From Desulfatiglandales bacterium (GTDB lineage: Bacteria; Desulfobacterota; DSM-4660; Desulfatiglandales; Desulfatiglandaceae), in NCBI GenBank assembly GCA_963662465.1, contig OY759599.1, positions 7,616,001 to 7,680,000 of the forward strand: a DNA stretch of 64,000 nucleotides. Reading direction: 5' to 3'. The notes under the pieces were generated by a model, which did not search any database, had not been told where the DNA came from, and saw only the letters and a list, made by a program, of their open reading frames with translations. Position 1 is the stretch's first letter, and the number at the start of each line of letters is the position of its first letter. Both the position numbers and the translations under genes were made by a program. Below are positions 1 to 64,000 of this stretch, in pieces.

Positions 1-1
1 T

Positions 2-718
2 TTGATGGAAGCCCGGAAGACCTTTGGCGCCGGGGTTCAAACGCTTTTTTTCCCGGCGGGAAATACCATTGCGATGCCCACGGATGCCTTGTGCCATATC
101 TGCTCCCGCGCAAGGTCTCTCTTTCCCGAACTCAGGCGGATTACGGTATACGGATCCTCTCAATATATCCACGAAAAAGGCCTTGACGAGCTGGTCCGGC
201 TTAAAAATGCAGGTTTGTCGCGGATACACGTGGGTCTCGAGAGTGGCGATGATGAGGTTTTGCGAAGGATCAAAAAGGGGGTCGATTCGGCCCGGCAAGT
301 GGCGGCCGGATTGTGGACCAGGGAGGCCGGGATAGAATTGAGCCTATATGTGCTGCTGGGTATCGGCGGTCGGGAACGGACCCTGGAACATGCGCGAGAA
401 ACCTCATCCGTGCTGAACGCCGTGAATCCTGACTTCATCCGGGTGCGGACGTTCCTTCCGAAAGCGAACACCCTGATGTTGCACCAGATCAGGAAAGGGC
501 AATTCAAGTTGCTTTCTCCCCATGAAGTTCTGTGGGAACTGGCGCGGATAATTCAAAGTCTGGATGTGACCTCCAAAATTCGAAGCGACCATTATACCAA
601 TTATCTGAACGTTTCAGGGGATATGCCGAAGGATAAACATCGAATGCTCGACTTGATTCAAAAGGGTCTTAAACAGGATGAACGGCTTTTCAGACCTGCA
701 TATGTAGGAACCCAATGA
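2..718 (+). CDS. Radical SAM protein (5'-truncated by window edge)
   Basis: TIM-barrel radical-SAM-like segments (RIHVGLESGDDEVL, YVLLGIGG, SDHYTNY); the CxxxCxxC motif would lie upstream of the window. Confidence 0.75.
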   Translation: MMEARKTFGAGVQTLFFPAGNTIAMPTDALCHICSRARSLFPELRRITVYGSSQYIHEKGLDELVRLKNAGLSRIHVGLESGDDEVLRRIKKGVDSARQVAAGLWTREAGIELSLYVLLGIGGRERTLEHARETSSVLNAVNPDFIRVRTFLPKANTLMLHQIRKGQFKLLSPHEVLWELARIIQSLDVTSKIRSDHYTNYLNVSGDMPKDKHRMLDLIQKGLKQDERLFRPAYVGTQ

Positions 719-778
719 AACCCATATGATTCTTTGCGTATTGCAAATGCGTGCTTCGTTATTACAGTTCCACGGATA

Positions 779-3173
<2,395 letters not shown>

Positions 3174-3180
3174 ACGAAAT

Positions 3181-3215
3181 AGAAACCAGAGGTCAGAGGT
3201 CAGAAGTCAGAAACC
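3181..3215 (+). repeat. Intergenic heptamer tandem repeat (AGA[AG][AG][CT]C x5)
   Basis: agaaacc-agaggtc-agaggtc-agaagtc-agaaacc between guaB and guaA. Confidence 0.7.
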
Positions 3216-3234
3216 AGGTGGAAGGTAACGCACG

Positions 3235-4791
3235 ATGAATGTCGATCTTTTTACGCAGAAAATACTGATTCTTGATTTTGGTTCCCAGTATACGCAGCTC
3301 ATCGCCAGAAGGGTTCGGGAGGCCAAAGTTTATTGTGAAATTCATCCTTTCAATATGGACCTGGAGGAGATCGGAGCTTTTTCTCCCAAAGGCATTATCT
3401 TGTCTGGAGGGCCCGCCAGCATTTACGACAAGGATGCGCCCTTTGCGGACGAAGGGATTTTTAAGCTGAAGATTCCGGTATTGGGCATCTGCTACGGTAT
3501 GCAGTTTATCACCCATTTGCGGGGCGGCCTGGTGGCCCAGTCCGGTGATCGTGAATACGGGCATGCCACCATGACCATCCTGGATGACAAAGATCTGTTT
3601 CATGGGTTTGACAAGGATGAAAGCTGGACCGCCTGGATGAGCCATGGGGACCGCATTGACCGTATGCCCGAGGGATTTGAGGTCCTTGCCGGCAGTAAGA
3701 ACAGTCCCGTGGCGGCAATGGCCGATGCATCGCGGCGGTTTTTTGGCGTGCAATTCCATCCGGAGGTGGCCCATACGCCCGAAGGCCCGAAAATTCTGGC
3801 CAATTTTCTATTTCATATCTGCGGGTGCCGGCCGTCCTGGACCATGGCATCCTTTGTCCGCGAGACGGTTGCGTCCCTGCGTGAACAGCTTGGAAATGAA
3901 CGGGTGATCTGCGGGCTTTCCGGGGGTGTGGACTCCTCGGTAACCGCGGTGCTTCTTCATGAAGCCATTGGGAAAAACCTGTCATGTATCCTGGTGGACA
4001 ACGGACTTCTCCGAAAAGGGGAGGCTCGAAAAGTGGTGGAGGTATTTCAAGGGTACTACGGCATTGATTTGCATCTGGTGGAGGCGTCGGAACTTTTTCT
4101 GGGTCGTCTGAAAGGGACTACGGACCCCGAAGAAAAGCGAAAGATTATTGGTCGGGAGTTTATCCAGGTTTTTGAAAAAAAGGCGGCTGAATTGGGGTCT
4201 GCTCAATACCTGGCCCAGGGAACCCTGTATCCTGACGTCATTGAAAGTGTGTCGTTCAAAGGACCTTCCGCCACCATCAAGAGCCACCACAATGTGGGGG
4301 GGCTGCCCGATGTGATGAAACTGAAACTGGTGGAACCCCTGCGGGAACTTTTCAAGGATGAGGTGCGCGAAGTGGGTATCGAGCTGGGCCTTCCCAGAGA
4401 ACTGGTTATGCGTCAGCCCTTTCCGGGACCCGGTCTTGCCATTCGAATCCTGGGGGAGATTAACGCCGAAAGGCTTGAAATTTTGCGGGCGGCGGACGTT
4501 ATTGTGCTGGATGAAATCAAAATGGCCGGTCTTTACGAAAAGGTGTGGCAGTCTTTTGCGGTGCTGCTTCCGATCCGCACCGTCGGCGTCATGGGCGATG
4601 AGCGAACCTATGAACATGTGATTGCCGTGCGTGTTGTGGACAGCTTGGATGCCATGACCGCCGACTGGTCAAAGATTCCCTACGAGGTTATGGGTAGAAT
4701 TTCCAACCGGATTATCAACAGCGTCAAGGGGGTGAACCGGGTCGTTTACGATATCTCTTCCAAACCACCGAGTACTATCGAGTGGGAATAA
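3235..4791 (+). CDS. guaA: GMP synthase (glutamine-hydrolysing)
   Basis: [46 protein letters not shown]. Confidence 0.98.
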
Positions 4792-4925
4792 ACAAATTTT
4801 TGATCCGTTAAAACCCCTTCAAGTCGATCTGATCAAACATGGAAGAATTTTATGCCCTATTGTGAGTAAGGACCGAACGGAACCCAAATGGGAAATGGCC
4901 GATAACTCTTGAGGGAGCAGTGTAA

Positions 4926-6362
4926 ATGAATATCAGAATTTTTCGATGGGTGTTTGTGATATCCGTTATGTTGGCAGGATTTATGACGCCGGCCCAAGGC
5001 GCCGAGATTTCAAACAGCGCCATGCAGGATGAAATCCAAGCGCTTAAACAGATGGTGCTGGAACTCCGGAAACGGATACAGCATCTTGAGGCGGGCCGGG
5101 TGGAACCCAGGGCAGCGGCGGACTTCGCTACAATGAGGCCTGTAATTTCTGAACCTGTGAAGAAGGCAACGGCTGAGGCGCCCGTCGATCCGAAAGAAAT
5201 GGGGGTTAACCCCCCGGCGCCTCTTGATATTGGGGGGCATAAGGTCAGGGTGGGTATCGCCGGCGCTATCCAGGCGGACGTGATCCATGATTTCAAGGCC
5301 TTGGGACTCAAACCCGGCGATGGCCAGGCCCGGGAGTTCATTACGGCGAATATTCCCGTGGGTGGACCCGCCGCGGACATTGCCAACCGCACCGCTTTCA
5401 GCCCCAATCAGAGTTATCTCAGCGGGTGGGCCGAGACCGACACGCCGTGGGGACCTTTCAAGGTTTATGCGGATGTGAACCTCATGGGTTCCACCACGGA
5501 ACCGGAATTTCAGATTTACAAGGCCTACGGCCAATGGGGTTGGCTCAAGGCGGGCCTGGATTATACCATTTGGATCAACCAGGCCGCCATCCCGAGTACC
5601 CTGGATTTTGAGGGCCCTAATGCGGCCCCGGAAAATCGCTTTACCCAGGCAAGCCTGAAGATTCCGCTGAGCCCGGGTTCGGAGAATCGAGAATTCTTTT
5701 TTACCGTGGGCGCGGAGGATGCCGAGGGAGACATGACCCTGCCCGCGGGCGTCGCTTCCGTGGACCAGTTTCCGGCGGTCATTGGAAAATTTTCCTACGA
5801 GCCCGATTGGGCCCATATGGAGTTGGCCGGACTCTACCGTCGCCTCAAAGCCGAGGGTACGGGCTACGACCAATCCATAGACGGTTGGGGCGTGGCCTTC
5901 AGCGGCGGCATCGATACCTGGGGGAACGATAACTTTATCTGGGGTCTTGAATATGGGGATGCCCTCGGGGCTTATATCCAGGATACGGCCGGTCTGGGAC
6001 TGGATGCGGCCCCCGTATCCCCCGCCAACGCTACCCTCAGGGCTATTTCGGCTTTCGGCGCCTGGGGCGCCTATCAGCATTGGTGGTCTAAATCCCTTCG
6101 GTCATCGGCCACCTATGGTATTGTGCGTTTGGACAGCGATTTCGACCTGTTGCCCAACCCTGCCGGTGCGGGAACCTACAAACAGACCCAATATGCATCC
6201 ATGAACCTGGTTTGGAGCCCATGGCCTCCCTTTGATGTGGGTTTGGAATACATGTTCGGTCACCGCACCGTGACCAACCCTACGGCGGTGGACGGCAGTA
6301 CCACGGGGCAGGATCACCGCGTTCAGTTCACCATGCGGTGGAATTTTGGGTGGGAGCGATGA
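4926..6362 (+). CDS. DcaP-family outer-membrane porin
   Basis: Signal peptide, N-terminal coiled coil, TLDFEGPN motif, amphipathic beta-strands, C-terminal RVQFTMRWNF. Confidence 0.75.
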   Translation: MNIRIFRWVFVISVMLAGFMTPAQGAEISNSAMQDEIQALKQMVLELRKRIQHLEAGRVEPRAAADFATMRPVISEPVKKATAEAPVDPKEMGVNPPAPLDIGGHKVRVGIAGAIQADVIHDFKALGLKPGDGQAREFITANIPVGGPAADIANRTAFSPNQSYLSGWAETDTPWGPFKVYADVNLMGSTTEPEFQIYKAYGQWGWLKAGLDYTIWINQAAIPSTLDFEGPNAAPENRFTQASLKIPLSPGSENREFFFTVGAEDAEGDMTLPAGVASVDQFPAVIGKFSYEPDWAHMELAGLYRRLKAEGTGYDQSIDGWGVAFSGGIDTWGNDNFIWGLEYGDALGAYIQDTAGLGLDAAPVSPANATLRAISAFGAWGAYQHWWSKSLRSSATYGIVRLDSDFDLLPNPAGAGTYKQTQYASMNLVWSPWPPFDVGLEYMFGHRTVTNPTAVDGSTTGQDHRVQFTMRWNFGWER

Positions 6363-6475
6363 TGGGCCAAGTTTAGGCAGTTATGCGGGTTCCCCCAAAT
6401 CCGTTATAATCAGAAAATGTCAAAAAGAAGAAGCCCCCCCTGAAGGTAAGGTAAACACGAAGACATCATTATAAC

Positions 6476-6510
6476 ACAGCGCCTGTGACGCATTGAGTTA
6501 CAGGCGCTGT
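6476..6510. terminator. Hairpin between convergent genes
   Basis: acagcgcctgtgac...gttacaggcgctgt inverted repeat. Confidence 0.5.
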
Positions 6511-6539
6511 TCATGGCTAATCTATACAGAAAAAACGGA

Positions 6540-7316
6540 TCAAGGCTGCCAATTGTCGTAAGGTTGATCAATGGGAGACATGATCTTATCAAAAGTACCG
6601 TCGGCGCGCATCTTTTCGATGGTTTCTGTAAGAAAGGCGTCTGTGACTTGCCCCTTTTCCCCTTTTGGGAGGATGATCTTGACGTCAAAGACCTTGTACA
6701 GCTCCCGGTGGATATTCTTCATCCCTTCCTTCTTGACGATGGGGTCCGAGGCGAAATCCGCAAATATAAACCCGTCGATTCTTCCCGCATTCACTTTCTT
6801 GAGGCTGCTGTCAATTCGAGTGGAACCCTTGACCGGGAAATCGAAATACTTGACATGTGCAAGATCGGTTTCGACCCGATAATCTTTCAGCTTACCTTTG
6901 TCGATGGGTTTGTTCTTGTTGGTGTAGAGTACAAAACTCACATGAAAAATCGTTTCTTTTGAATTTGCGTAATTCAATTTGGTTTCGTCGACGTTTTCAG
7001 GCTTAATGAGGGGCATGTGAAAATCTGCGTTGCCGTCCATCACATCATGCATTGATTTGTTAAAGGGGACCACCTGGATTGCGATATCCTTACCCGATGT
7101 CCGGGCTATGGCCTTAACCAGATCCACAAGAACCCCCTTATCCGTGCTTTCCGCATAAACAGGCATGTTTGCCAGGCTTGCCTTCATGTCCGCTGCTTTC
7201 ACAGGGGAAACCACGTAAACCAAGAGCATCATGGATGCAATGGTTAGGGTCACTATGGCCGGCAGTTTGTTCCAGTGGATCTGTCGGGAAATTCGTTCAC
7301 AAGTTCTCATCATCAT
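6540..7316 (-). CDS. Periplasmic solute-binding protein, family 3-like
   Basis: Signal peptide; GVLVDLVKAI, VPF, GNADF, AGRIDGFI, KMRADGTFDKI pattern. Confidence 0.8.
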   Translation of the reverse strand: MMMRTCERISRQIHWNKLPAIVTLTIASMMLLVYVVSPVKAADMKASLANMPVYAESTDKGVLVDLVKAIARTSGKDIAIQVVPFNKSMHDVMDGNADFHMPLIKPENVDETKLNYANSKETIFHVSFVLYTNKNKPIDKGKLKDYRVETDLAHVKYFDFPVKGSTRIDSSLKKVNAGRIDGFIFADFASDPIVKKEGMKNIHRELYKVFDVKIILPKGEKGQVTDAFLTETIEKMRADGTFDKIMSPIDQPYDNWQP

Positions 7317-7357
7317 CGTCCTCCTTTTTTAAATCAAGTGTTGTCAAATTCCATCCA

Positions 7358-8959
7358 TCATCCTTTTTTCACCGACGGTTTTGGCGCTGCAATGGCAACT
7401 GCAAACTCCCTCCTTTCCCTTTCCTCCGGATACGCCTCTTCCGAGAAATGTGTGTCACCGGTTTTGGCGGCGCGCCTTCCCGTTCCTCCCACAATAGCGC
7501 CAAGATTACCCACAAAGGCCTGCATTTCTTCAGCCTGAGCGTTCATTTCCTCGGAGGCGGCAGCGGATTGTTCCGCCCCGGCTGCGCTGCTCTGGGTGAC
7601 CCTTTCCATTTCCGTGACTGCCAGATTTACTTGTTCAATGCCCTGGGCCTGATCTTGAGATGCGCTTGCAATTTCTCCCACCAACACAGTGACTCTTTCG
7701 GCAATGGTACTGTTCTGATCCATCACTTCCACCATCTGGGCGTTCAGGTGGCTGGTCTCCTCAATTTTCGCACCTGAATTCTCGATGAGCTCGCTTGTGG
7801 TTTTGGCGGCTTTGGCCGCTCTCATGGCCAGGTTTCTGACTTCGTCCGCAACCACGGCGAACCCTGCTCCTGCCTCTCCAGCCCTGGCGGCCTCCACCGC
7901 TGCGTTCAGCGCCAGCAGATTGGTCTGGAAGGCAATCTCATCAATGGTCTTGATGATTTTTGCTGTTTCCCGGCTTGATTCCACGGTAGCTGCAATGGCC
8001 GTTTTCATCTTATCCATTTGCGCTTTTATTTTATTGAAATTCTCAGACGATTCCGTTGTCATGATTTGATTGACCTGAGATGCGTGTTGGGCGTTTTGCC
8101 GGGTCATGGAGGAGATCTCTTCCAAGGTTGCACTTGTTTCCTCGATGCCTGAAGCCTGTTCAGAAGCCCCTTGTGCCATGTCCTGACTGAAAGAAGAGAC
8201 TTGGGCGGAGGCGGCAGCTACCTGCTCAGCGGCTTCCCGCAATCCCTCGATGATGCGATTCAACGGATTAATGGCGATAATCCTAAGACACAGGCTGATG
8301 GTAATGACCAATGCCAGGACCACCCCGAGGGTGACGCCGACTTGACCGATCAGGGCTTTCCGGAAACTTTTATCCGCTGTTGCCTGAAAAGCCGTAATTT
8401 CTTTTTTGATCGATACTTTGCTCTTTAGAATCTCTTGATTGAGCAAGGCATCGGTGAAAAAGATGCGTACTTTCCCTACGTTTTCCTTTTCCAAAATTGA
8501 ATCTGCGCCCCACACTAGATCCTGATTTAAGTTCAAACTGTCCGGCAAGGTCTTGCCGGTCTGAATTTCCGGTGTTTTCCAGATGGCCAGGAAAGGTTTT
8601 TCTTTATTATCCACGACCCTTATGGCGCGGATAGCCGGCAGTTTCATATAAGGAGAGAGTGCCTTGGCAAGGCCGTCTTCGTCGAAATTGTAAAGAAAAT
8701 TCGAAGCGATCCCGCCACATATTTCGGCGTTCACTTTCATGCTTTCGCTCAGGTCCGCTTTTTGAGTCCCGGCCTGTTCATCAATGGCGGTTTCGACACT
8801 TCGGATATGTTCACCGATCAAGTAGTCGACCAACCCGAGCTCAAGTTTAAGAAATATGACGCTGCTGATCGATAGCAAAATGAGGACTGTCAATCCGCTG
8901 ATGACAGAAGTTCTGACGGATATTCCAAAACGCGATTGTTTTGACATTCTGTTCCCCAT
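7358..8959 (-). CDS. Methyl-accepting chemotaxis protein
   Basis: Two TM segments around a periplasmic domain; [37 protein letters not shown] hairpin. Confidence 0.95.
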
Positions 8960-9284
8960 GTTGCACCCTCCGGTTAGGCTTTTCCGTAATGTTTTTAAGC
9001 AAATAAGGTGAAGAGCCTCGTTGCGGACGCTGCCCCCAATTCGGCTTGTGTCTTTCCCGTCTTCGAGCCCCCCCCGCGAGGAGGCGGATTTCCAATGCTG
9101 ATTTTATGTATCGGCGATTTTCGGCAAATACTTTAGCCACAATTTTTTTGGGGTAGTCGTTATGATAACGTTTCCACACGGGGATGCAAACGTCTGTTTG
9201 TAAGCGGACCCGGAAAGTTCTTGAATGGGCGGGTCAATCCGTTCTTTGAGCATTCCATCCTGAAGGCGAAATGACGATTGGCGG

Positions 9285-9563
9285 TCAACTCCAAAAAGGT
9301 CCGGGAGAGTTCAGCCAAGTAGTCAACAGCAAAAGCCTGTGACCATTTTCCGTTTCATGCAATCTTTGGGCTTTTTTTGCAAAATCATGGGCGTTCTTGA
9401 ATTCATGGTCTTGAACGGCTTTCCGGGCTTCCCGGCGGCAAATCCGGGACATTGCCGCCAGTTGCATCAGTTTTGAAAGATCGGCGCCGCATCGGGAGCA
9501 TTCCCGGGTCGCCCGGAATTTAGCCCGACAAACCGGGCACCGAAACGGTTTTACGGGAGTCAC
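9285..9563 (-). CDS. Small double-CxxC zinc-ribbon protein with TPR-like helix
   Basis: CPVC...CSRCGADL followed by a helical segment; 1-bp overlap with the Hsp70 stop. Confidence 0.7.
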   Translation of the reverse strand: MTPVKPFRCPVCRAKFRATRECSRCGADLSKLMQLAAMSRICRREARKAVQDHEFKNAHDFAKKAQRLHETENGHRLLLLTTWLNSPGPFWS

Positions 9564-11446
9564 TATTTACCCTCCACAAAAAACAACAACTCGTTCAATT
9601 CTTTGGACGCCTCGGCCAGTCCGGCCGCATCCCCGGAAACCAGGGCCATTTCCATTTGCTCGTGCAGATCAATGGCCTCCTCCTTGTCGTCGTCATGCAT
9701 GACGTCGAGCAGTTTTCGGGAACGATCCAGCAGTTTCCTGGCCTTACTTTCCACCTGAGCATCGAGAGATCCCTCTTTTTCGGCATCCTCGGAAATCTCC
9801 GATGCTTCCGCGCTGCGGTTCACGGGAATATCGATCACGTCGCTTCCGGAAAAGTCATCATCGCCGAATGGGAAGTCGTCATCGGAAAGGGAATCAAAAT
9901 CCAGGGAGCGGGCATCAAACAGGTCCTTGAGACGATTCCTGGCCTCCTGAATCTCCGGTTCACTCTTGGGCTTCAGAGCGTTGTCAATGGTCACCTGCTT
10001 GGATTTTCCGGTTTCTTTCTCAATGGCGGTTACTTGAAGGATGCCGTCAATATCCAGGCTCATTTTGCACAGCACCAGATTAGGGTCCGGTACGGGCTTA
10101 AGCCCTTCCACCAGAAAGTGGCCCAGGGGAATATTTTTCATGGCATCAGTATCCTCTCCCTGAAAGATGTCGAACTCCACTGCTTTCTGGTAGGGGGATG
10201 CGGTATAATATTTTTCCGTGCGGGTCACCGGAAGCGCCGTATTGGACCGGATAATGGGACGGTAACAATGGGGATAGGGCATGCCGTCGCGTTCTCCAAG
10301 GTATGAAGGGCCAAAGGAGTAGGGGGTCACATCCACCAGGACCCGTTCCACATCATGTCCGGACAGCCGGGACGCGAGTACCCCGGCCCCCAAAGCAACA
10401 CACAGGTCCGGGTGTACGTCGTGGCGGGGCCTGATGCCCGCACGTTCCTCAAGTACCTGCATCACCATGGGGATGCGCGTGGAGCCGCCCACCAGGAGGA
10501 TGGCGTCCAGGTCGCCCGTCTGTTTCCCTGCATCCGCCATGGCCTTGGACACGCAATCGAGAGTGGTTTCAATGTGAGGCCGGATCATTTCCTCGAATTC
10601 TTCCCGGGAGATTTCCATTTCCAGGTGGAGGGGCGTACCATTTCGGTCGGCCAGCGCTTCTTCTCTCACCTTGACATAAGGTTCGAAACTCAACCGTTTT
10701 TTCACATCCTCGGCTGCCCGCCACAGTCGTGCCAGGGAGGCGGGAAAACCGTGCGCTAAATCAATGTTGTGCGCTTTTTGAAATTCTTCCAGAAGGCGAT
10801 TTACGAGCAACTGATCAAAATCATCCCCGCCCAGGCGGTTGTCTCCATGGCTTGACAATACTTCGGTAACATCTTGCTCAAGGGTTACAATGGACACATC
10901 AAAGGTGCCGCCCCCCAGATCATAGATCATCACCGTTCGTCTCTCATCCGAACCATAGCCGTAAGCCAGGCTGGCGGCGGTCGGTTCATTGAGGATTCGC
11001 ACCACCTCGAGGCCCGCCAGGGCGCCGGCTTCCCGGGTGGCATTTCGCTGAGCATCGGAAAAATAGGCGGGAACGGATATCACGGCTTTTTTAACGGGAA
11101 ATCCGAGCTTTTTTTGCGCCCATCCCGCCAATTCTCTCAGGATGATGGCGGAAATCTCCTGGGGGGTAAAGGTTTTGTCCCCCAGGGTCACGGTCTCTTC
11201 ACTGCCCATTTTTCGCTTGATGCTTCGAATGGTGAGTTCGGGATAGAGCAGTTGCTGATTTCTGGCGGGCACCCCCACCAGCAGTTCTCCCGAAGTGGAC
11301 AGCCCCACACAGGAGGGGAGCATTTTTGATTTTCCGGATCCGATCATCTGCACCTTGTTCTCAAAAAAGGCGCTGATCTCCGAGTTGGTGGTGCCCAGAT
11401 CAATGCCTACGATGGTTTCATGCGTGTTCAATGTTAAATCCTCCAT
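9563..11446 (-). CDS. Hsp70-family protein (non-housekeeping DnaK paralogue)
   Basis: GIDLGTTNS, VPAYF, NEPTAA, YDLGGGTFDVS, VGGSTRIP; divergent substrate-binding domain and tail. Confidence 0.95.
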   Translation of the reverse strand: MEDLTLNTHETIVGIDLGTTNSEISAFFENKVQMIGSGKSKMLPSCVGLSTSGELLVGVPARNQQLLYPELTIRSIKRKMGSEETVTLGDKTFTPQEISAIILRELAGWAQKKLGFPVKKAVISVPAYFSDAQRNATREAGALAGLEVVRILNEPTAASLAYGYGSDERRTVMIYDLGGGTFDVSIVTLEQDVTEVLSSHGDNRLGGDDFDQLLVNRLLEEFQKAHNIDLAHGFPASLARLWRAAEDVKKRLSFEPYVKVREEALADRNGTPLHLEMEISREEFEEMIRPHIETTLDCVSKAMADAGKQTGDLDAILLVGGSTRIPMVMQVLEERAGIRPRHDVHPDLCVALGAGVLASRLSGHDVERVLVDVTPYSFGPSYLGERDGMPYPHCYRPIIRSNTALPVTRTEKYYTASPYQKAVEFDIFQGEDTDAMKNIPLGHFLVEGLKPVPDPNLVLCKMSLDIDGILQVTAIEKETGKSKQVTIDNALKPKSEPEIQEARNRLKDLFDARSLDFDSLSDDDFPFGDDDFSGSDVIDIPVNRSAEASEISEDAEKEGSLDAQVESKARKLLDRSRKLLDVMHDDDKEEAIDLHEQMEMALVSGDAAGLAEASKELNELLFFVEGK

Positions 11447-11451
11447 TTCGA

Positions 11452-12309
11452 TTATTCGGCGTCTTTCGGCATGCGGGAAACCTTTACCTGAGCCGGTCGA
11501 TACACCTCGCCTCCCATGACATATCCGGTTCGATACACATCAATAACCGTGCCGTCGGGCATATCGTCCCGCTCTTCCGCGTCCACGGCGGTCATGGTTT
11601 GGGGGTCGAACAATTCTCCCCGACAGGAAATCTCGCTCAAGTCATGCTGCAACAACGTTTCATCCAGTCTCTCCAGGCCCAGTTCGTAGCCTTTTTTCAG
11701 GGATGTCGCCATCTCCAGGAATTCCTTTTGCCGTGATTTCCCTCCCCCCCTCCATTTCCCAAACCAATGGTCCTCAGGCTTTTCCTCCATTTTTTGCCGT
11801 GTTTCAATGACCGACTCCAGGCCGATGTTGAGCCGATCCCGAACATCCAGAAACAGATCCAGGAATTCGGCCCGGGAACGGGCACGGGCATCCTGTCGCA
11901 CCTGCGCTTCATGCCTGGTGAAAAGGTCTCGGGCCTGCTCCGCCAACTGTCGGGAGTCGATTACGGCCTCCCGGGTTGTGGCACTGATACCCTCAACGGC
12001 GTCCACCAGGTTCCCAAGGGGTTCGATCTTCAGGGTCAAATCCTTGAAGGCCCTTCCCTGCAATCGCACCTCCTGGGTCAGGGCCGTCATGGCGGACCAG
12101 GTGGAATATAGATCATCGTCTTCGTCCGAGGTCCTGGAAGATAATTCGCCTGTGTCTTCCAGTTCCTTCAGCAATTGCTCATCGATTCCTTCCAGGGGCG
12201 CCTCAGGTTCAAGCACCTCATCCAGCCACGCTTCAAACCGTTGCAGGATTTTCTCCCGGGCCGGGTCTTCCTGTTTATGCCTGGCCTTGAACTTCTGTAA
12301 AATATCCAT
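11452..12309 (-). CDS. grpE: GrpE-family nucleotide exchange factor (extended N-terminus)
   Basis: GELFDP...GTVIDVYRTGY...YRPAQVKV C-terminal GrpE signature after a long coiled coil. Confidence 0.85.
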   Translation of the reverse strand: MDILQKFKARHKQEDPAREKILQRFEAWLDEVLEPEAPLEGIDEQLLKELEDTGELSSRTSDEDDDLYSTWSAMTALTQEVRLQGRAFKDLTLKIEPLGNLVDAVEGISATTREAVIDSRQLAEQARDLFTRHEAQVRQDARARSRAEFLDLFLDVRDRLNIGLESVIETRQKMEEKPEDHWFGKWRGGGKSRQKEFLEMATSLKKGYELGLERLDETLLQHDLSEISCRGELFDPQTMTAVDAEERDDMPDGTVIDVYRTGYVMGGEVYRPAQVKVSRMPKDAE

Positions 12310-12318
12310 TGTTAACCC

Positions 12319-12426
12319 TTTTAGTGCCTTATCGTCTGGTTTTCTGTTACAAAAAACAAGAAAATGATGGCGCAGGAACTTAAAACCTAAAACTTAAAAC
12401 TTAAAACTGCGGCTATGCCGCGTTAG
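12319..12426. repeat. ~100-bp dispersed repeat with AACTTAA heptamers and GCGGC-N-GCCGC hairpin (copy 1)
   Basis: Aligns in inverted orientation with 55411-55511. Confidence 0.75.
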
Positions 12427-12433
12427 CGGTTCG

Positions 12434-12745
12434 TTACCGCATTATCTCAAGCCACGGTTCCGGACCCACGAATTCCCGTTTTTCTTTCAGACCGTCAAGC
12501 AGGGAAACCAACGGCGCTTTTGGATCTACACTGCTCAAAAACAGCCGCATTCGCTTTCTCGGATCCCGCAGAAGCGCATAGGCATCTCGAATTCTTTCAA
12601 ATGTTTCCGGAGCGCGATCGGGGGGATACATTTTGATCTTTTCCAGATACGCCCGGCGAATATCTTCTTCCCCCGCATCCGCCGATATTCCGAGAATTTT
12701 CCGGGGATCCCGTTCCAAACGCTCCGCATCAACCGTTGTCGTCAT
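12434..12745 (-). CDS. Small J-domain protein
   Basis: DPRKILGI...IRRAY...YPPDR...FERIRDAYALLRDP; PPD replaces the canonical HPD. Confidence 0.85.
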   Translation of the reverse strand: MTTTVDAERLERDPRKILGISADAGEEDIRRAYLEKIKMYPPDRAPETFERIRDAYALLRDPRKRMRLFLSSVDPKAPLVSLLDGLKEKREFVGPEPWLEIMR

Positions 12746-12751
12746 TTGATT

Positions 12752-15643
12752 TCACCTTTTCCGGCCTTTGCCTTTTTGTTTTTTCTTTCGCCCGGGACTC
12801 CCATGGGATTCACCTTTTATGAATTCCTCGAAAAGGCCATCATAAAAGGAAGGCCCCATGGCATCTAAGAAACGTTGCATCAGTTTGGGATTTTTTTTGA
12901 AAATCACTTCCGGATCCGGCATGTCGCCGTTGGCGTCCGTGTATTTCATGGCGATTTCAAACAAGATCGACATCGCTTCCGGGGGAATGTCGTTCCCCAG
13001 TTCATCCGAGAGCATTTCAGGGAAAACCCCGGCTAACAAGCCTTGAAGATCCTTATCCGGGAACTCATCATCCCAATCGTCATCGTCATCATCCCAATCG
13101 TCGTCATCATCATCTTCCTCATCCCAGAATCCCAGGGGCAACCCCATGTTTTTACTGGAAGCCCGGGAGGGAAATTTATTGTCCTCAATTTCGTATTTGA
13201 GAATGTCATCCGCTTGATCCGTATCCATGGACGGATCCCCATCCAGATCAGCGAATGGGGAGAAAAAGCTGAAGGCGCCCCCTCTGCGCCGGCGCAATTC
13301 CAAGGCCTCGTCAATCAGGGGCATGTCCCTTTCCCGACGGGCAAAGGCAAGGGCGGCATCAATACAGTCGTTTCTTCGTTTGGGCGCCCACTCGGGAAAG
13401 GATCGGGCCCGAAGCAGTAGAAACCGGGCTAAAGATGCATCTCGCCTCTTAAGACCGGCCCCGGAAACCGCATAAGCAAGGGGCAATTGCGCATTCAGCA
13501 ACGCGGCCTCGGCAACGGCGCCAAGGGAAACCGCATCCACCGAATTTCCAGCCGTTCCAAGAAACGTCATGATCCGATTGCTGTAATCCGGGAGAATGAA
13601 GACGGAAATCCCCATGTCGCGACCCAGCCGACACCCCCTTGCCACGGCCCCGAATAGTTTTTCGCCAGTTGCATCCACAGCCTCTTTTTTCCCACGAAAA
13701 CGCTTCTCCTGTTTGGAAGTCCCGCAAACCCGGATTAATCCATCCAGAATCATGTTTGCGGAAATCCGATCTTCCAGGATCTGAACCACCCGTTCATGGC
13801 ATTCGTCCCGCCGCGATGCGGCGCCGTTGATCATGGCGCTTATGCATTTCATTGCTTCGACGAATGCCGGCCGGTCTCCCTCGGAAAACTGGGGGAGCTT
13901 TTCCATCTCCATAACGTCTTTTTCCGCCAAATGTATTTTTTTCTGCTTTAAATGCCGAACGGCAGTGGAAACCAGCAGGCGTCTTCGCGCATTTTTCACC
14001 TCGGAACTCAAGCCATCCAGTGCTTCGGCCTCGTTTAAGTATCCCATGGATTTCTGGAAGGCATTTCTTTTTTCAGCGGATCGGGTCAGGTAGAGAAGCG
14101 GACGAACGTCATTGGGAACAGCCTCATGCCAGGCAAGTGCGACCGGGTCCGATTTTTTCCAGGAGGAATACTTATTCTCTATTAACGCCAGCCATTTCGA
14201 GAAGTTTTCAGAGGTGGGATCCACATCACAGGCCATTTTATGCAATTTCTCGGGATTCAAAAAAAAGGGATCTCTTTTGGGTCGCTTTGCTCTTCGAACC
14301 GCTTTCAGAACGGATTCCGGCTGTTGTTCATAATCCGCCTCAAATCCCTCGAAACTTCGTTTGAAATCTCTGAGGTCCTCTTTAAAATCATATTCCGGCA
14401 CACCCGCCAGCAAATCGGCCATGTGCAGATATACCGCCGACAATTCAATACCGTCGGCAGAAAACAAGCCCTCATGTATGGCATGAATTAAAAATTCACT
14501 CCAAAGGGCGGAGGCCAGAATATATTCACCTTCAACTTCCTTTGCACGGGCGTAAAGCCGCCAGTATTCGGCATTTTTCACCGGCGCACCCCCCATGGCC
14601 TCATTCACATTTTCCCGGACATAGTCAATCATCTTGAACCCAACGGAGATGTGTTGTTTCAATTTTTCAAGCAGTTCCGGTCGAAATTTTTCACAGGCCC
14701 AAATCGCCTTCCGGATATCTTTGGAAAAGCCGCGAGAGGGCTCTTGCGCCATAACCCCGTCAAGGTTTCGAAATGCCCGCTCCAATTGGGTCTCGTTGCC
14801 CCTCACCTGTGCCATGAACGCCAATTCTTTTTTCCCAAGACTTTTTTTGGCATCATTTTCAGAAAGCATGGCCCGTACCGCGGGAACCACTCGAGCGGGG
14901 GCCGAGGCCGGGTCCACGGCATCAAGGCATTTCACGCACAATTCATCATCAAACCGATAAAAGGCATCAATCCCCTTGATCAGCATTTTCCACGGCGCCA
15001 GCGGGCTTTTGCGGGAAATGCCCGGCAGGGTAACGTCTTCGTCTTTAACATTTCCGCGAGTGACGGCGTCAAAAGCGCTGAACAGCAAACCAGCCTCTTT
15101 TCGCAGGGAATGATCCTCTGAGAGGGTCTCGCAATGGGCCAGGGCTTTCAAATCCGTCACTTCATTCCTGATGGCTTTCTCGATGGCCTTTCGCGATTCC
15201 GGGGCCATAGATGGATCATTCAACGACACCAGGAGTTCATCCATCTGCCCACTCCGGACTGAAACAAGGGCGCCGATTTCCATCATGATCTCATCGGGAA
15301 AATCATATTTCCCACGAACCATATCCAGGAGCGATGCGGCCTCCGTCATATAGCCTTTCTGGGCCATTTCCAGAATTCTGGCGATATAGGTTTCTTTCAA
15401 AAGGTCTTCGGATTTTTCAGTTTCGAGATGCTTATGAATCTCCTTGGCCCGGCTAAGGGCTGTTTTGCTTTTTCCCTCCAGAACAAGCCGCCGAATTTCA
15501 ACGGCAATCTCGTCATAATCAGGACCGGTATCCCTGGAATTCTGCTTATTTTCCTGATTCACCAAGGCCTTTTCCGGAGTCCCCTGACGGGTTGACTTTG
15601 CTTTTTTAGATTTACTCTTTTTCCGCCGTTTTTTAGGCGCCAT
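12752..15643 (-). CDS. Large helical (TPR-like) protein with basic termini and acidic C-terminal tract
   Basis: 963-aa ORF with GGAAA RBS, 6 bp upstream of the J-domain gene; Ala/Leu-rich helical repeats; DEEDDDDDDWDDDDDDW tract. Confidence 0.75.
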   Translation of the reverse strand: MAPKKRRKKSKSKKAKSTRQGTPEKALVNQENKQNSRDTGPDYDEIAVEIRRLVLEGKSKTALSRAKEIHKHLETEKSEDLLKETYIARILEMAQKGYMTEAASLLDMVRGKYDFPDEIMMEIGALVSVRSGQMDELLVSLNDPSMAPESRKAIEKAIRNEVTDLKALAHCETLSEDHSLRKEAGLLFSAFDAVTRGNVKDEDVTLPGISRKSPLAPWKMLIKGIDAFYRFDDELCVKCLDAVDPASAPARVVPAVRAMLSENDAKKSLGKKELAFMAQVRGNETQLERAFRNLDGVMAQEPSRGFSKDIRKAIWACEKFRPELLEKLKQHISVGFKMIDYVRENVNEAMGGAPVKNAEYWRLYARAKEVEGEYILASALWSEFLIHAIHEGLFSADGIELSAVYLHMADLLAGVPEYDFKEDLRDFKRSFEGFEADYEQQPESVLKAVRRAKRPKRDPFFLNPEKLHKMACDVDPTSENFSKWLALIENKYSSWKKSDPVALAWHEAVPNDVRPLLYLTRSAEKRNAFQKSMGYLNEAEALDGLSSEVKNARRRLLVSTAVRHLKQKKIHLAEKDVMEMEKLPQFSEGDRPAFVEAMKCISAMINGAASRRDECHERVVQILEDRISANMILDGLIRVCGTSKQEKRFRGKKEAVDATGEKLFGAVARGCRLGRDMGISVFILPDYSNRIMTFLGTAGNSVDAVSLGAVAEAALLNAQLPLAYAVSGAGLKRRDASLARFLLLRARSFPEWAPKRRNDCIDAALAFARRERDMPLIDEALELRRRRGGAFSFFSPFADLDGDPSMDTDQADDILKYEIEDNKFPSRASSKNMGLPLGFWDEEDDDDDDWDDDDDDWDDEFPDKDLQGLLAGVFPEMLSDELGNDIPPEAMSILFEIAMKYTDANGDMPDPEVIFKKNPKLMQRFLDAMGPSFYDGLFEEFIKGESHGSPGRKKKQKGKGRKR

Positions 15644-15811
15644 GAAGTTTCCCTTTCCTACCGGTTCAATGGGTTAATTCAAGATTCCCCCGGCTGACTG
15701 AATCCCTGCATCCATTTTCCCGAGCAATATGAACCAAATCTATCAAAGATGTCAAGAAGCACCCATGGTCCGGTGAAAAATATATCCAGCCCGATATTTA
15801 AAACTCTTCCC

Positions 15812-17754
15812 GAGGGGTTTGCGCTGTGCTTAAGTCTCTGGTATCCTGGAGGGATTTGGCAGTGTCAAAAAAACATTACCCCAAAAAAAAGATGGGTGGG
15901 CATCCTGAAATCAAGCACTTAGCTAGATCGAGTCGGAATTTTCCATTTTTTCACCCCAAGCGAAAGAACTTGTCGGAATACCTTGATTTTAATACAAAAT
16001 ATTGTACAATGCCTTCATCAGATAACAGGATAGAGTGTTTCTTTAAATATTTGATGGAGGCCGAAACTTGGCAGCAGTGAGTCCGTTTCTTTTTTCGTGG
16101 AATGATGTCGAAGCACGCTCGGATTTGGACCGTTTCTATCTGGTGCGCGATAATCTGCCTGATGAGAATATTGTAGCGGCACTTGAAAAGCGTCGCGGCA
16201 ATGGGAGAGATGATTTTCCGATACGCGCAATGTGGAACGCGCTTATTGCGGGAGTCGTGTTCCAGCATGCATCCATTGAATCTTTGATTCGCGAATTGTC
16301 CAGGAATCCGGCGTTATTAGAGGCATGCGGATTTGATATTCTGCCGAGGCAAAAAAAACCGGTAGCTGAACTGAGACGCAATGAGGAAACGGGCCGAATG
16401 GAAATCATACGGTCTGAGAGCGGAAATGCATATTTTTTGGTTCCAGGTAGTTGGAATTTCTCAAGATTTTTAAGGAGCGTCATAGAACTGGAAGAATATG
16501 GTAATATGGTCAGCGGCATGGTGCGTGGGCTTCGAGAATCCTTAATGACAGAACTCCCTGATTTTGGTTGTCATTTAGGGTATGACGGCAAGGCTATCAA
16601 CAGTTATAGTACGGGACAAGAAAGCCGGAAAACCGGTGAAACCTCCGATACGGATGCAGATTGGGGCAAGCATGAAACGAAAGGGACAGACAGTAAAACC
16701 GGAAAGCAGTGGACAAAAGTAAAAAGCTGGTTTGGATATGGCCTTCATTTGATCGCTGATACCCTATATGAAATTCCGGTGGCAGTTCATGTAACACCTG
16801 CCTCGCATTCGGAACACAAGGAACTGCGAAGCATGATCAAAGAAATTTTTGAGGAAACACCGCAGCTTGGCGAGCGCTGTGATGATTTTGTGGCGGACCG
16901 TGGTTTGGATTCCGGCAAAACTAAGGCTCAGCTGTTGGATGAATATGGGATTCGGCCCGGCATTGATACCCGTGAACTGTGGAGAGATGAAAAGAATGAG
17001 CCGGGATACGATCCTGCAAAACCGATCACACGACCTCTTTATCCTGACCGGGCAGATACCATTGTGTATACTGAGAAAGGGACAGTCCATTGTATTTGTC
17101 CGGCTACTGGAGAACAGCGGGACATGGCTTTTTGTGGCTTTGAAAAAAATCGCAATACCCTGAAATATCGTTGTCCCGCAGCTGCAAACGGCTTTTCCTG
17201 TGAAGGATGTGGAGAGTGTTCATCTGCGGGGCAAGTTAATCCCGGAGATTATGGGCGAATTGTCAGAATAAATATCACTGAGGAAGATCGGCGAATCTTC
17301 ACACCCATTCCCTATGGTACGCAGGGTTGGGACCGAGCGTATAATCGGCGTTCTTCTTTGGAGAGAATCAACAGTCGGATCGATAATGATTTTGGTTTTG
17401 AGAAACATTACATACGCGGCCAAGCCAAAATGCAAACAAGAGTTTGCTTGGCCACCGCCGTAATGATGGCAATGGCCCTTGGTCATGTAAGGGCTGGCCG
17501 TATTGAGCAAATGCGCTCCCTTGTACGGCCAATAGCCAGAGCCGCCTAATCCAATTTATTTAAAATAGTTATAAATAAATGATTTAATTTAAATTTAAAG
17601 GGATTAGCATGTCCAATTATCGGGTTTTTGGGGTATGTCTTTGGAAACCATAATATTCTGCTGCCATGTCGCCCTCTCAGACCTCGCGCCCGCGTTTTTT
17701 TGGGGCCCAGAACACCCCCGGTACGGCACAAAAACGGTACAGCGCAAACCTCTC
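15812..17754 (+). mobile_element. Complete IS1182-like insertion sequence (1943 bp)
   Basis: TIRs gaggggtttgcgctgt / acagcgcaaacctctc (15/16 match); 5-bp direct repeat TTCCC at 15807-15811 and 17755-17759. Confidence 0.9.
16068..17549 (+). CDS. DDE transposase (IS1182-like / IS4 superfamily)
   Basis: YDGK, WFGYGLHL, VADRGLD, YNRRSSLERINSR; TTG start with GGAGG RBS. Confidence 0.9.
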   Translation: MAAVSPFLFSWNDVEARSDLDRFYLVRDNLPDENIVAALEKRRGNGRDDFPIRAMWNALIAGVVFQHASIESLIRELSRNPALLEACGFDILPRQKKPVAELRRNEETGRMEIIRSESGNAYFLVPGSWNFSRFLRSVIELEEYGNMVSGMVRGLRESLMTELPDFGCHLGYDGKAINSYSTGQESRKTGETSDTDADWGKHETKGTDSKTGKQWTKVKSWFGYGLHLIADTLYEIPVAVHVTPASHSEHKELRSMIKEIFEETPQLGERCDDFVADRGLDSGKTKAQLLDEYGIRPGIDTRELWRDEKNEPGYDPAKPITRPLYPDRADTIVYTEKGTVHCICPATGEQRDMAFCGFEKNRNTLKYRCPAAANGFSCEGCGECSSAGQVNPGDYGRIVRINITEEDRRIFTPIPYGTQGWDRAYNRRSSLERINSRIDNDFGFEKHYIRGQAKMQTRVCLATAVMMAMALGHVRAGRIEQMRSLVRPIARAA

Positions 17755-17847
17755 TTCCCAACGAAAACTTGACCCCTCCGGTCTGAATGGCTATGCTCGA
17801 CTTTTCAGTCTTCAAAATGGAGTCATCCAGTAACAGGAGCTAGAGAG

Positions 17848-18762
17848 ATGAAAATTGGACCGGATTGCGTTCCCTGCATCCTCAAAATGTGTCTGGGGTT
17901 TATTCGTAAAACAAGCCTGGGCGATTCAGAAGTAAACACACTGTTCAACGATATCCTTCAGATGCCTCCTTTAAGGGGGGGGGACTGGGATGTCACCAGC
18001 CCCGCCGTTATCGAAGAAGTTATGAAGAAGACATATGACATGCTGGGCGACAACGACCCGCTAAAAAAAGAAAAAGCGGGATTAAACCGGTATCTGCTGG
18101 ACCGGTATGAAATCTTTGAAACAATGGTGCGGGAAGCGGAAGACCCTCTGAAAATGGCTGTCAAGCTGGCCATCACGGGGAATGCCATTGATATCATGCT
18201 TTCAATGGATTTTGCCCACCTCCTGACCACATTCAGAGAAAAGGTGGAACAACCCCTGCCCGAAAAAAGCTTTGAGCAATTCAAAGCCCAACTGGATAAA
18301 ACACGCCGTATGGTCTATTTCGGGGACAACGCCGGGGAGATTGTATTGGACAAACTACTGATTTCGACCCTGAAAAAAATCTATGATTTTGAAATTGTTT
18401 TTGTGGTGAGAAGTTTGCCCACCCTGAATGATGTGACCCTTCAGGAAGCCCGGGATGTAAAAATGGACGACATCGTACCGGTGTTGGAAAATGGCATCGA
18501 CGGCCCGTTTCCGGGAACACGGGTATCAAGATGTTCTCCGAAAGTTCAGGCGCTTTACAAAGAGGCGGATCTGATCATTTCAAAGGGCGGCGGCAATTTT
18601 GACAGTCTTGACGAAGACAAGGCCGTCTACGGACGTAACATCAGTTTTCTACTCCTTTCTAAGTGTTACCTTTACATGAAGCTTCTGAATACGCCGCTGA
18701 ATGGACCCATACTGGCAAATTACCATAATTGGGATATCTTACAGCAAAGAAAGGCAGGGTAA
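17848..18762 (+). CDS. DUF89/ARMT1-like damage-control phosphatase
   Basis: N-terminal DCVPC, GNAID, DNAGE, KGGGNFDSL, LSKC. Confidence 0.88.
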   Translation: MKIGPDCVPCILKMCLGFIRKTSLGDSEVNTLFNDILQMPPLRGGDWDVTSPAVIEEVMKKTYDMLGDNDPLKKEKAGLNRYLLDRYEIFETMVREAEDPLKMAVKLAITGNAIDIMLSMDFAHLLTTFREKVEQPLPEKSFEQFKAQLDKTRRMVYFGDNAGEIVLDKLLISTLKKIYDFEIVFVVRSLPTLNDVTLQEARDVKMDDIVPVLENGIDGPFPGTRVSRCSPKVQALYKEADLIISKGGGNFDSLDEDKAVYGRNISFLLLSKCYLYMKLLNTPLNGPILANYHNWDILQQRKAG

Positions 18763-18766
18763 AAAC

Positions 18767-19138
18767 ATGTCAAACGGAAATGATAATCAACAAGTTGATG
18801 ATTATGCAAAATTCGTTGGAGAGCATTCCGGTGTGGGGATTGCGGGCCAATCCTTTCAGCGAGATCCGGAAAATAATTTCCTCGCAACCGGCACGAACAT
18901 GGATAGGGATTTGGACTACCGTTACTGTGGAAAATGCCGAACCGTACGTTATAGACCCGATCTGGAAGTAACCGCCGACGGTATACGTTGTAGAAAATGT
19001 GGAAGCTATGATTTAGCGCTTCCTCGTTGGGTTCAATGTCCTTATCGAAAAGGCGCCGTTAAATGTCCCAAAGGCGGAAAAGGGATTATCAAAGACAAAA
19101 CCGGCGACAAATGTTTGGATCAATGTGATTACTTTTGA
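18767..19138 (+). CDS. Small Cys-rich (8 Cys) putative zinc-binding protein
   Basis: CGKC, CRKC, CPY..KCP, CLDQC; starts 4 bp after the DUF89 stop. Confidence 0.6.
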   Translation: MSNGNDNQQVDDYAKFVGEHSGVGIAGQSFQRDPENNFLATGTNMDRDLDYRYCGKCRTVRYRPDLEVTADGIRCRKCGSYDLALPRWVQCPYRKGAVKCPKGGKGIIKDKTGDKCLDQCDYF

Positions 19139-19185
19139 ATTAACCAGTCCTTTTTGATCCTCAATGCTCTTCGGGAGGATAAAGA

Positions 19186-20667
19186 TCAGATCAGGAAACT
19201 ATCCTTTATGATTTCTTTTGCTTTATGGTACTGGGGCTCACTCAAGGTAAGAGAACCATCCTCCCGGGTGAAGGGTGGTTCATCAATGGTGTAAATCCTT
19301 TCGGGCAGCGCCGCCTGCATCGCGATTCTTTCCGGCACCTCTGGAAGCACCCCGATGGCTTTTTGCACCTCATCGGGGAATTTCCCCGGATCAGCGGTTT
19401 CATATATGACCGCCAGGGCGTCGTGCTTTCCCCCAAGGAATGTGTCCAGGGCGCGCCATCCCACGGCCCCATGGGGTTCCATCATGATGCCGTGCTCGTA
19501 AACCTCCCGTATGGCGGTATAATGATCGGGATTGTTCACGCTCATGGACCAGAAATCCTTTCGCATGGTCCGAAGATCCGGCGGGATATCCATCACCCCT
19601 TCCTGAATCACCGTGCCCGCTTCATCCCGCTTATCATACACATGGCCGCCATAAAGATCAATGAGCCTGGCGAAATTGCTGGGGTTGGAAACGATCATGG
19701 CGGAAGATGGGGATTTCCGTGAAGGCTTCACCACGTAGGCGTCATTTTTCAGAAACTCGGGGAATTCATCGTTCTCATTGACCCCGCAGATAATCCGGGA
19801 AATGGGCAGTCCCATTTCCCGGGCCAGCACCGTTCCCATCATGTCCCCGAAATTTCCCGAAGGAACGCTTGCAATCATGGGCTCATCATATGCCGCCACC
19901 CGGGAATAGGCAAAAAACGGATAAACCGCCTGGGGCAGCAGCCGGCCCACGCTGATGCTGTTGGCGGAGGTAAAGCGATCCTCATCGTCAAAGATATCTT
20001 TTGCAAAGGGTTTATCTCCCAGAAGACGCTTGGCCAGGGCCTGGCACACATCGAAATCCCCATTTACCTCAAAGGCATACACATTCCCTCCAAGCGTGGT
20101 CATCTGCCGCCGCTGCCGTTCGGTGATGGATCCTTTGGGGAAAAACACGAGGTTGTCCACGCTGTCCAGTCCATGAAGGGCATCAGCCACGGCCCCTCCC
20201 GTGTCCCCGCTGGTGGCCACTGCCACCACCCGTTTGAGCCCGGACCGCTTCAAAAAATAATTGAGCATTCGACCGAAAAACCGGGCTGCGTAATCCTTGA
20301 AGGAGTAGGTGGGCCCGTGAGTAAGCCACATGATGTGGGTTCGGCCGGTCAGGTGCTGCATGGTGGTGGGGATAATGCTGTCGTCATAGGCGTCGTCCAG
20401 CATGGCTTGCAGGTCTTTTTCCGCCACCTCTGCGCCCAGAAACGGGTTCAGGACCTCAAAGGCAATCCGGGCATAGGGCTTACCCTTCATGGCTTTCAGG
20501 GTTTCCGGGGATAACCTGGGGATATCGTCTCTCTTCATCATGTAAAGGCCGTAATGAGAAGCCAGACCGTTCATGAGGGCCGTCTCGAAATTAGCGCGTT
20601 CTGATTTGTTGTTGGTGCTGTAAAAGGCAATGGTCTTCAAAATCAAACTCCCGTCATCGATCCTCAC
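19186..20667 (-). CDS. thrC: Threonine synthase
   Basis: HGPTYSFKD (PLP Lys), ATSGDTG, SANSIS, PSGNFG. Confidence 0.93.
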   Translation of the reverse strand: MRIDDGSLILKTIAFYSTNNKSERANFETALMNGLASHYGLYMMKRDDIPRLSPETLKAMKGKPYARIAFEVLNPFLGAEVAEKDLQAMLDDAYDDSIIPTTMQHLTGRTHIMWLTHGPTYSFKDYAARFFGRMLNYFLKRSGLKRVVAVATSGDTGGAVADALHGLDSVDNLVFFPKGSITERQRRQMTTLGGNVYAFEVNGDFDVCQALAKRLLGDKPFAKDIFDDEDRFTSANSISVGRLLPQAVYPFFAYSRVAAYDEPMIASVPSGNFGDMMGTVLAREMGLPISRIICGVNENDEFPEFLKNDAYVVKPSRKSPSSAMIVSNPSNFARLIDLYGGHVYDKRDEAGTVIQEGVMDIPPDLRTMRKDFWSMSVNNPDHYTAIREVYEHGIMMEPHGAVGWRALDTFLGGKHDALAVIYETADPGKFPDEVQKAIGVLPEVPERIAMQAALPERIYTIDEPPFTREDGSLTLSEPQYHKAKEIIKDSFLI

Positions 20668-21197
20668 ATGGATTTAAAAGACTTCAAATATCGCCGGGCC
20701 AAGTCTTGATAAGTGGAAAGGCCGTCCTGGATCTGTTCTAATTGGGCAGGACTCGTCTCCTTTACCACCCGGGCGGGGGATCCCATGACCACGCTGTGGG
20801 ATGGAATTTCCATTTTGAAAGGGACGAAACTCCCGGCCCCGACTAGACACTCTGAGTGAATGATCACGTTATCACTGACGATGGCGCCCATTCCCACCAG
20901 CACATAAGAGTTGATCTCACACCCGTGCAGAATAGCGCCGTGCCCGACGTGTACATTCGGGTGAAGGATGACGGCGGTATCGGGGAAGGTATGGAATACG
21001 CAGTTATCCTGAACATTGGAGCCTTTCCCAATCCTAATGGACCCGATATCGCCCCGCAGCACGGCGCCGGCGCCCACATAACACTCCGCATCCACTTTTA
21101 CATCGCCGATCAATACGGCATCCGGATGCACAAAGGCCCTGGAATCGACCAGGGGGCTTCTATTTTCAAATTCATAAAAAGGCATTTTTACCACCAT
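20664..21197 (-). CDS. Gamma-carbonic anhydrase family hexapeptide-repeat protein
   Basis: LRGD, SNVQDNCVFH, VGHGAILHGC. Confidence 0.92.
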   Translation of the reverse strand: MVVKMPFYEFENRSPLVDSRAFVHPDAVLIGDVKVDAECYVGAGAVLRGDIGSIRIGKGSNVQDNCVFHTFPDTAVILHPNVHVGHGAILHGCEINSYVLVGMGAIVSDNVIIHSECLVGAGSFVPFKMEIPSHSVVMGSPARVVKETSPAQLEQIQDGLSTYQDLARRYLKSFKSM

Positions 21198-21339
21198 TAT
21201 TTATTGGTTTTTTCGAATATGGCTAAAACTGTGCCTGCATTCCTATCATGATATTCATTTCCTTTCAAGCACTTCCAACACCCGCAAAATAACCTGTTGG
21301 TCCGAACGATATTGTTATTGCTGAAGAATCTGATTTATA

Positions 21340-21567
21340 AATAAGGCCATCTTTAATTTACGGACGCGCCTATCAGTAGATGAAGCCACGCAGCCAAGAG
21401 AAGAAGTGATCATTGCCAAAAATAATCTGCCGCTTGTTGAATTGGCGCCGCACAAACCCAAGGAAAAGCGTAAGCTTGGATTGCCGGCGGGGCAAATTGA
21501 AATACCTGATGATTTCATGGATGAGGATGCAGAAATAAATGCGATGTTCCATGGTAATCATCCATGA
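21340..21567 (+). pseudogene. Phd/YefM-type antitoxin remnant
   Basis: Manual translation EEVIIAKNNLPLVELAPH...RKLG...GQIEIPDDF; no intact N-terminus. Confidence 0.65.
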
Positions 21568-21569
21568 GC

Positions 21570-21817
21570 ATCGCGAGTTGATGATTAAGTATCCCATTGG
21601 AAAAATTGATATTGATTTTGATCCGCTTGAAATGGCGAAAAAAATGAGAATTGAGATCCTGAATTTTTCCGGCTCTCACGCCATGTTGCTGGGTCAATTA
21701 CCGCTTCACCATAAGGATCCTTTTGACAGGATGATCATTTCCCAAGCTCTCTTAGATGGGCTTCCGCTGATGTCCGATGACGCCAAATTTCTGAAATATG
21801 ACTGTAACATTTTTTAA
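21570..21817 (+). pseudogene. VapC/PIN toxin, C-terminal half only
   Basis: LPLHHKDPFDRMIISQA...LMSDD; the N-terminal LLDTH motif is missing. Confidence 0.75.
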
Positions 21818-21829
21818 ATATTCGGCTAT

Positions 21830-21988
21830 CTATATCCCGATATAGCCATTGTATCCCGCATACGCCAGGAGTTCGGAATTCGGAGCGTCCGGCCGCCCGA
21901 TATCAGACCAATGAATTGCCTCCAATCCGGCTTCTTCCAAAAAAGACACCTACGTCGGGGAAAGGTTCATATCTATCAGCAGTTTCAT
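21830..21988 (-). pseudogene. DUF5615 PIN-like toxin pseudogene
   Basis: Manual translation MKLLIDMNLSPT*VSFLEEAGLEAIHWSDIG...; TAG where Trp is expected, truncated; ATGA overlap with the DUF433 gene. Confidence 0.75.
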
Positions 21989-22221
21989 CCTGATGCTGAT
22001 ACGAGCGGGACGTCTATTTCTTCAACACGCCATGCAGCGTAAGAAAGCGCCTCATCAATGTCTTCCGCCTCCAGATAAGGATACAGTTTTAGGATTTTCT
22101 CTTTACTGTGCCCCGAGGCAATAAGCCCGACAATCATTCCTACAGTCACACGCATACCTCGAATACAGGGTTTTCCTCCCATGATGTCGGCATTGAAAGT
22201 AATTCTGTTTAACGATATCAT
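21985..22221 (-). CDS. DUF433 antitoxin-like protein
   Basis: IMGGKPCIRGMRVTV...ILKLYPYLEAEDIDEALSYAA; GGAGG RBS. Confidence 0.9.
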   Translation of the reverse strand: MISLNRITFNADIMGGKPCIRGMRVTVGMIVGLIASGHSKEKILKLYPYLEAEDIDEALSYAAWRVEEIDVPLVSASG

Positions 22222-22422
22222 TTAAGACCTCCATCAATTGGCTATTTTCCCCGGAACAAGTATACTGCTTTACCCTTTTATTGCAAGCCTTTCCTTAACA
22301 ATATCCCCCACGCTCCCGAGAATATAGGTTGGCTGATAAGCGTATTTTACCAGGTCCTCTTCCACCACGTAATCGGGTTCAAGATCGTCGATGAAATCCC
22401 GATTGCCCATATCTCCATTTAG

Positions 22423-23837
22423 TTTCTAAGCCGCCTGTGCGGCGGTCAACTTGGCGGTAATGCGAATAACGCTCTGAACACTTTTCTAAGCCGCCTGTGC
22501 GGCGGTCAACCCACATCAACCCCAAAATATGGGTCGGTATCATTTCTAAGCCGCCTGTGCGGCGGTCAACACACGCAGTCCGCACGCGGGCTCAGGATTT
22601 TGTTTCTAAGCCGCCTGTGCGGCGGTCAACAATCGCAAAGATGAGTCCTGCAGAATTGGCAATTTCTAAGCCGCCTGTGCGGCGGTCAACGACGTTCATG
22701 CCTTCGTCGGTTTCCGGTGGTGTTTCTAAGCCGCCTGTGCGGCGGTCAACAGCGACTTTGCGGCTTCGGATGTCGATGGGTTTTTCTAAGCCGCCTGTGC
22801 GGCGGTCAACTAAAACTTGAATTTGTTGGTGATCCATTATCTTTTCTAAGCCGCCTGTGCGGCGGTCAACAAAGATGCAAGACCGGGATTACAGCAACGC
22901 TGGTTTCTAAGCCGCCTGTGCGGCGGTCAACACAAGAGCAGGATGCCGTGGATTCGGTTTTACTTTCTAAGCCGCCTGTGCGGCGGTCAACAGTTGAAAC
23001 CGGCATCAACTTTGTAACCGGAATTTCTAAGCCGCCTGTGCGGCGGTCAACCAATTTCGCCAGTTCCCAAACGTAATCATACATTTCTAAGCCGCCTGTG
23101 CGGCGGTCAACCGAGATACGGGCCTGGGGCCCCTGGCCGGACCATTTCTAAGCCGCCTGTGCGGCGGTCAACAATTTGATTTTATATAGATTACAAAAGG
23201 CCCGTTTCTAAGCCGCCTGTGCGGCGGTCAACTACGCAAGTGAGCCTACAGGTCATTCATATGATTTCTAAGCCGCCTGTGCGGCGGTCAACTCCGGTGA
23301 CCTTTGCGTCCGAGTTCAGCGACTTTTCTAAGCCGCCTGTGCGGCGGTCAACTTTGAACGATGCTGTATCAGCATGTAAATATTTTTCTAAGCCGCCTGT
23401 GCGGCGGTCAACCAGATGCCGGGACTCACCCGGCCCGAACGTCATTTCTAAGCCGCCTGTGCGGCGGTCAACACATTATTGCCCCTCGCAGTATTCAAAT
23501 TCGCGCTTTCTAAGCCGCCTGTGCGGCGGTCAACTTTCTTGAGAAACAGGAACGGTTATTTCATCATTTCTAAGCCGCCTGTGCGGCGGTCAACACATGC
23601 CAAAAACACTCAGTCAATCCCATATATTTTCTAAGCCGCCTGTGCGGCGGTCAACAATTACGGAGAAGCCGACCATATTTTCAGCCTTTTCTAAGCCGCC
23701 TGTGCGGCGGTCAACCGAATATCTACGTTTCGAATAACCCGGCGGACTTTTCTAAGCCGCCTGTGCGGCGGTCAACCGAATATCTACGTTTCGAATAACC
23801 CGGCGGACTTTTCTAAGCCGCCTGTGCGGCGGTCAAC
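22423..23837 (-). CRISPR. Type I-F CRISPR array, 24 repeats / 23 spacers (32-34 bp)
   Basis: Identical 28-bp repeat GTTGACCGCCGCACAGGCGGCTTAGAAA (minus strand) with CCGCC/GGCGG stem; adjacent to cas6f. Confidence 0.99.
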
Positions 23838-23966
23838 CTGTAACATTTTTTGAAAAAACTATGCGACAACGTAAACTTAAAAGAAATTGATCCAAAAAAC
23901 CAAAAAAATCATCCCAATTGCAAATGCTTGAAAACAATATGTTTTTAGGGAAATACTATTTTTAGG
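23838..23966 (-). promoter_or_regulatory. CRISPR leader
   Basis: AT-rich non-coding segment between the cas6f stop and the first repeat. Confidence 0.75.
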
Positions 23967-24545
23967 TTAAAACAGCGGCACTGTGGTTGTATTGCTCAAC
24001 CCATAACAGGAATACAGGCCTGCTTGCGGCTGCTCCATTATCCGTCTTTCAATAAACAAACGAAACCGTTGACCGTTTGTTTGGCTGACCATATTAATAT
24101 AAGGCAAACTGCTGAGTTGTTTTTTAAAATCTTTATAATGTACCAGGGCCTGCTGCAATGTTTCCCCTTTACGTTTGGCTCGGCGCCTTGCCAGATTCTC
24201 CTTGTTGCCTTTAGGTTTGATGTGCTTGAAACAAGCGTGCCCCGCTAATTTTTCAGGCACAGGTTTGATGTGGCTTAAATAGAGATAGTCGCTGAGACGT
24301 TTAAGCCATCTTTCACAGCACATTTGCTCCAACAATTTCTCTTCTTCTGCAAACAGTTGCAGTTTTGTACCAAGAGAGTATTTGCCGGCATCGTATTCAG
24401 GAAAAGCCAAACCAATTGCGGATGCGTTATCTGCTCTTTTGTTTTCAACCAAAGCAAGGTGAATCTGTTGATAAAATTTTTGCCAAAGAAAATACAGGCC
24501 TATATCCGCATTGGGTAGCACTGATATTTCTTGATAGTAGTTCAT
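23967..24545 (-). CDS. cas6f: Cas6f (Csy4) crRNA endoribonuclease
   Basis: QQIHLALVE (catalytic His), FPEY, Arg-rich helix, YGLS...TVPLF end. Confidence 0.95.
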   Translation of the reverse strand: MNYYQEISVLPNADIGLYFLWQKFYQQIHLALVENKRADNASAIGLAFPEYDAGKYSLGTKLQLFAEEEKLLEQMCCERWLKRLSDYLYLSHIKPVPEKLAGHACFKHIKPKGNKENLARRRAKRKGETLQQALVHYKDFKKQLSSLPYINMVSQTNGQRFRLFIERRIMEQPQAGLYSCYGLSNTTTVPLF

Positions 24546-24554
24546 CCTCGCTCC

Positions 24555-25604
24555 TTATTTGTCGCTTTTGCCGAATACACCACCACGTACCAGAACAGCC
24601 ATAACGTAGTGTTCATCCTCAACGCGGTCAAGTTTCTCGCCTCGTGCGAATTTATCAAAGAAAGTGTAGAAATCTTTTTTATCTTTTGTAGGATGACGGA
24701 AAGCTTTACCAAGGTTTGTCACTGCGCCATAAGGCTCAACAGCAATAGGGCCTACTGAGTTTTCCGGATCACCAAAGTCGGGATACCAAGTATCGATAGT
24801 GCGCAATGCGTTGCCGATTTTTTGCGAGTGCATTGCGGCAATGTCGTTAACGGAATACAGGATTTTACTTTTTTTGGATTTGCTATTGCCCTTATCCAAT
24901 ACCAATTCCTCGCTGGGATAGATTTCCTGCGCTTTTCCGACTTTGGCGAAACAAGTGATTTCCAGCATCAAAAAATCATTATCACTCGATAGTGCTGCGG
25001 CAATACGCTTCGCCAATGTTTCTATTTGCTCATCATCAATATTAAAATTTTTTGTAGTGAAGTTGGCTGAATCAAATACCCAAAACTTCTCAGATCCTTT
25101 GTTTAAAGCTTCCACCTGCACTTCTATGTTCTCAGTGCCAACTCGATTACGCCATAAAAAACGTGCATTAGCGATGTTTATTGCATATCTTTTTGCTAAC
25201 TCTCTAAATTTTCTTTCACTTATATAGTTTTTTGCTGCTGCGTAGTAACTCTTGTTAAAGGCAGCGTTATTGCAGGCGGATGGATATACAACGCCCCCCA
25301 AAACCTTTAATGTGAAATGTAGCTTCAGTGTATCTTGTTCCGTCCCCAAAGCACTTACATCAACTGTCTGCAAATTAGGATTTTCCACTTTTGCATCGAG
25401 TTTTGCAGGATCTTTTTCAAATGCTGCTTGATCTTTTTTATTCGGTCTGTTTGAGATTGTTCCTCGGACTGACTTTTCAATCAGCTTCAAAGGCGTAGCT
25501 TGCTCGTTTCGCCGATCCCATGTGGTGCCATACATCCGCCCATCTGACGGCACTAATTTCTTTTCAAACGCCAGTACTGATGCGATGTTCTCTTTTTTGG
25601 CCAT
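24555..25604 (-). CDS. csy3: Cas7f (Csy3)
   Basis: SVLAFEKKL, KSVRGTISNR, ARFLWRNR, HSQKIGNALRTIDTWY, RGGVFG. Confidence 0.97.
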   Translation of the reverse strand: MAKKENIASVLAFEKKLVPSDGRMYGTTWDRRNEQATPLKLIEKSVRGTISNRPNKKDQAAFEKDPAKLDAKVENPNLQTVDVSALGTEQDTLKLHFTLKVLGGVVYPSACNNAAFNKSYYAAAKNYISERKFRELAKRYAINIANARFLWRNRVGTENIEVQVEALNKGSEKFWVFDSANFTTKNFNIDDEQIETLAKRIAAALSSDNDFLMLEITCFAKVGKAQEIYPSEELVLDKGNSKSKKSKILYSVNDIAAMHSQKIGNALRTIDTWYPDFGDPENSVGPIAVEPYGAVTNLGKAFRHPTKDKKDFYTFFDKFARGEKLDRVEDEHYVMAVLVRGGVFGKSDK

Positions 25605-25883
25605 GACTTTTTTCTCCTAAATCTTGGGCGCTAACCAAAATGGAACCAGTTTTGCTACTCCAAACGGAACCAGATATTGCGCACTGGTCTTTTCCTTTTA
25701 GAAGGGTTTTCTTGTAAATTTGTTAGAGGTTGCATGAAAGAGTATATCAGATGGTATTTTAAAAATGCTGGTGAGACACGTAGCGTTCTGGTTGAAGAAT
25801 CAGTGATGAGGATACCATCAATATGGTGATGGCAGAGAAGAGGGGATTAGATTTTTCGGTTAAGGGCAATGCTTATTGAGGAA

Positions 25884-26093
25884 CTATTTGTCTATGTCAT
25901 AGTCGTCCGGTAAATTCAGGAGGCCTCCCTTCGCCAATTGATCCTCAATCAAATATCCAATTTCCCCGTTTTTTTTCAGCTGTAGAATCATCCATTTGGG
26001 GAGACGAATGGTGAGCAGTTCACGTCTCAAATGTTCCGGTTTCTTTCTTCGGCCGGCGCCTACCCGTTTTCCACCTCTCATTTCAAGCTCCAA
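25884..26093 (-). CDS. Small putative DNA-binding protein (RGGKRxGAGR + RHH-like)
   Basis: RGGKRVGAGRRKK followed by LLTIRLPKW. Confidence 0.55.
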   Translation of the reverse strand: MELEMRGGKRVGAGRRKKPEHLRRELLTIRLPKWMILQLKKNGEIGYLIEDQLAKGGLLNLPDDYDIDK

Positions 26094-26179
26094 GACAAGG
26101 TAATTTCTGATATTCGTGTAACGAGATTCAAACAGACCGGTGATATTCAGACCTCAAAACCGGCCCTTTGGCGAACATC

Positions 26180-26899
26180 TCATTTTCTGAGGGAAGGACC
26201 ATCAATATGAATGTTGATGCAGCGATGGTTGAGACGATCCAGCAAGGCATCGACCATGTCCTTTGGTTCAAGCAGCGAATACCATTGTTCAGGTTGAAGA
26301 TTGGTCGTAATAATTGTGGACCGACCGGCTTCATAGCGATCTTTCATGAGTTTAAAAAAGGCGTTCATCTGCTCTTTTTTGAGGGTCAGGTATCCCAGTT
26401 CATCGAGCAGAAGCAGGTCATATCTGCAAAGGGCATTGAGGAGTTTCGGGGTGGACCGATCTGCCAAAGACGCATAGAGCTGATCCAGCAAATCCTGAAC
26501 ATTATAAAAACGCCCCCGGTACCCGGCAATAATGGCTTGACGAAGGATCCCCACGGCCAATCCCGTTTTGCCGACGCCGGTTTTTCCATGGAACACGATG
26601 TTTTCTCTTCGGCTGATAAAGTCAAGGCCGGACAACGTCATGATCCGGCTCTTCTGTATTCCCGGCTGAAGATCAAACGGAAAGGAGTTGAGGGTCCATT
26701 CCCATGGAAGCTTTGCAATCTGGACCCGATAGATCATGCTGCGCTCCTGCCGGAAACGTAATTCCTCAGCCAGGAGATTGTAGATGACCTCGTGAATGGA
26801 AAAACCGTTCTTTTCAGCCGAAGCCAACTGTTCTTCGAGAGCCTTCAGCATGCCTTTAAACTTCAAATCAATGAGTAACTGTTCAATTTTCTTTTTCAT
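26180..26899 (-). CDS. istB: IS21 helper AAA+ ATPase IstB
   Basis: GKTGVGKT, LLLLDELGY, TIITTN, ALLDRL, GPSLR. Confidence 0.95.
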   Translation of the reverse strand: MKKKIEQLLIDLKFKGMLKALEEQLASAEKNGFSIHEVIYNLLAEELRFRQERSMIYRVQIAKLPWEWTLNSFPFDLQPGIQKSRIMTLSGLDFISRRENIVFHGKTGVGKTGLAVGILRQAIIAGYRGRFYNVQDLLDQLYASLADRSTPKLLNALCRYDLLLLDELGYLTLKKEQMNAFFKLMKDRYEAGRSTIITTNLQPEQWYSLLEPKDMVDALLDRLNHRCINIHIDGPSLRK

Positions 26900-28278
26900 A
26901 GATCAAAAAAGTCTCCCGCGATATAATCGAGAATAATGTTTTCCAGACGCGACAAATCAAAAAGTCCATATTTAAGCGCCTGTGTTATGGCTTTCAAAAA
27001 AGGTTCCCCGGGATAAGTGCGTTTCAGATGAAGCAACCGACGTAACTTGACCACACCGCGACCGTGACTTCTTTTCTTCAGTTCAGCCACATACTCATCC
27101 AGGATGGCATCCTCTCCCGTCAACAGCTGTTCTTCTTTTGAAGGGATTCGGGGATCTTTTTTTCTTCGAATGGGAACATGGTGACCGGGCAGGGTTGTTC
27201 GGGTGTTGCGTTTATCCAGTATGCGGTCATGTTCCGCCACTTTTGTGTTTTTGTCGTAAACGATGACCTTGAGCCAATGTTTCTGTACTTCCAGGGAGTT
27301 CCCAATCAGCGCTTCAGGGACTGAATAGCGGTTGGTGTCCAAGTGCACATATCCCTGAACATCGGCTACCCTGTGTTCTGCCACATAGACTGGCGGCTGG
27401 TATGCCGGTAAATCAATGAGATATGGCTTTTCAATGACATAGGCCTCATCCGGCGTCATCCCTAAAGCCCGTTTAAACTTTTTATCGCTTGTATTCCGGC
27501 ACCAGTCGATTGCCTGCCGGTTCAAATCCTGCCAGCTAACAAATGTTCTACCGGGAAGAAAATTGTTTTCCACAAAATGAAAAGGCCTTTCCACACGGGC
27601 ACTTCGATTGGCGTCTCCTACAGCATGGGCCTCAAACCGGGTTCCATACATATCGCCGAAGTATTTCATTTCAGGCGCAATCAATGCATCAGGCCCGGTG
27701 CCGCCGGCCACAATAACATTGGTGTTGTCAACCATGCACCGGGAACACACCCCGTCCATAAACTCGAATGCTTTTTTTAGGAAAACCTTGCACTCAAACC
27801 GGGTAAAACAGGGGTAATACTGAATAAAAATCCTTCGGCAAAAGGCCAGGGTCAGGGACGCGCACTGGGTCGACATTTTTTTCCCATTAATGACAACCAG
27901 ATGGGGTGACGTATCATGCTGCATCTCCTGACCGGGTTTAAAATGGTATTGGCCCGCCCGTCTTTTTTTACGTTCCCGGATCTCGTACTTTCTCATAATC
28001 CAGGTCAGACTCTGATAAGGGATTTTGATCTGTTGGCGGCTTTCCAGTTCCTCGGCTACTCGCACGGCATTTCCTTTACATTCCTTGAAAAGCTCGCGGA
28101 TCAACGGGACATGTTCTTCATACCGGGAGTTCCTTTGGGGTACCGCCTCTTCGTCATGATCATCTAAAACCTTCGTGACGGTATTGCGACCGGCCTTCAG
28201 GGTTTTGGCGATGTCGCGCAAACTCATGCCGGTTTTTTTCAATTCCACAATGGCATCTTTTTTGGATTGTCGGATCAT
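26896..28278 (-). CDS. istA: IS21 transposase IstA
   Basis: N-terminal HTH, PGQEMQHD, VDN, ARVERPF, NRYSVP. Confidence 0.93.
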   Translation of the reverse strand: MIRQSKKDAIVELKKTGMSLRDIAKTLKAGRNTVTKVLDDHDEEAVPQRNSRYEEHVPLIRELFKECKGNAVRVAEELESRQQIKIPYQSLTWIMRKYEIRERKKRRAGQYHFKPGQEMQHDTSPHLVVINGKKMSTQCASLTLAFCRRIFIQYYPCFTRFECKVFLKKAFEFMDGVCSRCMVDNTNVIVAGGTGPDALIAPEMKYFGDMYGTRFEAHAVGDANRSARVERPFHFVENNFLPGRTFVSWQDLNRQAIDWCRNTSDKKFKRALGMTPDEAYVIEKPYLIDLPAYQPPVYVAEHRVADVQGYVHLDTNRYSVPEALIGNSLEVQKHWLKVIVYDKNTKVAEHDRILDKRNTRTTLPGHHVPIRRKKDPRIPSKEEQLLTGEDAILDEYVAELKKRSHGRGVVKLRRLLHLKRTYPGEPFLKAITQALKYGLFDLSRLENIILDYIAGDFFDL

Positions 28279-29159
28279 AATTGGGTCGCTTTCTTGAGTT
28301 CCAGTGCTTGTTTTTCTATCTTTTTCACCCAGGTTTTGAGCGTTTGTTTCTTCAACTGATCGCTTTTTGGGTAATGGACATGCGAAACGGTTTTCACCAG
28401 ACGTTTGAGAACCGCATATGCCATTTCAATATCCTTGAACCATTTGCCTTCCGGTCCATCATGAACTTCTTTGGCTTGTTTAGACTGGGTTCTTTGTTCG
28501 AGAACTTTTATGAAAAGGGATGGATTTTCCAGCATGTGGTCTCGAACAGACCGGTTGCTTTTCTGGTAATGTGCGTAGAAACGGGCCAGTTCCCTTGTGG
28601 ATAGAGGTTCTTTTTCCAGGTGGGCCAACAGTTTTTGTGCGTCTTCACCGTTGGCGCGCGCCAACGGCGCCATGACACGGCTGGCAGCCCAGGTTGAAAG
28701 TGAGCCTGCAATCACGGTTCTCAAAATATTTTCCGGCAGGGCTTCAACCAGGTCCAGCCGCCGTTTTACAAAACTCTTGTCGCGCCCTATTCGGGTTGCA
28801 ATATGGGAGAGGCTGCACCCAAAACGCCGATGTAATTCCTGAAGTAAAACAGACTGCTCAATGACTTCCCATTGCCGTTCATTGGCCTTGGTTAAAAGCG
28901 AAAACATGGCATTTTGTTCGTTTTCTTTTGAGAATTGGACACATATCCGGTCCTTTCCACAAGCACAAAGCGCTCGAACACGCAGGTAGCCATCAATCAG
29001 AATCAGTTTGTCTTTTTCTTCAATAGCCAGGGCCGGAACGATCTGCCCGTAAGTTTCGATGGAATCCCTCAATCGCTTTAAAGCCTGGTGATTCATTATC
29101 CGGCAATGAGCGTAACGCAACTCCAGCAAATGAATATCAACGGTTCGGATGGATTCCAT
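28275..29159 (-). CDS. ParB/Srx N-terminal domain + HTH protein
   Basis: SIETYGQIVP, LIDGYLRVRA (GxxRxxA), HTH SLSHIATRIGRDKSFVKRRL; 4-bp overlap with istA. Confidence 0.85.
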   Translation of the reverse strand: MESIRTVDIHLLELRYAHCRIMNHQALKRLRDSIETYGQIVPALAIEEKDKLILIDGYLRVRALCACGKDRICVQFSKENEQNAMFSLLTKANERQWEVIEQSVLLQELHRRFGCSLSHIATRIGRDKSFVKRRLDLVEALPENILRTVIAGSLSTWAASRVMAPLARANGEDAQKLLAHLEKEPLSTRELARFYAHYQKSNRSVRDHMLENPSLFIKVLEQRTQSKQAKEVHDGPEGKWFKDIEMAYAVLKRLVKTVSHVHYPKSDQLKKQTLKTWVKKIEKQALELKKATQL

Positions 29160-29556
29160 ACCCAGTCTCCCGAAAGATTTCCTCTATGGTTTCTCCAAGA
29201 CTGACCCAATTTCCTTGCCGGATCTCCTTTACCTGTTTCACAATCACAGGACGTCTGGGAAGCGAAAGAACCTGAAACAGACGGCCATCAAACCCAATCA
29301 GATCCTTGTCCAACAAGCCATCGCGGGCATCGATATATTGATCCAAATGCACCTTTAAAATCCGGCAGATTCTGTCGTAACCATAATAAGAGAGCCCGTT
29401 TTTGTCAGATACCAACACCAGAAAAATGTAGAGCAGCAGCTCATGATGATTCAGGCTCTCCCAAAAGCCGTTTCTCAAAAAACGATGCTCCAGAAAGCCG
29501 AAGCTTCCATTGATGACACGCACTCTTTCGGGAAAAAGGACTCTTTTTTTGATCAT
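29137..29556 (-). CDS. Winged-HTH-like hypothetical protein
   Basis: ELLLYIFLVLVSDKNGLSYY...RICRIL; GGAG RBS; overlaps the parB-like gene. Confidence 0.7.
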   Translation of the reverse strand: MIKKRVLFPERVRVINGSFGFLEHRFLRNGFWESLNHHELLLYIFLVLVSDKNGLSYYGYDRICRILKVHLDQYIDARDGLLDKDLIGFDGRLFQVLSLPRRPVIVKQVKEIRQGNWVSLGETIEEIFRETGYGIHPNR

Positions 29557-29568
29557 TTTTTTCTCCTG

Positions 29569-30012
29569 TCATGGATATGGGGTTTTCTCAAAGCCTGTTA
29601 CATCTGAAAAAACCCTCCCTGCATAAGCACGGCGAGGAAAATGGTCCACAACAACCCCGATCGACCCGCAAAAAAGACAGCTGGGTCGGTTCCCCGACCG
29701 CTTTTTGGGTTCAATATCACAGTCTTTTTGAGGTGTTGAACTATCATCACCAGGGTTCAGTCCATTTTTTTTGGATTTTTTTGTTTTTTCGTACAAACGA
29801 CGGCGCTCTTTCCCTTTTTTCGAATTGCGGTATTTCCCCTGAGCTTTCCGGTGCAGCTGTCTTTGGCGTATCCTGCGACATCGTTCCCCACAATAGGCCT
29901 GGCCACGCCAACACGACCGACAGACGTGAAAAAAGCAACCACAACATCGGCATTGAACCACTCTTAAAAGGACATCTCCCATCATTCCAGCCTTGCAATT
30001 GGCCGGAAACAC
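29569..30012 (-). CDS. Cys-rich basic zinc-binding hypothetical protein
   Basis: CRCCGCFFHVCRSCWRGQAYCGERC and C-terminal CLFCG; stop 12 bp before the next gene; start uncertain. Confidence 0.65.
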   Translation of the reverse strand: MFPANCKAGMMGDVLLRVVQCRCCGCFFHVCRSCWRGQAYCGERCRRIRQRQLHRKAQGKYRNSKKGKERRRLYEKTKKSKKNGLNPGDDSSTPQKDCDIEPKKRSGNRPSCLFCGSIGVVVDHFPRRAYAGRVFSDVTGFEKTPYP

Positions 30013-30061
30013 ACTTATATAAAATTGGCGTGTGTGTGGCTTCCGGCTCTATCCGGTGGTC

Positions 30062-30098
30062 AAAAAAGAAGGCCCGAAGCGGCTACTTCGGGCCTTCA
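30062..30098 (-). terminator. Rho-independent terminator-like hairpin inside the transposon end
   Basis: Minus strand gaaggcccgaag-tagccg-cttcgggccttc followed by tttttt. Confidence 0.65.
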
Positions 30099-30360
30099 CC
30101 ATCCATTCTACAAAGTAAATCGCATTTCCACTTAACCAAGCCTCTGTCTTGGAAGAAGAAAACCAAATCCAAAGAAAATAGATTTTATAAAAATTTATTG
30201 AAAAGTAAATCTACATCAACGACTCCTTTGCCGCCACTTATGGATCCCTCATCGTCCGCTATACCTGAGGGCCGTACTCACCGGCGGTGACAGCCAATGG
30301 TTCAATTTCCATTAGCAAACTTGGTTCAGTTTTGATTAGCGTTGAAGCCTAAATTTATTA

Positions 30361-31302
30361 TTATTGGTTTAAGTCGCTTTGACTGGTTTGTTGACACAGG
30401 TATAGACCCTGTTCCATATCAGCATGATAGCGCCAAAAGATTTCATCCAGGGTATGGAGTCTGTGCGGCATACGGAATTCACCCAGCGTTACCACACTTT
30501 CGGCAAAACGATGCTGCGTATCCGGATCACGCTGGTTTTTTGCCGACCCTAATTCGGTGATGCCATGAAAGCCCGTGGCGATTGGAACGATCCATCCCGA
30601 TGTTTTTCGTTGGCTTGCCCAAGTAACATTGCCGTCATCGTCTTGTTCACAAGTGTGATGAAGCGCCAGATAATCCAGCATGGTATCAATGGGGTCCTGG
30701 CCTTGCGCCATGGCCTCTATCATCAATTCACGGCGTTCGATTATTGCATAACCCGGCATTAATTGCCGAGTCAGCCTGTGCAGTTCGGCGTCGTTACCTT
30801 CTTCTATTCTGTGCAGTGTCGGTTTTTGAAAAGATAAAATATCGCCACCGGCTATTTTCATGGATACATTTAGATGATGGGTAACCTGCCCTATTAATGC
30901 CTCTTCATCGTCTTTGTTTATGCGGGAGTATTCAATAAGTAGAGAAACATTCAAATGGCATCGGGCTTCCTCGATAAATGATGGCGCTGAGCCGGCATTA
31001 AAATCGGTAAGCTCTTTCTTAGTTGAAGGTGGACGCTTTGGAACAATTATGGACTGAACAAAATCGCCATCTACAAATTTTGTTTGAAGGTCCATACCAT
31101 GGCTAACAACCGCCACACTGCTAAAAATCAGGTTTTGCAATCCTTCTGATCCTGCGGCGTTCACTTTACGCTGCAACGCATGCATTGCGCCCAACCAGGC
31201 CGTCATAGCTGGAAAACCAACCGTAAACGGGCTGGATAAGGCATTGGCATTCTGCACCTTGATATGCGGCAAAAGTAAAACTCGCCTGATATCTCCGATC
31301 AT
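30361..31302 (-). CDS. csy2: Cas5f (Csy2)
   Basis: IKVQNANALSSPFTVGFPAMTAWLG, KIAGG, GWIVPIATG, HRFAESV. Confidence 0.95.
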   Translation of the reverse strand: MIGDIRRVLLLPHIKVQNANALSSPFTVGFPAMTAWLGAMHALQRKVNAAGSEGLQNLIFSSVAVVSHGMDLQTKFVDGDFVQSIIVPKRPPSTKKELTDFNAGSAPSFIEEARCHLNVSLLIEYSRINKDDEEALIGQVTHHLNVSMKIAGGDILSFQKPTLHRIEEGNDAELHRLTRQLMPGYAIIERRELMIEAMAQGQDPIDTMLDYLALHHTCEQDDDGNVTWASQRKTSGWIVPIATGFHGITELGSAKNQRDPDTQHRFAESVVTLGEFRMPHRLHTLDEIFWRYHADMEQGLYLCQQTSQSDLNQ

Positions 31303-33111
31303 CGTAACGCCTCCCTGTTATTAGTCACAATTTTATAAATATGCAGGCGAACATCTTCACCCAATTTATATGCCTGTTTGCCCAACAACTTTTCATAGGT
31401 GAGGACGATCCAACCGCTAATTTTCCTACACAGTTTGTTGAGCCATTCATTTTCTTCTTGACGTGATTGTTGAAATCCTTCGCAGAGCCATGTTTCCTGA
31501 TGAGGTTTTAACTGTGAGCTCTTCGCTTGATATTGTTCGGTACAAACAGCCCGCACCGCCCACATTTTGTTAATAATTCGGTCCATTAAATCCTGTAAAC
31601 GATAATCACGCCCTTCTCTTATGTGTACATTGTTGTATTCTGTTTTGAACAACCTATGCAGCGCATCAAAGACCTCTCGATATTCGTGATATCGAAATGA
31701 TTCCCTGAAGAAATTCTGTTTGGGAAAACGGATTCCGCGCTTTTGTAAAGTTGGTGGGGCAGAATATAATAAATAATACCATTGATATGTATTGTTTAAT
31801 CCACTGATATTTTTTGGGTGTTCCCCACCATGACGGGTGACGGTCAAATTTGGTATGGTTGAAAATCCAGTTTGGGAATATTTATTATCTTTCCTTAATT
31901 TCTTTCCTGTATAAGCTTCCGGAGATCTTTCGTTAATAGTGTCTATTTTCTCTTTTACGGAAAAGACCAACGCCGATGGCGTCAGTAATGACAACGAATG
32001 ATAATCATCGCCTACCGGGAAATATATCTGCCGGACATACTGATTTGTTCTCACATCTTCATTGGCCATGCAGGCTGAAAAGTTCTCAATCCAGATTTTT
32101 GCTCTATCTTCACTAACGCCAAAAATTTGTTGAAATATTAAAAAATTCTTTGCTTTAATATATTCCAGCAACGGTTTTTGCCGATATTTCAACGATATAA
32201 ATTTAAAAGCTTTCAAATACTTTGCGTCGACATGCATATCAAAAACTACGTCAGAATTTCCGGTTCGAATGAAGCCATCCGATGATGAATTTGAAGACGC
32301 AAAAACCTTTGGGAACTTACATTCCGGGTTAGTCATCTTTGCTGGGTGACTGACGATGGCGCCGTGTGTGCTATCTTCAGAAATCTTGTCTATGGTTTCG
32401 CAAACACCGGCCATACATAAATTCAGACCTCGTTACGATGAATAAATAATCGGACAATGTGTAAAATATTTCCAGTAATATCAGCGTGTTGAAAAAACAC
32501 GAAAATTATGTGTAAAATTGGACGTTGGCATAAAACGTGCTTATATATGCAAGTATTTGAACTTACAATGTAAAAATTATTTCAAGGTTTTAATCTACCC
32601 TGATATTGTCCAAAAAAAGCGTCTAAAACTAACGAGGTCTGAAATTTGAATTTTCCAGTTCTTCTTGAAATAGCAAAAAAAACGCCAATGGCTCCGGATT
32701 GCATACTTTTGCTTTTTCAATGCATTTGCTGATCAGTTCTTGTTCTAACTGCAAGTCTTCCAGTAGCTCTGCAATTATCGGATGCCCGTCATCACAAGCA
32801 GATTTAAAGCTTCGTTTGTATAACACCTCCAAGGTTAAAAGCCGGAACAAATCTTCTTCACCCTGATTCGATGGAAAACATGCGCCTTTTAGGCCCTGTG
32901 ACAACACTTTGTTTAACCAAGTACCATACTCATATTCTTCGTTTAATTTCTTTTTGATATTTTCCCTGATTTGATTTCTTAATCGCTTTTCCTCTTTTTG
33001 GTCTATAAATTCATCTGAATCATCTTTGATTTTATCAAACTCACTATCGACAGATTCCTTCAAACGGTTTTTTAACAGCTTATCAATATGCTCTTTTAGC
33101 TTGTTTTCCAT
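31299..33111 (-). pseudogene. csy1: Cas8f (Csy1) split by a MITE (fragments 32629-33111 and 31299-32414)
   Basis: SHPAKMTNP, RQIYFPV..YH.L, GGEHPKNISGLN, LLYSAPP; removing the MITE plus one TSD fuses the fragments in frame (...ENSNLCMAGVCET...). Confidence 0.9.
32424..32641. mobile_element. 218-bp MITE
   Basis: Perfect 12-bp TIR CAGACCTCGTTA / TAACGAGGTCTG; 5-bp TSD AAATT at 32419-32423 and 32642-32646; AT-rich non-coding interior. Confidence 0.92.
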
Positions 33112-33120
33112 ATGCTCTCC

Positions 33121-36100
33121 TCAACCATCAACTTTTGTGACCAAACCAAACTGATCCGAATATTCGTACTCCTGACCCTCTCGATAAATGAAACTCAATT
33201 CTCCATAGCGAAGTGATATCGCTTTTTTGCTGCAATCTTGTTGCTCTGCATACTGTTCAAGCAATTTTTCATAGTCACGCTTAAGCCATAATCTATCCGC
33301 CTGGCTCTTGTTGAGGCGCTGATGATCTATTTGCAGAATATTTTGACGGTTAACAGGGTGGCCTTTCTCATCCTTTTCAATAAAAAAACATCTCTCTTCA
33401 TCTGTCTCATACATCAAAAACACCTTGGTGGTTGGCTCGCCTTTGCGAAATGGATTGAGAGCTTGCGGCAGAGCCGTCAAATGCCAGCTTTCCGCCAGAT
33501 AGCCTTGCAATTTTTCAGGCCCCACCCCATTATAATTGGCAAGCTGAATTTGAGTGACTTTATGTTCCAGATCGACCAGGGAATTTCGATAATTCAGACC
33601 ATTTGGTTTTTGAATGCGCGGGATGGCATTTACACTTTGTGCCATCGCCTTGGTATCGATCAGTTCGCACAAGTCATGCGTATCCAACACTTGTTTATCT
33701 TCATAACCCGGACGACAGAAGTATTTTTTGCCAGGCTGATTTCCATCTTTGATCGTCTTCCAGTTGTATTGCAGCAAGCCGATATTAGGATAATCCACCT
33801 CACCCTCACGATGCCGGCGAACACGACCTGCGAGTTGAATAATAGAACGGTAAGAAGATGGCTCGACTATGGCCCAGTCAAAATCATGGTCACGACCAAC
33901 TTCTTCCACCGGCGTGGCCACCACAACAAACACCAATTGTTCAGCTGTGCTGTTATCCAAATGTTCGCGTATTACGGCATTGCCAAAAACTTTTGCTTGT
34001 TCACCGGGTTTTTCTTTGCGTTTGAGAACACTATCCAAATGCTTTTCCTGCTCATGGCGCAAGAGCAATACTTGCTGAGAATGATAAGCCATCACCTTGA
34101 TATCAACATCATCCGGCCAGTCGCATTCCATTAGATTTTTAGCTGCATCGACACAAGGGGAGATATTGGCCACTCGTACAACACCAAATGAAACCTTGAT
34201 ACCTGTTTGCTTATCTTCGGTGTGGTGATGTCGGTGTTTGGTTAAAATAGCTTGCTGAATTCTGTCAAAATATTGATCCTGTTTGGTTCCCACACTGTCA
34301 AATTCGTAATCATCGACAATGCTTTGGCATTCGATGATGTCGGCTTTACGTTTTGCCGGTTGTCGGCTCAACTTCTCCACCCGCTTTGCAACAAACCGAT
34401 GGTGATCGTCGCGGTAAACTGCGATAGCAGCATGATTTTGACGTTCATCAATGCTTGTTACGACGGTTTTAAATTCATCTATCCAAGCACAGCCAATTTT
34501 GCTGCCGACATCACGGGTTTGGCTATATATTTGCCAGCCGGAACGGTAAGCATTAAAATAGCCTTCTGCCAAATCAGGTGGAATCGTAGCGGATGAAATC
34601 ATCACCTTGCGGCCCAACATTCCGGCAAGGTGGATTAAGCGGCCGATGGCAATCAGATCACTACCCGTAAAATCATCCACTTCATCAATGACTAAATCGG
34701 AAGACATCAGTCGTAAACTCGGCAATATATAACGGCCACCTCGCTTGGTTTCAGTTGCAGCCATCATATGATCGATGGTACACGCCAATACAGGCGCATA
34801 CAGAAACTGACGGTCGCGCTGTTGTTTGAGTACCGTTGCCAAACCTTCTTCCGGGATATCGCACCCGTAATCAACATCCTCATCCAACAATGAGTCCAGA
34901 GACTTAGAACCTAACGGCCTATCTTCTAAACATTCATTGTTTTGTCTTATCTGGTTATGAAGTTCTGTAATAGCTTTAGAACCGATTAGCACTGCCAAAT
35001 CACTGTCATCCAAACCAATGCGATCACGGTATTCATCTCCTGTTTGCAGCGTCAAAGTACGCAAGCCAAGTGCAAGGATATAGCGCAGGCTGTCGCCGTC
35101 CGATGATAAGGCCCGCATGACCTTGGCGTTGGCAAAGGTTTTGCCACAACCGGTACTTGCCATATTGACGGCATAGAAACCATATCGTGATTTGTTTTGT
35201 TGCTTCAGCCACGCCTTTATTTCTTCAACTGCTTTATTTTGCCAAGCAAATGCCTTTGGACTGGGCTTTTTGAGGGCAAGTATGCTTTGTGCTGAGGGCG
35301 GCTCATGTTCAAATTTCGATAACAAATGAGCAGTGCGCAGTGCGTTTTTCATTACCCCCACAAGGTGCTCATCTAGTTTTTGTTTGAAGGCCTTTGTTTT
35401 GTCCGTATTGGCGAACAATCCGGTTGTATCCATCCAGCTGTTATCTGCCGCTTGAGATGAATAGTAGTGGTCCCCCAGCATTAAACACAAACGGACATGA
35501 TGCAAAATCAAGCGGTAGCAGCCATTGCCCATAACTTGCTCAACACTGGGTAAACAATCTTGCAAGCGTTGCGCCCATTTTTTTACCAGCTTTAACCAGC
35601 GTGAAGACTGACTTAATAAACCGTTAGGGAATTCAAAGCAGGCATTGAATCTTTTTTGAAATCCTTGTTTGCCATCACGACGGTCTTCATAGCCCCAATC
35701 CAAGGTGATATATTTCAACACTGAATCCATATCAGGTGCAGGTTCGTCACGCCAATTTTCCTTGTCGTATGGCAAAGGCATTCTGTGGTGAGACAAAATC
35801 AACCAGAAAATCAATTTTGCCGCTGGGGGAATCTGTCCAAACGGCTTTTGGTCCTGTTGCTTTGCTGTCTTGCTTAAGCGAATGCCATCGAGTTCGCCAT
35901 TAATCAGCATTAACAACCAAGATTTATCATTATCTTGACTATCACTGGTTTTGATTAACGCTTGCAACAGAAGGCAGGAAATCCATTCGTGTCGAATGGG
36001 ATCAGCCAATCTGGAACAATTTTTCAGTTTTTCTTGGAACAATGCCGTGGCTTTTCCCCAGTCATGCAATAAGGCAGCAAGTGCTGCAAGCGATTTAATA

Positions 36101-36426
36101 AGGGGTAAATAATGCCAGTCATTTTCAAATTGAGGAATGCTCTTTTGTGTATAATTCACCGGCACCACACCCTCTTCGCCAAACTTGCTTTTATTCCCCA
36201 CCACCCATAAAAACTGGCTTCTGGAACGACTCCTGATCCAGTGGCAGGATACGGCGGTGCTTTTGCTGGCGGTTCGGCGCAGATTTTTTTTGACCGTTTT
36301 CAGGCCTTCTTCCGTGATGAGTGTTTGCCAGGTATTGTCGCCGATACGGTTGGCAAATGCATCAAGGACCCGCCTGGTTTTTTTGAGGGCTTTTTTTTCG
36401 CACTGGGAAACAAAGATTACCATCAT
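33121..36426 (-). CDS. cas3f: Cas2-Cas3 fusion helicase/nuclease (type I-F)
   Basis: N-terminal Cas2 (SQCEKKALKKTRRVLD), HD LLHDWGK, ASTGCGKT, DEVD, SAT, QLAGRVRRH. Confidence 0.97.
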   Translation of the reverse strand: MMVIFVSQCEKKALKKTRRVLDAFANRIGDNTWQTLITEEGLKTVKKNLRRTASKSTAVSCHWIRSRSRSQFLWVVGNKSKFGEEGVVPVNYTQKSIPQFENDWHYLPLIKSLAALAALLHDWGKATALFQEKLKNCSRLADPIRHEWISCLLLQALIKTSDSQDNDKSWLLMLINGELDGIRLSKTAKQQDQKPFGQIPPAAKLIFWLILSHHRMPLPYDKENWRDEPAPDMDSVLKYITLDWGYEDRRDGKQGFQKRFNACFEFPNGLLSQSSRWLKLVKKWAQRLQDCLPSVEQVMGNGCYRLILHHVRLCLMLGDHYYSSQAADNSWMDTTGLFANTDKTKAFKQKLDEHLVGVMKNALRTAHLLSKFEHEPPSAQSILALKKPSPKAFAWQNKAVEEIKAWLKQQNKSRYGFYAVNMASTGCGKTFANAKVMRALSSDGDSLRYILALGLRTLTLQTGDEYRDRIGLDDSDLAVLIGSKAITELHNQIRQNNECLEDRPLGSKSLDSLLDEDVDYGCDIPEEGLATVLKQQRDRQFLYAPVLACTIDHMMAATETKRGGRYILPSLRLMSSDLVIDEVDDFTGSDLIAIGRLIHLAGMLGRKVMISSATIPPDLAEGYFNAYRSGWQIYSQTRDVGSKIGCAWIDEFKTVVTSIDERQNHAAIAVYRDDHHRFVAKRVEKLSRQPAKRKADIIECQSIVDDYEFDSVGTKQDQYFDRIQQAILTKHRHHHTEDKQTGIKVSFGVVRVANISPCVDAAKNLMECDWPDDVDIKVMAYHSQQVLLLRHEQEKHLDSVLKRKEKPGEQAKVFGNAVIREHLDNSTAEQLVFVVVATPVEEVGRDHDFDWAIVEPSSYRSIIQLAGRVRRHREGEVDYPNIGLLQYNWKTIKDGNQPGKKYFCRPGYEDKQVLDTHDLCELIDTKAMAQSVNAIPRIQKPNGLNYRNSLVDLEHKVTQIQLANYNGVGPEKLQGYLAESWHLTALPQALNPFRKGEPTTKVFLMYETDEERCFFIEKDEKGHPVNRQNILQIDHQRLNKSQADRLWLKRDYEKLLEQYAEQQDCSKKAISLRYGELSFIYREGQEYEYSDQFGLVTKVDG

Positions 36427-37379
36427 AACGGCTTATCCTCCTTTCCCCGTAAGGCCAAACCCTTGACCTGATCAAACATCACATCCAGCGCTTTGTGATC
36501 GGTAAAGGCTTGCAGACATTGCCGACGGAATTCCTGTTCGGTTGCGTTTTCTTTGGCGCAGATAAATGCCCAGGGCAAAACAACGGCGTCTTTCACCAGG
36601 TCAGCGATATCAAACACCAGCGCGCCCCGTCGGGTTTTGCCGCGCATGACGGCAAAACCGTGGGGGATGCCCAATACCCAAAGCGCAGAGGCGGCCAGGC
36701 CGTAGGCGAGATAGTTGCCATGATTGAGAAAGCCGTTGGCCTTGTCTGTGGCATCGCGTTCACGGATAAAATCGGTCTTATGGGTATTCCGGGCAGCGAT
36801 TTTATAGAGCTGTTTGGTGAGTCTCGCTTCGATGGACAGCAGGTAGGCGGTTTTGGTTGCGGTGTCGATTTGGGCGTTACAGGCATCCAGCATTTCGGCG
36901 ATGGCGGGATCAGCCGCATCAAAACCCGCCAGTTTCAGCTCGCGGTCCTTTCGCCAGACCTGTTGTAAATAACCAATGCGGGCGTGTTGCAGTATCTTGG
37001 CGGATCGCAGACGCTGTTTTTCATCAAACCAGAAAGACAGCCAGCCTTGCAGGTATTCCGTTGGCCGGTATTCACTTTGCGGGGTCAGCCATTCAATATC
37101 ATTGCCCATGTAAAGCGGTGTGCCGCCTCCGCCGCAAAAGCCGATGAGTACCCCCGCTTGAGCCAGCATGCGCACGGCGGCCTGGGTAATGGAAGTCCCT
37201 GTACCCAAAAGTATTACAGTGGTATTGGCAATGGGGATGTTATAATAGAGATTGTTTTTTTTAGCTTCGGTGAGATATAGGACGCGGCCGTCTTTTTGCA
37301 TGACACGACAATGTTCCAGATAGTACATATTGGCCCGCTTTGAGTGTAAAATTGCCTTCAACTCTGTTAACGGTTCCAT
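36423..37379 (-). CDS. cas1: Cas1 (type I-F), catalytic His replaced by Arg
   Basis: LHSKRAN, NIPIANT, SEYRPTEYLQ, GNYLAYG, MRGKTRRGALVFDIAD. Confidence 0.95.
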   Translation of the reverse strand: MEPLTELKAILHSKRANMYYLEHCRVMQKDGRVLYLTEAKKNNLYYNIPIANTTVILLGTGTSITQAAVRMLAQAGVLIGFCGGGGTPLYMGNDIEWLTPQSEYRPTEYLQGWLSFWFDEKQRLRSAKILQHARIGYLQQVWRKDRELKLAGFDAADPAIAEMLDACNAQIDTATKTAYLLSIEARLTKQLYKIAARNTHKTDFIRERDATDKANGFLNHGNYLAYGLAASALWVLGIPHGFAVMRGKTRRGALVFDIADLVKDAVVLPWAFICAKENATEQEFRRQCLQAFTDHKALDVMFDQVKGLALRGKEDKPL

Positions 37380-37621
37380 CTTTTTATCCTCTTTTTATCC
37401 CGGTCTATTTTCCCTTAATCAAAAATGATAGCATTTTTAGCTTTGCAACGGTTTTAACGGAACAGCTCTTTGAAGTAAGAACAGCGTATGAAATAAAACT
37501 ATTTTTGCCTTGGGGCACGGCACTGCACCCATTTAAAAAATTTTCAACAACAGTGGTTTCGAAACTACTCCGCAATTAGATTGAAGTCAATAATTTCATT
37601 ATTACAAAATCTTCTTGACCG

Positions 37622-37921
37622 ATGGATTCTGTAGTGACGTATATGGAAATTATTCAGGGCGTTAGAAATAAAAAGGAACTCAATGCATTCAAAAAAGCAT
37701 TGGGAATTCTTAAGGCTCAAGTTATCAAAATTGATGAACAAATTTCTACAAAAACAATGTTCTATATTGAACAGTATGCATTGAGTCATTCAATGGAATT
37801 TGCGGATGCATTGATTGGCGCATGTGCCGTCACGAAGCAGACCCCGCTAATCACGGGAAACGAAAAGCATTATAAATATCTACCGGAAATTAAAATACAA
37901 AAGTTTAAAATTGAAAATTGA
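37622..37921 (+). pseudogene. VapC/PIN toxin fragment
   Basis: SVVTYMEIIQGVRNKKE...FADALIGACA...LITGNEKHY; N-terminal PIN Asp segment absent. Confidence 0.75.
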
Positions 37922-37947
37922 TGCTTGTATTCTCGGTAGAAGAAAAG

Positions 37948-38294
37948 GGCTCAACGCGGATTAACGTGAAAAGATGTTTCGCCACCAAGAAAAACCTCGG
38001 TGCATTCGTCATAAAGAATCGTATGTATTCGGAACCCGACGATCCCATGGTTATTTTTCCCACGCGGTAGGTCAGGGTGCGGCGCGTTCCGTTTTTTCCT
38101 CTGACGCTGTTAAATCCCAAATGGGTTGAAATCCATCAAACGACCGAAAAAACCCCAACGCGCCGTTCCCTGACTGACATTCTGGCATGAAAATTGAAAT
38201 TTCGAGGTAAAAATGTGAACGCGGGACAACCTGACCTACGGACCATACAACTTTTCCCCTCCGGGAATGTTTTCACGCCAATCCGCGATGAGCC
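37948..38294. mobile_element. 347-bp MITE with internal GTAG REP-like motifs
   Basis: TIRs ggctcaacgcggattaacgtgaaaa / ttttcacgccaatccgcgatgagcc; 8-bp TSD AAGAAAAG at 37940-37947 and 38295-38302. Confidence 0.88.
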
Positions 38295-38411
38295 AAGAAA
38301 AGCATTCTGCGCGCCGGTCCTTGACTATCTTTGTGTGACATGTTGTGTGTGATTTTGTGTAGAATGGAGATTTCAAATGGCCGCAAACCTGGCAATTTAA
38401 GGGGGAAATCA

Positions 38412-39215
38412 ATGAATTGCATCCAAACAAACAACATCGAAATTTCATATGATCTTTACGGCGCCGGTGAACCACTGGTCCTTATCGGCGGATTCGGCAT
38501 GACCAAAGAATTCTGGCGTCTTCAGGTTCCGGCCCTCGCGCCGCATTTCCAAGTCCTCACCTTTGATAACCGAGGCGCCGGTGAGAGTACGGTCCCGTCG
38601 GAAGCCTTTACGCTGGCAGACATGGCCTCGGACACCATTGCCCTCATGGACGCGCTGAACATTCCATCCGCCCATATTTTTGGGGTTTCAATGGGGGGAA
38701 TGATCGCGCAGCTCTTGTGTATGGATTATCCGGGCCGTATCAAGAAAGCGGTATTGGGCTGCACATCCCATGGGGGAAGACATGCAACGCAACCGGATCA
38801 AGGGGTCATGGCGGCACTGGCTCAGGCAGCCAATTCCGCCTTAACCCCTGAGGAAGCGGCCCGCCAATTGGCGCCATATCTTTTTTCTGAACCCTTTGTT
38901 CGTGAAGAAAAGGAACGTATCGAGGCTTTCATCCGTTTAAGCGTTGCAAACTGCATATCCGTTGAAGGCGCTGCCGGCCAAATGAACGCGCTTGGCTGTT
39001 TCAATGCGGAAACGCGGCTGGGAGAGATTCATTGCCCGGTTCTGGTTGTCGCGGGGGGCGGGGACCGTCTGATCCCACCGGAAAATTCCAGGTTTCTGTC
39101 GGAGAAAATTCCGGGTGCGGCACTTAGACTCATTCAGAATGCCGGTCACAATTTCTTTTTTGAGAAGTCCGATGAGGTGAACGAGATTTTGATTGATTTT
39201 TTTCTCAATAGATAA
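38412..39215 (+). CDS. Alpha/beta fold hydrolase
   Basis: DNRGAGES, GVSMGG nucleophile elbow, GGGD, AGH. Confidence 0.92.
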   Translation: MNCIQTNNIEISYDLYGAGEPLVLIGGFGMTKEFWRLQVPALAPHFQVLTFDNRGAGESTVPSEAFTLADMASDTIALMDALNIPSAHIFGVSMGGMIAQLLCMDYPGRIKKAVLGCTSHGGRHATQPDQGVMAALAQAANSALTPEEAARQLAPYLFSEPFVREEKERIEAFIRLSVANCISVEGAAGQMNALGCFNAETRLGEIHCPVLVVAGGGDRLIPPENSRFLSEKIPGAALRLIQNAGHNFFFEKSDEVNEILIDFFLNR

Positions 39216-39228
39216 TGTGAATTATGAC

Positions 39229-39261
39229 AAAAAAAAGCCGGCTTAAAAAAAGCCGGCTTTT
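39229..39261. terminator. Bidirectional terminator between convergent genes
   Basis: aaaagccggct-taaaaaa-agccggctttt flanked by A and T tracts. Confidence 0.75.
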
Positions 39262-39285
39262 GTAAACTCTAATCAGATCTGATTT

Positions 39286-41322
39286 CTAGGCGGCCTTCTC
39301 CAGCTTCACGGCGCACACCTTGAATTCAGGAATCTTGGCAATGGGATCATACGCGGGGTTGGTAAGGAGGTTGGCATTACTTTCGAGAAAATGAAAGGGC
39401 AGAAACAACACACCCGGATTCACCCGGTCCGTGACCGTGGTCCGGACTTTTACTTCTCCCCGTCGAGAGGTCAGTTTCACTTCATCGCCTTCTATAACGC
39501 CAAGCGTATCGGCATCATTGGGATTCAATTCCAGAAACCCTTCCCGAATTTCATCATCCAGGCGCGGACAGTTTCGGGTCATGGTGGCCGTATGATAATG
39601 GGCAAATACCCGCCCCGTGGTCAACCACATGGGATATTCCGCATCCACCACTTCCGCGGGCGGCTGATAGGGCAGGGCATGGAAAAGCCCCTTGCCCCGG
39701 GCAAAAACGTCCTTATGGAGAAATTTTGTCCCGGGATGTTCCCGGTTCGGGCAGGGCCATTGCAACCCTTCCCCTTCCAGACGATCATAAAAAATACCGC
39801 CGTAGGATGGGGTTAAGCCGGCAATCTCATCCATGATCTCCGCCGGCGACGCGTATTTCATTTCGTAACCGAAACGGGTGGAAAGTTCCTGAATAATCTC
39901 CCAGTCGACCCGTGCATCCCCCGGCGGCTCAATGGCCTTACGAACACGCGAGACACGCCTTTCCGTGTTGCTGAAGGTGCCATCCTTTTCAGCAAAACAA
40001 GACCCCGGCAGAACCACATGGGCCATTTGCGCAGTCGGGGTCAGAAAGATATCCTGAACCACCAGTAACTCCGCCTTGGCAAGGGCTTTCTTTACATGAT
40101 TGGTGTCAGGGTCGCTCTGTACCGGATTTTCCCCCATCACGTAGAGCGCCTTTACCGAACCGTCGCTGAGGCCATCCAACATGCCCGGAACCGTCAGTCC
40201 CATTTTATCGGACAATTGGGCATGCCAGGCATCGGAAAATTTCTTCTGAGCGTCAATGGTTGTTACGGGCTGATATCCGGGATAAACATTGGGGAGCCCT
40301 CCCATATCGCAGGCCCCCTGCACGTTGTTTTGCCCTCGCAGGGGATTTACCCCGGTAGATTCTCTCCCGATGTTCCCGGTCAGCATGGCGAGATTTGCCA
40401 ACGATTTCACATTGTCCACGCCGGTGGTATGCTGGGTAATGCCCATGCAGTAGATAATGGTGGCGGTTTCAGCGGTGCCGAAATATTCCGCAGCCTTTAT
40501 AATATCTTCCACCGGCACGCCCGTAATCTCGGCGGTTTTTTCCGGCGTATACTCTTCTATGACTTTCTTGAATTCTTCAAACCCTTCGGTGCGATTTTCA
40601 ATGAATGCCGGATCATGCCATTTTTGATCCAGTATGACATGCATCATGCCATTGAGCAACGCCACATCGGTTCCCAGATTATGGCGGAGATGTACGTCTG
40701 CTATGGAGGCCAGTTGAATTTTCCGGGGATCGACCAGCACCAATTTAGCGCCCTTCTGCTTGGCCCTGAATATCCGGGTGGCCACCAGGGGATGACTCGA
40801 TGTGGTGTTGGAGCCGATCACAAAGACGCATTCGGCATCCTTGATCTCGTCAATGGAATTGGTCATGGCGCCACTTCCAAACGCCGCAGCAAGACCTGCC
40901 ACGGTTGAGGAGTGTCAGAGGCGCGCGCAGTGGTCCACGCTGTTGGTGCCTACCGCAGCACGCGCAAATTTCTGAAGCAGGTAATTCTCTTCATTGGTTA
41001 CCTTGGCGGAAGTCAAAAACGCAATGGCATCGCTGCCGGCTGAATCCTTGATCTCTTTGAGTTTTGATACCGTATAATCAAGGGCTTCATCCCACGATAC
41101 TTCCTCAAGTACGCCGTTTTTTCGAATCAGGGGGGAAGTCAGTCGCTTGGGGCTCTGAATGAATTCATGGACATTCCAGCCTTTAATGCAGAGTTTTCCC
41201 TGACTGACCGGATTAGTCTTGCAGGGAATGGTATCAATAATTTGACCGTCAAGCACCTCCAGGTAAAAACCACATCCGCAACCGCAATAGGTGCAGGTGG
41301 TCAGCACGGTCTTATAGTCCAT
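39286..41322 (-). CDS. fdhA: Formate dehydrogenase alpha subunit, selenoprotein (678 aa, Sec at 40915-40917)
   Basis: CTYCGCGC...C cluster motif; DHCARL-U-HSSTVAGL joins two track ORFs in frame; SECIS-like gtggcaggtcttgctgc follows the UGA; LRGQNNVQG. Confidence 0.96.
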
Positions 41323-41343
41323 GAGTACTCCTCTCTAAATTTA

Positions 41344-42144
41344 TTAAACCTCAGTTCCGGCGCCCAGCATGTTCAAGGGAGATTTCCCCGTGGTGTATCC
41401 GGGACGGTACTGGAATTGGTCGTCAATAATATCCGCTACTTTTTTATACAATGTGCGAAGGGGAATATCCGCCGGGCATACCTCGTTACAGAGTCCGCAA
41501 TCAATGCACCGACCTACCATGTGGATGGCCCGTGTCAGATGAAAGACGGGGATTTCCGGGGGAATAGAACCCGTTGCCACCAAATTGTTGTCTTCCAACG
41601 CGCATTCCTTGCAAAAACACATGGGGCACACGTCCCGGCACCCATAGCATTTGATACAGCGGGAAAAAGCATCCTTCCAGTAGTCAAAGCGTCCCGCTAG
41701 ATCAAGGTTGTCAACTTTGAGTACGGAAAGGGCCTCAACCCCATCCGTTTTTTCCCCTTCCACGAATTCATCGGGAAACGGTTTCCGGCACTCGCAATAG
41801 GCCGCCAGCATGGGCGGACAGGCAACCCCGACTGTAACCACCTTTTCAGAATTCAACTGATTCCAGGTAAACAGCGCCTTCAACCCACGCTCATCACAGC
41901 CTCGCACCAGAACGCCGAAGGTCTCCTCCGGATACTTCGAGGCGATATGCATTAACTGTTTATTGAGCGTATATCGGGTGTCCCCCGGTTTTTCCCAATC
42001 CCCCACCACGAGATGATCCAGATCATTTTCATCGCAAAAAAGGTGGGGACCTATATGACCATATTTATTGCTAAGGCCCAAGAACCCTTTAATCTTTCCT
42101 GAACCGAGCAGTTCCTTGACCTTGTTTTTAACATTCTCACTCAT
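41344..42144 (-). CDS. FlxC/FdhB-like 4Fe-4S protein
   Basis: CIKCYGCRDVCPMCFC and HMVGRCIDCGLCNEVCP. Confidence 0.85.
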   Translation of the reverse strand: MSENVKNKVKELLGSGKIKGFLGLSNKYGHIGPHLFCDENDLDHLVVGDWEKPGDTRYTLNKQLMHIASKYPEETFGVLVRGCDERGLKALFTWNQLNSEKVVTVGVACPPMLAAYCECRKPFPDEFVEGEKTDGVEALSVLKVDNLDLAGRFDYWKDAFSRCIKCYGCRDVCPMCFCKECALEDNNLVATGSIPPEIPVFHLTRAIHMVGRCIDCGLCNEVCPADIPLRTLYKKVADIIDDQFQYRPGYTTGKSPLNMLGAGTEV

Positions 42145-42205
42145 GGAAATATCCTAACCCGGATTGCATATCCGGGAACAAATAGTATCGATTCCGCCAA
42201 CGGCA

Positions 42206-42646
42206 TCAGGCCGCGAGAAGCGCCTTTTCCGGTTTTTTCAACGGCGACGGGCCCATTGCCTTAAGGCTATCAATAAAATCAATAACTTCATGGGCAAATT
42301 CCGGCCCCTCGGCTGATGAAATCCACCTGGATCGAAGGCGATCCGATTCGATGCCGATAAATCCCAATAACTCTCTTAAAAAGCTGATTCTCTTTTTGGT
42401 CGCATAATTACCATACAGGTAATGGCAGTCGCCCAGGTGTCACCCACCCACGAAGACGCCGTCCACACCCTGTTGAAATGCCCTCAGAATATGGTGAGGG
42501 GATACACTCCCGGAACACATCACCCGAACAGTCCTGATGTTCGTTGGATACTGCAGTCGACTAACCCCAGCCAGGTCAGCAGCGGCGTATGCTCACCACG
42601 TACACAAAAAGCAAACGATTTTGGGTTCGAAATTAACGTCACTCAT
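42206..42646 (-). CDS. mvhD: MvhD/FlxD-like Fe-S protein with two Sec (146 aa; UGA 42593-42595 and 42440-42442)
   Basis: Manual translation FEPKIVCFLCTW-U-AYAAADLAG...RVMCSG...GG-U-HLGDCHY...WISSAEG; absent from the ORF track. Confidence 0.92.
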
Positions 42647-42683
42647 AATTCATCCTCGTAAATTTAAGAAGCGGACAGCTTCC

Positions 42684-44372
42684 TCAGCAAACCGCCTTGA
42701 TCTGGCGCAACAACTGTTGCGGTTTATACCCCTTCAGCATGGCACTCTGGGACGGGCATGTGGCGGCACAACATCCACAGCCTTTGCAGAGTATCTGGTT
42801 GACCTCGCAAATCCCCTGATCCGGCAGATATTGTATGGCCTGATAGGGACACATCTCCATACACCCCCGGCATCCCACGCAGGTGTCCGGATTGATTTCC
42901 GCCACGATGGCGCTGATGATCAGTTTGTCTTTGAAAAGAATCGTGCCGATCCTGGATGCTACCCCCAAACCCTGGGAAGTTGCCTCTTCCACATTGGCGG
43001 GATAACGGGCGGAACCGCAAAGAAAGATGCCGTCCGTTGCAAAGTCCAGGGGCCGTAATTTGGCGTGAGCCTCCATAAAGAAATTATTCTGGTCTATGGG
43101 CACCCTCAGAAGCTTGGACAAAATCGGTGCATCTTCCCGAGGGATGAGCGGTGTCGATAAAACCACCAGATCGCAGGGAATCGTTTCGGTGTCGCCGGTG
43201 AGCACCTGGAAAAAACTGACTTCACCATCATTGACTTCCGGGGGTTGATTGGGATCATAAACATCAAAACGAACCCCCGCCCCCCGGGCATCCCACAACA
43301 TTTTCTCTTTTTCCGTGCCGTACATCTGTATATCCCGATAAAGGATATGTACCTCGGCATCGGGGTTTCGCTGTTTAATAAAATATGCATTCTTGACCGC
43401 GGTCTGGCAGCAGATTCGGGAACAATACTTCCGCTCTTCGGAGCGGGCCCCCACACACTGAATCATCACCACCCGCTTAGCGTCAAATGAACCGTCAAGA
43501 AACAGCCCTTCCAGTTCTGCCTGGGTAATGACGCGCTTTCCGTCATACCCATAAAGTCCCTGGGGTTCCAGGGGCAAGGCCCCTGTCGCCACGGCAATGC
43601 AGCCCACCAGCTCATTTACAATAGCGCCATCCGCCTGGCGAATGTTGATTTCGTAATTGCCGATATATCCGCCCACGGTTTCCATCTGAGCATTCAGATA
43701 GATTTTAACGTTAGCTTTGGAACGAACGCTTTTAACCAGGGCATCTAAATGATCCGAGGCTTTCTCCCCTGAAGACAGGCGATCGATTCGGTTTAAAAAA
43801 CCACCCAGTTCGGGGGCTTTTTCCACTAGAACCACATCAAGGCCCATATCCGAAAGGGTCTCCACGGCGGAAAGACCGGCAACGCCACCCCCAATCACCA
43901 TCACCCGCGGGGTTATAGAAGCCTCAATTTCCTGCTGCGGCTCAAGAAATGCCGCCTTGGCCACGGCCATGCGCACCAGGTCCTTCGCCTTTTCCGTGCC
44001 GCCTTCGCGGTTTCCCATGTGTACCCACGAACACTGATCGCGGATATTGGCCATCTCAAAGAGATAGGGGTTCAGCCCGGCCTGGGCGCAGGAACTGCAA
44101 AACAGCGGCTGATGGGTCCTGGGAGAACAGGAGGCCACTACCACGCGATTCAGATCATTTTGCTTGATCCCGTTCATGATTTCCCCGATACCCGCCTCTG
44201 AGCAGGTATAAAGGTTTTCTTTGGCGTATACCACACCGGGCAGGGTGGCTGCATAACGGGTCACGTCAGCACAGTCAATGTGCCCCGCGATGTTTGAGCC
44301 GCAATCACAGATAAACACACCGATCCGTTGGGCTTCCCCATTAATTTTTTTTTCTTCTTTCTTATCGCTCAT
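42684..44372 (-). CDS. hdrA: HdrA-like flavoprotein
   Basis: RIGVFICDCG.NI, CSPRTH, NIRDQCSWVH, GGGVAG, QCVGAR..YCSRICC, C-terminal 2x4Fe-4S; AAGGAG RBS before ATG 44372. Confidence 0.92.
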   Translation of the reverse strand: MSDKKEEKKINGEAQRIGVFICDCGSNIAGHIDCADVTRYAATLPGVVYAKENLYTCSEAGIGEIMNGIKQNDLNRVVVASCSPRTHQPLFCSSCAQAGLNPYLFEMANIRDQCSWVHMGNREGGTEKAKDLVRMAVAKAAFLEPQQEIEASITPRVMVIGGGVAGLSAVETLSDMGLDVVLVEKAPELGGFLNRIDRLSSGEKASDHLDALVKSVRSKANVKIYLNAQMETVGGYIGNYEINIRQADGAIVNELVGCIAVATGALPLEPQGLYGYDGKRVITQAELEGLFLDGSFDAKRVVMIQCVGARSEERKYCSRICCQTAVKNAYFIKQRNPDAEVHILYRDIQMYGTEKEKMLWDARGAGVRFDVYDPNQPPEVNDGEVSFFQVLTGDTETIPCDLVVLSTPLIPREDAPILSKLLRVPIDQNNFFMEAHAKLRPLDFATDGIFLCGSARYPANVEEATSQGLGVASRIGTILFKDKLIISAIVAEINPDTCVGCRGCMEMCPYQAIQYLPDQGICEVNQILCKGCGCCAATCPSQSAMLKGYKPQQLLRQIKAVC

Positions 44373-44386
44373 GCTGGCAGACTCCT

Positions 44387-45925
44387 TCATGATGCCTTGC
44401 GCATTTCCGTACCCATAATCGTCCTGGCCGCTCGGGCAGCCGCACCGCTGGCCTGGGCCACGGATTCCGGAATATCAATGGGGGTGTGCGCACAACCGCA
44501 GGTGAAAATTCCGGCCCGGGTTGTGTCCATGGGTTGCGACGGGTCGGTTTTAAAAAAACCGAAAGGGTTCAGTTCAACACCGAGAATTTCAGCCAATTGG
44601 GGATTCCCACTGGATGGAGCGCAGGCCGTGGCCAGGATTACCAGGTCAAAGGCTTCGCTCTTGACTTTACTCTCACGGGTATCCTCGTAGGTCAACACGG
44701 GGTTATGGTTGGGGCCTTCGTTAATTTCGGCAACCCGTGCTCGCACATAGGTAATGCCGGACTGATCACCGCCTCGCACCTTATATTCTTCAAACCCTTT
44801 TCCCACGGCGCGAATATCCATGCCGAAAATGGTTGAGGTGGTTTCCGGCCCATGTTCTCTGGCGATAATCGCTTCCTTTATGGAATGCATGCAACAGTAA
44901 CCGGAACAAAAAGGGTAAAATCGAAGATCCCTGGAGCCTACGCACTGGATAAAGGCCAGCTTTTTAGCCTGTTGAAACCCTTTGGCCTGTTTCTCGAGTA
45001 TGTCGAGCGGTTCTTCAATGGTCAAATGCTTTTCATATTTCTTTGCCCATGCTTCTCTGTCTTTATCGTCTTTATATTCACCCTTTTGAAATTTCGCATG
45101 AAAGTCAGCGGATGATTCACCAAATTTTTCTTCCAGTTTGTTCAGCTGTTTTTGCGATTTTCCATGGGCTTTTTTCAGAATTTCAATTTCTACTTCCACA
45201 GCCAGATCCGAGGGACGATCCAGATGGCCGCCGGTGGGACCGCTGGCGCTCAGCAACCTTTCAAGCTCAATGGCTGTTATCACATTGGGAATTTCACGGT
45301 ACTGGTATTCCGGGATACGGGAGGGATCAAACACCTCATAACCGGAAGCCACAATAATGGCCCCCACGTCCAGTTCCACAATTCGGTCCTTCTGGTCAAA
45401 ATCAACGGCCTCCGCCTGGCAGACCTTGGCGCAGATGCCGCATTTTTTTCCGTTCAACTGCCGACAGTGATCCGGATCGATGGTATGGGTGGAGGGTATC
45501 CCCTGAGCAAACCAGCTGTAGATGGCCTTTCGAGTTCCCAGACCCTCGTTGAAAGCGTCAGAAACTACGGTTGGACATTTTTCCTTGCACGCGCCGCAGC
45601 CCGTACACTTGCTTTCGTCCACATAACGGGCCTTTCGATTAACGGTAACCTTGAAAGCCCCTTCCTCCCCTTTGACTTCCAGAACTTCGGAATACGCCAG
45701 AAGTTCAATATTGGGATGTCGACCGACATCCAGCATCTTGGGCGAAAGGATTCAGATGGCGCAGTCATTGGTGGGAAATGTCTTATCCAGTTGCGCCATT
45801 TTCCCGCCGATGCTGGGAAGTCGTTCCACCAGGTGGACCTTAAATCCCATTTCGGCCAGATCCAATGACGACTGAATCCCCGCAATACCGCCCCCAATTA
45901 CAAGAATATCCTTACTCACGGTCAT
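44387..45925 (-). CDS. hdrA: HdrA-like selenoprotein (512 aa; Sec at 45752-45754)
   Basis: GGGIAG...[28 protein letters not shown] in frame with track ORF 44387-45736; QCVGSRD, CSGYCC. Confidence 0.92.
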
Positions 45926-45939
45926 TCTCCTATGTTTTT

Positions 45940-46028
45940 TTAGCTGTTAGCTATTAGCTGTTAGCTCGTAGCTGTTAGCTATTAGCTGTTCGTTATTCGC
46001 TTTTGGCTAACGGCTAACAGCTAACAGC
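45940..46028. repeat. TTAGCT(G/A) heptamer tandem array followed by inverted copies
   Basis: ttagctgttagctattagctg... then ggctaacggctaacagctaacagc. Confidence 0.8.
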
Positions 46029-46034
46029 TTTCCA

Positions 46035-46454
46035 TCATGCCGCCTGTTCCAACACGGCAGGCCCCAGGGTACGGACCTTTTCCGTAAACTCCCTGGCCAC
46101 CTCGGCAAAGCGAGTCCCTTCGGCCGAGGAGATCCATTCAAGTCTGAGCCTCTCCAGGTCAATCCCCAGGATTTTAATCAGTTCCTGTGTCAATTTGAAC
46201 ATCTTTTCCGCTTTTACATTACCATCCAGGTAATGACAGTCGCCAATGTGTCACCCGGACACCAGAACGCCATCCGCGCCCCGTTGAAACGCCTTGAGAA
46301 TAAAATTAGGATTTATCCTGCCGGAACACATAACCCGGATAATTCTCATGTTGGGCGGATATTGAAAACGGCTCACCCCTGCCAGATCCGCGGCAGAATA
46401 GGCGCACCAGTTGCATGCAAATGTGATGATCTTGGGATCAAATGCTTCAGTCAT
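46035..46454 (-). CDS. mvhD: MvhD-like Fe-S protein with one Sec (139 aa; UGA 46251-46253)
   Basis: [13 protein letters not shown]...RVMCSGR...SG-U-HIGDCHY...LEWISSAEG. Confidence 0.92.
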
Positions 46455-46486
46455 AAAAAAACTCCATTCGGATCGGGTATTGACAT

Positions 46487-46528
46487 CAATCATCAATCAC
46501 CAATCAACAATCAACAATCATCAATCCA
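46487..46528. repeat. CAATCA(N) heptamer tandem repeat x6
   Basis: caatcat caatcac caatcaa caatcaa caatcat caatcca, overlapping the hdrL stop. Confidence 0.75.
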
Positions 46529-49500
46529 AGGCCGCGTTAACCATGCTTAATACTTCTCCATCGTCATAATGAAAGACAGCGGCTGCTCCCGTGGGACATG
46601 CCACAGCACAGGCGCCGCAGCCTTTGCAGAGGGCCGGTTGGACCCGGGATACCTGCCCGCCCCCTTCCAGATCCACCAGGCTGATGGCGCCGTAGGGACA
46701 AGCGTCCCCGCACATGCCGCAGCCAATGCAGTAGTGTTCATTCACATGGGACACCACCCCTTCCACGGAGAGTTCTTTCTTGGACAACACAACCGATGCC
46801 CGTGATGCGGCGGCCTTGGCTTGAGCCACGCTCTCCTCAATGGGTTTGGGATAGTGGGCCATGCCCGCCATGAAAATCCCTTCTGATGCGAACTCAACGG
46901 GTCTCAGCTTGGCATGGGCTTCCATAAAATAACCATCCTCATTCAGGGACAGTTTATACATCTGGGCCAGTGCTTCGTTATCCCGGGGCACAATGGCGGA
47001 GGCCAGCACCAGCAGGTCGGGATTCATTCGGATATCCCGGCCCAGAATAGTATCCCGGGTGGTTACCATCAGGCTGTCCCCCTCTTTTTGAACCCGAGGT
47101 TTGTGATCCAGGCTGTATCGGATGAAAATCACGCCTTTTTTCCTGGCTTCACGGTAAAGGGCTTCTCGCTGCCCGTAGGTCCTGATGTCCCGGTATAAAA
47201 CGAAGACATCCATTTCGGGATTGATCTCTTTTAGCGCCAGGGCCGATTTGATACTATGGGTGCAACAGACTTTTGAGCAATAGGGCCTTTCAGGTTCCCT
47301 GGACCCCACACACTGGATGAACACGACTGATTCGGCTTTCTTTACCCTGTCCTCGTCGGCCATGAGGGCCGCGTCAAACTCCAGATGCGATAAGACCCGG
47401 TCATCGTCCCCGTAGAGATATTCGGTAGGCCTGTGTTCTTTGGCGCCCACGGCCACCACCACGGCCCCATGCTTCAGGATCGTATCGGCGCCATTATGGG
47501 AAATAGTGGTTTCAAAATTACCCACAAACCCTGACGCTTCTTTGATGACGGTATCCCTGAACACCTCAATCAATGGATGGTTGTCGATTCGGCTGATCAT
47601 CTCCTTAAGGCCTTCGGAAATGCTGTCTCCCCGCCAGGTTTCATTGAGCATCAAGGCATTGCCGCCCAATTGCCAGGCCCGCTCCACCAGATAGGTGTGG
47701 TATCCCTGATCGGCCAGACCAATGGCCGCGGTCATGCCGGCAATGCCGCCCCCGATCACCAGGGCCTTGCTGTCAACACTGATGGTAGGCTGAGGCAGCG
47801 GCTGAATCAACTGTGCCCGGGCCACGGCCATTCGCACCAGGTCCTTGGATTTCCGGGTTGCCTCCTCTTGTTCCTTGCTGTGAACCCATGAACACTGATT
47901 ACGGATGTTAGCCATCTCAAAGAGGTATTTGTTAAGTCCGGCATCCCGCATGGTTTCCTGGAACAGGGGCTCATGGGTCCGGGGCGTGCAGGCCGCCACA
48001 ACAACGCGGTTCAAACCCTCACGCAAAATGACTTCCTTGATCTTATCCTGGGTATCCTGGGAACAGGTAAACAGGTTATCTTCCACATAGGCCACCCCCG
48101 GAAGGGTTTTGGCATATTCAACCACCTTGGGTACTCCCACGATGCCGCCGATATTGATGCCGCAATTACATACAAAGACGCCAATGCGCGGTTCTTCCTG
48201 GGAAACGTCCCGCTCTTTCGGGTAGGTTCTCTCCCTGATCTGAGTGCCTTGGGCCGCTGAAAGCTTTCCTTTTGCGTCGCAGGCCGCGGCGCTGGCTTCC
48301 ATAACGGAGGCGGGAATATCTTTAGGTTCCTGAAAAGCGCCGCATACATAGATGCCGGGACGCGACGTCTCAACCGGGTTAAACACGCTGGTTTCCACGA
48401 AATTGTCGGTATCCAGGGCGACTTCCAGCTTTTCCGCCAGTTCCACCAGGGATTCCTGGGTTTCAAGACCTACCGAAAGGACCACCATGTCAAACTGTTC
48501 CGAGTGCATGCTCCCATTTTCATCCACGTATTCCAGGATGGGGTTATGGGTGTCGGCATCTTCTCCAACGGTATGAATTCGGGAACGAATGAACCGAACC
48601 CCTTTCTCATTCCTGGCGCGGTCGTAATACCGTTCAAAATCCTTTCCATAGGTTCGCATGTCCATGAAAAAGATGGCCGTATCCAGCTCGCCGCCCGAAT
48701 GTTCTTTGGCGATCACCGCCTCCTTGACCGCATACATACAGCACACGGAAGAACAATAGGGATGGTCGCAACGGTTGAGGTCTCTGGACCCCACGCATTG
48801 CAGCCAGGCCACTTTTTTGGGTTCCGCATTGTCGGACGGACGCAGCAGATGTCCCATACTGGGACCTGTGGCGCTCAAAATCCGCTCAAACTCCATGCTG
48901 GTGACCACATTGGGATAGGTGGTGTAGTGGTAGGTATCAAACTGGCTGGGATCAAAGGGTTTAAACCCTGGCGACAGGATCACGGCGCCCACGTTGAGTT
49001 TCACCTGCTCAACTTTCTGGGCATGGGTTTTGAGGGTCACAGCCTGGGCTTTGCACACTTTCACGCACTCGAAGCATTCGCAACACCCGCCGCAGTTGAG
49101 GCACCGGCCGGCTTCTTCCCGTGCCGCCGCTTCATCGGCGCACAAGGTGATTTCATTAAAGCCCGACTTCCGGTCTTCCATGGCAAGGGAGGGCACTTGA
49201 AGTCTTTGCTTTTTCTCAATGTTCTCTGGAACATGGGTCCAGTGATCACCCATGGGTGGCTCGTCGATCCACTCGGTGGGAAGGGTTTCACCCTGAAGAT
49301 ATTTGGCCATATAACCTGCTGCCCGTTTACCCGCTTCCACCGCTTCAATAACGGTTGCGGCGCCGGTAATGGCATCGCCGCCCGCGAAAATTCCCGGAAC
49401 GCTGGTCTGCAGGGTTTCGGAATTGACCACCAGGTGATTCCATTTGGAAATCTCGAGTTGAATTTTATCTTTCTTCAGGAAATCAAGGTTCGGTTCCTGG

Positions 49501-50978
49501 CCGATGGCGGAAATCACGTGTTCCGCTTCAATAAAAAATTCCGACCCCTCGATGGGAATAAATTTTCGACGGCCCGTGGTGTCCGGTTCGGTCAGGCGAG
49601 TGCGAATACACTCAACCCCTGCAATTGCATCGTTTTCAATGGCCACCCGCTTTGGCGCCGACTGGAACATCACCTTCGCCCCTTCAGCCTCGATTTCTTT
49701 GGTGTCTTCGGGTGAATAGGGCATCTGTTCCTGTGAGAAGGGGTCCACCATATGGACGCTGTCAGCCCCCAGTCTGAGCGCCACACGTGCGGCGTCAATA
49801 CCTGAGTGACCGGCTCCCAGAACCACCACGCGGCCCTTGAGGCTGTCACGCTCTCCCAACTCAACCTGTCTCATGAGCGCGGTAACATGGAGTACCTGTT
49901 CGTGATCTTCGCCGGGCAACCCCAGCTGGAGTCCCTTCCAGGCGCCGCTGCCTACAAATATGGCTTTGGCCCCATGGGCGCGCAGTTCTTCAAGGGTGAG
50001 GTCCTTGCCGATGGACACATTCGTTTGGATCTCGACCCCGAATCGCTTGAGATTCCCGATTTCCGCATCCAGAACGGATCGCGGCAGGCGGTGTTTGGGA
50101 ATGCCGTACCGCATCATGCCGCCCGCTTCGGGCATGGCCTCGTAAACCGTTACGGAATAGCCGTCAAGGGCCAGGAAATAGGCGGCGGTGAGTCCCGCGG
50201 GACCGGCGCCGATAACGGCCACTTTTTCGTCGCGAGGCGTGATTTCAGGAACGGGAATATCGGCCAGATTGACCTGGTCCGCGGCAAAGCGCTTGAGTTC
50301 CCGGATGGAGATGGCCTCATCCACTTCCAGCCGCCGACAGCTCTTCTCACAGGGATGGGGACAAACCCGTCCCAGTGCGCCGGGAAACGGCAGGTTTCGC
50401 ATGATCACTTCAATGGCTTCCTGGTATTTTCCCACTTTGATCATCTGAACATAGCCCTGAACATTCAGGTGGGCCGGACACGCTTGCCTGCACGGCGCCA
50501 GATCCAGTTTTTCAATGGCAAATCCCCCGGGAATGGCCTGGGCATAGGACTTATAGGTGGCCTTGCGGGTCACCAGTCCCACATCGTATTCGCTGGGTCG
50601 CTCCACGGGACACGCCGTCGCGCAATCCCCGCATGCGGTACAGGCATCAGGATCAATGTATCGCGGTGTTTTGGTGAGGGTTACCTCGAAGTTTCCCTCT
50701 TCTCCATTCACTTCATCAACGTCTGAACAGGTGTGAAGTTCAATATTGGTGTGCCGGCCGACCTCGACCAGTTTCGGAGAGATAATTCACATAGCGCAAT
50801 CATTGGTGGGAAACGTCTTGTCCAGTTGTGCCATTACCCCGCCGATGGCCGGTGTCTTTTCCACCAGATGGACATAAAACCCCGCGTCCGCCAGGTCCAG
50901 GGCCGACTGCATGCCGGCAATACCGCTACCGACCACCATTACGGCGCCCTGTACTTTTTGATCTTTCTCTGATTTCAT
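46521..50978 (-). CDS. hdrL: HdrL: HdrA fused to an NAD(P)-binding GltD-like module, selenoprotein (1485 aa; Sec at 50787-50789)
   Basis: [25 protein letters not shown] joins track ORFs in frame; [34 protein letters not shown]; HdrA motifs QCVGSR, CTPRTH. Confidence 0.92.
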
Positions 50979-50997
50979 TCTAACAACTCCTTCTTCT

Positions 50998-52158
50998 TCA
51001 TTCACCGCCGAGGTGTTCGGAAAGATAGGCGTAAATATCCGTAATCCGGAGATCCATTTCCGCTGTGCGCGATGCACAGGTAAAGTGAATCTGGCATTTG
51101 GGGCAAGCTGTTACCAAAGTTCGCATCCCCGTGTCAAGGGCCTCCTGAAGACGTTCCAGCCGCATGGCCTTGGAGCAGTTGGAACACTCCATCCATGCGC
51201 TTGTCCCACAGCAAAGGGCATTTTCCCGGTTGCGCCCCATTTCCACCAGCCTTGTCTCCGGAATGCTTTTTAACAGGTCTCTTGGTGCTTCATAAATACC
51301 GGCGCCCCTGCCCAGACGACAGGGATCCTGAAAGGTGACCCCGCCATTTTGGGAAGGCTTAAATTCAAGCGAGGATGCGGGCAGTTCACGGGCCAGAAAC
51401 TCGCTCATGTGCAAGACTTCAAAGGGCAGGCTGCCGAAATATTTAGGATATTGCTTTTTGAAAGTGACATACCCCTCCGGGCAGCTGAACAGAACCGTTT
51501 TGGCTCCCGAGGCTGCGATTGCCTCCAGGTTTCGTTCCGCCAGTTTTCGAAAGGTTGTTTCATTGCCACTGGTCAAGGCGTCATGTCCGCAACACCGCTC
51601 TTCATTGCTGATGACCGGCGTAATGCCCATTCGATTCAGTAACTTGAGAACGCTTCGCGCACTTTCCAGGGGAGACAATTCCAGATATTCAAAGACCACC
51701 TCAAAATAGGGCAGGCATCCCACAAAGTAAAAAATGTCCCCGGTTTCTGCAAAATTTCCCTGCCCCTCAGCCCAGGCGGTCCGTTTCTGGGTCCGGTTGC
51801 TCAGTTGAAGATCGGCAACGCACTGCATAATCCCATGATGGCTTTCCTGAGGAAGATTTCCCGCATCCCGGGCCTTTTGCCTGAGAAAACGAACAAATTC
51901 CGGAAAGTCGATCCCAACGGGGCATCTTGTGCTGCACCGGGCGCAACCCAGACACGCCCAGAGCCCGGGATCAAGATACGGTTCTCCCCCAGGGTCCCTC
52001 AATGCCTTTTTGATCATCTGTCTCGGTGAAAAGGTCGGAAGCACTTTGTTTACCGGGCAGCTTCCGGTGCATACGCCGCATTCCATACAATAATCTATTT
52101 GTTTTTCAGTCAGTTGCATTGTTTGTTCCGCTTTTTTGGTATAGGTGATTGATAGCAT
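50998..52158 (-). CDS. HdrD-like (Fe-S)/CCG-domain protein
   Basis: [44 protein letters not shown]; start may be 52119. Confidence 0.9.
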
Positions 52159-52508
52159 TAAAATCCAAACAGGCGCCGTTTTGAATGCCGCCTAATTTTT
52201 AGGGAACTACTTATCATACTGCGGAATGGGTTTGTCAAGGAAAAACCTTTTTAGGCCGGAAAGAGATCTGGCAAACGCATCTCGCTCATAAAATGGCTTA
52301 GGGTTGTCGTCCCGAAACTTTATGCGCAGTATCGCTAAAACTGGTTTCCAAAAAAATGCGGAGATTTGAATATTTTACTTGACAAAATAAACTTACGCAA
52401 ATAAAAGTTTCCGTTTTAGAGGTTTTCGGCGCTAACTGGAAGAATGGCTTTTTTGAGCCTATGATGTTTTAAAGTTTCATCAGCCCTCAAAATATGGACA
52501 CTAGGATT

Positions 52509-52751
52509 ATGACTAAAAAGACGAAAAAAGGTAAAATTATCATCAACAGGGAGCGATGCAAAGGGTGTTATCTTTGTATTGAAACCTGTCCGAACGAGAT
52601 GATCGAAGTGGATGAGACCCCTAATAAGAAGGGGTACTTGCCTGCTCGATTCAAAGAAAATGTTTCTGAAGGTGAAAAGGGATGCATCGCATGCGCACAA
52701 TGCGCCACGGTTTGTCCTGAAGTAGCGATCGAGGTGTATCGTGCCCAGTGA
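52509..52751 (+). CDS. 2-oxoacid:ferredoxin oxidoreductase delta (4Fe-4S) subunit
   Basis: CKGCYLCIETCP and CIACAQCATVCP. Confidence 0.9.
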   Translation: MTKKTKKGKIIINRERCKGCYLCIETCPNEMIEVDETPNKKGYLPARFKENVSEGEKGCIACAQCATVCPEVAIEVYRAQ

Positions 52752-53835
52752 AAAAATGTTAATGAATGGTTCCCACGTCGTTGCGGAAGCGGCCGTTCGA
52801 GCCGGCTGCCGCTACTACTTCGGTTACCCTATCACGCCCCAGAACGAACTGCCCGAGTATCTTTCCGCCAGAATGCCCGAAGTCGGGGGCGCCTTTATTC
52901 AGGGTGAGAGCGAAATCGCATCCGTTAATATGGTTCTCGGCGCCTCCGTTGCGGGGGGCAGGGCCATGACGTCGTCATCATCGCCCGGTGTTTCCCTGAA
53001 ACAGGAAGCCATCAGCTATATGGCCGGTATGGAATTGCCCGGAGTGATTATCAATATGATGCGGGGCGGCCCGGGACTGGGGAACATCGCACCGTCGGCC
53101 GCTGATTATTTTCAGGCGACCCGGGGCGGTGGTCACGGCGACTACCGGACCCCGGTTCTGGCGCCGGCGGGATGCCAGGAGCTGGCGGATTTAACGTCCG
53201 TTGCCTTTGATATTGCGGATAAATACCGGACGCCCGTTATGATTCTGGGAGATGGATTGATGGGGCAGGTCATGGAGCCGGTGGTCTTTCCCGATTTTAT
53301 TGACCTTGAAGACCTTCCCAAAAAAGACTGGATACTGGATGGATGCAAAGGCCGGGAACCCCGGGCCCTTTACTCTATGCTTCTGGGACAGGATGGCGAG
53401 CTCTATAAACACAACCTGGCCCTGCAGAAAAAATATGATGAAATTACCGCCAATGAATTAAGATGGGAAACCAAAACCCAAGACGATGATGAAATGATCA
53501 TCGTGGCTTATGGCACGGCGGCCAGAATTGCCGAGAGCGCCATTGAGGAACTGAGAGCCGAAGGCCTGAATGTGGGCCTGTTTCGACCCATTACCCTGTG
53601 GCCCTATCCCATGGCGGCCTTGCGGGAATTGGCTTCAAAAATGTCCAAGGTAGCCGTGTTCGAGCTGTGCATGGGTCAAATGGTGGAAGATGTGGTACTC
53701 TCCGTGGGGGATCGGGCCGAAATCCATTTCTACGGCATGCCCGGCGGTATCATCCCGACGCCCGCGGACGTGGCCGATTTCCTGAGATCCGCTGCCCGCG
53801 GCGACGGAAAAGTAGGCAGGAGGATTGACGTATGA
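52741..53835 (+). CDS. 2-oxoacid:ferredoxin oxidoreductase alpha subunit (VorB-like)
   Basis: GYPITPQ, ESEIA, SSSPG, RGGPGLGNI, GGGHGDY. Confidence 0.92.
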   Translation: MPSEKMLMNGSHVVAEAAVRAGCRYYFGYPITPQNELPEYLSARMPEVGGAFIQGESEIASVNMVLGASVAGGRAMTSSSSPGVSLKQEAISYMAGMELPGVIINMMRGGPGLGNIAPSAADYFQATRGGGHGDYRTPVLAPAGCQELADLTSVAFDIADKYRTPVMILGDGLMGQVMEPVVFPDFIDLEDLPKKDWILDGCKGREPRALYSMLLGQDGELYKHNLALQKKYDEITANELRWETKTQDDDEMIIVAYGTAARIAESAIEELRAEGLNVGLFRPITLWPYPMAALRELASKMSKVAVFELCMGQMVEDVVLSVGDRAEIHFYGMPGGIIPTPADVADFLRSAARGDGKVGRRIDV

Positions 53836-54605
53836 GTGCGGAAGCAGCATATGAGAAAATTTTTGGTTTTCCCGAATCCCTGAAGGACAATCCGACCCAT
53901 TACTGTCCCGGTTGCGGCCATTCCATTGCCCACCGTCTGGTGGCGGAATGTCTGGACGAAATGAATCTTCGGGAAATGACCATTGGGGTTCCCCCGGTGG
54001 GTTGCGCCGTTTTGGCTTACAACTACTTTAACTTCGATATGGTGGAAGCGCCCCACGGCCGCGCGCTGGCGGTGGCCACGGGCATCAAGCGGGTTCATCC
54101 GGATAAATTAGTGCTGACCTATCAGGGCGATGGAGACCTGGCGGCCATCGGTACCGCCGAGACCATCCATGCGGCTAACCGGGGTGAACGGATCTCCACG
54201 ATTTTTATCAATAACGCCATTTACGGCATGACCGGCGGCCAGATGGCTCCCACCACCACACTGGGTCAGAACGCCACCACAACGCCCGGCGGCAGGGATC
54301 AGCGGCGCCACGGCAATCCCATCGACATTTCGCAAATGCTGGCCGTCAGTAACGGCGTTGTGTATGTGGAACGCTGTGCGTTGACGACGCTCAAGCAGAT
54401 CAGGCGAGCCAAGAAAGCCATCAAAAAGTCATTTCAGTGCCAACTGGATGATAAGGGGTTCTCTTTGGTTGAACTGCTCTCGCCATGCCCCACCAACTGG
54501 AAAATGTCTCCCAAGGATGCCTGGAAATGGGTAAACGAGGAAATGGTGAAAACCTACCCCTTGGGTGTGATCAAAGATATCACCGGCTATGAGGATAAAA
54601 AATGA
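53832..54605 (+). CDS. 2-oxoacid:ferredoxin oxidoreductase beta (TPP-binding) subunit
   Basis: YCPGCGH, GDGD...NN, YGMTGGQ, SPCP. Confidence 0.93.
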   Translation: MSAEAAYEKIFGFPESLKDNPTHYCPGCGHSIAHRLVAECLDEMNLREMTIGVPPVGCAVLAYNYFNFDMVEAPHGRALAVATGIKRVHPDKLVLTYQGDGDLAAIGTAETIHAANRGERISTIFINNAIYGMTGGQMAPTTTLGQNATTTPGGRDQRRHGNPIDISQMLAVSNGVVYVERCALTTLKQIRRAKKAIKKSFQCQLDDKGFSLVELLSPCPTNWKMSPKDAWKWVNEEMVKTYPLGVIKDITGYEDKK

Positions 54606-55144
54606 TTACCCGGACGACTTTTGCAGGTTTTGGCGGCCAGGGTGTTTTGCTCATGGGATATGTTCTGTCGCATGGCGCAATGCATAAGGGCCTCAATATC
54701 ACCTATTTCCCTTCTTACGGCGCTGAGATGCGCGGCGGCACCGCCAACTGTTCCGTGACCGTTTCAGACAAGAAAATCGCATCCCCGGTGGCATCCAACC
54801 CGGATGTGCTGGTTGCCATGAATGGCCCTTCCCTGGATAAATTTGAGGCGACCATTGCCAAGGGCGGTCTGATTTTCCTGAATGCTTCCCTGATTTCGGA
54901 AACACCGTCCCGCACGGACGTTGAATTTCTACAGGTGCCCACCGTGGAACTGGCTAATGAAGTGGGGAACGCCCGCGGCGGCAACATGGTCATGATCGGA
55001 GCGGTTTGCGCCAAAACGGGCCTTCTGTCTCTGGACGAGACCGTCAAGGGAATGCAGGCGGCCATGAAAGGGAAGACTAAATTTTTCGAAGCCAATCAAA
55101 AAGCCATTGAACGCGGATTTGCTTTCGCGAAAGACGGCAAATAA
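54602..55144 (+). CDS. 2-oxoacid:ferredoxin oxidoreductase gamma subunit
   Basis: AGFGGQGV, PSYGAEMRGG, NMVMIGA. Confidence 0.93.
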   Translation: MITRTTFAGFGGQGVLLMGYVLSHGAMHKGLNITYFPSYGAEMRGGTANCSVTVSDKKIASPVASNPDVLVAMNGPSLDKFEATIAKGGLIFLNASLISETPSRTDVEFLQVPTVELANEVGNARGGNMVMIGAVCAKTGLLSLDETVKGMQAAMKGKTKFFEANQKAIERGFAFAKDGK

Positions 55145-55410
55145 TAAGTTTTAGTTCGTTTTCTCAACCGTTCCCCTTCGCCTTTGTACAGGGTGAGACT
55201 GCTCTAAACGGCATATCAGGGAACGGCTGAGGGGACACGCTCCCCCCTCCTTTTTTCAGCAGCTCATACAGACAGCAGTTACCTCAGATTTTCAAATGAT
55301 TGCGGATAGCCCACAAGGCATTACTGGGGTAATCGCTTTTTTTCTCTTTATAAAAAAAATCATCCATTGGTCATTTTTTTTAAAACTTTTCTAATTGTGG
55401 CCGGATATGT

Positions 55411-55511
55411 CTAAAGCGGCAAGCCGCAGTTTTAGGTTTTAAGCTTTAAGTTTTTCTATCAATGAATTTCTTGTTTTTTGTGACAGAAAACCGGGGAATA
55501 AGGGCCCAAAA
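55411..55511. repeat. ~100-bp dispersed repeat (copy 2, inverted relative to 12319-12426)
   Basis: ctaaagcggcaagccgcagttttaggttttaagc...ttcttgttttttgtgacagaaaacc. Confidence 0.75.
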
Positions 55512-55716
55512 TCCGCCGCGAAGGCTACGTTGACGATGCAAGGTTTCTGAGAAACGATGGTGGAAATCTGGCTGCATTCCTGCGCCAACTGCGCAGTCGA
55601 GACTCCGGAAAACGATATTATGACCGTATCGTACGTCATATCCGGTTGGTTGTGCCCCAGTTCTCGGACTCCGATCTGGCGCCTTTACCGGAGAATGACA
55701 AGTATGTTCGGCTTAA

Positions 55717-55920
55717 TTGTGCGGAAATCCCGAATTGAACAATGATGGTGTGGCAACCGCCCCCTCCAAACGCATTATCGCCGAGTTAGCCGAATACGCG
55801 GGAAATAAAGCGACATCCGGTCCCCTGGTGGTTGGCAAGATCGGTATGCCGTTGTTATGCGAACGTTGCCGGCATTTCGCGCAATGGATTTCCGGGCTTG
55901 TGAGGCTTGGGAATTTGTAA
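55717..55920 (+). pseudogene. DUF4276-family C-terminal remnant
   Basis: NPELNND..TAPSKRI...K...G....IG...L..RC.HF..W pattern. Confidence 0.6.
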
Positions 55921-56057
55921 TTTATCATGAAAAGATCTTCCAGCAAAAATAGAAGGCGCCAGGGTGAAAAACCGGAGTGAAACGGAAATCTTTCACGTCC
56001 GGTTTTCTGACGGGTCGTATCTTTTATTGATTGTATTCTGCATTATGAATATTTTTG

Positions 56058-56212
56058 GGTTCATCGCGGATTAACGTGAAATCGCGCTTTGAGATTGTTT
56101 CGGTTCGGGCTGTAGGTGCGACTTCGGTCGCACAGGGTTGGCTTAATGTGCGACTGAAGTCGCACCTACAATCGGCTCAGAAGCCAAATCTCACGCGAAT
56201 CCACGATGAGCC
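56058..56212. mobile_element. 155-bp MITE-like element containing a GTAG REP doublet
   Basis: TIR family shared with 37948-38294; internal GTAGGTGCGACTTCGGTCGCAC (56112) / GTGCGACTGAAGTCGCACCTAC (56169). Confidence 0.8.
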
Positions 56213-57069
56213 AAAATATCGAAGGAAAAATCGGCAACCGCTGGTGGCTATGGCTCAGTCGATCTGCATCTGTAGTTTATTTCCAGATTGCACCGGGGCG
56301 TGGCGCTGACGTCCCCGTTGAGCATTTTAAAAACATAGTTCGCGAAAAGATTATCGTCGTTTGCGATCGGTACAGCGCCTATAAATCACTATCAAAACAG
56401 CTGCCTTTTATCGTACTGGCCTTTTGTTGGGCGCATGTCCGTCGCGATTTTCTGGATGCCGGCAAAAAGTATCCTGAGTTGGAGGAGTGGGTGTTTTCCT
56501 GGGTTGGAAAAATTGGAGAGATTTACCATATTAACAACTTGCGGTGTAAGGAATTCGACCCAAAATTACCCGTTCAATGGCAGGCGCCATCGTTCAAAAC
56601 GCAACATGAGAAGCTAGTTGAAAAAATGGATGCCATGGCTGAAGAACGGGATGTGTTTATAAAAACACACAATCCTGATGATCCTGATTCAAACCTGCTG
56701 TCCAAAGTGAAATGTAAAATTCTGATCAGTTTGCAAACCCACTGGAAAGGGTTAAACGTTTTTGTGGATCACCCTGAAGTGCCAATGGACAACAATAATG
56801 GAGAACGACCCATTCGCAATCCTGTGACAGGTCGCAAAAATTTCTACGGGTCAGGAAGTTTGTGGAGTTCTCAGCTTGCAGCGATCATGTTTTCAATTTT
56901 TCAAACCATTGCGTTATGCGGTCTCAACTGCAATCACTGGTTGAGATCATACCTGACGGCTTGTGCGGAAAATCATGGTAAAGCGCCTGAAAATTTATCC
57001 TCCTTTCTGCCTTGGGAAATGGATGAAGGCCGTCGGCATCAGCTATCCAAGCCTCCGGATACATCATGA
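56213..57069 (+). pseudogene. IS66-family transposase TnpC, 5'-truncated
   Basis: CDRYSAY, CWAHVRRDF, DNNNGERPIR..V.GRKN. Confidence 0.88.
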
Positions 57070-57578
57070 CCCGCTACTGTGGTCGGGAGTTTACATTCCA
57101 GGAATTCAAACAGATTCGATCCCTGATAAACCAAAATCCCAAGTTCAACCGGATGCGGCTTTCCAAAGAAGTGTGCCGCATACTTCAATGGCTACAACCC
57201 GACGGTGATCTGAAGGATATGTCATGCCGCGTTGCCATGTTGCGCATGCACCGGGATGGACTAATTGAACTGCCCCCACCCATCCTTATTTTGCCATGGA
57301 TTAAGTCAAAAAATCTCGCATCGAAAATACTCTCATTAATTTCAAAGCAACTTCCGGATGACTGGGAAGAAAAGTATCATGTCAGGCCGGTTTTGCTGGA
57401 ATCCTTTGTAGAAAAAAAACGATTTGCCGGAACTTGTTATAAGGCTGCCAACTGGATAAATGTTGGGCAAACCAAGGGGCGTGGAAAACTGGGACCTGCA
57501 GGGAAAATAAGTGTTCCCATTAAAGACATCTGGGTATATCCTTTGGCAGAGAATTTTAGAGCGTTGTTGAAAAATTGA
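57066..57578 (+). pseudogene. DUF4338 (DruA-like) protein with probable internal deletion
   Basis: YCGREF...LIELPPP directly joined to ILILPW..SKNLAS...LLESFV...GTCYKAANW; ATGA overlap with tnpC; IS66-like end ccgaatatttac at 57595-57606. Confidence 0.75.
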
Positions 57579-57607
57579 CTGATGGACGACTAAACCGAAT
57601 ATTTACC

Positions 57608-57691
57608 ATGGGAAGTACCTCAAGGCGGGTCCTCAGAAGATGCAAAACGCCTGTCCTGGTGGTACGACTGCCGGAAGAGGCAGCAGACTGA
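57608..57691 (+). pseudogene. Universal stress protein C-terminal remnant
   Basis: Manual translation MGSTSRRVLRRCKTPVLVVRLPEEAAD* immediately after the IS66 end. Confidence 0.65.
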
Positions 57692-57945
57692 TAAAGCCGG
57701 GCAAACACACTTATTAGGCGGCAGACACACAGGTCTGTCCCTACCCCCATCTGAACTTTCACCGTCCCCGTTTTCCGCTTACGAATCATTTTTTCGGTTC
57801 TTCCCCCTCTTATTCATTGGCACCCAAGCTCGCAATAGTACCAAACCATGTCAAGTGGAACAATATGGAAAAAAGGCTTTACACTTGCCCAATATACCAC
57901 TTTTTGTTATGGTGAATACAAAAATACTGAGGGAAGAATATTAGG

Positions 57946-59211
57946 ATGGCTGATCAAACTGTAAAACTCCTGTATGGCAAAAAAACCACAAACCTGAAAA
58001 TGCCCTCGTTGGTTCCGTCCCTGGAGATGAAGCCCCTTGACCCGCTCCCAAATCCAGAGCAGGCCATATCCGCCGCTCTTGACGGCCCCATCAAAAGTAA
58101 ACCCCTTAAAGAGCTGATTCACGGCAAAGAAACCGCATGTGTGGTAATTTCCGATTTCACGCGCCCCGTTCCCAATAAAGTTATTTTACCCTCTCTGCTT
58201 CAAACCCTGGAGCAACACGGCCTCGACCGGCAAAACATCACCATCCTCATCGCCACGGGCATGCACCGCCCCAACCTGGGAAAAGAGCTGGAAAACCTGG
58301 TGGGCCACGACATTGTGAAACACTACCCCATTGAAAACCATTATTGTCAAAAACCCGAAACCTACCGAAAAATTGATGAGATCGAAGGCGCGCCCATCGA
58401 GATCAACACCACCTACCTGGATGCGGATTTAAAAATTCTCACAGGCCTCATCGAACCTCACTTTTATGCCGGCTACTCCGGAGGACGTAAAGCCATACTT
58501 CCGGGCATTTCCAGTTTCGAGACCATGAAATTTATGCACTCCTACGAAATGATCAACCATCCAGGCGTGACCAACTGCCTCCTTGAGGACAATCCTTTTC
58601 ACGAATACGGCATTCGCGTGGCGGAACTGGCCCGACCGGATTTCATTTTGAATGTGGTCATCAATAAAAACAGGGAGATTGCCGGCGTATTTGCGGGAGA
58701 TTACAACCATGCCCACCTGGCAGGATGCAAAATGGTCGAGGAACACGCCGTGGTCCCGGTGGAACAAAGAGCCGACATGGTTGTCACCTCCGGCGGCGGC
58801 TTTCCCCTGGATGCCACCTTTTACCAGATTAGTAAAGCCCTCATCTGCGCCCGGGGCATTCTAAAGCCCGGGGGAACCATTGTGGTGGCCTGCGAGTGCC
58901 GGGAGGGCCTGGGAAGTCCCGAGTTCCGAAATATCATGCAATCCACCTGCGACTTTCAGGCCTTTTCAAAAAATTACAGCCATCCAAAAGATTTTGTCAT
59001 TGACCAATGGTGCGCACAAAACATCTTTCAGGCGACAGACCATGCGGGAAAGATCTATGTTTATTCTTCCGGACTTTCCCATCAGGATGTTGGCAAAATA
59101 GGCGCACTAAAAATCGAAAATCTCCAACAGACGGTTGATGAATTATTAGGAACCCATCCCGAAACAGTGGTGGTCCCCGAGGGACCCTATGTGGTGGGAA
59201 GGATCGGGTAA
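57946..59211 (+). CDS. larA: Nickel-pincer-dependent lactate racemase (LarA) family protein
   Basis: SDFTRPVP, ATGMHR, PHFYAGYSGGRKAILPG, GGFPLDATFYQ. Confidence 0.9.
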   Translation: MADQTVKLLYGKKTTNLKMPSLVPSLEMKPLDPLPNPEQAISAALDGPIKSKPLKELIHGKETACVVISDFTRPVPNKVILPSLLQTLEQHGLDRQNITILIATGMHRPNLGKELENLVGHDIVKHYPIENHYCQKPETYRKIDEIEGAPIEINTTYLDADLKILTGLIEPHFYAGYSGGRKAILPGISSFETMKFMHSYEMINHPGVTNCLLEDNPFHEYGIRVAELARPDFILNVVINKNREIAGVFAGDYNHAHLAGCKMVEEHAVVPVEQRADMVVTSGGGFPLDATFYQISKALICARGILKPGGTIVVACECREGLGSPEFRNIMQSTCDFQAFSKNYSHPKDFVIDQWCAQNIFQATDHAGKIYVYSSGLSHQDVGKIGALKIENLQQTVDELLGTHPETVVVPEGPYVVGRIG

Positions 59212-59283
59212 AGGTTCATAGCAAAAGGATTTCTCAACTCGAAATGGCCTTTTTCACTTCTCCCATAAAAAAAGCTGCGGAGG

Positions 59284-60504
59284 ATGGTAATGAAACATAT
59301 CCATATCCTTAAAAATCCGGTTCAGAAATATGCATGGGGCTCCGGAACCGTGCTGCAATCCCTTTTAGGCCTACCAAAACCCTGGGAAACGCCAATCGCT
59401 GAACTGTGGATGGGCGCTCATCCCAAAGCCCCCTCCATGGTCGAAGTGGATGGTCGGTGGCGATCGCTTATTGACGTCATCGCGGCGGATCCCGAATCGG
59501 TTCTTGGAAAATATGCGGCCGATCGATTTTCAAAAAAACTTCCCTTTCTGTTTAAGGTCCTTGCCGCTGGTCGTCCCCTGTCCATTCAGGTTCATCCTGA
59601 TATGATGCAGGCGCGGGAAGGATTTGAACGGGAAAACCGGCTTAATATCCCTTTGGATGCCCCCAACAGGAATTACAAGGATGCTTCCCATAAACCCGAG
59701 AACCTGTGCGCAGTAACACCTTTTGAGGCCATGAAGGGTTTTCGTGCGCCGGACGACATCTTGAATCTGATGAATCGGCTTTTCCTTTCTTCCCCTCCGC
59801 CGGAACTGGATCTATTGCGAAAAGAACCGAACGCTGCCGGGATGAAGCGGTTTTTTTCAGCCCTCATGTCCATGGATGCCGTGCGATTGCCCCAAGTGGT
59901 GAACGAAGCGCTTAAGGGCGCGGAGAGAATTGAAGGCAATGATCGCGCCTATTACTGGCTGCTGGAATTGAACCGCGAATACCCTGGGGACGTGGGTATA
60001 TTATCGCCGCTTTTTCTGAATCTGGTAGTCCTTTCACCGGGTGAAGCTATCTATGTGCCGGCAGGCGAGCCCCATGCCTACCTTTCAGGTGTTGGAATGG
60101 AAATCATGGCCAGTTCCGATAATGTCCTAAGGGGCGGTCTGACCCCTAAATATGTGGATATGCCGGAGCTTCTTAAAATCATCAATTTTAACACCTTTCC
60201 CGTTCAAAAACAGCGACCTCTTCCCAATGACAATTTCGAACGGATTTATAAAACTCCCGCGGATGAATTTCAGCTGTCGGAGATCCATCTAAAAGGTGAA
60301 GGGACCTTCAGAAGCCCAACAAAAAGGAGTGTTGAGATTCTGATTTGCATGGAGGGCAATGGCATGATTGAGGATTTAGAAAGGGACCGGATTCTGCCCT
60401 TATCAAAAGGTGCGTCGGTCATTGTTCCTTCAGATGTCCTACAATATTCTATTTCGGGTAATATCACCCTTTACAAAGGGGCGTTATCGATTGACCCCAC
60501 CTGA
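59284..60504 (+). CDS. manA: Mannose-6-phosphate isomerase, class I
   Basis: YAWGS, AELWMGAHP, LPFLFKVL..LSIQVHP, HKPE, HAYLSG, SDNVLRGGLTPK. Confidence 0.95.
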   Translation: MVMKHIHILKNPVQKYAWGSGTVLQSLLGLPKPWETPIAELWMGAHPKAPSMVEVDGRWRSLIDVIAADPESVLGKYAADRFSKKLPFLFKVLAAGRPLSIQVHPDMMQAREGFERENRLNIPLDAPNRNYKDASHKPENLCAVTPFEAMKGFRAPDDILNLMNRLFLSSPPPELDLLRKEPNAAGMKRFFSALMSMDAVRLPQVVNEALKGAERIEGNDRAYYWLLELNREYPGDVGILSPLFLNLVVLSPGEAIYVPAGEPHAYLSGVGMEIMASSDNVLRGGLTPKYVDMPELLKIINFNTFPVQKQRPLPNDNFERIYKTPADEFQLSEIHLKGEGTFRSPTKRSVEILICMEGNGMIEDLERDRILPLSKGASVIVPSDVLQYSISGNITLYKGALSIDPT

Positions 60505-60580
60505 TTTATTACACTGCGCTTCACACCGACAGGTGCGCAGCGCTATTATCTTTCAATCTTAACGCTCTTCCATAAGAATC

Positions 60581-60755
60581 GAGGGGTTTGCGCTGTGCTT
60601 AAGTCTCTGGTATCCTGGAGGGATTTGGCAGTGTCAAAAAAACATTACCCCAAAAAAAAGATGGGTGGGCATCCTGAAATCAAGCACTTAGCTAGATCGA
60701 GTCGGAATTTTCCATTTTTTCACCCCAAGCGAAAGAACTTGTCGGAATACCTTGA
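60581..60755 (+). mobile_element. Left end (175 bp) of a second copy of the IS at 15812
   Basis: Appears identical to 15812-15986, then diverges after ...ggaataccttga. Confidence 0.92.
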
Positions 60756-60838
60756 AAGCATAGGAATTTCCATTTTTGATTTGGCATATCAAATAGTTGT
60801 TGCAGTGATGGCATTAAATGTGTCAAAAAAAGCACATT

Positions 60839-62152
60839 ATGCATATGCCATCAAACCAAAAAATTGATAAGGAGACTTTCCGGACGATTTTTATTGATCA
60901 TTGGGAATTATTCAAAGAGCATCATCCAGGGTATGATAATTCGCAATATGAAGATCCGGTTCAGAAAATGCTTGGTTGCGGCAAGGAAAGCGCCGGATAT
61001 AGCGAGCACCGGTGTGTTTATTGCGGTGGTGATGTTCGCCGGATAGGTTTTAGTTGCAAGAGCTGTTTTTGTTTATCCTGCGCCAAGAAATATGTTGACG
61101 ATTTTGTCAGTCAAGTGAGTAGGGTGCTTCATGGGGGCATGAATTACCGTCACATTGTTTTGACAATTCCCGAGCAACTGAGAATCGTTTTTTATAAGGC
61201 TCGAAATGATGGACGTTTGTTATCGGCTTTTATGAGATGCGGGTACGAATGTTTGGAGGATGTTGTCGGAACGGTTCTTCGGCGGAAACTGAAAATAGGA
61301 ACGATCGTCGTTGTTCAAACGCATGGTCGATCCGGTCATTATAATCCGCATTTGCATATCATCATGACAAGCGGTGGGATAAATGAAGATCTGTGCGGTT
61401 GGTTTGATTTAAGGTTCTTCAAGTATGAGATTATACATAAGAAATGGCAGTATCATCTATTCAGAATGCTCAAGTCCCATTTTAACAGCAGTGCGGTCGA
61501 TAAACTTATTGATGAGCTGTGGAAAAAATACCCTAAAGGTTTGGTAGCCAATGTGAGCAAGGGTAATGTTCCTGAGACATGTGGGGGTCTGGCGCGATAT
61601 TTGGCGAAATATGTTGCATCTCCTCCGATAGCTCTGAGACGGATAATCAGTTATGATGGCCAATATGTTACCTATTGGTACAATGATCACATGACAAAAT
61701 CCAGGAAGGTTGAAACCGTGGAAGTGGATGTTTTTATCGGTCGAATGGTTCAACACATAATGCCCAAAGGGTTCCAGCGGGTTCGTTATTATGGGCTACA
61801 GGCTACGAAAACTTTTAAGAAATGGTCGGAAGTAATACGGAAAGGGATGAAGGCTTTGGGGCGTGGGATTAAAGGAACGTATCAAGTCGTAAAAGCGAAA
61901 AGATATCGAGAACGTTATAAGGAGATCAGCTCTCAAGATCCTTTTTTGTGTCGTTATTGTGGCCATGAAATGGTGCTATGGAAGATATGGCATCCAAAAT
62001 ATGGAGTTTTATATGACGAATATGAAAACATCAAAAACGACAGGTACGGCACGGTTACAGGACAAAATGACAGCGGGGGTGGAAGGCGAGGACTTCCCGT
62101 TCGGCCCTCCTCCGGAGGAATATCCTTACCGTTGTTCCCATTGCCGGCATGA
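60839..62152 (+). CDS. IS91-family Y2 (HUH) transposase
   Basis: Zn-binding CVYCG..SCKSCFCLSC, HIVLTIP, HYNPHLHII, YLAKY, PKGFQRVRYYG. Confidence 0.93.
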   Translation: MHMPSNQKIDKETFRTIFIDHWELFKEHHPGYDNSQYEDPVQKMLGCGKESAGYSEHRCVYCGGDVRRIGFSCKSCFCLSCAKKYVDDFVSQVSRVLHGGMNYRHIVLTIPEQLRIVFYKARNDGRLLSAFMRCGYECLEDVVGTVLRRKLKIGTIVVVQTHGRSGHYNPHLHIIMTSGGINEDLCGWFDLRFFKYEIIHKKWQYHLFRMLKSHFNSSAVDKLIDELWKKYPKGLVANVSKGNVPETCGGLARYLAKYVASPPIALRRIISYDGQYVTYWYNDHMTKSRKVETVEVDVFIGRMVQHIMPKGFQRVRYYGLQATKTFKKWSEVIRKGMKALGRGIKGTYQVVKAKRYRERYKEISSQDPFLCRYCGHEMVLWKIWHPKYGVLYDEYENIKNDRYGTVTGQNDSGGGRRGLPVRPSSGGISLPLFPLPA

Positions 62153-62303
62153 AATGAAGGTAAATGAAGCGATAATAGACGTCGAGATTGCAAAAGCAGA
62201 ATATGAAGGAAGGAATGTGGAAGGCTTTATGCCCATTCTCGGTTGCCCTCAGTGCAATCGAGAAACAATGAAATATGCGCAAGGTAGAAAGCCCGCGCGT
62301 TAG
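62067..62303 (+). CDS. Small zinc-finger protein overlapping the transposase 3' end
   Basis: YRCSHC...GCPQC; start uncertain. Confidence 0.5.
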   Translation: MTAGVEGEDFPFGPPPEEYPYRCSHCRHEMKVNEAIIDVEIAKAEYEGRNVEGFMPILGCPQCNRETMKYAQGRKPAR

Positions 62304-62309
62304 CGCGCT

Positions 62310-62447
62310 AAGTTCAAAGTTCAAGGCGAATTATATCTTCTTTCATACAGATTCATAAATGATGACCTTGAATTGATCATGCTTGGTCCTCACGAAAACT
62401 ATTACCGAGATCTAAAGTCATATCTCAAAAAGAGATTAAGCGGTTAA
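62310..62447 (+). pseudogene. ParE/RelE-like toxin C-terminal remnant
   Basis: Manual translation KFKVQGELYLLSYRFINDDLELIMLGPHENYYRDLKSYLKKRLSG*. Confidence 0.7.
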
Positions 62448-62512
62448 CCAGTCGCTGCAGCCGACGGCAAACCGCTGCGCGGTTATGCCGCCGGTGAGCT
62501 CGGTCGTTACCC
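62442..62512 (+). other. attC-like integron cassette recombination site
   Basis: GGTTAAC-cagtc-GCTGCAGC...GGTGAGC-tcggtc-GTTACCC imperfect palindrome; the upstream ORF stop lies in the R'' core. Confidence 0.72.
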
Positions 62513-62610
62513 CCAGGGTTTGATAACTTGAAACATGGTTGTTGATAGGCCTCTATCAATCTGACAAGCGTATAACGTTGCAAAACCAGAATCGCCAATT
62601 GGAGAAATGA

Positions 62611-64000
62611 ATGGCAAGAGCCAAGAAAAACAATATAGATGAAGAGCCGTTGGAAAAGCAGCTTTGGAAGGCCGCGGATAAGCTCAGGAAGAACATTGAC
62701 GCGGCGGAGTATAAGCACATTGTATTGGGGCTGATATTTCTTCGATACATTTCCGATGCCTTTCTGGATCTGTATTCCAGGCTGAAAAGCGGTGCAGACG
62801 AATACGCCGGGGCCGACCCGGAGGACAAAGACGAATACAAGGCGGAGAATGTATTCTTCGTGCCGGAAACAGCCCGGTGGTCGTATCTGCAGGCCAAGGC
62901 CACCTTGCCTGAGATCGGCAAGGTGGTTGATGCTGCCATGGATACCATTGAAAAAGACAATCCTTCTCTCAAGGATGTGCTGCCCAAGGTTTTTACGCGG
63001 AGTAACCTGGACCCAACCAATCTGGGCGGTTTGATTAATCTGGTTGGCAACATTGCACTTGGTGACGCCAAGGCCCGCAGTGCCGACGTGCTGGGTCACG
63101 TATTTGAGTATTTTCTTGGTGAGTTTGCCCTGGCCGAAGGCAAAAAAGGGGGACAGTTCTACACCCCACGCAGCGTTGTTGAACTGCTGGTGGAAATGCT
63201 GGAGCCATACAAGGGCCGGGTATTTGACCCCTGTTGCGGGTCCGGCGGCATGTTTGTGCAGTCGGAGAAGTTTGTCGCCGACCACCAGGGCAGGGTGAAT
63301 GATATTTCCATCTATGGCCAGGAGAGCAACCATACCACCTGGCGGCTGGCCAAGATGAATTTGGCCATCCGGAGCATCGACAGCTCCCAGGTGAAATGGA
63401 ATAACGAGGGTTCATTTTTAAATGACAGCCATAAAGATCTGAAGGCTGACTATGTGATCGCCAATCCGCCCTTTAACGACAGTGACTGGAGCGGCGAACT
63501 GCTCCAGAAAGACGGCAGGTGGAACCACGGCATTCCGCCCTCTGGCAACGCCAACTACGCCTGGATTCAACACTTCCTCTATCACTTGAGTCCCAGTGGC
63601 CAGGCCGGTTTTGTACTGGCAAAAGGCTCCCTGACCTCAAAGACCTCCGGCGAGGGGAATATCCGCAAGGAATTGATCGAGGCCCGGTTGGTGGACTGCA
63701 TCGTCAACCTGCCGGCCAAGTTGTTTTTGAATACCCAGATTCCCGCCTCTCTGTGGTTTATGAGCCGCAACAAGGCCAACGGCAGGTTCCGCAACCGCAC
63801 AGATGAGATCCTCTTTATTGATGCCCGCAACCTGGGACATCTGATTAACCGCCGGACCAAGGAGTTCTCGGCGGAAGATATTACCGCGATCTCCGCTACC
63901 TATCACAACTGGAGAAATCCGGAAGGCGATTATGAAGATGTAAAGGGCTTCTGTAACTCCGCCTCCATCGAACGGGTGCGGGAACTGGATTATGCGCTGA
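62611..64000 (+). CDS. hsdM: Type I restriction-modification methyltransferase subunit (3'-truncated by window edge)
   Basis: Manual translation [44 protein letters not shown]; absent from the ORF track because there is no stop in the window. Confidence 0.95.

Follow-up and report, generated by a model that had tools for sequence, protein, structure and literature searches.

A ParB-like core gene and its internal palindrome in a clade of IS21-related transposons

The window analyzed here, a 64,000-nucleotide stretch of Desulfatiglandales DNA, contains an IS21-type element of 4,725 bp on the minus strand (25623 to 30347), flanked by identical copies of the 7-bp target-site duplication CCTAAAT at 25616 to 25622 on the istB side and at 30348 to 30354 on the leader side. 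The right end of the element (25623 to 25672, minus strand) carries two IstA-type repeats 24 bp apart and a 3' terminus that reads ...CCCAAG, not ...CA. The left end (30298 to 30347, minus strand) also carries two repeats 24 bp apart and has the 5' terminus CTTCAACGCTAA; the arms of the two ends are 77% complementary over 44 nt. ORF coordinates bear out the six co-oriented genes and three overlaps described in the initial annotation, the overlaps being 23 bp between the winged helix-turn-helix (wHTH) gene and parB, 4 bp between parB and istA, and 4 bp between istA and istB.

All of these genes lie on the minus strand. A terminator-like hairpin with a T run (30068 to 30097, minus strand), kept in 6/6 aligned leaders, lies ahead of a Cys-rich leader gene of type Z1 (29569 to 30012, with a possible alternative ATG start at 29985), whose product has a zinc-finger-like motif, a basic helix, and a C-terminal CxxC but no Pfam family; the dN/dS of this gene is 0.16 to 0.32. 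It is followed by an HTH_36-like wHTH gene (29137 to 29556; PF13730 at 23 bits, below the cut-off of 25), by the parB-like gene (28275 to 29159), whose product combines a ParB/Srx N-terminal fold, a DNA-binding HTH domain, and a helical C-terminal domain, and by istA (26896 to 28278), which encodes a DDE transposase of a divergent IS21 clade. NF033546 was the best family for IstA, albeit at 129 bits, below the cut-off of 160; the triad D122, D184, and E230 is invariant across 27 homologs, and the sole solved relative is the IS5376 IstA (E value of 5e-28). The AAA+ helper ATPase encoded by istB (26180 to 26899) matches PF01695 and scores 225 bits with NF038214 (cut-off of 200). Catalytic motifs are present in both IstA and IstB. 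The last gene, orf6 (25884 to 26093), encodes a 69-amino-acid basic protein with no Pfam or NCBIfam match; it is an optional passenger, present in other elements of the same genome (G000) and missing from an 86%-identical relative (L019). A single-sequence fold prediction for the wHTH protein gave a pLDDT of 42 and was set aside.

Genome G000 holds 21 uninterrupted copies of the element with at least 99.4% identity, along with 4 that are interrupted, 1 that is truncated, and 1 fragment of the left end, so the 4,725-bp bounded element that had been proposed is no chance pattern. Target duplications flank 17 of the 21 intact copies (one of 5 bp, one of 6 bp, eight of 7 bp, and seven of 8 bp) and were not found at the other 4. 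The 7-bp duplication reported initially is therefore accurate for the window locus, although the length ranges from 5 to 8 bp across copies, and the multi-repeat structure of the ends was likewise correct except that the termini are not TG...CA. Since its copies carry duplications, the element moves. All copies read 5'-CTT...AAG-3', with AG-3' in every case; the boundary was placed there because trimming by one base inward leaves a duplication at just 1 of 21 copies and because the bases outside vary among copies. The duplication-verified 5' ends of clades A and B begin with CT (15) or CC (7) in 22/22 cases, whereas TG...CA was found in 3/3 resolved canonical IS21 controls from the same class. 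The deeper clade D seems to retain a terminal TG, at ends without duplication support.

By eye, no clear target motif emerged across the 17 duplications, and a rough count placed 13 of 21 rebuilt empty sites within ORFs of at least 150 amino acids. Replication-linked targeting was considered and rejected, given that 16 of 27 G000 copies were co-oriented with the replication fork (P = 0.44). Read depth over the element was 1,100, relative to 32 to 45 in the flanks, which fits its copy number, and no end-to-end circle or tandem joint was detected in four runs stored as contigs, a form that loses rare species. Two RNA-library runs cover the element piecewise and are unable to show expression.

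The insertion separates cas5f/csy2 (30361 to 31302) from cas7f/csy3 (24555 to 25604), which is accompanied by cas6f (23967 to 24545) and a 24-repeat array (the whole spanning 22423 to 25604, minus strand). The cas genes and array thus lie outside the ends, and the element does not qualify as a CRISPR-associated transposon. A functional CRISPR link was rejected, as the insertion splits cas5f from cas7f and no match to the element was found among the 23 spacers. Arrays of this repeat type number one in G000, and all but one of the 21 intact copies are elsewhere; the position of the element inside the I-F CRISPR operon is incidental.

ParB was encoded directly upstream of IstA at 75/75 IstA-found metagenome loci with more than 300 nt of upstream room, so that close IstA relatives lacking this gene, which would have spoken against the initial annotation, were not encountered. 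Conversely, IstA lay downstream of ParB at 18 of 19 ParB-found loci in the class and at 9/9 in a second phylum, whereas ParB was upstream at 0/30 canonical IS21 control loci. When the proposed IstA/ParB co-phylogeny was examined in 61 elements, the Mantel correlation was 0.84 for ParB and IstA, compared with 0.88 for the IstB control, and 32 of 58 tree splits were shared between ParB and IstA, compared with 30 for IstB and 0.2 at random. At the level of gene trees, these results show that parB co-descends with istA. The ParB profile reaches 676 clusters (50% identity) at an E value of 1e-30. A viral scan with the IstA profile returned no relative; a plasmid search returned no match to the window's ParB but did return a clade-B element, on pHRM2a. 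Both parB and the palindrome described below are gone from one closed element (L068/L076), which shows no duplication and has a broken istA.

The view that the upstream genes form a core module rather than cargo thus stands for ParB but not for the three upstream genes as one unit: among 92 loci, the wHTH gene was present in 7 and orf6 in 3, and the leader gene, found in 57 (many loci being too short to judge), swaps types across the IstA tree. Relatives of the wHTH gene, as well as one type of leader, are also found at the head of triple tyrosine-recombinase units, and atlas searches with the wHTH and leader proteins returned solely unnamed or HTH_36 clusters. The leader, wHTH, and orf6 genes are interchangeable add-ons, with the wHTH gene an optional plug-in, and probably act as regulators. 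Taken together, these observations are best explained if the 4,725-bp element is an autonomous IS21-related member of a large leader-parB-istA-istB clade whose elements measure 3.8 to 5.3 kb. Searches of largely open-access literature found no paper on a ParB-carrying IS21, and the main text of a ParB-fold survey contained no match to "transpos" or "insertion sequence" (10.1101/2025.10.10.680097).

The structural model of the ParB protein (pLDDT of 90.5) has ParB, Noc, and KorB as its best Foldseek matches, and both the GxxR motif (G57 to R60) and the HTH noted initially are present. G57 and R60 of Box II and the Box I arginine, R20, are each found in 60/61 elements. Box II nevertheless reads DG[YF]xR rather than AGERR, with Tyr or Phe replacing Glu in 60/61 elements, and the conserved Box III E-N is absent from clades A and B. 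The ParB-CTPase label is therefore putative: the GxxR and the Box I arginine are retained, but the Glu of GERR and Box III are lost, which makes a ParB-type hydrolysis cycle uncertain. Moreover, the nucleotide used by ParB-fold proteins is reported not to be predictable from sequence (10.1101/2025.10.10.680097). Site binding, CTP use, and sliding are predicted properties of this protein. The protein lacks an N-terminal extension ahead of the fold, and no parA was found in any element examined, the neighbors of parB being the leader or wHTH gene and istA.

Within parB lies a perfect 16-bp palindrome, GTTGGCGCGCGCCAAC (28650 to 28665), which conservation, covariation, and miniature elements mark as the putative ParB docking site. 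It starts at the third base of codon 165 and ends with codon 170, extends to 20 bp with its flanks (28648 to 28667), and occurs once per element, in the element's own parB. The palindrome is perfect in 46 of 61 elements and at least 14/16 paired in 58, with a mean of 15.4 paired bases, compared with 10.2 after synonymous recoding. In 52 elements, codons 167 and 168 show 100% invariance at their four-fold-degenerate positions (mean for such positions, 51%), the top values among 524 four-fold sites of the three genes. The two arms vary in concert at positions 1, 2, 4, 5, 6, and 7, and the distant clades B and D have different perfect palindromes in the equivalent place. On the other side, the motif is PLSRVN or PLSRAN in 61 of 115 close ParB homologs, which breaks one base pair. 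Residue 133 is Arg in 43/43 elements with G at base 4 and non-Arg in 18/18 with another base, and Gln128 accompanies A at base 2 in 14/14 elements (14 of the 15 A sites). The Gln128 association involves 5 to 7 changes on the tree, and the Arg133 link rests on 3. Residue 128 aligns with Caulobacter R173 and Noc Q173, where replacement of Arg by Gln reportedly turns a G of the site into A (PMC7383237). These data show that the palindrome is under DNA-level selection and co-varies with the ParB recognition helix; we infer that a ParB dimer binds it in the way that parS is bound by ParB and NBS by Noc. The sole G000 copy of the palindrome beyond those in element copies lies 256 bp from the sole spare clade-A end. 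The palindrome is not diagnostic alone, given that no end was nearby at 22 of the 24 loci with a degenerate pattern and at 21 of the 22 viral ones.

Miniatures of 210 to 386 bp have kept both ends and the palindrome while losing the genes. Four types were found: one of 210 bp (11 full copies) and one of 216 bp (2 copies), both in G316, one of 257 bp in G099, and one of 386 bp on a viral contig (L304). Duplications of 5 to 6 bp flank three of the four types, whereas the 210-bp type had one at 0/12 closed copies; no autonomous partner for the G316 miniatures was found in that draft genome. The 210- and 216-bp types are 85% alike at their ends and 56% alike in their interiors, but their sites match at 16/16 positions, and several separate miniatures hold the site without surrounding parB sequence. 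Miniatures were mostly found via the site, such that site-less ones may be missed, and end-first checks were small. The palindrome lies 1.7 and 3.0 kb from the ends of the window element and <200 bp from those of closed miniatures. For the site to survive one internal deletion, an arm of 1.7 or 3.0 kb would have to stay complete, so miniatures no longer than 400 bp appear to have lost DNA on both sides of the site.

On balance, we think it likely, judging from these sequence patterns, that ParB docks at the internal site and from there licenses transposition by IstA in cis. A ParB/parS-like unit would have been added to the IstA/IstB machine; a ParB dimer would dock on the palindrome, reach the ends by NTP-gated sliding or looping, and serve as a positive cofactor, required in cis, whose task is to load, pair, or license the end complex of IstA. 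Only DNA with two ends and the site would then be mobilized, and IstB would capture the target as in IS21. Among the roles initially suggested for ParB, the internal site and the miniatures favor end pairing or licensing in cis, while immunity and circle maintenance gain little support.

ParB at the palindrome might instead control nothing but transcription of the operon, in the manner of KorB, VirB, or BisD, and the miniatures might retain the site for an incidental reason, for instance to titrate a repressor. We regard this as rather unlikely, although orphan ParB clamps of mobile elements are reported to be mostly regulators (10.1101/2024.09.16.613209; 10.1101/2025.10.10.680097), and IS91 is described as regulated by an overlapping upstream gene (PMC13181058). 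Regulatory anatomy does precede parB in many relatives, with three repeats and a -10-like box 12 to 15 nt before the ATG at 31/55 starts, compared with 0/58 istA starts. These repeats follow the Z2 leader gene rather than the ParB type, however, suggesting that this control is another protein's; the Z2 repeat was rejected as a ParB site on the same ground and because it is missing from the window element. Miniatures, moreover, have no genes to control, yet several separate ones retain the site. It is hardly credible that parB rides along passively as cargo and that the palindrome is a side effect of encoding the protein motif PLARAN: while the peptide by itself gives 10.2/16 paired bases, synonymous sites are invariant, paired amino acid changes restore symmetry, clades B and D use other palindromes, and co-descent and the persistence of the site in noncoding miniatures would be left unaccounted for.

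Spreading of ParB from the site could also confer target immunity by barring IstB from the element and its surroundings; the mechanism of IS21 immunity is described as open (PMC11208146). None of the 5 copy interruptions examined was a self-insertion, and the nearest copies are ~25 kb apart; this spacing is nevertheless expected by chance for 26 copies in 8.2 Mb (about 0.2 by hand estimate), and gene-less miniatures that would profit little from immunity retain the site, making this reading improbable. Less probable still is a role for ParB and its site in holding, condensing, or segregating a circle after excision. BisD has been proposed to position excised ICE DNA, and sister elements bear primase-type zinc fingers or a Toprim fusion, but the lack of parA and of an N-terminal extension argues against such a role, as does the lack of a conserved origin or replicase.

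The element shares features with several known systems. It resembles IS21 and IS5376 in its DDE IstA, its IstB above the curated cut-off, the overlapping istA-istB, the two repeats per end, and the short duplication. However, IS21 is described as two ORFs with a terminal CA (PMC10122671), whereas this clade has a conserved parB, a leader gene, and an internal palindrome, and its termini are those given above. As in ParB-parS and Noc-NBS, the same N-terminal fold and HTH accompany a 16-bp palindrome, and the same helix position switches G/A with Arg/Gln; unlike those systems, there is no ParA, the Box II and Box III motifs depart from the standard, and the single site lies inside its own gene on a transposon. 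KorB of RK2, VirB, and BisD of ICEclc are likewise ParA-less ParB-fold proteins with their own palindrome within a coding region (the BisD sites lie in genes), but they are transcription regulators of plasmids or ICEs, none is described in a DDE transposon, and the site-keeping miniatures point beyond transcription. Tn7 also couples extra proteins to a DDE/AAA+ pair; its accessories select targets, whereas the window element showed no bias for target sequence or strand, and IS21 is stated to have no reported target selector (PMC10293859). The phage Mu enhancer and strong gyrase site offer a further likeness, an internal cis site that helps two ends meet. In Mu, the transposase itself recognizes the enhancer, and host gyrase recognizes the central site.

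ATPase-regulated transposition has IS21 as its textbook two-protein model; ParB clamps are familiar from segregation and long-range gene control. What is new here is a parS-like palindrome inside parB together with miniatures that keep it. More tentatively, we propose that such elements make up a widespread class of DDE transposons whose own nucleotide-gated ParB clamp may load at an internal, likewise self-encoded "centromere," slide to the ends, and license the transpososome, such that each element would bear a private protein-site address picking the copies and miniatures that it can move; the main clade would also have given up the terminal CA. If so, a ParB/site pair obligatory on the donor would be a new means of checking that both ends come from a single element and would give the ParB fold a new function. 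The large family offers natural matched helix-palindrome pairs and natural minimal substrates of 210 to 386 bp, and its active DDE elements with AG or GG rather than CA at the end bear on how an IstA-class transposase reads its cleavage site.

The ParB-carrying IS21-type transposon is 4,725 bp long, lies on the reverse strand at positions 25623 to 30347, and is flanked on both sides by CCTAAAT. Each end bears two repeats spaced 24 bp apart, and the three overlapping junctions among its six co-oriented open reading frames (ORFs) measure 23, 4, and 4 bp, which reproduces the boundaries, multi-repeat ends, and gene overlaps proposed in the initial annotation. The genome holding the window (G000) carries 21 uninterrupted copies with at least 99.4% identity, 17 of them flanked by target duplications of 5 to 8 bp. 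Another 4 copies are broken up by other insertions, 1 is truncated, and a single left-end fragment is also present. Two copies (G000:C1:5347739 and 6067428) have no duplication of their own and share ATAAGGG crosswise, a sign of recombination between copies. Read depth is ~1,100 over the element versus 32 to 45 over its flanks, and the element is active or very recently active. In the window, it interrupts a type I-F operon (22423 to 36426), separating cas5f from cas7f. The insertion point falls just within the ribosome-binding site of cas7f, a site that the duplication keeps intact, and the element's leader hairpin could have a polar effect on cas7f and cas6f. The type I-F array has 23 spacers, none matching the element, and this location is one insertion among many. 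A 160-amino-acid ORF (32629 to 33111) lies between cas2-3 and cas8f.

IstB scores above the NF038214 cutoff (225 versus 200), and IstA scores 129 on NF033546, under the cutoff of 160; IstA retains D122, D184, and E230, and its sole solved relative is IS5376 IstA. According to PMC10122671, IS21 family members have two ORFs and a terminal CA, and the element breaks both of these family marks. Its termini are 5'-CTT...AAG-3', and the bases just outside them vary between copies in G000; when the boundary is trimmed inward by one base, the duplication survives in 1 of the 21 copies. All 22 duplication-verified ends among the loci collected start with CT or CC, and of four two-gene IS21 controls from the same class, the three with resolved ends all have TG...CA termini. 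The element is an IS21 variant that works with IS21 chemistry. Another non-CA terminus, CCC...GGG, bounds a three-copy IS21 element (L071, G000:C1:7835547-7839898) that lacks ParB, generates a 5-bp duplication, and has an IstA that carries, as a fusion, a primase-like tail containing a Toprim domain. The IstA of a further locus without parB (L077, G284:C86) looks chimeric, with a canonical N-terminal half and a clade-A-like C-terminal half and IstB; it is sister to clades A (that of the window's element) and B on a long branch.

The initial annotation proposed that the Zn-finger, wHTH, and ParB genes upstream of istAB form a core module. An IstA profile retrieved at least 595 relatives on metagenome contigs; among the best 80 (45 to 70% identity, some of them near-duplicates), ParB lies upstream in all 75 loci with more than 300 nt of upstream sequence. 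In the reverse direction, 18 of the 19 top ParB loci of the class have IstA downstream, the exception being a truncated parB, as do 9/9 loci of the phylum of genome G596; the three examined among ten weaker ParB loci are chromosomal parAB. ParB was absent upstream of canonical IS21 in the 30 best loci of the class (23 with at least 700 nt before the aligned part). For the 61 elements left after dereplication at 90% IstA identity, the distance correlation is 0.84 for IstA-ParB and 0.88 for IstA-IstB; ParB has 32/58 splits in common with the IstA tree and IstB has 30 (random expectation, 0.2), and well-supported splits conflict with IstA in 6/34 cases for ParB and 2/23 for IstB. Clades A and B, both ParB bearing, form one branch (SH-aLRT 95), outside which a deeper ParB-bearing group, D, appears to fall. 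In a tree without plasmid outgroups, all element ParBs cluster on a long branch, separate from chromosomal ParB. All five genes tested have dN/dS below 1 (0.05 to 0.32). Clade B includes an element on plasmid pHRM2a and a second G000 element whose IstA is 31% identical to that of the window's element. The latter (L069, G000:C1:8094473-8099500; L070, 6813482-6822866; one copy interrupted by element C) is ordered leader-parB-istA-istB-CHC2 zinc finger-orf6, with CTA...TAG ends.

The core assignment, checked by neighborhood and co-phylogeny, holds for parB but not for the other genes: among 92 loci, wHTH is found in 7, orf6 in 3, and a Cys-rich leader in 57 (many of the rest are too short), with leader types interchanging across the IstA tree. 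Leader, wHTH, and orf6 are plug-ins. Two triple tyrosine-recombinase units in G000 have relatives of the wHTH (58 to 63%) at their head, and a third is headed by a Z2-type repeat array and a CHC2 zinc-finger gene resembling the one in clade B; these RIT-like units (L078, L079, and G000:C1:7044335-7053900) have wHTH, CHC2, or Z2-repeat modules in common with IS21 elements. Z2 leaders contain a DNA repeat twice, ~81 bp apart, with a third copy nearer parB. Synonymous sites in the repeat are fixed (GCA at 55/57 sites versus 12% of Ala codons elsewhere), and a -10-like box precedes the ATG by 12 to 15 nt at 31/55 parB starts versus 0/58 istA starts. The three repeats and this box likely form a leaderless promoter under Z2 protein control. 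In L089, L119, L150, L163, and ~30 other loci, TTGCAAAGATGGACGCG occurs twice 40 to 240 nt before parB, mostly 81 bp apart, plus a variant. The window's element has the Z1 leader type and neither Z2 repeats nor the box. Small acidic ORFs of ~66 amino acids follow istB in 13 loci (L140:3949, L101:3912, and similar) and form two clusters with no Pfam family.

The ParB model (pLDDT 90.5) comprises a ParB/Srx fold, a helix-turn-helix (HTH) domain, and a helical tail, and its best structural matches are ParB, Noc, and KorB. The GxxR motif and HTH noted initially are present, R20, G57, and R60 each being conserved in 60/61 proteins. Clades A and B have Tyr or Phe in place of the GERR Glu and lack the Box III E-N. 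According to 10.1101/2025.10.10.680097, loss of Box III is common among orphan ParBs, and the nucleotide is not predictable from sequence. For these reasons, CTPase is a putative label for the element ParB.

A scan covering both shared palindromes and invariant synonymous positions singled out one spot, GTTGGCGCGCGCCAAC (28650 to 28665), at codons 165 to 170 of parB. At codons 167 and 168, the third base is identical in all 52 clade A elements (100% invariance, versus a mean of 51%). Over the 61 elements, the 16-mer is perfectly symmetric in 46, matches at 14/16 in 12, and at fewer in 3; the mean palindrome score is 15.4, versus 10.2 after synonymous recoding, and the arms covary even at the cost of two amino-acid changes. 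At the equivalent position, clade B has sites of the type GTT(C/T)ATACGTAT(G/A)AAC, and 4/5 group D loci have GTTGCC(A/G)CG(T/C)GGCAAC; the clade B element of G000 has its own palindrome, GTTCATACGTATGAAC. Counting against the site, 61/115 close ParB homologs encode PLSRVN or PLSRAN, with the loss of one palindrome pair.

The site also varies with the protein. Arg133 accompanies G at base 4 in 43/43 cases, and G is absent in 18/18 without Arg133; Gln128 accompanies A at base 2 in 14/14 (15 sites have A), with T at mirror base 15 in 11 of the 14. On the tree, the residue 133/base 4 pair changed 3 times and the residue 128/base 2 pair 5 to 7 times. Among distant ParBs (116 parseable of 148 representatives), an Ile or Met codon, giving A at base 2, occurs in 14/15 with Gln128 versus 5/101 others. 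We take "position 1" in the numbering of PMC7383237 to be the second base of the 16-mer, by comparison with the parS and NBS sequences. In our mapping, which combines our own alignments with the residue numbers of PMC7383237, residue 128 corresponds to Caulobacter ParB R173 and residue 133 to N178; as that paper shows, R173 reads G in parS and Gln reads A in NBS, the site of the ParB relative Noc.

G000 has a single exact site outside element copies, 256 bp inward from its one spare clade A end, and the DNA there matches none of the element's proteins. This right end with its palindrome (L080, G000:C1:3732981-3733252) has a comM-like fragment as a neighbor, along with a large helicase/ATPase cluster, and no left-end partner was found for it. 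The exact site occurs in 7/209 genomes of the class; 9 of 10 loci examined are in parB, and one, in genome G445, is noncoding and 216 bp from an element end. Scanning 341 genomes with a degenerate pattern brought to light closed elements without genes: genome G316 has 16 sites, with a 210-bp unit in 11 full copies and a 216-bp unit in 2, and the unit measures 257 bp in genome G099 and 386 bp in viral contig L304. Duplications flank the 216-bp (6 bp, one copy of two), 257-bp (6 bp), and 386-bp (5 bp) units. For the 210-bp type, 0/12 closed copies have one, a lack for which collapsed assembly may or may not account. The two G316 types are 85% alike at their ends, 56% in the interior, and 16/16 at the site; in a decayed third copy, the site has decayed too. 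The sequence around the site in G316 has lost its resemblance to parB. Two miniatures (L361:2291-2332 and L362 near 411; G099) have the site extended to a far longer palindrome of ~40 bp. In the window's element, the site is separated from the left end by 1,690 bp and from the right end by 3,034 bp, so a short miniature containing it requires losses on both sides.

These miniatures were discovered via the site itself, and 22/24 degenerate-pattern loci and 21/22 viral loci have no end nearby. Starting instead from the ends, two viral scans yielded one closed pair, with the site present (a small sample), and a small check of all loci collected found at least 12/16 of the site in 54/55 distinct closed end pairs. 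In the exception (L068/L076), parB has been lost, istA is broken, and no duplication is seen.

Transcription control alone is an unlikely account of ParB's role, since gene-less elements would not retain a site for a repressor or pure transcription factor. Target immunity seems more doubtful still, as it would bring them little benefit, and maintenance of the circle is somewhat less probable again, segregation being of little help to them. That parB is cargo is scarcely credible alongside its coupling to istA.

We found no description of the ParB-carrying IS21 family in the literature; single members may be catalogued in ISfinder, and the ParB-fold survey 10.1101/2025.10.10.680097 does not mention transposition or insertion sequences in its main text, though its supplements may list these proteins. 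For this family, the most economical reading, and one that we consider probable, is that ParB acts on the internal palindrome and is needed on donor DNA, the role that retention of the site by gene-less elements favors. ParB would bind the palindrome and reach the ends by sliding or looping, which fits a site effective at very different distances from them; nucleotide-switched clamp sliding is putative. Phage Mu, too, has internal cis sites, an enhancer and a gyrase site, that help its two ends meet. In ParB-IS21 elements, ParB is probably required on the DNA that is to move.
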